36,743 bases of DNA from a virus. Lineage: Duplodnaviria > Caudoviricetes. The notes beneath the pieces were generated by a model that was not told where the DNA came from, did no database searches, and saw nothing but the letters and a program-made list of their open reading frames with translations. A program made the translations under genes and the position numbers. The DNA lies in the IMG/VR virus record IMGVR_UViG_3300023214_000296, positions 1 to 36,743 of that record; one strand, given 5' to 3'. Position 1 is the stretch's first letter. The number at the start of each line of letters is the position of its first letter. Of this stretch, positions 1 through 36,743 are shown one piece after another.

Positions 1-38
1 AACTCTGCCTTGCTACGGCTTCTCTTCTTGCGCGCCAT
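1..38 (-). CDS. 5' part of small basic hypothetical protein (MARKKRSRSKAE...), runs off window
   Basis: ATG at 38-36 with AAAGGA SD just upstream; follows copy 1 of the intergenic repeat like the other leftward ORFs. Confidence 0.6.
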   Translation of the reverse strand, partial: MARKKRSRSKAE

Positions 39-73
39 GGCGTCCTTTCGTGCCACCTTAGGTGGCGGGTTGA

Positions 74-125
74 GTGAAACGAATAAACTTGTTAGGGTCG
101 GGGCGGTATAGTCCGCCCGTTCCCT
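74..125 (-). repeat. Intergenic hairpin repeat, copy 1 (diverged)
   Basis: + strand GTGAAACG..AACTTGTTAGGGTCG GGGCGG-TATAGT-CCGCCC GTTCCCT; flank shared with copy 2, stem sequence differs but still pairs. Confidence 0.85.
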
Positions 126-629
126 CTACGCTTGCCCTCGCGCGGCGAGGGCCCGACGAGACTCAATGTAAGCCTCGCCTACGTCCGCCTTATTGGCAAA
201 CGTCGCCAGGGTAAGCTCCCTGGCAATCTCTCGCCCCTTGGCAGGCACCCCTAGGTCTAAAGACCGATTGCGGTCCCCCGTGGGCACCTCGCCTAGGTGC
301 TTCCTAATAGTGCGCGGAACTGTATAGCGCTCCGCGTACAGGTCTCGTTCCGGGGAGTAGGTGCGCGTGCTCCATTCCCCGTGAACTGTAGCGCCCACCA
401 CGGTATAGCCCCGTGAGGCTAGCGCCGCTGCTGCAATCTGAGTGTTTGTGTTGTCGTCAACAAACACAACTCCCGTTTGGGAGTATCGCCCACAAGGCTT
501 CCATACCTTACGGGTAGACCGCTCGGGGTCCCTTGAGAGGAGGAAGATTTCCCCCTCTGCAAAGCGCATGGTACACCACCATTGGTAGGTACCCGCCCCG
601 CATGTTCGAGAGAACGTGAATTGTCTCAT
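126..629 (-). CDS. Hypothetical phage protein, 167 aa
   Basis: ORF with GGAGG SD; bounded by repeat copies 1 and 2. Confidence 0.8.
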   Translation of the reverse strand: MRQFTFSRTCGAGTYQWWCTMRFAEGEIFLLSRDPERSTRKVWKPCGRYSQTGVVFVDDNTNTQIAAAALASRGYTVVGATVHGEWSTRTYSPERDLYAERYTVPRTIRKHLGEVPTGDRNRSLDLGVPAKGREIARELTLATFANKADVGEAYIESRRALAARGQA

Positions 630-650
630 AACAAACCTCCAGTGTTTGTG

Positions 651-702
651 GTGAAACGTAACTTGTTAGGGTCGGGGCGCTAGCGTGCGCCCCTCCCCAT
701 TT
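651..702 (-). repeat. Intergenic hairpin repeat, copy 2
   Basis: GTGAAACGTAACTTGTTAGGGTC GGGGCGC-TAGCGT-GCGCCCC TCCCCATTT; 666-702 identical to 1012-1048. Confidence 0.9.
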
Positions 703-777
703 TTAGGACCACCGCCCCTCTACTGCGACCCAACTGGGTTGCAGCTATCCTCCGACGACTGGCGCGCCCCGGGCACC

Positions 778-990
778 CTAGTCGTGGACCACCACGGACA
801 GGACCGCCTCGGCGTCCGGCTCGCGCCGGAACATGCCGTTACCCTCGTACACCCATGCCGCACCGTGCCACGTTTCCAGGAGACACGAAGCCTGGCGCCT
901 GGGGGTGCATTCGTCGAACGAGCACCCAAGGTTGTACGTCCTCCCCAGCCCGTTTCCGCTCTCGTACACCGTGAGCATGTAACAGCGCAT
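778..990 (-). CDS. Hypothetical phage protein, 70 aa
   Basis: ATG preceded by AGGAGG SD; directly downstream of repeat copy 3. Confidence 0.7.
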   Translation of the reverse strand: MRCYMLTVYESGNGLGRTYNLGCSFDECTPRRQASCLLETWHGAAWVYEGNGMFRREPDAEAVLSVVVHD

Positions 991-1011
991 AACTACCTCC
1001 TATGTAGTTCA

Positions 1012-1048
1012 TTAGGGTCGGGGCGCTAGCGTGCGCCCCTCCCCATTT
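1012..1048 (-). repeat. Intergenic hairpin repeat, copy 3
   Basis: 37-bp exact match to 666-702. Confidence 0.9.
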
Positions 1049-1148
1049 AGTCAGCGACCCCCCAGAAGCCGCATTCGTCGCACGCCACGTAGAGGAGGCA
1101 ATCTTCCTCCTCGACCCACCCGTCCGCTCCGCATTCCGGGCAGGTCAT
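1047..1148 (-). CDS. 33-aa zinc-ribbon microprotein (not in ORF track)
   Basis: Hand translation MTCPECGADGWVEEEDCLLYVACDECGFWGVAD*; CxxC..CxxC; ATGA overlap with upstream ORF; stop abuts repeat copy 3. Confidence 0.7.
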   Translation of the reverse strand: MTCPECGADGWVEEEDCLLYVACDECGFWGVAD

Positions 1149-1447
1149 ACCTCGACCCACTCGTCCGCTCCCTCGCCGTGGAGGCGAGGATACCAAAGGT
1201 CTGGGTTCTCACCCAGACCCAGGGGCTCGCGCCGCTCCAGCACCGGGGGCGCCTTGCTGGCACGCTCTAGCGCCCGCCACGCCAGGCGGACCCAGCGCCA
1301 GGACTGCTCCCCGCGCTCCTCGGCGTCCCGAGCCCAGCGCAGCGCCAGACGGGCCCCAGCGCTGGCAGACGGAGCCAGGTGGTAGTTTGACTCCAAAGCC
1401 CGGAGGCGCCGCGCCGTACGGTTGATTAGCGACTCGTTCTCACTCAT
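1145..1447 (-). CDS. Hypothetical Arg/Ala-rich protein, 100 aa
   Basis: Start moved to ATG 1447, preceded by CACAAACACTGGAGGT, the same 16-mer found before the 629 start. Confidence 0.75.
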   Translation of the reverse strand: MSENESLINRTARRLRALESNYHLAPSASAGARLALRWARDAEERGEQSWRWVRLAWRALERASKAPPVLERREPLGLGENPDLWYPRLHGEGADEWVEV

Positions 1448-1526
1448 GAGACCTCCAGTGTTTGTGAGTGATTGTAAAGTACTTATCTCCATAGGACGAC
1501 TAGGTTTAGCTCCCTGCTATGGTGCA

Positions 1527-1552
1527 AAGTTACCACCCTAGCCGCCCGTCAA
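1527..1552 (-). promoter_or_regulatory. Possible housekeeping-sigma promoter for leftward ORFs
   Basis: TTGACG-14nt-TAACTT with TGn extended -10; spacer is shorter than canonical. Confidence 0.35.
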
Positions 1553-1619
1553 ACCTCACGTCCGCCTTACAGCCCCTATGCAGCCCCTACGGTCCTCCAT
1601 ACCGTATCCTCCCGTCCTT

Positions 1620-1931
1620 ACGTCCCAGCGCAGACTACGGGCGGGGCTGGGTTCCCCCTCGCGGGTAGGCTCCTCAGCGCACGTGAGACGAATTGTCAAG
1701 GACCCAATTTAGGCATGTTCCGTGGCGCTCAGGCCGGATTGCCCTTCAGGGTGAGCCCGCCTACCCGCGCCCCGGCTGGCACAGTCTGTCCGTCAGTGAG
1801 ACAACCCAATCCCCGCCCTTCGTTGGGGCCATGAGCCTACTCTCACTCGCTAGAACAGCGAGCCGCTGGGGCCGCGCTTGGGGCCCGGCGCCGCGCTAGG
1901 GGGTTGTCTCTCCCCCGCCCGCTGGCGCCAC
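1620..1931 (-). ncRNA. Candidate ~310-nt structured RNA with closing stem, two domains and a pseudoknot
   Basis: Pairings 1925-1920/1630-1625, 1919-1913/1646-1640, 1910-1901/1807-1798 (10 bp), 1769-1759/1670-1660 (11 bp), pseudoknot 1788-1780/1639-1631; begins at predicted sigma54 TSS. Confidence 0.6.
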
Positions 1932-1940
1932 CCTACCTAT

Positions 1941-1957
1941 AGCAAGGCCGGTGCCAA
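1941..1957 (-). promoter_or_regulatory. Sigma54 (RpoN) -24/-12 promoter
   Basis: Minus strand TTGGCAC-CGGCC-TTGCT matches TGGCAC-N5-TTGCW; intergenic; predicted +1 about 1930. Confidence 0.7.
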
Positions 1958-2266
1958 GCCATAAGTCTAGTAGTGGTGGTCATGACGCGCTGCGCATGGC
2001 GCCGGCTGGCGCCGTTGGGCGGGTCACAATCGCTCACCCCCCCGCCCCGGGACCCCGCCCCCTGGGGTTATTGAAGTTATGAGCGCTCGTAAGTCCTTAC
2101 GCCACGTGGGGGCCCCAACACACCATCTCAACCCCTCCCATTAACGTTCTACCTCAACCCCCATTACAGCCCCCCTTGAGTTAATTTCGTTTTACCGCAA
2201 CTTTCCCGCCTAGTCCCCCCCATCTCGTATCATTTTAATCCCATTTAATTCCCTTGGTTTATGAAC

Positions 2267-2294
2267 TTTACAGATATCTCCCAACTGATATAAT
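2267..2294 (+). promoter_or_regulatory. Sigma70-type promoter for rightward transcription
   Basis: TTTACA-16nt-TATAAT with TGn extension. Confidence 0.65.
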
Positions 2295-2305
2295 TGAAGG
2301 CCCCC

Positions 2306-2647
2306 ATGAAGTTATCCTCACCCACGCTCAAGGCCGCAAAAGACTTGATAAAAACCGCTCAGGCGCATTCTCTCCCGCTTGATGGCGTCCTCTGTCGCCC
2401 ATCGGATGACTTTTTATTATTTGCACTCTCAGATTCTCTAGATTGGGTATTCATCTACTGTACGCCCCTGGGTCATCTTGTCCACTGGAAGGAAGCCAAT
2501 GATGATACCTATGAGGACTCCTATACAATCGTGCGCTCGCTTAAAGTCTTTCTTAAACACCTTGCTTCGCGCGGATTTGAAGATATTGGGGGTGATATAA
2601 AGCACCTTCGTGGGCTATTTGGGATGGGTGGGATAGAGCCCCTATAG
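2306..2647 (+). CDS. Hypothetical protein, ~113 aa
   Basis: ORF; ATG 2306 preferred because the track's TTG start overlaps the -10 box. Confidence 0.65.
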   Translation: MKLSSPTLKAAKDLIKTAQAHSLPLDGVLCRPSDDFLLFALSDSLDWVFIYCTPLGHLVHWKEANDDTYEDSYTIVRSLKVFLKHLASRGFEDIGGDIKHLRGLFGMGGIEPL

Positions 2648-2699
2648 CGGCGACCCTGCCCCAATAGCACCAAAATTTCCCTATTTAGAAAGGACACAT

Positions 2700-5492
2700 A
2701 TGTATTCCTATGATGATGTAATTGCGGCTACAATTGATTATTTTAATGGAGATACGCTAGCCGCTGGTGTTTGGGTTGATAAGTATGCACTAAAAGATTC
2801 ATCTGGGAACTTTTATGAATTAGCGCCGACAGATATGCATGAGCGACTCACAAAGGAGTTTGCACGTATCGAGGCTCGCTATCCACACCCACGTGGGCGT
2901 GAGGCAATTTTTGAGGCGCTTAAAAATTTCCAAAGAATAGTGCCGCAAGGTTCGCCCATGGCAGCCGTTGGAAATTATCTGAGGGCTCTGAGTGCTTCGA
3001 ACTGCGTCGTAGTTGAATCTCCACACGATTCAATAGGTGGGATTTTTCGCACAGCCACACAATTGGCCCAACTATATAAGCGCAGGGCTGGTGTCGGCGT
3101 AGATGTTTCAACCCTACGCCCAAATGGCTTTGAGGTTCAGAATGCAGCGCGCACAACAACCGGACCAGTTAGTTTTTGTGACCTATATAGCTATGTGACC
3201 AGGCTAATAGGGCAGGATGGGCGGCGCGGCGCATTAATGCTCACAATGGACGTGCACCACCCCGATATCGAAGAGTTTGCCACAATGAAAGCAGACCTAA
3301 AAAAAGTTACGGGGGCAAATGTATCAGTCCGCCTATCAGACGAATTCCTTGAGGCCGTCGAGGCCGATGAGGAATATGAGCAGCGTTGGCCCTGTGAGGG
3401 CGCTGCGAGATTTAAGCGCAAAGTTTCCGCAAAAAAGGTCTGGGATACTATCGTTGAATATGCAACAAAAACCGCGGAACCTGGCTTGATTTTTTGGGAC
3501 CGCATGACATCACGACTTCCTGCTCATTCCTATCCAGAATTCCGCTCTACTAGTACAAATCCGTGTCAGCCAGGCTGGGCAACCGTATTGACGCCAGATG
3601 GAATTAGAATGCTTTCCCAAGTGGATACTGGCGATGTTATTTGGTCGGGGAAAGATTGGACTAAGATAATTTCGAAATGGTATACCGGCCGTAAAGAAAT
3701 TTTTCAATACAAAACTGCTTCTGGGGTATTTATTGGAACAAATACACACAGGGTGTTGCAAAATGGCAAAAAAATTCAAGCTAAGGATGCAACCCATATC
3801 GATACAAACACTGGATGGGTAGAAAAAATAGTAAGCGTAGAGTCATTAGGCGAAGAGGATGTCTTTGACATTATGGTGGACCACCCAGACCACACATATT
3901 GGACTGGTGGCCTTCTTGTCTCAAACTGTTCTGAGATTTGTTTGAGTCCAAATGATTCATGTAGACTACTATCAATTAATCTTACTGGCTATGTGCTTAA
4001 TCCATTCACAAGCGCCGCCACATTTGATATGGAGGGATTTCTGCACGATGTAGCACTTGGTGTGCGTCTCGCAGACGACCTTGTTGATATTGAAATTGAA
4101 CTCATCGACAGGATTCTAGAAAAGGTTGAGGACCCACTAGAGCGCGAACTATGGGGTAAGTTGCAAGCCGCAGGGCGCAACGGTCGTCGTGTTGGTCTAG
4201 GAACTCACGGACTTGGCGATATGCTGGCGCAGCTAAATATCAAATACGACAGCCAAGAGGCTCTCGATTTTTGTGACAGACTATATGAGTTACTAAGAAA
4301 TGAAGCCTACAGGACGTCAATAGTACTTGCAAAGGAACGCGGCCCATTTCCAGCTTTCAATTGGGCAACCGAGTGTGAAAACGAATATATCCTCGACCTT
4401 CCAGACGACATTAGGGATGGCCTAAAAAAGTATGGGCGCCGCAATATTGCTTTGCTAACCCAAGCCCCAACTGGCTCCATTAGTCTATTATCCAAGGGCG
4501 GGCGCAGTTTCGCGCGTCATAACATTTCAAGCGGCGTTGAGCCGCTATATAAACTTTCCTATTTGCGTTGGAGGAAAGGTAATCCCGGTGACCATGGGTT
4601 TAGGGTCGATAGAGTTGATGACTTGGGTGATTCATGGATGAAGTATAAGGTTTACCACAACAACATTCTTAACTGGGCTCAAATAACTGGTGGCGACCCA
4701 AATAGTCCACCTGATGTGTTTGTTGAGTCTGGAGATATTAACTGGCAATTTAGAGTAGAATTACAAGGCGTTGAACAAAAATATATTGACCACTCAATTT
4801 CTAGCACGATTAATTTGCCAAAAGACACAAGTCCAGAAACCGTAGGTGGAATTTATATGCATGCATGGAAGAGCGGCCTCAAGGGCGTAACCGTGTATGT
4901 TGACGGCTCTAGGGATGGTGTTCTAACGACAGAACAAAGCGATTCTGGCCGCCCTGGGGTAATCACACGAATAATGGCACCACAGCGCCCTAGGGCACTA
5001 CCTTGTGATATCCACAGGAGTAGTGTCAAGGGTCGCAAGTGGATTAGTCTTGTTGGTCTATTAAACGGAGAACCATATGAGATGTTTGGCGGCCATTCTT
5101 CATCCCTCAATCTTCCTATGAAGCATAAAACCGGAATGATTGTTAGGCGCTCGAAGGGCAAGTACGCTTTAGTATTGTCAGATGGCTCTGCGATTGAAGA
5201 CCTTGCTGGCCATTTCTGTTACGCAGCAGACGGAGACCAAATAGGGTGGATTACGAGATTGGTTTCTACATCTCTTCGACATGGCACGCCTATTGAATTT
5301 TTGGTTGAGCAGCTAAATAAAGAAGGGAACGTGACGGCGCTAAATAAAGTTCTTGCGAGAGTTTTAAAGAAATACCTCAAAGAGGGACAAAAAGTCTTGA
5401 CAAAAAAATCCTGTATTAAGTGCAACTCTACAAATTTCACCTATCAGGAAGGATGTCCACGCTGTAACGATTGTGGGTGGACTAAGTGTTGA
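2700..5492 (+). CDS. nrdJ: Class II (AdoCbl-dependent) ribonucleotide reductase, intein-containing
   Basis: SNC, GRRGALM, TGANVSV, EPG, TNPC..CSE, APTGS, SISSTINLP, GLKGVTVY motifs; C-terminal TSCPD-like region and Cys zinc ribbon. Confidence 0.93.
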   Translation: MYSYDDVIAATIDYFNGDTLAAGVWVDKYALKDSSGNFYELAPTDMHERLTKEFARIEARYPHPRGREAIFEALKNFQRIVPQGSPMAAVGNYLRALSASNCVVVESPHDSIGGIFRTATQLAQLYKRRAGVGVDVSTLRPNGFEVQNAARTTTGPVSFCDLYSYVTRLIGQDGRRGALMLTMDVHHPDIEEFATMKADLKKVTGANVSVRLSDEFLEAVEADEEYEQRWPCEGAARFKRKVSAKKVWDTIVEYATKTAEPGLIFWDRMTSRLPAHSYPEFRSTSTNPCQPGWATVLTPDGIRMLSQVDTGDVIWSGKDWTKIISKWYTGRKEIFQYKTASGVFIGTNTHRVLQNGKKIQAKDATHIDTNTGWVEKIVSVESLGEEDVFDIMVDHPDHTYWTGGLLVSNCSEICLSPNDSCRLLSINLTGYVLNPFTSAATFDMEGFLHDVALGVRLADDLVDIEIELIDRILEKVEDPLERELWGKLQAAGRNGRRVGLGTHGLGDMLAQLNIKYDSQEALDFCDRLYELLRNEAYRTSIVLAKERGPFPAFNWATECENEYILDLPDDIRDGLKKYGRRNIALLTQAPTGSISLLSKGGRSFARHNISSGVEPLYKLSYLRWRKGNPGDHGFRVDRVDDLGDSWMKYKVYHNNILNWAQITGGDPNSPPDVFVESGDINWQFRVELQGVEQKYIDHSISSTINLPKDTSPETVGGIYMHAWKSGLKGVTVYVDGSRDGVLTTEQSDSGRPGVITRIMAPQRPRALPCDIHRSSVKGRKWISLVGLLNGEPYEMFGGHSSSLNLPMKHKTGMIVRRSKGKYALVLSDGSAIEDLAGHFCYAADGDQIGWITRLVSTSLRHGTPIEFLVEQLNKEGNVTALNKVLARVLKKYLKEGQKVLTKKSCIKCNSTNFTYQEGCPRCNDCGWTKC
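3564..3926 (+). mobile_element. 121-aa mini-intein in NrdJ active-site loop
   Basis: CQPGWATVLTPDG start, TxxH block B (GTNTH), VFDIMV block F, ends ..LVSN before Cys+1 of NP-CSE; no endonuclease domain. Confidence 0.88.
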
Positions 5493-5517
5493 CACAGGGC
5501 TTGCGCCCTGTTACTCT
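5489..5517 (+). promoter_or_regulatory. Sigma70 promoter with inverted repeat in spacer
   Basis: TTGACA-17nt-TACTCT overlapping nrdJ stop; ACAGGGC-TTGC-GCCCTGT at 5494-5511. Confidence 0.6.
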
Positions 5518-5541
5518 AGGTTTATGGAGATTTGTGTATAA

Positions 5542-5736
5542 ATGATAGAAGTATTTATTTGCGATGTGTGTAATTGCGTGCTTCGCGGCCCAACCGCCGC
5601 TAAGAATTTGCAATGTGGTAGAAACACGGGAAAATTTAGTATCAGGGACGGCGACGTGATTCCAATCAAATGTGGTGGAAATTTACGAATTGCAAGTCCC
5701 AAAGAGGTAGAGGCTTATGTCGGAACAAGAGAATAA
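5542..5736 (+). CDS. Small Cys-rich (possible Zn-binding) protein, 64 aa
   Basis: ORF with CDVC and further Cys; GGAG upstream. Confidence 0.55.
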   Translation: MIEVFICDVCNCVLRGPTAAKNLQCGRNTGKFSIRDGDVIPIKCGGNLRIASPKEVEAYVGTRE

Positions 5737-5893
5737 AAAGATTAGTGTGAATGAGACCATCGTCGTTAAAAAATCTCCAGGATGTCGTGAGGTTGCCCAT
5801 AAGGCAAACGCCTCCTTGTCGGAAGAGGAGTTGATTAAAAAGCATACGGTTGGAGAACTGGACAAAGAGGCAGATGAGCGAGAAAAAGAATAA
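5717..5893 (+). CDS. 58-aa hypothetical protein (not in ORF track)
   Basis: Hand translation MSEQENKKISVNET...DEREKE*; GAGG SD; fills gap and overlaps both neighbours. Confidence 0.6.
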   Translation: MSEQENKKISVNETIVVKKSPGCREVAHKANASLSEEELIKKHTVGELDKEADEREKE

Positions 5894-6485
5894 TCTAACA
5901 TATTCGGATATTGAGGATATAGTCGAGGAGCTTGTTAGGGTTAAGTGTGGAAATTACACATTTGACGTGTATGATAAACACGATATAGCGCAAGAAATAC
6001 GTATTTTGTGCTTAAAGGCCCTAAAGAAGTTTGAGCCCAAAATGCAGCCTCGCGAAAAGTGGATTAATTTTTTTGGTCGTTGCGTTGACAACGGCCTTAT
6101 GAATTTAAAGCGTGATAAATATGTGCGTCCGACTTTTTCGCATAAAAAAGAATATGAAAATTTAGACGAAAAGGACGATGGTGAAGAGGCTCGAAAGCTA
6201 CGTGAAAAACACCAACAACATCAGGCAAAAATCAAAACAAAATTAGCTATTCGTCACGCAATGCCAATAGATGGATTTGGTGATATTATTCAAAACAGAC
6301 GAATGAAGGACGAAATGGCGTATAAAGACTTGGAGCTTCATTTATTAGAGCAGGCGAGACCAGATATAATTGATGCTTTACGTCACATGTTAAATGGAGA
6401 AGTCCACCTAGTAAAACCTAGAGACAAAAAAAAGGTGAGAGCGTTTGTAGATAAGGTGCTCTCAAAACACGAAGACTATTGCTAG
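5874..6485 (+). CDS. RNA polymerase sigma-factor-like protein (region 2)
   Basis: DIAQEIRILCLKALKKFEP...FFGRCVDNGLMNLKRD resembles sigma70/ECF region 2; no clear region 4 HTH; start moved to ATG 5874. Confidence 0.6.
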   Translation: MSEKKNNLTYSDIEDIVEELVRVKCGNYTFDVYDKHDIAQEIRILCLKALKKFEPKMQPREKWINFFGRCVDNGLMNLKRDKYVRPTFSHKKEYENLDEKDDGEEARKLREKHQQHQAKIKTKLAIRHAMPIDGFGDIIQNRRMKDEMAYKDLELHLLEQARPDIIDALRHMLNGEVHLVKPRDKKKVRAFVDKVLSKHEDYC

Positions 6486-6548
6486 CTTGTGCTGCGCATA
6501 ATCCAAGTGTGGTTTTAGTCATAAAATAAATATTGACAGGAGATAAAA

Positions 6549-7142
6549 ATGGCAAGCACACTAAGATTTTATGCTGGTGATGGTTCACCAGAGATTAACG
6601 TTGCCGCATCTGGCGGCTTTAATACTGTTGGGTTTTATGGTGCTGGATTTGGCCTATCAATTCGCGTTGGCGAATATAACGAGGCAACCTATAGAACTAT
6701 TGAGGCTGGTACTAGTGACGGTGGAGCACTTCCAAATCTTCAGTTCGCAAATACATCTGGTGCCTTTGTGGCTAGTGAAATTGGCGCAACGGAGCTTCTA
6801 GAGGTAGATAATGATGAATCTACTCTACGCGTGACTCTCACTACTGATAGTGCAGTTGGAACGCAAAATACTAAGTTTAGAGCATACGACAAGAGTGATA
6901 TTGACGCAAACCCAAGTGGTGTTACGGTATATGCCGCTGAGATTCGCAAGGACAACACTTTAACTAGAGGCTCTGGCGACACAAACTGGACATCTATTGC
7001 TGGAAGTGGTAGCGTATTGTCTCTCGATAATCAGGCTGACCCGGATACAACACACAACTGGTGGATTGGCTTAACAGCATCGCCTAATAGTATTGGTGAG
7101 AAAACAAACTTTGCGTTTTATTTCGAATGTGAGTTCCTCTAG
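6549..7142 (+). CDS. Putative virion structural protein
   Basis: 197 aa, G/S/T-rich acidic beta-type composition; strong AGGAG SD. Confidence 0.55.
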   Translation: MASTLRFYAGDGSPEINVAASGGFNTVGFYGAGFGLSIRVGEYNEATYRTIEAGTSDGGALPNLQFANTSGAFVASEIGATELLEVDNDESTLRVTLTTDSAVGTQNTKFRAYDKSDIDANPSGVTVYAAEIRKDNTLTRGSGDTNWTSIAGSGSVLSLDNQADPDTTHNWWIGLTASPNSIGEKTNFAFYFECEFL

Positions 7143-7187
7143 GGTTTCCGTTTCGTTTGGTCGACCCCTTTGATGTATAGGGTAAAT

Positions 7188-7883
7188 ATGAAGAAGTGTT
7201 TTAGGTGTCAAAAACTAAAAGTTGACAGCGAGTATTATTCAAACAAGTCTTGGTGTAAACAATGTCATTCTGAATACTATAAGTCTAAGACATATAGTAA
7301 ACGTGGGAAGGACAAGCAGGTAAGAGACGACCTTCCAAATGGAAATAGAGTTTGCAATTCCTGCAAGAAAGAGATGTTACTTGAAGCTTTTCCTAAAAAC
7401 AAGAAATGCACGAGTGGTTGCGAAAGAAAATGTAAAAGGTGCACATATCGAGCAAGAGACAGTAAGCGGCCTAAGATGCGCGAACAACAGATGGAGTGGT
7501 ATCAAAACAATAAAGATAGAATCTTAGAGATGCGTAAAGAATACTACAAAGAAAACAGAGAGCGAATTAAAACTTATTCTCGTCAGTACCATAAGGACAA
7601 TCCAGAAGTAGCTCGTGCAGCATTTCATCGTCGCAGAGCACATATCCAAAATAATGGCCGTAATAATCTAACCTCTACCCAAATTAAGTGGATGTTTGAT
7701 AGTTTTCCTTATTGTATTTACTGTGGTATAGAAGAGGGTTTAACAATTGACCATATTATTCCAATTTCAAAGGGTGGTGAAAACACACTTGATAATATCG
7801 TTCCAGCTTGTTTACCATGCAATAACGAAAAACGAGCAAAAGAAGTCGAGGTTGAAAACCCTGTGAAAAGTGCTACAAAATAG
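7188..7883 (+). CDS. HNH endonuclease with N-terminal CxxC repeats (probable homing endonuclease)
   Basis: CIYCG..LTIDHIIPISKGGENTLDNIVPACLPCNNEK; two N-terminal CxxC..CKxC modules. Confidence 0.88.
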   Translation: MKKCFRCQKLKVDSEYYSNKSWCKQCHSEYYKSKTYSKRGKDKQVRDDLPNGNRVCNSCKKEMLLEAFPKNKKCTSGCERKCKRCTYRARDSKRPKMREQQMEWYQNNKDRILEMRKEYYKENRERIKTYSRQYHKDNPEVARAAFHRRRAHIQNNGRNNLTSTQIKWMFDSFPYCIYCGIEEGLTIDHIIPISKGGENTLDNIVPACLPCNNEKRAKEVEVENPVKSATK

Positions 7884-7931
7884 CTATTCAAATTAATTAT
7901 GGGCTATTATCACTAGATTGGGGGGAGATTC

Positions 7932-8369
7932 ATGCAAAGCATTCCACTTAGTAAAAACGTAGACGAATTCGTTCCTAAGGAGCGATGGGTTGTATCTTTA
8001 TCAAATGGCGAGACCATTTATGACGATAGGCGCCCTGGAATAATTCCAGCGTGGGAGCGCCTTGGACAATATTGCCTAGAGAACGATTTAAGTATTACAA
8101 AATTACGTATGCGTATCAAGGGTGTTGAAATTAAACTTCCATCAAATCAAGATGGGTATTTCCAGAAAAAGGTCGCATGGGCCACAATGAACGCTAGCGG
8201 CCAGCGGTTGTGCATTGGGTATATCCAAGGCAACCATTGTTTAACATACGAGGTGGATTCCTCTGGTGATTCTCGGACCATTAGGCCGGGACATCCAGAT
8301 TATCAGGGTCCGCCGCCTTTTCCATGGAGTATATATAAAAGAGAATTGCGCAATGCCGTTGCCAACTAG
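7932..8369 (+). CDS. Hypothetical protein, 145 aa
   Basis: ORF with GGAG SD. Confidence 0.75.
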   Translation: MQSIPLSKNVDEFVPKERWVVSLSNGETIYDDRRPGIIPAWERLGQYCLENDLSITKLRMRIKGVEIKLPSNQDGYFQKKVAWATMNASGQRLCIGYIQGNHCLTYEVDSSGDSRTIRPGHPDYQGPPPFPWSIYKRELRNAVAN

Positions 8370-8547
8370 GAAGAAGGGCGAGGAAAAACAAGCTTTTGTT
8401 TCTCGCTGTATGTCTGAGCTAACCAAAAAAGGAGAGGGTAAAGATGCTGCGCAGCGCGCAGCTATTTGTCATTCAAGAGCAACACAATTGAGCAATCCTG
8501 AATTGAGTGCGATGAGACAATTGATAGCAAAGTTGAGATATGAGTAA
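8353..8547 (+). CDS. Small phage protein, 64 aa (MPLP..F.SRCM..QR.AIC type)
   Basis: Start moved to ATG 8353; motif recalled from phage head-region proteins; overlaps neighbours. Confidence 0.6.
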   Translation: MPLPTRKKGEEKQAFVSRCMSELTKKGEGKDAAQRAAICHSRATQLSNPELSAMRQLIAKLRYE

Positions 8548-9295
8548 AAAGGGAAGATTCCAACCTTGGGAAGATAAAATCGTACACGATTTGTGGCGAA
8601 CCCATACTGATAAACAAATAGCAAAAGAGATTGGCAGAACTGAGCGCGCCGTAACTACTAGGCGCAAAAGACTTGGTTTAGATAAGCCAAATGGTCGTCC
8701 ATCCGAAGCTATGGTTGCTGAATCGCTTAGGAGTAACCCAACAGAATATAATATATCTAAGCTTTCAAAAGAAGACCGCATTAACATTTATCGGTTAGAG
8801 TTTGAGAAAAGCGCAAGGTATCCACATTTGATTTCAACACTCCTTCCAGAAGAGTTGGTGTACTACAAGAATAAATATATCAATACCATTGATTCTATGG
8901 ATAGCTGCACAGAATCGGAAGAGGACTTGGTGCACGCTATGATTATGAAGGAAATTGAAATTCTAAGAATTCAGCAGCAAATTAAAGATGCAATCGTAAA
9001 GAATAAAGAAGACCCAGAAGAGAATCAAAAACCAGCATTATGGATGTTTGAACAACTCAACAAATCAGAACAACAATACGTTAAATACAAGGAAAAACTA
9101 TATCAAACACGCGAGCAAAGATTAAAGAAGGGCGAAGAGTCAAAAATTAACATTGCGACTATCGTTCAAGCTTTTAGAGATAGGAACAATCGAAAGAAAG
9201 GTGGAGTTCTCGCTGGCGAAATGGCATACTTCACTCGTCGCTGCAAAGACGACATGACAAAGATGGATTTCCTATTAGGAGCAGCAGATGAGTAA
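8540..9295 (+). CDS. Putative terminase small subunit / HTH DNA-binding protein
   Basis: N-terminal HTH (TDKQIAKEIGRTERAVTTRRKRLGL), helical C-terminus; two genes upstream of TerL. Confidence 0.55.
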   Translation: MSKKGRFQPWEDKIVHDLWRTHTDKQIAKEIGRTERAVTTRRKRLGLDKPNGRPSEAMVAESLRSNPTEYNISKLSKEDRINIYRLEFEKSARYPHLISTLLPEELVYYKNKYINTIDSMDSCTESEEDLVHAMIMKEIEILRIQQQIKDAIVKNKEDPEENQKPALWMFEQLNKSEQQYVKYKEKLYQTREQRLKKGEESKINIATIVQAFRDRNNRKKGGVLAGEMAYFTRRCKDDMTKMDFLLGAADE

Positions 9296-9764
9296 GATGA
9301 CAATAATTTGCGACACAAGGGAACAAGTTGGCAAGGGTTGGAAATTCCGCGCTTCTGCTAACTGCAGGGGTGTAATTAGAGAAAAATTAGATGTTGGGGA
9401 TTATAGTCTTAAGGGATATGAACATCTTGTTTGTATAGAGCGAAAGACACTTGGTGACCTATATGGTACGCTCGGAAATCAAACAAACTATAATAGATTT
9501 CTCAAGGAGTGGGAGCGCGCGAAAGACCACCCAATCAAGATGCTTATAATTGAAGCTACGCTTGCTGAGGTAAATAAGGGATACCCATGGTCGCGCGTTC
9601 ACCCAAATAATATTCATGGAAAATTAATATCTCTTCAGGTAAAGCATAACGTCCATGTTGTTTTCGCTGGAAGAAAAGATAAGGCTCGCGCTTATACAAG
9701 GAAGCTATTAAGTAAACTTTGGAATTATTGTGAGGATGGAGTAATCTGTGCCGCCAAAGCTTGA
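9288..9764 (+). CDS. ERCC4-domain (XPF/Mus81-like) nuclease
   Basis: ICDTREQ, LDVGDYS and IERKTLGD (ERKxxxD) motifs. Confidence 0.85.
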   Translation: MSKMTIICDTREQVGKGWKFRASANCRGVIREKLDVGDYSLKGYEHLVCIERKTLGDLYGTLGNQTNYNRFLKEWERAKDHPIKMLIIEATLAEVNKGYPWSRVHPNNIHGKLISLQVKHNVHVVFAGRKDKARAYTRKLLSKLWNYCEDGVICAAKA

Positions 9765-12687
9765 GCGCCTCCCAATTGTCTATAATTTAGAAAAGGGAGA
9801 AAGGCTAATTAATGCATTCAATGAGCGAGAGGGTAAATTTGATGACCCTTACTTTGAATTTATTGATATCTGCTTAAACAACTTAACATGGGCCGTATAT
9901 CATATTTTGATGTGGCAAGGTAGACCGCTTCAATTAGCCCCATTCCAAAGTGTTATCTTAGAAACGCTGTGGAATAAAACATTCCCAATTCTCCTTGCAT
10001 CCCGCGGTGCCTCAAAGACGTTTATGCTTGCGGTTTACGCCGTGATGCGAGCGATATTGACGCCAGGCAGCAAGGTGGTTATTGTTGCTGCTTCTTTTCG
10101 TCAGTCAAAACTTGTGTTTGAGTATATCGAACAGTTATTTAATTATTCTCCCCTACTTAGAGCATGTTGTCCGACTGACAAAATTGAAAAACCAGCCGAC
10201 AAGGTTCAGCTAAAAATTGGAACTAGCGTAATTACTGCTTTACCGCTTGGCAATGGTGAAAAAATTCGTGGTATTCGTGCTTGCGTATCTGCTGACACCC
10301 TCATCGACACCGAAAGCGGACTGATTCCAGCCAAGGAAATCGTGGAGTCAAATAGAGACTGGTCCATTTATACATCTGAGGGATTTGAGACACCCAAAAC
10401 ATACTGTAGAACAAATCTTACTGATGTGCATGAAGTTGAAACGATATGTGGGTTTAAGATTCAATTTAGCGACATTCATCGAATTTATACAGACGATGGA
10501 TGGAAGGATATTGATACTCTAACAACCGACGATAGGTTGTGTTTGCATTCATCTAGAACATTTCCAGTTAGCGAAGTTTTGGTCGATAACGAAAAGACCC
10601 CAAATGAGCGACGTTCGGGCTACAATTTGCCAGAAACCGTAAACCAAGACGTGGCACGTTTGCTTGGCTATCTGATATCAGAAGGTAGTACCTCTAATCG
10701 CAACGGAACTATTTCATTTACAAATACCGATGCTGATATTATAAGGGATTATTGCGCGACATTTGAGAGGGTTTTTAATGTTAAGCCAGCGATATACCAG
10801 AAGGATTCGCATGTAGATAAGCGCGGGTGGGATTGTAAAAAATCCTATGAGGCAAAAATTTGCCGATTGGGCATTAGGAAATACCTCGAAAGAATAGGTT
10901 TAGATTACCTAAAGGCGCAAGACAAAACTATTCCGTGGTGTATTTTGCGTTCCACAAAGCCAGTCGTTACGGAATTCCTTAAGACACTATTTGAAAGTAA
11001 TGGAACTGCGGTGCTCTATAGGGATAGTAGACGAGATACAGATGAATTTTACATTGCATATTATTCTGCATCAAATAAGCTTTGTGCTCAATTACAAGTG
11101 CTTCTATTAAAATATGGCCTTATTGGTTCGCTTTCTCGGCGAAGCAAGTGCAATGTTAATTACCATTTGCGTCTTACGAAGAAATATGCTGCCGCTTTCG
11201 CCAAGGATGTCGGTTTTATTTCCTCTAGAAAGACTAGTATTTGCAAGGAGGCATTGGTAAAATTTAAGCCAAAATACTATGATGGCAGAAGTGTAAAAAT
11301 TAAAAAAATTAAAAAGTGTGTTCGTAAAGATATTCTTTATGATGTTTGTATGCCAGAAACGCATAAGTTTGTTGGAAATGGAATTGTAAATCATAATACC
11401 CACATCCTTGTTGATGAGTATGCTTCAATTAATCCAGAAGTCTTCCAGGTTGTTGTTAGGGGTTTTGCGTCTGTAAGCGCTAACCCAATTGAGGCCGCCA
11501 ATCAAATTCATAGGGAGCGTCAGGCAATTAAAGATGGCACAATGACGGTCAACCAAATGTCAAAGAGACAAGGAAACCAAATTGTCTATAGTGGAACTGC
11601 AAACTTCCAATTTAACCATTTTCATAAACTTTACCAAACACACAAGGGCATTATAGATAATCGCATTGTGGGTGACTCAGAAGAGGTAAACAAAAGACTA
11701 AACCTTAACGAGGACGACGCCCTATCTGAGGGCTTTTTGGATTATAGAGATTATGCAATTGTTCAGATTCCATATCAGGGGCTACCAGAAGGGTTTATGG
11801 ATGAAAAGCAAATTGCACAAGCTAAGGTTACTATGCCTAAATCACTTTTTCAAATGGAATATGAGTGTAAGTTTCCAACGGATTCAGACGGGTTCTATAA
11901 GAAAAGCTTGATTAATAGCGCAACGCCAGGCCATTCAGTTTGCGGTGGTGCCGCATTTCCAGTCGAAGTTAAAGGCCAAAGTGGCTTTGAATATGTTATG
12001 GGTGTTGACCCAGCTAGAAAAACGGATAACTTTGCTATTTCCGTATTGAAGCTACTTAAAGATGGGACGTATAAGAATGTATATTGCTATAGTATGAAGG
12101 GCAAGAAGTGGCCTGTCGCAACCCGCAAGGTTAGGGAAATTCTTGAGAAATTCAACATCGTGCGCATAGCTATGGATGCTGGCGGTGGTGGCACCACAGT
12201 AGAGGACCTTCTTCAAGATGATGCATTTTTACAGCCAGGAGAAAAGAAAATTTGGCGCTTCGATGATGACGAACACAAAATGTATGACGGTATTCATATT
12301 TTAGACATGGTTGACTTTGCGCCCAAATGGATTCGCGATGCAAACTATGACCTTGCAGCAGATATTGAACATCGCCGCTTGCTGTTTCCATATAGAACGC
12401 CTGAGGTTTCACCGGGTGATTTTGATGAGTTTGAAGCTGAGAAAGATGACACGTGGGACGAAATAGATGAACAGATTAAAGAAACCTGCATGATTACTGT
12501 TACAGCGACGAAAACTGGTATTCAACACTTCGACATCCCCGAGCTTCCTGCATCTCAGCAAAGCACACTAAAAACTTATCAGCGCAAGGACCGCTATTCC
12601 GCCCTATTACTTGCAAGTTATGCTGCTAGGTCATACCTCCAACAGGGGCAACGCACTATCCAACCAAGCGTAGGTGGATGGATTTAG
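9748..12687 (+). CDS. terL: Terminase large subunit, intein-containing
   Basis: Walker A ASRGASKT, Walker B ILVDE, RNase H-like GVDPA / MDAGGGG / KDRYSA. Confidence 0.92.
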   Translation: MPPKLERLPIVYNLEKGERLINAFNEREGKFDDPYFEFIDICLNNLTWAVYHILMWQGRPLQLAPFQSVILETLWNKTFPILLASRGASKTFMLAVYAVMRAILTPGSKVVIVAASFRQSKLVFEYIEQLFNYSPLLRACCPTDKIEKPADKVQLKIGTSVITALPLGNGEKIRGIRACVSADTLIDTESGLIPAKEIVESNRDWSIYTSEGFETPKTYCRTNLTDVHEVETICGFKIQFSDIHRIYTDDGWKDIDTLTTDDRLCLHSSRTFPVSEVLVDNEKTPNERRSGYNLPETVNQDVARLLGYLISEGSTSNRNGTISFTNTDADIIRDYCATFERVFNVKPAIYQKDSHVDKRGWDCKKSYEAKICRLGIRKYLERIGLDYLKAQDKTIPWCILRSTKPVVTEFLKTLFESNGTAVLYRDSRRDTDEFYIAYYSASNKLCAQLQVLLLKYGLIGSLSRRSKCNVNYHLRLTKKYAAAFAKDVGFISSRKTSICKEALVKFKPKYYDGRSVKIKKIKKCVRKDILYDVCMPETHKFVGNGIVNHNTHILVDEYASINPEVFQVVVRGFASVSANPIEAANQIHRERQAIKDGTMTVNQMSKRQGNQIVYSGTANFQFNHFHKLYQTHKGIIDNRIVGDSEEVNKRLNLNEDDALSEGFLDYRDYAIVQIPYQGLPEGFMDEKQIAQAKVTMPKSLFQMEYECKFPTDSDGFYKKSLINSATPGHSVCGGAAFPVEVKGQSGFEYVMGVDPARKTDNFAISVLKLLKDGTYKNVYCYSMKGKKWPVATRKVREILEKFNIVRIAMDAGGGGTTVEDLLQDDAFLQPGEKKIWRFDDDEHKMYDGIHILDMVDFAPKWIRDANYDLAADIEHRRLLFPYRTPEVSPGDFDEFEAEKDDTWDEIDEQIKETCMITVTATKTGIQHFDIPELPASQQSTLKTYQRKDRYSALLLASYAARSYLQQGQRTIQPSVGGWI
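10282..11397 (+). mobile_element. 372-aa intein with LAGLIDADG homing endonuclease domain
   Basis: Starts CVSADTLI, ends GIVNHN before Thr+1, just before Walker B; motifs LLGYLISEG and LKTLFESNG. Confidence 0.92.
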
Positions 12688-12695
12688 TGTATAAT
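12687..12695 (+). promoter_or_regulatory. GTGTATAA motif, candidate phage late promoter
   Basis: Intergenic copies also at 5534 and 25409; variant GTGTATTT at 15851. Confidence 0.4.
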
Positions 12696-12741
12696 CATAT
12701 TGCAGTAGAACTGTAGTGTGATAGTATTGAATGGAGGCATC

Positions 12742-13071
12742 ATGAGCGAGAATGGTAACGCCGGTTGGCCCGAATGGTCTAGGTTTATTCTAAAGGAACT
12801 CGAAAGATTAAATGAAGGTCAAACAGCAATTAGAGATGAGATTTATGGTATGAGAGCTGATATTAAAAAGATGCCCGCAATTGAAGAATCCGTTGGTGAG
12901 CTAAAAGAATGGAAGCGCGAAATTAGCGAAATCTATTCCCCTACGCAGCTATCCACTTCGAAAGCTGAACTAGAGGAAATGAAAACGTTTAAAACGCGCG
13001 CAGTTACAGTTTGGGTTGTTGTTCAAATTATCTTTGCAGTTACACTTGCAATTCTAGGTATTTATAAATGA
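12742..13071 (+). CDS. Coiled-coil protein with C-terminal transmembrane helix (possible holin-type)
   Basis: GGAGG SD before ATG 12742; AVTVWVVVQIIFAVTLAILGIY hydrophobic end. Confidence 0.6.
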   Translation: MSENGNAGWPEWSRFILKELERLNEGQTAIRDEIYGMRADIKKMPAIEESVGELKEWKREISEIYSPTQLSTSKAELEEMKTFKTRAVTVWVVVQIIFAVTLAILGIYK

Positions 13072-15380
13072 AAATTGGAATTCAAACGCCAGGACTAAGT
13101 GAACAGGATAGAAAAAATCTTGAAAAATCCGTAGCTGACTATATCGAAACCAACAATCAGCACAACAAGGCGATAGCAAGTTCTTTCGATATTCAGCGCC
13201 GCGGACAAAGCCTTCCTGGCGACACAGGGCATAATTTCGGACTATACGACTATGGCCTTCAGGGTTTTATGGGTGGTGGCCCATATAGCAACACATATCC
13301 CGGTTCACATTTTTTCAGTGGCATGTTTGGCGGCATTGGCGGCGGCAATGGTTATCTCTCCGGTGGCGGTTATGGCCTTGGGGCAAGCTCCTTATGGGGT
13401 TTTGGCGCTCAAGGTAGTCATGCTGGTTTTCGCAAAAATACGTCTGCTGCTCATCAAAAAATGGCAATGTGTGTTGCGTCCTATAAGGGTTTTGGCTTAG
13501 CTAAAAACGTAATTGACCTAATGGCGAATTTCGCGGCTGAAGGGCTAAAAATTAGACACCCATCAAAAACCGTTGAGCGCTTTTTGAATCGATGGGCTTT
13601 TCATTCAAATCTACAAGAGCGAGTAAAAGACATTTTGCGATACTACTATAAGTATGGCAATGTGTTTATTTATCGCGTGATGGCCAAGATTACAGAAGAA
13701 GCGTATACAAAGATGAAGCGTTCTAGGGCAAAACTAGAGAAGGGCTTTAGTGTAGCTTTAGACTTGGACCCAAATGGAAATCCACGTCAAACCGAACGAG
13801 AGGGTGACGTAGAGAAGGAAAAAGAGAAACCTTTATTTTCTCGCGAAATCCCATGGAAATACACACTCCTAAATCCATTTCAGATGGAACTCAGAGGAAG
13901 CAAGTTTTTTGGGAAGCATCGTTGGGTTTTCATATTAGACCAACATACAATTAATGACATGAATCAGGAAATTATTAGTAGTGGACGTTCATATATTGAT
14001 TTTCTAGACAAAACAGATATTAATCTTCCAGAGGAATTTATAAAGCTCTCTAAGGAGCAAAGCAAAGAAGCCCCAACTGGAGAATCGAGAGATGGTCGTG
14101 TTGTTGAGTTAAATCAAAACAACCTCTATACGATGCACTATATGAAAGATGACCACGAAGATTGGGCTGAGCCACTTCTATGGCCAGTTATGGCAGATAT
14201 CCACTACAAGAATAAGCTTCGCCAAATGGATATTTCTGTTTGTGATAGTGTTATTAATTCCATAACAATTTTCAAGCTTGGCTCAATTAAAGATGGGTAT
14301 ATTCCACCTAAGGAGCACTTAGATAAATTCGCTGAATTTTTGCGTTCGCCAACACAGGCTATGCAAATGGTTTGGAATGACGCTATTTCAATTGATAGCA
14401 GTTATCCGCCAGTAGAAAAAATTCTATCGATAGCCAAGTATGAAAGTGTTGATAGAGATATCCTACGAGGAATTGGTATTCCAGATAGCCTAATTGGTGG
14501 ACAAGTAAAGAGTAATTTTTCAACTGGATTCCTTGGGGTGCGCACACTACTAGAGCGCCTTGAAGAGGGTCGCAATACGGTTATGCGCTGGTTGCAATTA
14601 GAACTTGAGCTTTTGACTGAAACCCTGGGTTTTCGTAAGCAGCCACAAATCCGCTTTGGCAAGATGAGTCTTAGGGATGAAAAGGCTGAAAAACAACTAA
14701 TTCTTCAATTGTTAGATAGAAATATTATCTCAATTCAAGCTGTTCTTGAAACCTTTGGCGAAGATTTCGAAATCGAACTTGAGCGCCTCAAGGAAGAAGA
14801 CCAGATTAGAGATGATACTGGAGTGTTCCAGAAGCATTCACCCTATGTTGACCCAATTAACGACATGGACATGGAAGAGCAGCTCAAAAAAGAATCTGAG
14901 GTGCGCCAACAAGAAAAGCGTCTTGAGTTGCGTATGCGAAATAAGGAAAAGCGCAACTCTGGTCCAAATGGGCGCCCAGGTAATTCGGACGGTATTCCAC
15001 AAGAAAAACAAAGAGAGACAAAGCCACAGGGCATGGCTTGGCTTGTGGAGTATGAGGGATTGAAAAGCGCTGCACTTAAGCGCATAAAAGACGCCGAACG
15101 CATTACTTCAAAAATTATTCTCGATGCGCGCAACAAAAAGACTAGAAGAAGTCTAACCGCAAAGGAAATCAATGGAATTGAAATGGTTGCGTTCGCCGTT
15201 GTGTCTCAAAATATTGGCCAGATAACACCAAGTATGGTAAGAAAAACAATGAAAGAAAATCCAGTTATCCCTGGGGATATCTACCAATCTTATGTGGGTA
15301 TGAACGTTGAAAATGCAAGTAGTGACGTTAGAAAGGCCACTATGGCATCGTGTATTGCAATTAAATTGATTGAGGAGTAG
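13068..15380 (+). CDS. Portal protein
   Basis: Follows TerL; 770 aa; VIDLMANFAAEG, YYKYGNVFIY, ILRGIGIPDSLIGG, LLDRNIIS portal-like segments. Confidence 0.8.
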   Translation: MKIGIQTPGLSEQDRKNLEKSVADYIETNNQHNKAIASSFDIQRRGQSLPGDTGHNFGLYDYGLQGFMGGGPYSNTYPGSHFFSGMFGGIGGGNGYLSGGGYGLGASSLWGFGAQGSHAGFRKNTSAAHQKMAMCVASYKGFGLAKNVIDLMANFAAEGLKIRHPSKTVERFLNRWAFHSNLQERVKDILRYYYKYGNVFIYRVMAKITEEAYTKMKRSRAKLEKGFSVALDLDPNGNPRQTEREGDVEKEKEKPLFSREIPWKYTLLNPFQMELRGSKFFGKHRWVFILDQHTINDMNQEIISSGRSYIDFLDKTDINLPEEFIKLSKEQSKEAPTGESRDGRVVELNQNNLYTMHYMKDDHEDWAEPLLWPVMADIHYKNKLRQMDISVCDSVINSITIFKLGSIKDGYIPPKEHLDKFAEFLRSPTQAMQMVWNDAISIDSSYPPVEKILSIAKYESVDRDILRGIGIPDSLIGGQVKSNFSTGFLGVRTLLERLEEGRNTVMRWLQLELELLTETLGFRKQPQIRFGKMSLRDEKAEKQLILQLLDRNIISIQAVLETFGEDFEIELERLKEEDQIRDDTGVFQKHSPYVDPINDMDMEEQLKKESEVRQQEKRLELRMRNKEKRNSGPNGRPGNSDGIPQEKQRETKPQGMAWLVEYEGLKSAALKRIKDAERITSKIILDARNKKTRRSLTAKEINGIEMVAFAVVSQNIGQITPSMVRKTMKENPVIPGDIYQSYVGMNVENASSDVRKATMASCIAIKLIEE

Positions 15381-15382
15381 TA

Positions 15383-15826
15383 ATGCCAATAGGTAAGAAT
15401 ATTTACAACAAACTATCAAAAAGACATGGAGAGCGACACAAGCGACTACTTGAGCACGCAAAGCGCGTCGCAATTGGGGAAGATTCGCCAACGCCGCCAG
15501 AGGTTAATGGTATTAATAATATTCCAGTTGCAGCAAAACCAAAGAATGTCGATAGTCACATTCCACCTAGAAAGGTTTCTCCGATGGAGGGTGTCCCAGC
15601 AGTGAATAGTCAATCTGGCCCCGAAGTTGTCGAAAAGGCTGTTCATCCGCCAAGAGATAAATACCCACGGCTTAAAGCCAGCGAAGCTGCAATTAACCCA
15701 GCCCATGTTGCGAAATCTAAAAAAGCCACCCAGGGCTCAAATAAAGCAAAGAAAAGAGAACGTAGGTGTAGTCTTTGTCGAGAAACTGGACATACTAAAA
15801 AGACATGCAAAATGAGGCGCAAGTAG
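15383..15826 (+). CDS. Basic Pro-rich protein with C-terminal CCHC zinc knuckle
   Basis: CSLCRETGHTKKTC = CX2CX4HX4C. Confidence 0.7.
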   Translation: MPIGKNIYNKLSKRHGERHKRLLEHAKRVAIGEDSPTPPEVNGINNIPVAAKPKNVDSHIPPRKVSPMEGVPAVNSQSGPEVVEKAVHPPRDKYPRLKASEAAINPAHVAKSKKATQGSNKAKKRERRCSLCRETGHTKKTCKMRRK

Positions 15827-15877
15827 TTACACTTAATAAAAATATTCTAGGTGTATTTGATATTGAAAGGGGCGTAT

Positions 15878-17611
15878 ATGTCTAGTGAAAAAGTTGAATT
15901 ATTGGTTCCGCTAAATACGGTTGCGCAACCAAAATATATAAAAACTTTTGCTTCTGTAAATAAAGCAGTCGCATCCGCCCCAATGTCTGACTTGCTTTTT
16001 ATGCGTTCACTTCTAGTAAGTACTGGTGGAAACTCCAATGATGACGTTTTCCTTAGAGAAGAAATGTGGAAGGCTCGCTCTTCTCCAATTCTTAAGCCAG
16101 TTGATTGGGAACATAATACTGGTAGAGAGCGTAGTGAAGAAGAACAACTAACAGACCCAAGTCGTGTTGTCGACGACAACCAAACCATAGGTGTAATGTA
16201 TAATACTTATGCTGCTGATAAAAATGGTGTATTGATTAGTGTAGAACAAGCTGAAGCTTCGGATTTTGAAATTCCAGAAGAGTTTCACATTATCGATGAG
16301 GCTGTTATTTGGAAAAATCTTTATCCAGTAACGGCTAAAAGAATCGAACAAGAAGCTAAAGCTGGTAAGCTCTTTGTATCAATGGAAGCCTGGTTCACCG
16401 ATTACGACTACGTTGTTGGCAATAAAGTTGTTGCCAGAAACGAAGAAACTGCCTTTTTAGAGAAAAGTTTAAAGGCAAATGGTGGAACTGGGGTGTATGG
16501 TAATAGTAGAGTGAAGCGCGCTCTTAAAAACATTACTTTTGGAGGCAAGGGAATAGTGGCTCGACCAGCGAATGAACCATCCGTAATAATGGAAGTAAGT
16601 CACGAACCAATTGCCGCACAAGCTTCTAGCAACCAAGCAATAGCAAATAACATCATCGGAGATGTAAGCAAAATCAAGGTAGAAAATTTTAGAGAGGAAA
16701 AAGAGATGAGCAACGCTAACGCAAATGAAAAGACCATCCCTCTTAACCTTTACACTGAAGCAACTGAAAAGGCCGCAAGCCTTGAGGCTTCAGTTAAGGC
16801 AAAAGACGATGAGCTTGTTACAGCTAAGAGCGAAGTAAGTGAACTTAAGGGTAAGCTAGACGGCATTGAAGGCGCTTTTGTAAAAGGCGCAGAGCTTCTA
16901 GAAGAGAAGATTCCGGGTTTTGCTCGTAAGGTTGCACAAGGTGCACCTGAGGATTTCTTCGGCGCAGTTCTTACTGAACTAGAAGAGAAGGAAAAGGTTG
17001 AGGCTGAAATTCGCGAGAAGCTGAATGAAGCTGAGGCAAACCTCACAAAGGTTCAGGAAGATGCTCGCACTACCGCTCGCGAAAACAAGATTGACAACCT
17101 ATTGGGTCTTGGCAAGATGGGTGACGAGATGAGCGATGAGGAAAAGAAGAAGAAGGAAGAAAAGAAAAAGAAGATGATGGGCGCAGTTAGCGGACTTAGT
17201 GATGAGCAGTTCGATGCCCTATATTCTGTCTGGGCTGAGGAACGCGCAGAGGTCAACAAGGTGGCAGAAGCTGCTACTGACGAAGGGAAGAAGAAGAAGA
17301 AGAAGAAGGAAGACGAAAAGGGCGACATGGGTGGCGATAGCTCATCTGCATCAGACCTTGTTAAGAAACTACTTGCTTCACTATCAGTAGAGAATGAAGC
17401 GCCCGACGAAGATGAGGTTTCAAAGGCTGTTTCTAAAGCTCTTTCTGACCAAGATGGGCCAAGCGCCGAAGAGAACCTTATGGCAATTCTAAAGGACGCT
17501 AAGGCTTCTAACGATGCTCCACCAGCAGGTGCTGGAGAGCCAGAGGGCTTTGACCTGAACACCGCAATGGCTGGCCTAGTTGCCGATATTGCCGGCGAAG
17601 ACAACGAATAA
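15878..17611 (+). CDS. Prohead protease / scaffold fusion
   Basis: N-domain NxNDDVF..KPVDWEH..VSME..FGGKGIVARPA; charged coiled-coil C-half; position between portal and capsid; start moved to ATG 15878. Confidence 0.75.
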   Translation: MSSEKVELLVPLNTVAQPKYIKTFASVNKAVASAPMSDLLFMRSLLVSTGGNSNDDVFLREEMWKARSSPILKPVDWEHNTGRERSEEEQLTDPSRVVDDNQTIGVMYNTYAADKNGVLISVEQAEASDFEIPEEFHIIDEAVIWKNLYPVTAKRIEQEAKAGKLFVSMEAWFTDYDYVVGNKVVARNEETAFLEKSLKANGGTGVYGNSRVKRALKNITFGGKGIVARPANEPSVIMEVSHEPIAAQASSNQAIANNIIGDVSKIKVENFREEKEMSNANANEKTIPLNLYTEATEKAASLEASVKAKDDELVTAKSEVSELKGKLDGIEGAFVKGAELLEEKIPGFARKVAQGAPEDFFGAVLTELEEKEKVEAEIREKLNEAEANLTKVQEDARTTARENKIDNLLGLGKMGDEMSDEEKKKKEEKKKKMMGAVSGLSDEQFDALYSVWAEERAEVNKVAEAATDEGKKKKKKKEDEKGDMGGDSSSASDLVKKLLASLSVENEAPDEDEVSKAVSKALSDQDGPSAEENLMAILKDAKASNDAPPAGAGEPEGFDLNTAMAGLVADIAGEDNE

Positions 17612-17626
17612 ATAGGAGGATTAATC

Positions 17627-18079
17627 ATGGGTCTTGCACCACGTAGACAAGTAAGGGACACAACCAGTAGGTATGCCCTTAATGAAGTATCTGAGCGCGG
17701 TAAAATCTGCGCTATTATCCCAGGAACCACATCTGCTGGTGAGGTTACCGTAAGCGCTAGCCCAACTGGTGTTGGCATTAACGCGATTGGTGTCCTTCTA
17801 GATGATGTTGAAGATTTGAACTTCGACCGCCATCCAGAGTATCGTCAGCGTAGTGTTGTCGACCAGGGTTCAATTGTAAGTATCGCACAAAAGGCAGAAG
17901 TTGAAACTGACCAGATTACTGGAAGTCCAGTTGCTGGAAACTCAGCTTACCTTAACGTCAACGGTACTGTTAGTCCGACTCAGCTTCAAGATGGCCTTGG
18001 CAATAACGCGCCACTAGTTGGTAAGTTCCTAGCTGCGCCAGATGCCAACGGTTTTGCAGCAGTGCACGTGGACCTATAA
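17627..18079 (+). CDS. Head decoration / cement protein
   Basis: 150 aa beta-rich; immediately upstream of MCP; AGGAGG SD. Confidence 0.65.
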   Translation: MGLAPRRQVRDTTSRYALNEVSERGKICAIIPGTTSAGEVTVSASPTGVGINAIGVLLDDVEDLNFDRHPEYRQRSVVDQGSIVSIAQKAEVETDQITGSPVAGNSAYLNVNGTVSPTQLQDGLGNNAPLVGKFLAAPDANGFAAVHVDL

Positions 18080-18089
18080 GGAGAATAAG

Positions 18090-19109
18090 ATGAGCACTAA
18101 GAAAAGGAATCACTATAAAACACTTGACCCTAAGAAGGCCGCATTGCTTCGTCTAACTGGCGACAGCAATAGAACCTTGGCTCGCGCCGCAATGCGCGCA
18201 TTTGCCCAAGCTCTAAATGCACCTCTTCGTCAAGGTATCTTTGATATGGATAATCTAGGCGGTATTTATGCTCGCGAGGTCCTTCCTCCTGGCGCCACTC
18301 CAAACTATCCATTAGACCTTGTTCGTCCAGGAACCGAAGACCTAGACTATACAGCTATCGTGCTACCAAAGCAGGGTCGAGTCCCAGAGCGTAGAGTCGA
18401 AGGCGATGAGCTTTGGGTTCCAACTTTCCAGATTGGCAGCGCAATCGATTGGGACCTTAAGTATGCTCGTGACGCACGTTTCGACGTCGTCCGTCGTGCT
18501 CTTGAGGTCTATAAGGCTGGCTTTGTTCGCAAGGTTAACGAAGACGGTTGGCACACGCTACTTTCAGCAGCAGACTCACGCGGTCTAGTTGTCAACGATA
18601 GTGTTGCTGTCGATGGTCAGTTCACCAAGGAACTCGTTTCCAAGATGCAAACAGCGATGACTCGTAACGCTGGTGGCAATGGTCAGGCTGGTCGACTTAC
18701 TGACCTTTATGTCTCACTAGAGGCAATGGAGGACATTCGAGCATATGACCTTTCCGAAATTGACGACGCAACGCGCCGTGAGATTCTCAACAGTGAGCAG
18801 GGCCGTTCTAACTTCTACGGCACTACGCTACACTTCATGACAGAGTTTGGTGTTGGTCAAGAGTATCAACTATACCTCTCTAACGTTCTAAGTCGCAGTG
18901 TTACTGCTGTTGATAGCGGAGACCAAGAGTTCTGCGTTGGACTTGACCTATCTACCAATGATAGCTTTGTCCAGCCAATTCGCCAAGAGCTTGAAACCTT
19001 CGAGGCCGGTCCAGAAATGCACCGCCAACAGAGGGCAGGAGTTTATGGATGGATGGAACACGGTTTTGCTGTTATGGATAACCGAAGAGTCATTCTCGGA
19101 ACACTATAA
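18090..19109 (+). CDS. Major capsid protein (HK97 fold presumed)
   Basis: 339 aa from ATG 18090 with AAGGAG SD; position; C-terminal GVYGWMEHGFAVMDNRRV; followed by hairpin. Confidence 0.82.
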   Translation: MSTKKRNHYKTLDPKKAALLRLTGDSNRTLARAAMRAFAQALNAPLRQGIFDMDNLGGIYAREVLPPGATPNYPLDLVRPGTEDLDYTAIVLPKQGRVPERRVEGDELWVPTFQIGSAIDWDLKYARDARFDVVRRALEVYKAGFVRKVNEDGWHTLLSAADSRGLVVNDSVAVDGQFTKELVSKMQTAMTRNAGGNGQAGRLTDLYVSLEAMEDIRAYDLSEIDDATRREILNSEQGRSNFYGTTLHFMTEFGVGQEYQLYLSNVLSRSVTAVDSGDQEFCVGLDLSTNDSFVQPIRQELETFEAGPEMHRQQRAGVYGWMEHGFAVMDNRRVILGTL

Positions 19110-19110
19110 G

Positions 19111-19150
19111 CAAACCACAATGGGCGTCAATCTCTGGCGCCCTTGGTTTG
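19111..19150 (+). terminator. Hairpin after capsid gene
   Basis: CAAACCA..GGGCGTCA-ATCTC-TGGCGCCC..TGGTTTG. Confidence 0.55.
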
Positions 19151-19154
19151 TACA

Positions 19155-19183
19155 TTGACGCCGTCACGAATCCTTACTATAAT
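19155..19183 (+). promoter_or_regulatory. Near-consensus sigma70 promoter
   Basis: TTGACG-17nt-TATAAT, 25 nt before ATG 19209. Confidence 0.8.
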
Positions 19184-19208
19184 CAGTCATAGACACCAAG
19201 GAGGGGTG

Positions 19209-20801
19209 ATGGAAACACAAGAGATGTATGAATATTATATTAGCAATAATGTGTCGCTAGCAGATGTTGGTAAAAAATACAACTTGAGCACCTCGGCAAT
19301 TAGAAAGAGGTTTTTAAAAGCTGGGTTAAAGTGTAAGGGGCAAAATTCAACACGCCAGAAGAAAATAGATGAAAAGGAACTTAAGAGGCTTTATTGCGAT
19401 GAGTTACTATCCCAAACGGAAATAGCTAAGCGCCTTGGCGTTGCTCATGGAACCATCAATAATAGACTAAGGAAATTGGGACTGAGTCGTTCTGTAGCTG
19501 AATCTCGCTCATTAAAAGAAGATAACTACAACCTTTGGGATGTTGGCGCCATGAAGGAGGCAAAAAAACTCATAGAGACGCATGGTTCAATCAAAAGGGC
19601 CGCCGAAAAACTTGGGGTCTCAGAGAATTCGCTTCAGCTTTTAAATAAAGCAAAGATAAATGTTCCAGTTCAGACTTGGAGTAAATATGATGAGGATAAG
19701 GTGAAAGGACTTCTAGAGGAACACAAAGATTATGATGTTGTGTCGAGGCTTACCAATATAGACAAAAGTAGTATTGTAAGAAAAAATCACTACTCTTGGA
19801 GAGTAGACTTATCTGCAAATTGCAACCTTTTTGGTATTCGAACAAAGGGTAAGGATGGGTTGGAGTATCAAAGCAAAAATGAAGCGAGTTTTGCCGACAG
19901 GCTATTTGATGCGGGTGTGGAATATGAAGTGCAGGCTAGAGTATGTGACGATAGGCTTTGGCGTTGTGATTTTAAAATAAACGACACATGGATTGAATTA
20001 GATGGGCTTGGCGACTTCAGAAGTCAAACCGGCGATGCAAACTATACAAATAACGACAAGATAAATTACTATAGGAAAAACAACTTTAATTATATAATTG
20101 TAAATAGCGCCAATAGGGAAGAGGTATTAGAAAGATTAGGTGCGCCAAAGGTAATCAAGTGGAGCAAAGACAACATCGAGGTCCGCGAAGTTGAATATGG
20201 CGTGGCTAATAAATTCTGTGCGCGCCACCATTATTTGGGCGGCTCTCCAAATGGAGACAGTGTCCGTCTTGGTTTTTATCAAAACGACAAACTTCTTGGC
20301 GTGGCAACATTTGGCAAGGGCGCTAATCGCTATTTGATTAGCTCCGTTTGTGGCCAAATTAAATATTCTCCTATTAGCACAAAAACACCAAGTGGGTATG
20401 AGTTAACTCGTATATGTATTTTGCCAGCGGTAGATAAAAATTTCGCATCGCACATTATAGGGCGCTCTATAAAATACCTGAGGGCGCTCGGTTGTGAAAT
20501 AGTTGTGACGTTTGCAGACCCAACCTACAAACACGTAGGGAAGATTTATCAAGCCGCTAATTTTATTTACACCGGAATGTCGCGGCCAGATTATTGCTAT
20601 GAGCTTCCAGATGGGTCGATTGTCCACAAAAGCAAATTCCGCTCTAGGAGTAGTTTTACGGAGCGCGACTTGGTTAATCTCGCTGGCGCCAAAAGAATTA
20701 TCCTAGAGGGCAAACATCGATACGTTTACGTCGTAAGTAAAAAATATAAAAAACAAATACTAAACAGCTTAAAGCACTCACAAAAGGATTACCCATGTTA
20801 G
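19209..20801 (+). CDS. Multi-HTH + PD-(D/E)xK nuclease + Mom-like (GNAT) DNA-modification fusion
   Basis: HTH repeats (SLADVGKKYNLS, SQTEIAKRLGVAHGTI); SKNE..CDFKI..IELDG; HHYLG, ELTRICI, FADPTYKHVGKIYQAANFIYTG. Confidence 0.75.
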   Translation: METQEMYEYYISNNVSLADVGKKYNLSTSAIRKRFLKAGLKCKGQNSTRQKKIDEKELKRLYCDELLSQTEIAKRLGVAHGTINNRLRKLGLSRSVAESRSLKEDNYNLWDVGAMKEAKKLIETHGSIKRAAEKLGVSENSLQLLNKAKINVPVQTWSKYDEDKVKGLLEEHKDYDVVSRLTNIDKSSIVRKNHYSWRVDLSANCNLFGIRTKGKDGLEYQSKNEASFADRLFDAGVEYEVQARVCDDRLWRCDFKINDTWIELDGLGDFRSQTGDANYTNNDKINYYRKNNFNYIIVNSANREEVLERLGAPKVIKWSKDNIEVREVEYGVANKFCARHHYLGGSPNGDSVRLGFYQNDKLLGVATFGKGANRYLISSVCGQIKYSPISTKTPSGYELTRICILPAVDKNFASHIIGRSIKYLRALGCEIVVTFADPTYKHVGKIYQAANFIYTGMSRPDYCYELPDGSIVHKSKFRSRSSFTERDLVNLAGAKRIILEGKHRYVYVVSKKYKKQILNSLKHSQKDYPC

Positions 20802-21166
20802 TATATCTCAAAGAACCAATGGGTATTACTACAATCGATGGGGTATTTCTAACTGGAGAGTATTACAATTACGGACGGCATAAGCCAGCGAACGTCTCCA
20901 CTAAATTTTACGCCCGACACAAAGATGTTCTAAGGGAAATTCCAATTACCAAAGAGTGGTTAGAAAAGCATTTTGGACCAAATCCTCCAGTTGAAAAATT
21001 TCTTGGTAGCGAGATATTCCGCTTAAGTATGCCCGAAGTGATAAAGCTTGCCCAATATATGGGTATTAAGTATAGAGGGAAACTTACGCACAATATAGAT
21101 TTTGACCACCGTAAAGCTCTTTATACGGCTATTAAAGTAGCCATGGAGAAACTTGGGGTGAGATAG
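20795..21166 (+). CDS. Hypothetical protein, 123 aa
   Basis: ORF with AAGGA SD. Confidence 0.7.
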   Translation: MLVYLKEPMGITTIDGVFLTGEYYNYGRHKPANVSTKFYARHKDVLREIPITKEWLEKHFGPNPPVEKFLGSEIFRLSMPEVIKLAQYMGIKYRGKLTHNIDFDHRKALYTAIKVAMEKLGVR

Positions 21167-21176
21167 GATACAAATC

Positions 21177-21323
21177 ATGGCTTCTAGAAACGCAAATGGT
21201 AGCATAAAAACCCAGGACAATAACGTAAGGCGAATTTATCATACTGGTGGACGTGTTGTTTCAAGAAACACTAAGACAGATGAAGTCGTAGCGCGAGACA
21301 AGAACACTTCAATTAGAGCTTAA
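21177..21323 (+). CDS. 48-aa basic hypothetical protein (not in ORF track)
   Basis: Hand translation MASRNANGSIKTQ...NTSIRA*; AGGA SD; fills the gap exactly. Confidence 0.6.
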   Translation: MASRNANGSIKTQDNNVRRIYHTGGRVVSRNTKTDEVVARDKNTSIRA

Positions 21324-21324
21324 A

Positions 21325-22869
21325 ATGGCGCTTGTTGACGACCTACGATTAGACCTAGGTGATGATGACGGTTCAGTCCCATCTGGCTCTATATTTTCAC
21401 TACACAACCTATTAAGTCCAACTCATCCAGATACGACGGCGGGGTCACCTTCTGCTAGCGCCATGATTGTAGGTGGTGCATCTACGTGGGGCGCTGTGGC
21501 TAGTGGCGTAGAGTCATCTGTTTGGAGAATACACCAGGGGCAAGCTCAATGGGTCCCAACATCACTTCCTACTGGCAACATTGTAGGGGGCCCAGGAGTA
21601 TCCACAGACAATGCGATTGCACGCTGGAATGGAACTACGGGTCAGTATGTCCAAAATTCCCAGGCAATTGTTGACGATTCTGGGAATGTGCGTGTTCCAA
21701 GCGGTAGCGCTTTTATTATTGGATTGTCATCTACGTATCTAACGGAATATTCCGATGGGGCACTACAGGTTGGCTCTAATCATGGAGATTCTAATGGGGA
21801 GTTGAGGGTTTCTCAACTAACTATTCCAAATACGACAACACAAACTCTAACCTATGTATCTGCGGATGGTGCAGGAAACCTTCAGTTAAGTGCCAATAAT
21901 GGTGGAAGAGCCGTTGATATTGCTGGCGATGTTCTATTAAATAGTAATAGATATATTACATTTAAAGACTCCACTGCTCCATTTCTTGGGACGCAAGACA
22001 CCTTTATTCAAAGAGGCGACTCTCCTGGCGTAATCGATTTTAATACATCTGATGGTGCTGGTGGCGATGGTGCAATTCGCGCGGCTAGCGGATTTTTTAC
22101 CATTGGTTCTTTTGGAGATGGAGCTAGTAATTCGCCGTCAATTGCTTTTTCTAACGACCCAGACACAGGATTTTATAGACCTTCTGACAATCAAATAGGG
22201 CTAGTTCTTGCTGGAATTCCTCAAGTTCGCTGGGGTACAAATGGACAACATATTCCCGGGACCGATTATTTGGGTTTTGGCGGTTCGCTTGGCTCTCCAA
22301 CAACATTCATAACAAACGATGGCACAACTAATGGCCTTGTCCAAATTGGAGTTTCGCAAGGCGCGAATAATGGAATTATTGAGGCCGTTGAGCATAGGGT
22401 TGGACCAGGTAATAATGCAGTACTTGGTAATGCAGGACTTAACATAAGGGATATTAGAGGAATTCAGTGGTATAACGGAACTGTTCAGGGTGGCTCTATA
22501 GATTTAAGACTTCAGCGCGGCGGAAGTGCAATACTTGATGTCAATGCAACAAGTAATGGCGCTGGCGATGGAATAATAAGGACTGGTAATATAGCTATTG
22601 TTGGTCAAGTGTCATCCGATTCATATTTACCACTCACAAACACTGATGGTGTGGTTGTTTGCAGTGGAGTCGCCACAGTTGTTCTTCCAGAATCGCCAGT
22701 TGTGTGGCAGCGCCATATAATTAAGGATGGAATTGGAAATGCTGGCGGTAGCCCAGTTACAGTCGCTCCATCTGGTGTAACAATTGATGGCTCTTCAACC
22801 ACGCAAATCAGCTCTAATTATGGTAGCATTACTGCTATATTTAACGGCACAGAATGGAGTGTCGTTTAA
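21325..22869 (+). CDS. Gly-rich fibre-like virion protein
   Basis: 514 aa; STDNAIARWNGTTG, PSIAFSNDPDTGFY and TIDG..NYGSITAIFNGTEW segments typical of fibre proteins. Confidence 0.7.
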   Translation: MALVDDLRLDLGDDDGSVPSGSIFSLHNLLSPTHPDTTAGSPSASAMIVGGASTWGAVASGVESSVWRIHQGQAQWVPTSLPTGNIVGGPGVSTDNAIARWNGTTGQYVQNSQAIVDDSGNVRVPSGSAFIIGLSSTYLTEYSDGALQVGSNHGDSNGELRVSQLTIPNTTTQTLTYVSADGAGNLQLSANNGGRAVDIAGDVLLNSNRYITFKDSTAPFLGTQDTFIQRGDSPGVIDFNTSDGAGGDGAIRAASGFFTIGSFGDGASNSPSIAFSNDPDTGFYRPSDNQIGLVLAGIPQVRWGTNGQHIPGTDYLGFGGSLGSPTTFITNDGTTNGLVQIGVSQGANNGIIEAVEHRVGPGNNAVLGNAGLNIRDIRGIQWYNGTVQGGSIDLRLQRGGSAILDVNATSNGAGDGIIRTGNIAIVGQVSSDSYLPLTNTDGVVVCSGVATVVLPESPVVWQRHIIKDGIGNAGGSPVTVAPSGVTIDGSSTTQISSNYGSITAIFNGTEWSVV

Positions 22870-22927
22870 TGAGCTATAATGAATTAGTCATGAGTCTAAC
22901 TATATTTAGAGCAGGAAAGGATTAGCG

Positions 22928-23305
22928 ATGGCTCTTTCTGACACCCAATATATATTGTTCCTACAAAAGGGCGCTCGTCGCGTCAATAGAGACTTGGCTC
23001 TCGTTGACACTACAAGCGAAATCGCAGTTAGTGACCTTGGAGTTGTTACTCCAGATGACGATGACCTTAAGGATATTTTACTGCTTGCAACAGAGTGCCT
23101 AATTGCTCAAAGGGACTTTAACGAATCGCTATCTAGTGGTAGTGCTGGCGTGCGTGTTAAAGACGGAGAGCAAGAAGTTGACACTAGAGATGCAGCAGCA
23201 AGTAGAACTGAATTTTTCAACTCGCCATATAGCCCATGTAAGCTTTATTTAGATGCTATTAGAGATGAAAAAATACGCAGAAATAGCGGTAGGATGGTCT
23301 ACTAA
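22928..23305 (+). CDS. Putative head-tail adaptor
   Basis: Size, position, helical N-terminus and VRVKDGEQEVD beta hairpin. Confidence 0.5.
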   Translation: MALSDTQYILFLQKGARRVNRDLALVDTTSEIAVSDLGVVTPDDDDLKDILLLATECLIAQRDFNESLSSGSAGVRVKDGEQEVDTRDAAASRTEFFNSPYSPCKLYLDAIRDEKIRRNSGRMVY

Positions 23306-23823
23306 TGGTGATGGTTCCAAACAATGAAAGCTTTTCTTCAAGTGCTACATCTGGTATTATGACGGGAACGCTTTCTACATTCAAAACACAAATGGACAGA
23401 TTGCTAATTGATGGGCGAACGATTACATTGGACCTATCTCCAAGCAAAACGCCCTGCACGAGTTCTAGTTGTAAGTATAATCAAACATACAATCAATATG
23501 TCGGTATAAATAATAGACTTTGTCGCTCATGTAGCGGAAAGGGTTTTGTTTTAACGCCGCGACAAACGCAATACAAATGCAATAGGCGTTGGACAAATAG
23601 ACCATTTCTTGATGCACCAGAAGCGCCAGTTCGTCTTTTAGATAATTATGTGCGTGTTAAAACACATATTGCATCATATGACCATCTCCTAGAAGCAGAG
23701 AGTGCAACGCTTGATGGCCAAAAGGTTTACTTGGTTCAGCAGCCACGCAAAAGCGGCTGGAATAACTCAAATCTATATGTAATCTCTTGGTGGAGTAGAA
23801 AGAATAATAGCGAAAATGGTTAG
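23305..23823 (+). CDS. Putative head-closure protein with Cys cluster
   Basis: Position; C..C and CRSCSGKG. Confidence 0.45.
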   Translation: MVMVPNNESFSSSATSGIMTGTLSTFKTQMDRLLIDGRTITLDLSPSKTPCTSSSCKYNQTYNQYVGINNRLCRSCSGKGFVLTPRQTQYKCNRRWTNRPFLDAPEAPVRLLDNYVRVKTHIASYDHLLEAESATLDGQKVYLVQQPRKSGWNNSNLYVISWWSRKNNSENG

Positions 23824-24490
23824 TGTCCCAACAAGGCTTGGTATTGAAGTTGGACAAATTGACGACAGAACATTAGAGAGCGCCATTAAAACTCTTGCTG
23901 CTCAGCGTGCGCAGATTTTTAAGATTAAGGCGATAGCAGAAAGAGCGGTTGATAAAGCGGTTGACGATAATCAGTTTGACTTTATTCCATTCGATGAGGA
24001 AATTGGAGAGCTTGGTATTGGAGATGGCGGCTCGGTAGATACAGAAAAAACAGAGGGGGCATGGAAATTGCTTCAACCATCGACCCCTGGGTCGTTCACA
24101 ACCGTAAACGTGAAGCGTGTCGCGACTTCTCGCGGAGATATTCCCGGTGCGCCAATTAGTATTGGTGTAATCGAAGTTCAAACAAAAATAAAATCCTTTC
24201 TAAAACATCCGCTATGCAATGTGCCAACCCCAGATTCAGAACATATAGATAATATTCCATGGATGAAGTGGCTTATTTTTGGCGCACCAGCTAATTCTGA
24301 TTTTAGATTCGAATCAAGGGTGTTACCAAATACAAACTCAAGGACTGGAGAGGGTATTATGGTTAGGGGTGGACTTTGGACTTTTCCGCCGGCTAGACCA
24401 AACGCTTTTCAAAATCTTCGTGATGGTATTTTTCTTCAACTACTTAGAACGTTTGAAAGGGAAAACGTTGGCGACGTTTTGTTTGTGTAA
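23816..24490 (+). CDS. Putative neck / tail completion protein
   Basis: Position in neck module only. Confidence 0.4.
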   Translation: MVSVPTRLGIEVGQIDDRTLESAIKTLAAQRAQIFKIKAIAERAVDKAVDDNQFDFIPFDEEIGELGIGDGGSVDTEKTEGAWKLLQPSTPGSFTTVNVKRVATSRGDIPGAPISIGVIEVQTKIKSFLKHPLCNVPTPDSEHIDNIPWMKWLIFGAPANSDFRFESRVLPNTNSRTGEGIMVRGGLWTFPPARPNAFQNLRDGIFLQLLRTFERENVGDVLFV

Positions 24491-24492
24491 AA

Positions 24493-25404
24493 ATGACAAG
24501 TCATGGCCGTAAAGCTCTCCTAAAAAGCAATTTAGAATTTTGGCTCAACGACAAGTTGTTGCGCAACGGAATGTACGAAACAATTAGCGTTGATGAGCAA
24601 AATCTATATGCTGAAGATTTAAGCGTCCTTCAAAACCAAACACCGAATGGGGCTAGTGCTGGAGGGATATGGCAGAGCGCTTTTAAAAACTGGGTATACG
24701 AATCTGGAATACCATCGCCTGGTGTTGGCATAACGGCACCAATTGTGGCATCTGGTGTTACTGTGAACGGCACATTTTACCCGGAATCAACAGTGGGGGC
24801 CTTTTCTCACAAAATTGACCATAGGAATGGTCGTGTAATTTTTGACACCCCGATATCAACATCGTCAACCGTAAAGGCAGAATTTAGCTATAAACTTGTT
24901 ACAGTAGAGGATGCAAGGCGCTTTGATAGAAAACGTCAAAGGTTATTAACTGAAACGGAATATAAGGATAACCCATATGCAACCGGCGTATCTATTTATC
25001 CAACTGTAGATACAAAAACTCTTCCAGCTATATGGATTGATGTTGTTGGACGTAGTAATACCGGACATGAATTGGGAAATAAATCACTAATAGCTTCATT
25101 TAATTGCGTATTCCATGTGTGGGCGCGAGACGCATATCTTGTCGATATGATTGAAGATATACTTTGCGAAGAAGAGCAGTCAGTTATACTGGGTGTGGAC
25201 TACAACACGGCGCCATTCGCACTTCTTGGTGCTGGAGAAAAAAATCCAAATTACACTCAGTATTCTGATTATGCGCAGCTATGGACGCCGTATTTTTGGA
25301 GAAGAATTTACATACAAGACGTGGAGAGCCAATATGACTCTCCGTATCACGAAATTGAAAGGGCACGCATACGGTTTGTTAGTACAATTTACCCAAACTA
25401 TTGA
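24493..25404 (+). CDS. Putative tail terminator / completion protein
   Basis: LPAIWID and GHELG segments; directly upstream of tail tube. Confidence 0.5.
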   Translation: MTSHGRKALLKSNLEFWLNDKLLRNGMYETISVDEQNLYAEDLSVLQNQTPNGASAGGIWQSAFKNWVYESGIPSPGVGITAPIVASGVTVNGTFYPESTVGAFSHKIDHRNGRVIFDTPISTSSTVKAEFSYKLVTVEDARRFDRKRQRLLTETEYKDNPYATGVSIYPTVDTKTLPAIWIDVVGRSNTGHELGNKSLIASFNCVFHVWARDAYLVDMIEDILCEEEQSVILGVDYNTAPFALLGAGEKNPNYTQYSDYAQLWTPYFWRRIYIQDVESQYDSPYHEIERARIRFVSTIYPNY

Positions 25405-25477
25405 TTTGGTGTATAAATTGTGGTAGCAAAACATAAAAGCGCAAAGCCTCATCTCTACTAGGTGAAAGGAATTAAAA

Positions 25478-26638
25478 ATGCCTAACAATCGTACATTCTA
25501 TGCCATCCACAGTGTTGGTATTAAAGAAAATGGAACAACTCCAACGAACGAGGTTGTGCCGATTATTGCTGGCGTTGACGTAGCGCCATCTGGCCGTTGG
25601 GAAATGGTTCGTGGAGCCCAAAGCGTCGGCATGACGACAACCTTTAACTTCGAACAGGTCTTCCAGCTTGGACAACTTGAGACGTATGAGTTCGTTGAGT
25701 TAGAGCCAGAGGTAGAGTTTACTATCGAGCGCGTTCTCGATGGAACTAAGCCACTCTGGTTTATGGGAACTGGCCCTCGTGGCTCTACCACTCTAACATC
25801 TAGAACCGCTGACTATAGCGTCGACATTGCGGTCCCCGTCTACAGTGACAGCCAAACTCGCGCAACTGGCCTGCCAATTTCCATGGTTTATGGCTCTGGA
25901 ATGACGCTAAGCTCCGTTTCATATACCTTCCCTGTTGATGGAAACTTTACTGAGTCTGCAACTTTTGTTGGTAACGATAAGATTTGGAGCGACTTCGAAC
26001 TTGCCGGCGACCCATATCCAGTCTCGCTAGCACGCGGAGGTGGCGTTCTTGACCAGGGCAGCACTCAGACCCAACTTGGTTTCCCAAGTGGCGTTCTAGA
26101 CCCACATCCAGGCGGTATTGGCGCATTTACAACCACCGCTGGTGAAGACGCTACTGTAATTGGCTCTGGCGTTCAGCGTCGTGAGAGCTTCCGTCTTGAT
26201 AATTCTCGCCTACCTACTGAGATTCCTGGCGTTAGCGCCTCTGGAACGCTAGGTGGATTGGTTGAGCACATCCAGACGATTACTGTCTCTACCGACCTTG
26301 GTCGTGAGGACATTTTCGAGCTTGGTGCTAAGCGTCCATTCTTCAAGTTTGTAACCTTCCCAATTGAAGTTACATGCTCTATTGAGGTTATTACCTCTCA
26401 GGGCGACCTGATTGACGCGACAAGCTCTGAACCAGTACAGTGTGTTCGTGAGCAAAACACATCCAACCAAGAGATTATTCTTGAGTTGTGCGAAGGGCTA
26501 AATATTAACTTGGGTGCTAAGAACCGTCTACAATCTGTTGATTGGGCTGGCGGTGAAGCTGGTGGCGATAATGTAACGGTTACGTATAACTATCAGAACT
26601 TCAACGACTTGACTATTACTCACAGCATCTTCACATAA
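25478..26638 (+). CDS. Major tail tube protein
   Basis: 386 aa beta-rich acidic; two related halves (EQVFQLGQ / EDIFELGA); position before chaperones and TMP. Confidence 0.7.
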   Translation: MPNNRTFYAIHSVGIKENGTTPTNEVVPIIAGVDVAPSGRWEMVRGAQSVGMTTTFNFEQVFQLGQLETYEFVELEPEVEFTIERVLDGTKPLWFMGTGPRGSTTLTSRTADYSVDIAVPVYSDSQTRATGLPISMVYGSGMTLSSVSYTFPVDGNFTESATFVGNDKIWSDFELAGDPYPVSLARGGGVLDQGSTQTQLGFPSGVLDPHPGGIGAFTTTAGEDATVIGSGVQRRESFRLDNSRLPTEIPGVSASGTLGGLVEHIQTITVSTDLGREDIFELGAKRPFFKFVTFPIEVTCSIEVITSQGDLIDATSSEPVQCVREQNTSNQEIILELCEGLNINLGAKNRLQSVDWAGGEAGGDNVTVTYNYQNFNDLTITHSIFT

Positions 26639-26669
26639 TTTAAAGGGTCCGATAGGACAAAGGTATCAG

Positions 26670-27842
26670 GTGTCTCCACGGGAGATTGAGCAAGCGATAA
26701 ATAATATTGCTTGGGGCGGTAAACACATAAGGGTAAAAACTTTTGATGGTTGCGAAATAGTAACCATTAAGCCCTTAAGTATATCCGACAAAAATTTCCT
26801 AGATTTTATTTATGACGCCGCCTTAGGGGAAGCCCTTGAGAGCGGCGTTATGAATAAGTTTGAACTATACAAACTATACAAAGAGCGTGGTGTCTGGACG
26901 AACGAGGATGACGACAATCACAAAGTGTATATTGCGAAAATAAAAGAGCTTAAAACCCTATTAGGTAATCTTGAAAACGTAGAACGAAAAAAAACGCAAG
27001 TCCAGATTTCATTTTTCGAAAAAGAGTTGGATAAAATAAATTTGAAGCGGCGCGAGCTATATAATGTTAGTGCTGAAAATTACGCTGAAGAACAAAAGCT
27101 ACTAGCACTTGCTTTTTGCGCAACCCACGATTTGCATGACAAGAAAAAATGGGATAAATGGGATGATTTTTTAAGCAGTGTTGATTTAAAATTAATTGAT
27201 GATATCCTACATGGTATAATTAATATAGAACAATATTCTGAAAAGCAGATTCGCGCTATTGCTCGCAGTTCTACTTGGCGATATAGGTGGAATGCCGCTA
27301 AGTCAATAGGGGATTTATTTGGTAAGCCTATAATGGATTTTTCACCTACACAGCAAAGTTTAATCTATTGGAGTCAAGTGTATGATAATGTTTACGAATC
27401 AATGGAAAAGCCACCCGACGAAATTATTAATGATGATGTTGCGCTAGACAGATGGTTTGAGGCTCAAGCAAAAAAGCGCAAAACTAAAGACGTAGAAAAA
27501 ACTGGCAAGGTTGGCAAAATAAATATGTCAAATAAGATGCGTTCACATGGTGAAGTTGGAATTGTAGCTGGGCAACAAGTTAGGAATCAGCACGGCGAAA
27601 TAATTAATTTGCCTAGTAGAGAAGATGTAGATGAATTGAACCCAGAGTTAGTCAGAACATTTAGGCGCGCTGAATGGAATAAAATTAAGAAGGCTGGCGA
27701 TATTAGAGAGCAAGATTTACGTAAGCGTGGAGACCACATAGCTCGCAAACTAATTGGCTCAAAGGATGCCGTGTTGGGCCAAAGTAAATTTGGGCAGCAG
27801 AGAAAGAGTGGAGGAAAAACGCTTCCGGGAGGGACACTATGA
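26670..27842 (+). CDS. Putative tail assembly chaperone
   Basis: Position; PPDEIINDDVALDRWF; similar to 28176-28868. Confidence 0.55.
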   Translation: MSPREIEQAINNIAWGGKHIRVKTFDGCEIVTIKPLSISDKNFLDFIYDAALGEALESGVMNKFELYKLYKERGVWTNEDDDNHKVYIAKIKELKTLLGNLENVERKKTQVQISFFEKELDKINLKRRELYNVSAENYAEEQKLLALAFCATHDLHDKKKWDKWDDFLSSVDLKLIDDILHGIINIEQYSEKQIRAIARSSTWRYRWNAAKSIGDLFGKPIMDFSPTQQSLIYWSQVYDNVYESMEKPPDEIINDDVALDRWFEAQAKKRKTKDVEKTGKVGKINMSNKMRSHGEVGIVAGQQVRNQHGEIINLPSREDVDELNPELVRTFRRAEWNKIKKAGDIREQDLRKRGDHIARKLIGSKDAVLGQSKFGQQRKSGGKTLPGGTL

Positions 27843-28186
27843 ATGAAAAAATGATTAAAGTAAAGACACCTGGGCGCCCATTGTCGCGGCACAAAAAAGT
27901 CTTAGATGACCAATGGAGTGTGTCGTCTAAAATCAAATTGATGAAGTTTGCGGTTCATAAAATAAAGAGGCTTTATGTATCCATCCTAGAGGCTCTTGAT
28001 TTAGAATTAAGTTCTGGTAGTATGGATAAAAAGACTCATGGTAGGTTAAGGTCGGTGGTCTTGGATAACGCTAATGACCAAATTAGGAATTTAAAAAACG
28101 AACTTGAAAATCGCTATAACGTTGAGTTTGTTCCTTATCACATTGACATGAAGGTTGTCGACATGGAGGATATCGATGAAGACTAA
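27839..28186 (+). CDS. Hypothetical protein, 115 aa
   Basis: ATGA overlap, GGAGG SD. Confidence 0.7.
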   Translation: MNEKMIKVKTPGRPLSRHKKVLDDQWSVSSKIKLMKFAVHKIKRLYVSILEALDLELSSGSMDKKTHGRLRSVVLDNANDQIRNLKNELENRYNVEFVPYHIDMKVVDMEDIDED

Positions 28187-28868
28187 TAGAATTTTTAAAA
28201 CAAAATCAGAAGATGGTTCCGAATTAGTCTACGAATTTAGACGCCCAACGCAAAAGGTCGTATCTAGGGGTGAATTGATTCGTCGTCAAAAATTTGCGGA
28301 AGCTATGAGGGCTGGAGCACTTATGAATGCAGAAGTTGCAGAATTGCTCAAATCTCGTGGCGTTTGGGGTGACGAGCAAGAAGAAAAGGCTCGTAAAGTC
28401 CGTCAAGAGATTAATGAGCTTGAAGATTCACTTAAAGACCCCAAGGTTTCCAATAAAGAAGGCATGGAGATTGTTAAGAAAATCAAGGACAAGAGGGCTG
28501 AGCATGCAAGAATTACTGCTGTTCTTACAAATGCTTCAGATGCAACGTGCGAGGCTATGGCGCAAGAAGAGCTAAATATGTTTTTTGCCGCAGAATGTAC
28601 ATACAACAAAACAACGGGCCAAAAGGTGTATAACGATGTAGAGGATTTCAAGTCAAGGCTCAGCGAGCAAGCGACGGCAGATGCATTAAATGAAGCTATG
28701 ATTGCGTCGTTTGAAGTTACGCTTAAGCAAGACCTTCCAAGCGACCTATCTAGTCGATACGCTGAAAACAAGTGGCTGTCTGAGCGTAAACTTCTTGAAG
28801 ACTCTGATGATGCCGAAGAAGAAAAGCCCAAAAAACGCGGGCGAAAAAAGAAAACGGCTTCTGAATAA
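28176..28868 (+). CDS. Putative tail assembly chaperone (paralog of 26670-27842)
   Basis: GGAGGA SD before ATG 28176; shared RGVW and helical pattern. Confidence 0.55.
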   Translation: MKTNRIFKTKSEDGSELVYEFRRPTQKVVSRGELIRRQKFAEAMRAGALMNAEVAELLKSRGVWGDEQEEKARKVRQEINELEDSLKDPKVSNKEGMEIVKKIKDKRAEHARITAVLTNASDATCEAMAQEELNMFFAAECTYNKTTGQKVYNDVEDFKSRLSEQATADALNEAMIASFEVTLKQDLPSDLSSRYAENKWLSERKLLEDSDDAEEEKPKKRGRKKKTASE

Positions 28869-28890
28869 AATAAAGAGTGCAAAATAGAGG

Positions 28891-28925
28891 AGCTACGAGA
28901 CACCAAAACTCGTAGCTTTTTCTCT
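28891..28925 (+). terminator. Rho-independent terminator before TMP
   Basis: AGCTACGAG-9nt-CTCGTAGCT followed by TTTTCTCT. Confidence 0.75.
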
Positions 28926-28935
28926 GGGGTAGGTA

Positions 28936-31900
28936 ATGGTAGACCTAAATATTGATATTGGCCTTAATGTAGATAGGTCGTCAATTAGAAATTTACAAAG
29001 TCAAATTAGGAGGGCTATTCGCGATACCACTCCAGAGATTGATATTGCTACAGACCCACGACTCTTCCAAAGACTTGAACGCCAATTAAATCAGCTAACA
29101 ATTTCAGATATCAATGCGGACCCCACTGTCGTTGATATTCTTAGAGATACCATTGAACGAAATTTAGCTGTTGAAATTCGTCGTATCGACCCGTCTCAAA
29201 GAGCCCTTCAGCAGGCTCGCCGAGAAGTTCAAAATGCACTTGAGGACCTAAGACTCCAAGTTGAACTTGAGAGTCGTTCTGAGGAACGTATAAGTAGTGG
29301 TAGTGTTTCATCTGGTGAACAAGATAGACTATTAAAAGATAGGCAAAATGCTGAAACAAAAGTGCTTACGGCGCTAGCTGAAGAAGAAGCCACTATTAAG
29401 CAAGTCGCTGAGGCTCGCGCACAGGCAAATCGTCGTGAGATTAATGCTATTGCTAGTGTAATCCGCTCAAGACTTAGAGAAGCTGAGCGCGCCGAAGGCA
29501 TTGAAAGCACAGACCTTACTACACAACTCAGGCAAGCCGAAACCAGAAGGGTGCAAGCCGAGAGGGCCGCAACTAACGCCACAGAGCAAGCCGAGAGACT
29601 TGAAAGAGACAGGCAAAGGCGACTTAATAGAGAGGAAAGTGAACGTCAAGCTGCTGTTAGGCAGTTAACGAGAGAAACTGAGCGTCTTGCGAGAGATTTC
29701 CGCAATAACAGAAGCCAACTCGACACCTCTATAGAGGATTCAAAAAGACGCTTAGAAAGAGAAGAACTTGAGCTTATTCAGCAACAAGTAAGACTTGCCA
29801 ATAGGCAAATAGGAGAGACAAACAATCGCTTGGGTATAGCCCGTAGAACCTCGCAAGCGCAAGGCGAATTGCTTCGTAGATTGGAACTTGAAGCACGCCG
29901 CCAAATACAAAGCGGCAGGGTTCAATCGCAAACTGGAGATGCTGGTGGCGGCCAAACAATAACATTTAGAAACGCTGGAGACGTAGCAGCTTTTGCATCA
30001 AGGCTTGATGGCGAAAATCTTCGCAGATTCTCTGATGTTTTACTTGGTGTTTCTGGCGCAACAAATCGAGCACAACGTGGCTTAAGAAATTTTAGAAATT
30101 CTGCACAAAGCGCAAGCGATACGACGCAAAACCTAAATGGACAGCTTCTAGCTGGTCGTGGAGCCGCTTTTGATTTTGGTAGGACAACGGCAATTGCTGC
30201 AAGGAGATTGCTCGCATGGGCCGCTCCTGCGCAATTAATTTTCTCTACTATTAGTCTGCTTCGTGAAGCAGTTGGCGAGATTATTAGACTTGATACTGCT
30301 GCTCGTAGATTACTTTTCTTCCAGCCAAGGGTCATTAGGGAAACACAAAATGAGTTTAATGACCTTGTAACCACCTTGGAGAGCGTTGGTGGCGCTAGTG
30401 AAGTATTTGGCCAACTAGCGAATAATATAGAAGATTTTAATGCAAGAGCCGCTACAACTAACGTCATTCAGAATTCTATTACGTCTGCATCTAGAGAACT
30501 TGGTATCTCGATTGAAGATGTTGCCGAGGGTTTTGTTACCGTTGCGCGTGTTGGTCAAGATGTGTCGAGTTCACTTACGGTTGTAAACGATACGGTTGAA
30601 GTAACGCGTTCTAGATTTTTAAATTCTGCATTGGCTCTTGTTCAGCTAGAAGCTGGTGCACTAAGCGCTGAGCGCGCTGTTCGTGGTCTACAGGCTATTC
30701 AAGCTCAGTTCTTTGGTGGACGTCAAGGTGTTGGTTTTATTACTTCAGATGAAGTTGCGAATATCGATGGGTTTACGCTAGCTGCTGGAGCAGCAGCAAA
30801 TGCTGCTAATAGACTCGCGGTTGCTAGCGCTGATACATCGGCTAACGTTGAAGAGCTAATTGACGCTACCACGCGCGTAGGTGCTGCATTTAGCAACATC
30901 CAGCAACTTAACTTTGACCAAACTGTGGCGCTAATTAGCACCGCTTTCAGGGCTACTGGTGCCACTACTGGTCGCTTGTCGACAGCGCTACGACAAGTTT
31001 CAACACTTATTTCTCAAAACGCACAAGAAATTGAAGAGCTAACAGACATTGAGGTCGCTGGTGCAGATGGTGTTGTTAGGGACGTTAACGCAGTTTTTGA
31101 TGTTCTTGAAAAAATTCGAGATTCTGCTGGACAACTTGAGTCAACAGAGCTTTCGCTATTAATTGCTGATAGGCGTAATGTTGGTGATATTCAAGCATTG
31201 GCACAAGCCGTTGACGATTTGCGTGCAAACGTAAATGCTCTTTCTGACCCACAAGCTAGAGCCAACCAGGCCGCTGAAGATGCCGTAAGAACATTTCAAC
31301 AACAAGAAAGAATTGCAAATTCGTTAGCTGGCAGAATTAATACACTTAGAGCAACATTTGTTGAATTCACACAAAGTGCTGGCGTCGAAGAGATTGTAAG
31401 TGCTTTTATTGACCTTGGGCAGACCACGACAAGCGTTATTGGGTCTTTTACTGAGGGCTTTGGGGATATTTTGAGAAATAGTGAAGCGCTTGTCGACACC
31501 CTAAGGACATTGGGCGTACTACTGGGGGCATTCACGGCCGCTCAACTTACACGCGGAGCTGTTTCTGCATTTAGAGTATTGCGAAGCACGGTTAGTGTTC
31601 GTCAGCAAAATCTATCATTATTGCAACAAGAACAAACTTTTCAGCAAGGAATTAATGGTCTTAAGAGCGCTAGTCTTTTAACTGAGAAGCAAAGCGAAGC
31701 GTTTTTAAAGCAAAAAAATGCTTTAAAGGCAGCAATCCTAACTAGAGAAGAGGCACTCAATACATCAAAAAATATTCGTAATAGTTTGGATGCCAATAAC
31801 ATTAGACAAGCTCAGCAACAAAATGTTCTTCAGCAAAACGAACAGCGCATACAGGGTCAGATTGTTGTTTTAAAAGAAGCTGAACTTGCGCTTGAGCAGC

Positions 31901-34900
31901 AAATTGCGCGAACTAGTAGGGGTGCTCAACTTAGAGGCGCAGCCGGACGTGGAGCGGTTGGTATCGCTGCGGCTGGAGCACTACTTGCTGGTGACGAAAT
32001 TAAGGAAGGTATTAGTGATGCGACAAATGAGGGTGTTGCCGAGGGTGTGACAAGCGGCCTACAGGGCGCACTTGCTGGCGCCGCTTTTGGAGGGCCAATC
32101 GGTGCAGCCGCCGGCGCTGCCGTTGGCATTATTTCTTCGCGCTTTTCTGAAGCCGAAAGACAACTAAAAGAAGCTGAAGAAGAGGCTAAAAGACTACAGG
32201 CGGAAACAAGGGTTGAGATTGCTGGCAATGTCGCAAGTAATCAAATTAGCGCCATTAATCGCGCATTAGAAAATGTTGATAGCGAAAGCCGAGAGAGGCT
32301 GGAATCTGTTCTAGAAAGATTGCGCGAAAGCTCTACTGAAGTCGCTACAATTCAAGACAGAATCGAGCGCGGAGAGATTGTTTCGGAAGAAGAGGTGCGT
32401 AGAGTTGAAGCCGTTGTAAGTTCGCTTGCTGATTCTGCTCGCGAAGCTCAAAGAAATGCTGTTGTATTAAGGAGCGCATCAGAACGCGTAGCTGAAATTC
32501 GTTCGATTTTAAGAGATAATGCGCGCCTACAGGCAATTATTTCTAACCTGTCAGCGACAAGTGCAGATAGGAATGAAGCAAGGAATAAGCTAGAAGAGAA
32601 TTTCAATAGACTTCAATCTATTAACACAGAGGGTATTAGGGAAATTGTTGTAAACCAGGAGCGCCTAAATCGTCTAAAGCAAGTAGCGCTAGATTTGCAG
32701 CGTAGACAAAACACAGAACAGGAGGCTTTCAATACTCTGAGTTCCGCAATTTTGTCTAGAAATTTTGAACAGGATTCTCGACTTAGACTTCAAGTTGAAC
32801 TTAACGATGCTCAATTTAATCAGACATTAAGACAGGCCAACCAGAGAATCGACATATTAAATGCTCAAGCTGCAAATGCGGGCGGCGACGAAGAGGAATT
32901 GCAAAACATTTCTCAAGAAATTATTCGTGAGCAAGAAAAAGTAGACCAAGCCCGCTTTGAATTGCTCAGAAACAACATTCAATCACAAAGACAATTACTT
33001 GAGCGTGCCAATCAGGCTACACAGGGGCAAATTAGAGCTTGGGAGGAAGCTTCAAGTAATGTTGTTAGTGCATTTAAGGAAGTTACAGATGCGCAAGCTG
33101 AATTGGCGAATATCTACACTAGAAGCGCCGACATTGCTGGAAACATTCTAGAGTCGCGCTCGGAGAGTATCGCAAGGTTTCTTGAACAAACTGGTGCATC
33201 AACAGAATCAAGACTTAATGCAATTGCACAAGAGGCGCAGAGGGGCTTAGCCCTAACAGAACAAACGTTTGCAAGACAACAGAGGGCGCTGAGTGGTGGT
33301 GGCTTCTCTGATTCTGCTCAAGCTACACTTCAGGCACAAGGTCTAATTAATACAATTACTGAAGTTATCGCAAGAAGCGACCAGGAGATTACAGATGAAA
33401 GAACTGGCGTTGTTAATGTTGAATTAGCGCAACTTCGCCAAAGAGCTTCGATTGAGCAACAGCTATTTAACCAGCGTATCGATATTACACGTAAAGAAAT
33501 TGATTTTACAAATCAAAAAATCAGTGCGGAGATTAGTCTTCTCCAAGAACGACTAAGTGCCGAAAGAGAAGTCAATGAGTTACGAAGAAGTCAACAGGAG
33601 GAGTTTGGTAGGCTATTACTAGAATCTCCAGACAAATTTGAGGAGACCATATCCGATATTAATTTAGCTACAAGCTTCTTTAGAAATATCACAGATATTA
33701 ATCTAGATTCGCTTCAAACAATTGCCGATAGGATAGCAAGAGCGCGGGGAGCGGGCGCCACGGACATTCTGGGTGATGTTTTGAGTGGTCTACAGGCCGC
33801 AGAGCAATTCGGAGGCAGACAAGTAATTGCTGGTGTAAACAATGCGCAACTTAGAAGTGTTTTTGAGCGCATCCAAGTTGTAGCTCCAGAAGATATTTTT
33901 GGAGACCTGCAGCGCCAAGCGGAAGAAGCAAATAGTCAACTAGAAATTCAGCGTCAAATTCGTGAGCGCCAAGAAAATCTAGTTCAATTAAATGAGTTTA
34001 GTGCCAAACTTCAACAGCAACAAATACGTATAGCAGACTTAAATTCCCAATTGGCAGTTAGACAAAGAGAAATTCAGATTTTTGAACTACGAAGGATAGC
34101 TGAAAGAAATGATGCGCTGCGCCAAGACTTCAGAAGCGGCACACAAGCTATAGCAAATATTTTACAAGACGTAAATAGCCCAGAAGAAGCAAGGTCTGTT
34201 TTTGAAGGTCGCGGACCATTTACAGATGCTGTTATTGATGTGTTGGAAGGCGCTAATTTACCACAAGCCATCAGGAGGCAGCTTAGCACAGCACTAAATG
34301 AAATTGCTGCCCAGTTTGATGATGTAGAATTTTTCTTAGAAGCACGAGAGCAGCAACGCTCTGCCGCAGAAGCACAAGAAAGACTAACACAAAAATACAA
34401 TGAACAAGTTGCGGCTTTACGAGAGCAAAAAGCTGCAACCGAAGAATTAACAGAGTCGGCATTTGTCGCTACGGATACTCTCAATGGGCTTCGACAGCCA
34501 GATGACGTTGGAGATACAGCAAGGGCAAGCGTGTTCGGACTGGAGACAACATTTAGCAATTTAAGGGCAGACCTGCGAGATACATTAGGTCAAAATAGAT
34601 TTCAACTACAACAACTTGGAGATAGAAATTTTGGAGCTTCCAGGGGGGGAACTCAACAGGCAGCAAGAAGACTTCTCAGGGATGATGATGCTCAAACAGA
34701 CATAGTTCGTAATTTGCGTGAAGCACTTGCTGATACACCCTCATCTAGGGATTTTATAGATAGATTAAGGGAATTTCAAGACCAAGGTAGAGATGTAGAT
34801 TTTGAAAGAGTTGCTAGTTTCTTTGAAGACCAAGGACTTGGTGGTATAAGTGAGCAGGTTGACACCACTGGTCAAGCAATTGATGCGGTAAATCGTTTTG

Positions 34901-35457
34901 TCGAGATTGCAGAGAGGTTGAATAGAGAGCAAAGTGAAGTTTCACGAACAACGCTTAGGGAAATTTCAAGATTGATTTCTGAATCACTTAGAGGTCAACT
35001 AGAGAGAGAAAGAGAGTTAAACAGAGAGGCTCGCGGTGGAAATCCATTTGAGCCGGGAGAGAGTCCAGTAGCTAGATTTACTGAAGCCTTGAGGAATACC
35101 GATAGTGTTCTTGAAGGCGTAGTGAATAGAGTTGGCGATATCGCAACAACTGCTGCTGCTGCTAATCCAGAAGAAATAGGTAGAGCAATTAGGGAAAGTT
35201 CAGAAGCTGGAGTTAGAGCTGCTCTAGCGGCTGGTCTCCCAATTGTATTACCACGAGACCAAATTTCTATTCAGTTTGAAGCACTTGTGCGTCAACAAAT
35301 TGCCAACTCAGATGAAATTAGTGAAAAATTGGCACAGGCCATTGGGGAAGTAATCGGCGTGGACGATATACAGAAGATTAAGGATAGTATTTCGTTACTA
35401 TTTAATGTTGAACGAGAACGCGGAACAGACGTTCCATTGCCATCATTGTTTGATTAA
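28936..35457 (+). CDS. Tail tape measure protein, 2173 aa
   Basis: Very long helical A/Q/R/E-rich ORF; GAAFGGPIGAAAGAAVG segment; follows chaperones. Confidence 0.88.
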   Translation: MVDLNIDIGLNVDRSSIRNLQSQIRRAIRDTTPEIDIATDPRLFQRLERQLNQLTISDINADPTVVDILRDTIERNLAVEIRRIDPSQRALQQARREVQNALEDLRLQVELESRSEERISSGSVSSGEQDRLLKDRQNAETKVLTALAEEEATIKQVAEARAQANRREINAIASVIRSRLREAERAEGIESTDLTTQLRQAETRRVQAERAATNATEQAERLERDRQRRLNREESERQAAVRQLTRETERLARDFRNNRSQLDTSIEDSKRRLEREELELIQQQVRLANRQIGETNNRLGIARRTSQAQGELLRRLELEARRQIQSGRVQSQTGDAGGGQTITFRNAGDVAAFASRLDGENLRRFSDVLLGVSGATNRAQRGLRNFRNSAQSASDTTQNLNGQLLAGRGAAFDFGRTTAIAARRLLAWAAPAQLIFSTISLLREAVGEIIRLDTAARRLLFFQPRVIRETQNEFNDLVTTLESVGGASEVFGQLANNIEDFNARAATTNVIQNSITSASRELGISIEDVAEGFVTVARVGQDVSSSLTVVNDTVEVTRSRFLNSALALVQLEAGALSAERAVRGLQAIQAQFFGGRQGVGFITSDEVANIDGFTLAAGAAANAANRLAVASADTSANVEELIDATTRVGAAFSNIQQLNFDQTVALISTAFRATGATTGRLSTALRQVSTLISQNAQEIEELTDIEVAGADGVVRDVNAVFDVLEKIRDSAGQLESTELSLLIADRRNVGDIQALAQAVDDLRANVNALSDPQARANQAAEDAVRTFQQQERIANSLAGRINTLRATFVEFTQSAGVEEIVSAFIDLGQTTTSVIGSFTEGFGDILRNSEALVDTLRTLGVLLGAFTAAQLTRGAVSAFRVLRSTVSVRQQNLSLLQQEQTFQQGINGLKSASLLTEKQSEAFLKQKNALKAAILTREEALNTSKNIRNSLDANNIRQAQQQNVLQQNEQRIQGQIVVLKEAELALEQQIARTSRGAQLRGAAGRGAVGIAAAGALLAGDEIKEGISDATNEGVAEGVTSGLQGALAGAAFGGPIGAAAGAAVGIISSRFSEAERQLKEAEEEAKRLQAETRVEIAGNVASNQISAINRALENVDSESRERLESVLERLRESSTEVATIQDRIERGEIVSEEEVRRVEAVVSSLADSAREAQRNAVVLRSASERVAEIRSILRDNARLQAIISNLSATSADRNEARNKLEENFNRLQSINTEGIREIVVNQERLNRLKQVALDLQRRQNTEQEAFNTLSSAILSRNFEQDSRLRLQVELNDAQFNQTLRQANQRIDILNAQAANAGGDEEELQNISQEIIREQEKVDQARFELLRNNIQSQRQLLERANQATQGQIRAWEEASSNVVSAFKEVTDAQAELANIYTRSADIAGNILESRSESIARFLEQTGASTESRLNAIAQEAQRGLALTEQTFARQQRALSGGGFSDSAQATLQAQGLINTITEVIARSDQEITDERTGVVNVELAQLRQRASIEQQLFNQRIDITRKEIDFTNQKISAEISLLQERLSAEREVNELRRSQQEEFGRLLLESPDKFEETISDINLATSFFRNITDINLDSLQTIADRIARARGAGATDILGDVLSGLQAAEQFGGRQVIAGVNNAQLRSVFERIQVVAPEDIFGDLQRQAEEANSQLEIQRQIRERQENLVQLNEFSAKLQQQQIRIADLNSQLAVRQREIQIFELRRIAERNDALRQDFRSGTQAIANILQDVNSPEEARSVFEGRGPFTDAVIDVLEGANLPQAIRRQLSTALNEIAAQFDDVEFFLEAREQQRSAAEAQERLTQKYNEQVAALREQKAATEELTESAFVATDTLNGLRQPDDVGDTARASVFGLETTFSNLRADLRDTLGQNRFQLQQLGDRNFGASRGGTQQAARRLLRDDDAQTDIVRNLREALADTPSSRDFIDRLREFQDQGRDVDFERVASFFEDQGLGGISEQVDTTGQAIDAVNRFVEIAERLNREQSEVSRTTLREISRLISESLRGQLERERELNREARGGNPFEPGESPVARFTEALRNTDSVLEGVVNRVGDIATTAAAANPEEIGRAIRESSEAGVRAALAAGLPIVLPRDQISIQFEALVRQQIANSDEISEKLAQAIGEVIGVDDIQKIKDSISLLFNVERERGTDVPLPSLFD

Positions 35458-35459
35458 CT

Positions 35460-36743
35460 ATGGGATTACCATTTAGTTCAGTAATAACGTCTGGCGTAGA
35501 CGGACAAGAATTAGAATTGCCAACTTGGGGTAGGTGTTTATGGCAGGACCACCAAGATAGTGAACTAGTATGCTTGTTTGCTTCTGGAACCACAGAGGTT
35601 GATTTTGTTTATTCGCAGGATAGTGGGAACACGTGGAGTGCGCCACGGGTTGCTTTTTACGTAGATGATTTCTCAACACACAACAACTTCGATACAGCCA
35701 TGGACCCAGAAGGCAATATCCACTGTGCGCATCGCTACAATACCTCCGGTTGTTATACCACTCTTGGCAAAAACCACGTAAGTGGCGGATGGCAACAGTC
35801 TGGCGTAATTGGTAGGGGTTTCGTGGATGTAGACGACTCTGGGCCAGCAAAGGGTTTCAATGGGAGCATTGAGGTGACGCCAGAATTTGTTGGCGCGCCG
35901 AAGGTTGATGCTCCAGGCTCTTTCCCTGCCGTCAGGTTGGTCGCTAAAGACTCATCGCATGAAGTAAATATGTGGTATGTGGAAAATCCATATGGGACAT
36001 TTCCTACTCTAGACGATTTTTCACCAGGAAATGGAGTTTTTCCAGCGGGCGCCACTGGTGGCTATCCACTTTTTGATGCGGCTGGAGCGCCATCTGAAGG
36101 TCGCCAAATTATCTATTCTGTTGATTCTACTGGGATATGTCAACTAGGTCAGGATGGAGAGATTAGGGTAATTCCAGTTGATGACCCAGGGTCGTCAATA
36201 TATTCAGATGGTACGATTGAGGGCTCTGGATATGTCTCGCGCATTCCACTTGGTTCATCGATGACGAGAGTCGACACTAATGTTTTTTCTGGACCGAAAG
36301 ACGATAGTGGAGCGCCCATTTTTGATGCGGCGCAAAAATTAATTATTTTAAGTTCTGCTGATAATGTGAATGTTGAAGTCGAAGTCTTAGCTGCTCATAT
36401 AGAGAACCTTTTAACGGATGGAAAAGAGGATAGCGCCGCCAATATTACTAACGCCTTGGTTTCACTACCAAGTTCTGCAAAGTATTCCATTACCACGGAT
36501 GATGTAGATAGGGCTCCACTTCCCGGAAAGGTTCCTTGGAAATATCAAACAAACGACGTGGTGTCTTCGTTTTTTCCAGGAGATGTTTTTAGTAAAACTG
36601 GAGCTAGTGGAACATTAATAGACGCCTCTTGGGGGAATGAAGAAAATACAGTAATACTTTATTTTTGCCTTTATGAGCCAAACGGAGAGCAGGCTATTCA
36701 TAGATTAAAATGCGAGACCAAGAGAGATTGGATTGGCACCACA
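35460..36743 (+). CDS. Tail-associated protein with Asp-box (BNR) motif, 3'-truncated by window
   Basis: Hand translation MGLPFSSVITSG..YSQDSGNTWS..; no stop seen before window end. Confidence 0.7.
   Translation, partial: MGLPFSSVITSGVDGQELELPTWGRCLWQDHQDSELVCLFASGTTEVDFVYSQDSGNTWSAPRVAFYVDDFSTHNNFDTAMDPEGNIHCAHRYNTSGCYTTLGKNHVSGGWQQSGVIGRGFVDVDDSGPAKGFNGSIEVTPEFVGAPKVDAPGSFPAVRLVAKDSSHEVNMWYVENPYGTFPTLDDFSPGNGVFPAGATGGYPLFDAAGAPSEGRQIIYSVDSTGICQLGQDGEIRVIPVDDPGSSIYSDGTIEGSGYVSRIPLGSSMTRVDTNVFSGPKDDSGAPIFDAAQKLIILSSADNVNVEVEVLAAHIENLLTDGKEDSAANITNALVSLPSSAKYSITTDDVDRAPLPGKVPWKYQTNDVVSSFFPGDVFSKTGASGTLIDASWGNEENTVILYFCLYEPNGEQAIHRLKCETKRDWIGTT

What the first reader, a model, noticed from the sequence alone, without database searches (positions are those of the whole stretch)
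1620..1931. Large pseudoknotted non-coding RNA candidate starting at a sigma54 TSS
Seen: on the minus strand the 5' end (CCAGCG, GGCGGGG) pairs with 1630-1625 and 1646-1640. This leaves a 9-nt bulge CGUAGUCUG (1639-1631) that pairs fully with CAGACUGUG (1788-1780), using two G-U pairs that work only on this strand. Two domains are closed by perfect 10-bp and 11-bp stems and contain sub-hairpins; a GGG-GGAA-CCC GNRA hairpin precedes the closing stem. The closing stem starts within a few nt of the predicted sigma54 +1. Inference: a discrete phage RNA I cannot assign to a known family. The order P1-P2-domain-pseudoknot-domain-GNRA-P2'-pseudoknot'-P1' resembles RNase P RNA topology, and GGACAGACUGUGC loosely echoes GGAAAGUCCGGGC, but the conserved RNase P nucleotides are missing.
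Basis: partly seen in the sequence, partly recalled or inferred. Interest (0 to 1): 0.8.

Follow-up and report, generated by a model that had tools for sequence, protein, structure and literature searches.

The report
Phage early RNA carrying rRNA boxA
This is not RNase P but the front of a long untranslated stretch that opens a large phage's predicted early genes; it follows a sigma54-type promoter motif and carries a copy of the boxA-like signal found in bacterial ribosomal RNA operons, so the phage likely borrows the host's "keep transcribing" machinery, and related phages keep that signal while replacing the folded RNA around it.

Summary
The stems, the 9-nt pseudoknot pairing and the sigma54 motif are present as described. 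RNase P is rejected.

The contig belongs to an uncultured family of ~170-kb phages. Seven syntenic relatives have a 270-1370-nt non-coding stretch at the same place. All 8 share one sense-strand motif, here at 1704-1691, which matches rRNA-operon boxA; 6 of 8 also carry a T-loop hairpin. A promoter-plus-boxA scan found the same layout in 5 unrelated phages.

Best reading: a sigma54-type early transcript that likely loads host NusB-S10 for rRNA-style antitermination; the folded body is lineage-specific and its role is open. There is no expression or covariation evidence. The scan noted boxA-led phage RNA operons before on other DNA; the sigma54 link was not among the notes I saw.

The parts
1942..1956 (-). 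sigma54-type promoter motif (TGGCAC-N5-TTGC); predicted start of transcription near 1931
   Evidence: Only exact match in the window; promoter and start region conserved in G002 and G006; start site inferred from consensus spacing
1447..1931 (-). Predicted ~485-nt untranslated 5' part of the early transcript (longest sense ORF 47 codons)
   Evidence: fold z -2.22 for 1931-1445
1887..1929 (-).
   Evidence: p 0.85-1.0 in prefix folds; predicted 5' hairpins also in G002, G006, G004, G007
1798..1910 (-).
   Evidence: Present; p 0.001; forcing it costs 3.9 kcal/mol
1780..1788 (-). 5' strand of the candidate pseudoknot
   Evidence: Pairs fully with 1639-1631; compatible with both folds; not found in relatives
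1660..1769 (-). Domain 2, closed by a perfect 11-bp stem; encloses the boxA-like motif
   Evidence: p 0.90-0.94 from 20 to 70 C
1691..1704 (-). boxA-like motif GGTCCTTGACAATT, predicted NusB-S10 site; partly in a hairpin loop
   Evidence: Ranks 1 of 73,458 positions with a matrix from rRNA spacer sites; counterpart in 8 of 8 family leaders
1624..1646 (-).
1456..1619 (-). Non-coding tail with further predicted hairpins, up to the ribosome-binding site at 1456-1452
   Evidence: Sense z -2.0, antisense -0.81
1145..1447 (-). First downstream ORF, 100 aa, orphan; first of several small minus-strand ORFs
   Evidence: No relative but itself; no Pfam or PHROG hit for the longer 115-aa frame; no usable Atlas feature hit

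Best explanation
The stretch is the folded front part of a predicted ~485-nt untranslated RNA that opens the phage's likely early operon from a sigma54-type promoter, and its boxA-like motif likely loads the host NusB-S10 proteins so that RNA polymerase would become termination-resistant, as on rRNA operons. Shown: promoter motif, non-coding character, stems, boxA-like motif, the same layout in 7 relatives, and no sigma54, activator, NusB or NusG gene in the 5 relatives searched for each. Inferred: (1) host sigma54 holoenzyme, with a host activator, starts near 1931; (2) the RNA folds as it is made, 5' hairpin first; (3) boxA at about +228 recruits NusB-S10, then NusA, NusG and perhaps SuhB and S4; (4) the modified polymerase reads through the ribosome-free RNA into the small early genes, and may chaperone the long-range pairings; (5) the T-loop hairpins of relatives are likely processing sites. 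The folded body, pseudoknot included, is lineage-specific cargo and not a conserved catalytic core.
For: boxA-like core on the sense strand in 8 of 8 family leaders, 42-378 nt from the predicted start. A matrix from 7 rRNA spacer sites scores each leader 11.8-20.4 bits on the sense strand (0-2 of 300 shuffles as high) and at most 6.1 on the antisense strand. G018 and G007 were found after the motif was defined. The strict 14-mer occurs once per record in 4 of 5 records, 3 times in this leader and once in a second promoter-led non-coding stretch of G019. It is absent within 300 nt of the 6 other sigma54-like matches in the G002 and G019 early regions. The same form lies in 7 of 10 Verrucomicrobiota 16S-23S spacers and fits published consensus motifs (PMC13753749, PMC5725501). 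The only significant match between the window's leader and any relative's covers this motif. Relatives fold better on the sense strand in 5 of 5. The promoter-plus-boxA scan gave 8 loci: 2 known relatives, 1 inside a long reading frame, 5 upstream leaders of other phages, 4 of which show CTTTGACAA where the pattern allowed other letters.
Against: The window's motif is degenerate: 8 of 12 to the E. coli consensus, with C in place of the first U of the UUU run. Part of it is paired in a predicted hairpin. It lies ~230 nt from the start, further than in rRNA leaders. The rRNA training sites were picked with a core pattern taken from the phage leaders, so the matrix is partly circular; 3 of 10 spacers and all 10 16S leader stretches lacked that core. 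A plain mismatch scan with the E. coli and B. subtilis consensus did not list the window's site. The scan had no control scan. boxA can also promote Rho termination (PMC12360218, PMC5725501). The G001 leader lacks the -24 GG. TG-C-TATAGG could be a sigma70 extended -10 (own knowledge). The host is unknown. The G019 leader folds no better than shuffles over 580 nt (z -0.19; -2.32 over 633 nt).
Confidence: 0.6

Rival explanations
1. The ~310-nt module is cut out as a discrete RNA that acts in trans early in infection, as a decoy or sponge for a host defence or RNA-binding protein. boxA only serves to make it. This can coexist with the best explanation.
For: Closed 5'-3' layout rare in shuffles. 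Relatives devote up to 1.2-1.4 kb to non-coding, strongly folding RNA (z -6.56 and -7.08), far more than boxA needs. T-loop hairpins in 6 of 8 leaders, three followed by a CCA-like end. Fast divergence fits an arms race (inference).
Against: No conserved sequence or topology among relatives beyond G002/G006. No T-loop hairpin in the window's leader, and no terminator found after 1620. No target identified.
Confidence: 0.2
2. The leader is a two-state switch: the 3' strand 1646-1624 pairs either with the 5' end or with internal repeats, and this controls boxA exposure or read-through.
For: Two exclusive folds within 3.9 kcal/mol; both closing helices have a second partner; the pseudoknot fits either fold.
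Against: The boxA-bearing domain 2 is the same in both folds. G/C runs give alternative registers easily. No equivalent pair of folds was sought or seen in relatives.
Confidence: 0.1
3. The stems are DNA-level inverted repeats or chance pairings of a G+C-rich boundary region (terminus, origin or packaging signal), with no RNA function.
For: Minus-strand z only -1.06, plus strand better. The region lies at the A+T-rich/G+C-rich boundary. In G002 and G006 the long stems are built from a GAGAC-type motif repeated dozens of times on both strands.
Against: Strand-specific boxA-like motif in 8 of 8; sense-strand folding bias in 5 of 5 relatives; conserved promoter.
Confidence: 0.08
4. A highly diverged RNase P-like ribozyme.
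For: Order of helices loosely similar (sequence inspection).
Against: No Rfam match at E up to 10; RF00010 absent from 5 of 5 records while controls rang; invariant blocks match at chance; no linker between P2' and the pseudoknot strand; topology absent in relatives.
Confidence: 0.02

Closest known systems
Bacterial rRNA-operon antitermination signal (boxB-boxA-boxC; NusB-S10, NusA, NusG, SuhB, S4)
   Same: 5' hairpin then a boxA-like motif ahead of long untranslated structured RNA; boxA alone is sufficient in E. coli (PMC13753749, PMC8632103, passages read); same motif form as in Verrucomicrobiota spacers.
   Different: Phage-encoded; sigma54-type promoter; degenerate motif 230 nt from the start and inside a domain; no boxC identified; cargo is not rRNA; protein genes follow.
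Lambdoid nut sites (boxA-boxB with N protein), also in mEp phages (PMC11893012, passages read)
   Same: boxA in the leader of an early phage operon, using host Nus factors.
   Different: No boxB directly after boxA; no N-like protein identified, and the first ORF differs among relatives; leader of hundreds of nt instead of about 40.
Large phage non-coding RNAs near tRNAs (ROOL, GOLLD; phage K lnc001/lnc002, PMC9241854, passages read)
   Same: Large, structured, phage-borne; in relatives next to tRNA-like elements; function open.
   Different: No Rfam match; no conserved fold across the family; led by sigma54 motif and boxA.
Bacterial RNase P RNA (RF00010)
   Same: Length about 310 nt; closing helix, two domains, pseudoknot near the 3' end.
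   Different: No conserved blocks, no model match, no conserved topology.

Membership tests
RNase P RNA | Match to RNase P covariance models | tested here: not met
RNase P RNA | Invariant blocks around P4 | tested here: not met
   Five blocks from 5 real RNase P RNAs are matched as well by 11-98% of shuffles; no nhmmer hit at E 100
RNase P RNA | Core topology conserved among homologs | tested here: not met
   0 of 7 comparison RNAs (6 relatives, 1 unrelated phage) under the strict descriptor; 1 relaxed hit in G004; G007 not included
RNase P RNA | Pre-tRNA cleavage | not testable with these tools
   Needs a bench assay
rrn-type boxA antitermination leader | boxA-like linear motif on the transcribed strand | tested here: met
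   8 of 8 leaders; window copy degenerate
rrn-type boxA antitermination leader | Promoter-proximal hairpin before boxA | tested here: inconclusive
   5' hairpin predicted, adjacent to boxA in G002 and G006 but ~185 nt away in the window
rrn-type boxA antitermination leader | Untranslated RNA around boxA | tested here: met
   Longest sense ORF 39-92 codons in leaders of 272-1370 nt
rrn-type boxA antitermination leader | boxC and RNase III processing stem | tested here: inconclusive
   Long stems open right after boxA in G001 and G002; not in the window; boxC not searched for
rrn-type boxA antitermination leader | NusB-S10 binding and read-through | not testable with these tools
   Needs binding and reporter assays
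Lambdoid nut/N system | boxB after boxA and a phage N protein | tested here: inconclusive
   First ORF is an orphan; N proteins diverge too fast to exclude
sigma54 promoter | GG-N10-GC (-24/-12) motif | tested here: met
   Exact in the window; present before 6 of 7 relatives' leaders; 5 forward, 0 reverse, 0 control matches in G019
sigma54 promoter | Dependence on RpoN and an enhancer-binding activator | not testable with these tools
   No phage sigma54 gene and no activator over cut-off in 5 records; host unknown
tmRNA, tRNA, 6S, ROOL, GOLLD, OLE | Model or ARAGORN match | tested here: not met

The most novel reading that the evidence does not exclude
A family of ~170-kb uncultured phages makes, as one of its first transcripts, a large lineage-specific structured RNA (pseudoknotted here, tRNA-capped in relatives) from a host sigma54 promoter, folded by the hijacked rRNA transcription complex. 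The RNA acts in trans as a fast-evolving counter-defence decoy, and 'sigma54 promoter plus boxA' is a general early-expression module shared by unrelated phages.
Probability: 0.25. Interest if true: 0.8.

Novelty: new variant of a known kind. Interest (0 to 1): 0.5.

Why it matters
If true, phages can use the host's rRNA antitermination complex for early transcription with boxA and no recognised N protein, and they couple it to sigma54-type promoters, which normally need an activator. The short leaders in five unrelated phages make this easy to test in a reporter. It also gives a search handle (promoter plus boxA) for large phage RNAs that homology searches miss because their bodies diverge too fast.

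Tried and rejected
No Rfam family for the window or for the relatives' leaders. No tRNA or tmRNA in the window. No DNA match in GenBank phages and no capsid match there.

No close homolog of the RNA body was found. An exact 3' motif gave 0 loci, the promoter-plus-5'-end pattern gave 0 in metagenomes, and nhmmer over 303 loci gave none. A pseudoknot-strand pattern gave 71 loci, which I treated as chance: no match extended beyond ~27 nt, and I read only one such place in full (L080, coding). Covariation therefore could not be tested; the five-leader alignment is not homologous beyond the promoter and boxA.

RNR-linked loci were not syntenic. The 23 metagenome terminase loci mostly stop short of the leader or showed no matching promoter. 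No RNA holder was listed among sequencing runs; the contigs laid showed no diverged copy of 1620-1931.

The 9-mer CCCTGAAGG shared with G002 and G006 was dropped as chance-level. A CsrA-sponge idea was dropped because ANGGA counts are similar in all leaders. An N-like role for the 100-aa ORF is unsupported. The host could not be assigned. One paper on CRISPR-array boxA was not held; PMC9025141 was irrelevant.

Full report
Context. The window is a whole 36.7-kb virus record, about 24% complete. It encodes a ribonucleotide reductase, a terminase with an intein and a major capsid protein on the plus strand. Bases 1-2000 are 60-65% G+C against 36-51% beyond 2500 and hold small minus-strand ORFs, which I infer to be early genes. 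The capsid protein found 18 loci in IMG/VR, 16 of them at 54-74% identity, several on records of 165-182 kb. No cultured phage matched.

Observation. The combination is rare in shuffles: 0.5% have two perfect stems of 10 bp or more, 1 of 2000 has them side by side and enclosed, and 0 of 2000 add the pseudoknot (descriptor written after the fact). The minus strand has z -1.06 and the plus strand -2.26. Only the 11-bp stem is probable (0.94). A 5' hairpin at 1929-1887 dominates every prefix, and the 3' strand prefers partners at 1818-1811 and 1870-1864. The fold containing the 10-bp stem is only 3.9 kcal/mol worse, and the pseudoknot strands can be left free in either fold, so the pseudoknot is possible but unproven.

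RNase P. No Rfam family matched. RF00010 rang in 0 of 5 family records and in 11 of 14 controls. Invariant blocks from five real RNase P RNAs matched the candidate no better than shuffles. Rejected.

Relatives. A DNA search of 17 records hit two (G002, G006) at E below 1e-5, over the promoter and first bases only. Synteny of the genes beside the region and reading of the sequences located the equivalent stretch in G001, G004, G019, G018 and G007. I did not identify one in the fetched parts of G008 and G010-G015, nor in the metagenome loci. The 8 leaders are 272-1370 nt, with longest sense ORFs of 39-92 codons. Among them only G002 and G006 align at length. The 5 tested on both strands fold better on the sense strand (z -2.3 to -9.5); G007 gives -6.56; G019 is weak (-0.19 over 580 nt). 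T-loop hairpins occur in 6 of 8 leaders, not in the window or G018.

The conserved element. Every leader has the core TT-N-M-CAA-Y-T on the sense strand (alignment); in the window it is GGTCCTTGACAATT at 1704-1691. Published boxA consensus motifs are UGCUCUUUAACA (E. coli) and AUGAUCUUUGAAA (B. subtilis) (PMC13753749, passages) and GYTCTTTAANA (PMC5725501, passages). To see natural forms elsewhere I fetched 16S loci from 41 genomes of the phylum of a Verrucomicrobiales assembly; 13 had a match. Of 10 full-length loci examined, 7 carry G-T/A-T-C/G-TTTGACAATT in the 16S-23S spacer. I judged their position, shortly before the 23S start, by eye from recalled 23S features. A matrix from these 7 sites ranks the window's site first of 73,458 positions and scores all 8 leaders high on the sense strand only. 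The sites were picked with a phage-derived core, so this is partly circular, and a plain mismatch scan with the two published motifs did not list the window's site. The strict 14-mer is unique in each of 4 of 5 records. Six other sigma54-like matches in G002 and G019 lack it within 300 nt.

Beyond the family. A scan of IMG/VR for the sigma54 motif followed 40-70 nt later by a boxA-like motif gave 8 loci: G002, G006, one coding match, and five leaders in records of 32-75 kb with no capsid relative (one search had no positive control). Four lead directly to protein genes and one to a long stretch that looks non-coding. No control scan was possible.

Mechanism. In E. coli boxA loads NusB-S10 and is enough to build a complex that blocks Rho and helps fold rRNA (PMC13753749, PMC8632103, PMC6614801; passages). 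boxA can also promote termination in other contexts (PMC12360218). Five relatives showed no sigma54, activator, NusB or NusG gene over cut-off (the two sets of five differ by two records, and most are incomplete), so host factors would be used. I infer sigma54-type initiation near 1931, Nus loading at boxA, and read-through of the untranslated RNA into the early genes. Nothing here shows transcription, binding or read-through. The role of the folded body is open; a trans-acting decoy and a two-state switch are the main rivals.

Literature and earlier notes. Nine searches listed no paper on a sigma54-promoter, boxA-led phage RNA; the library lacks most subscription journals, and I read no supplements. 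Closest in print are lambdoid-type nut sites (PMC11893012, passages) and phage K long RNAs (PMC9241854, passages); ROOL and GOLLD I saw only in a search listing (PMC12286853). I noted the boxA idea before the scan's notes showed eight similar boxA-led phage RNA operons in other genomes. These are unchecked leads, and one was marked as partly fallen. Look-ups by this sequence, capsid or place gave nothing.

Verdict. A real feature and a new variant of a known kind: an rRNA-type antitermination signal in a phage early non-coding leader. Interest 0.5.

Noticed in passing
window 92-128, 666-702, 1012-1048; 635-650, 1451-1466: A 37-nt hairpin repeat (two identical copies, one 76%) and a 16-nt repeat holding the ribosome-binding site punctuate the small minus-strand ORFs. 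L230 has analogous repeated hairpins between its small genes. Possible processing or recombination cassettes.
   Followed up: partly
L213:12062, 13121; L215:12507, 12833, 13530, 13885: T-loop hairpins recur between early genes of G002 and G006; possible tRNA-like processing marks.
   Followed up: no
L027:1750-1815, L028:1728-1790, L214:11865-11925, L275:12160-12210: tRNA-shaped elements with an abnormal anticodon arm, missed by ARAGORN and Rfam, end the leaders of relatives; the acceptor stems of G002 and G006 differ while staying paired.
   Followed up: partly
L213:10700-14900, L215:11200-15000, L212:14900-16900: A GAGACG-type motif is repeated dozens of times on both strands in the early regions of G001, G002 and G006; likely a DNA-binding site.
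   Followed up: no
L296:2001-3000: An unrelated 75-kb phage has a sigma54 motif, hairpin and boxA followed by a long stretch that looks non-coding, with no Rfam match.
   Followed up: partly
L273:7330-7700: G019 has a second promoter-hairpin-boxA-led stretch that looks non-coding.
   Followed up: no
L275:7580-7640: Type-P5 twister ribozyme above the gathering score in G007's early region.
   Followed up: no
window 2267-2294: Strong sigma70-type promoter (11 of 12, with TG) on the plus strand, divergent from the leader.
   Followed up: no
window 9748-12687; 2700-5492; 19143-20801: Terminase large subunit with a LAGLIDADG intein; ribonucleotide reductase with an apparent insert near residues 290-415 (by eye); Mom-family DNA modification protein with an N-terminal HTH.
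   Followed up: no
window 2048-2052: A contig of run X1 differs from the window at 2048 and lacks one base at 2052; upstream of the promoter, possibly an assembly difference.
   Followed up: no
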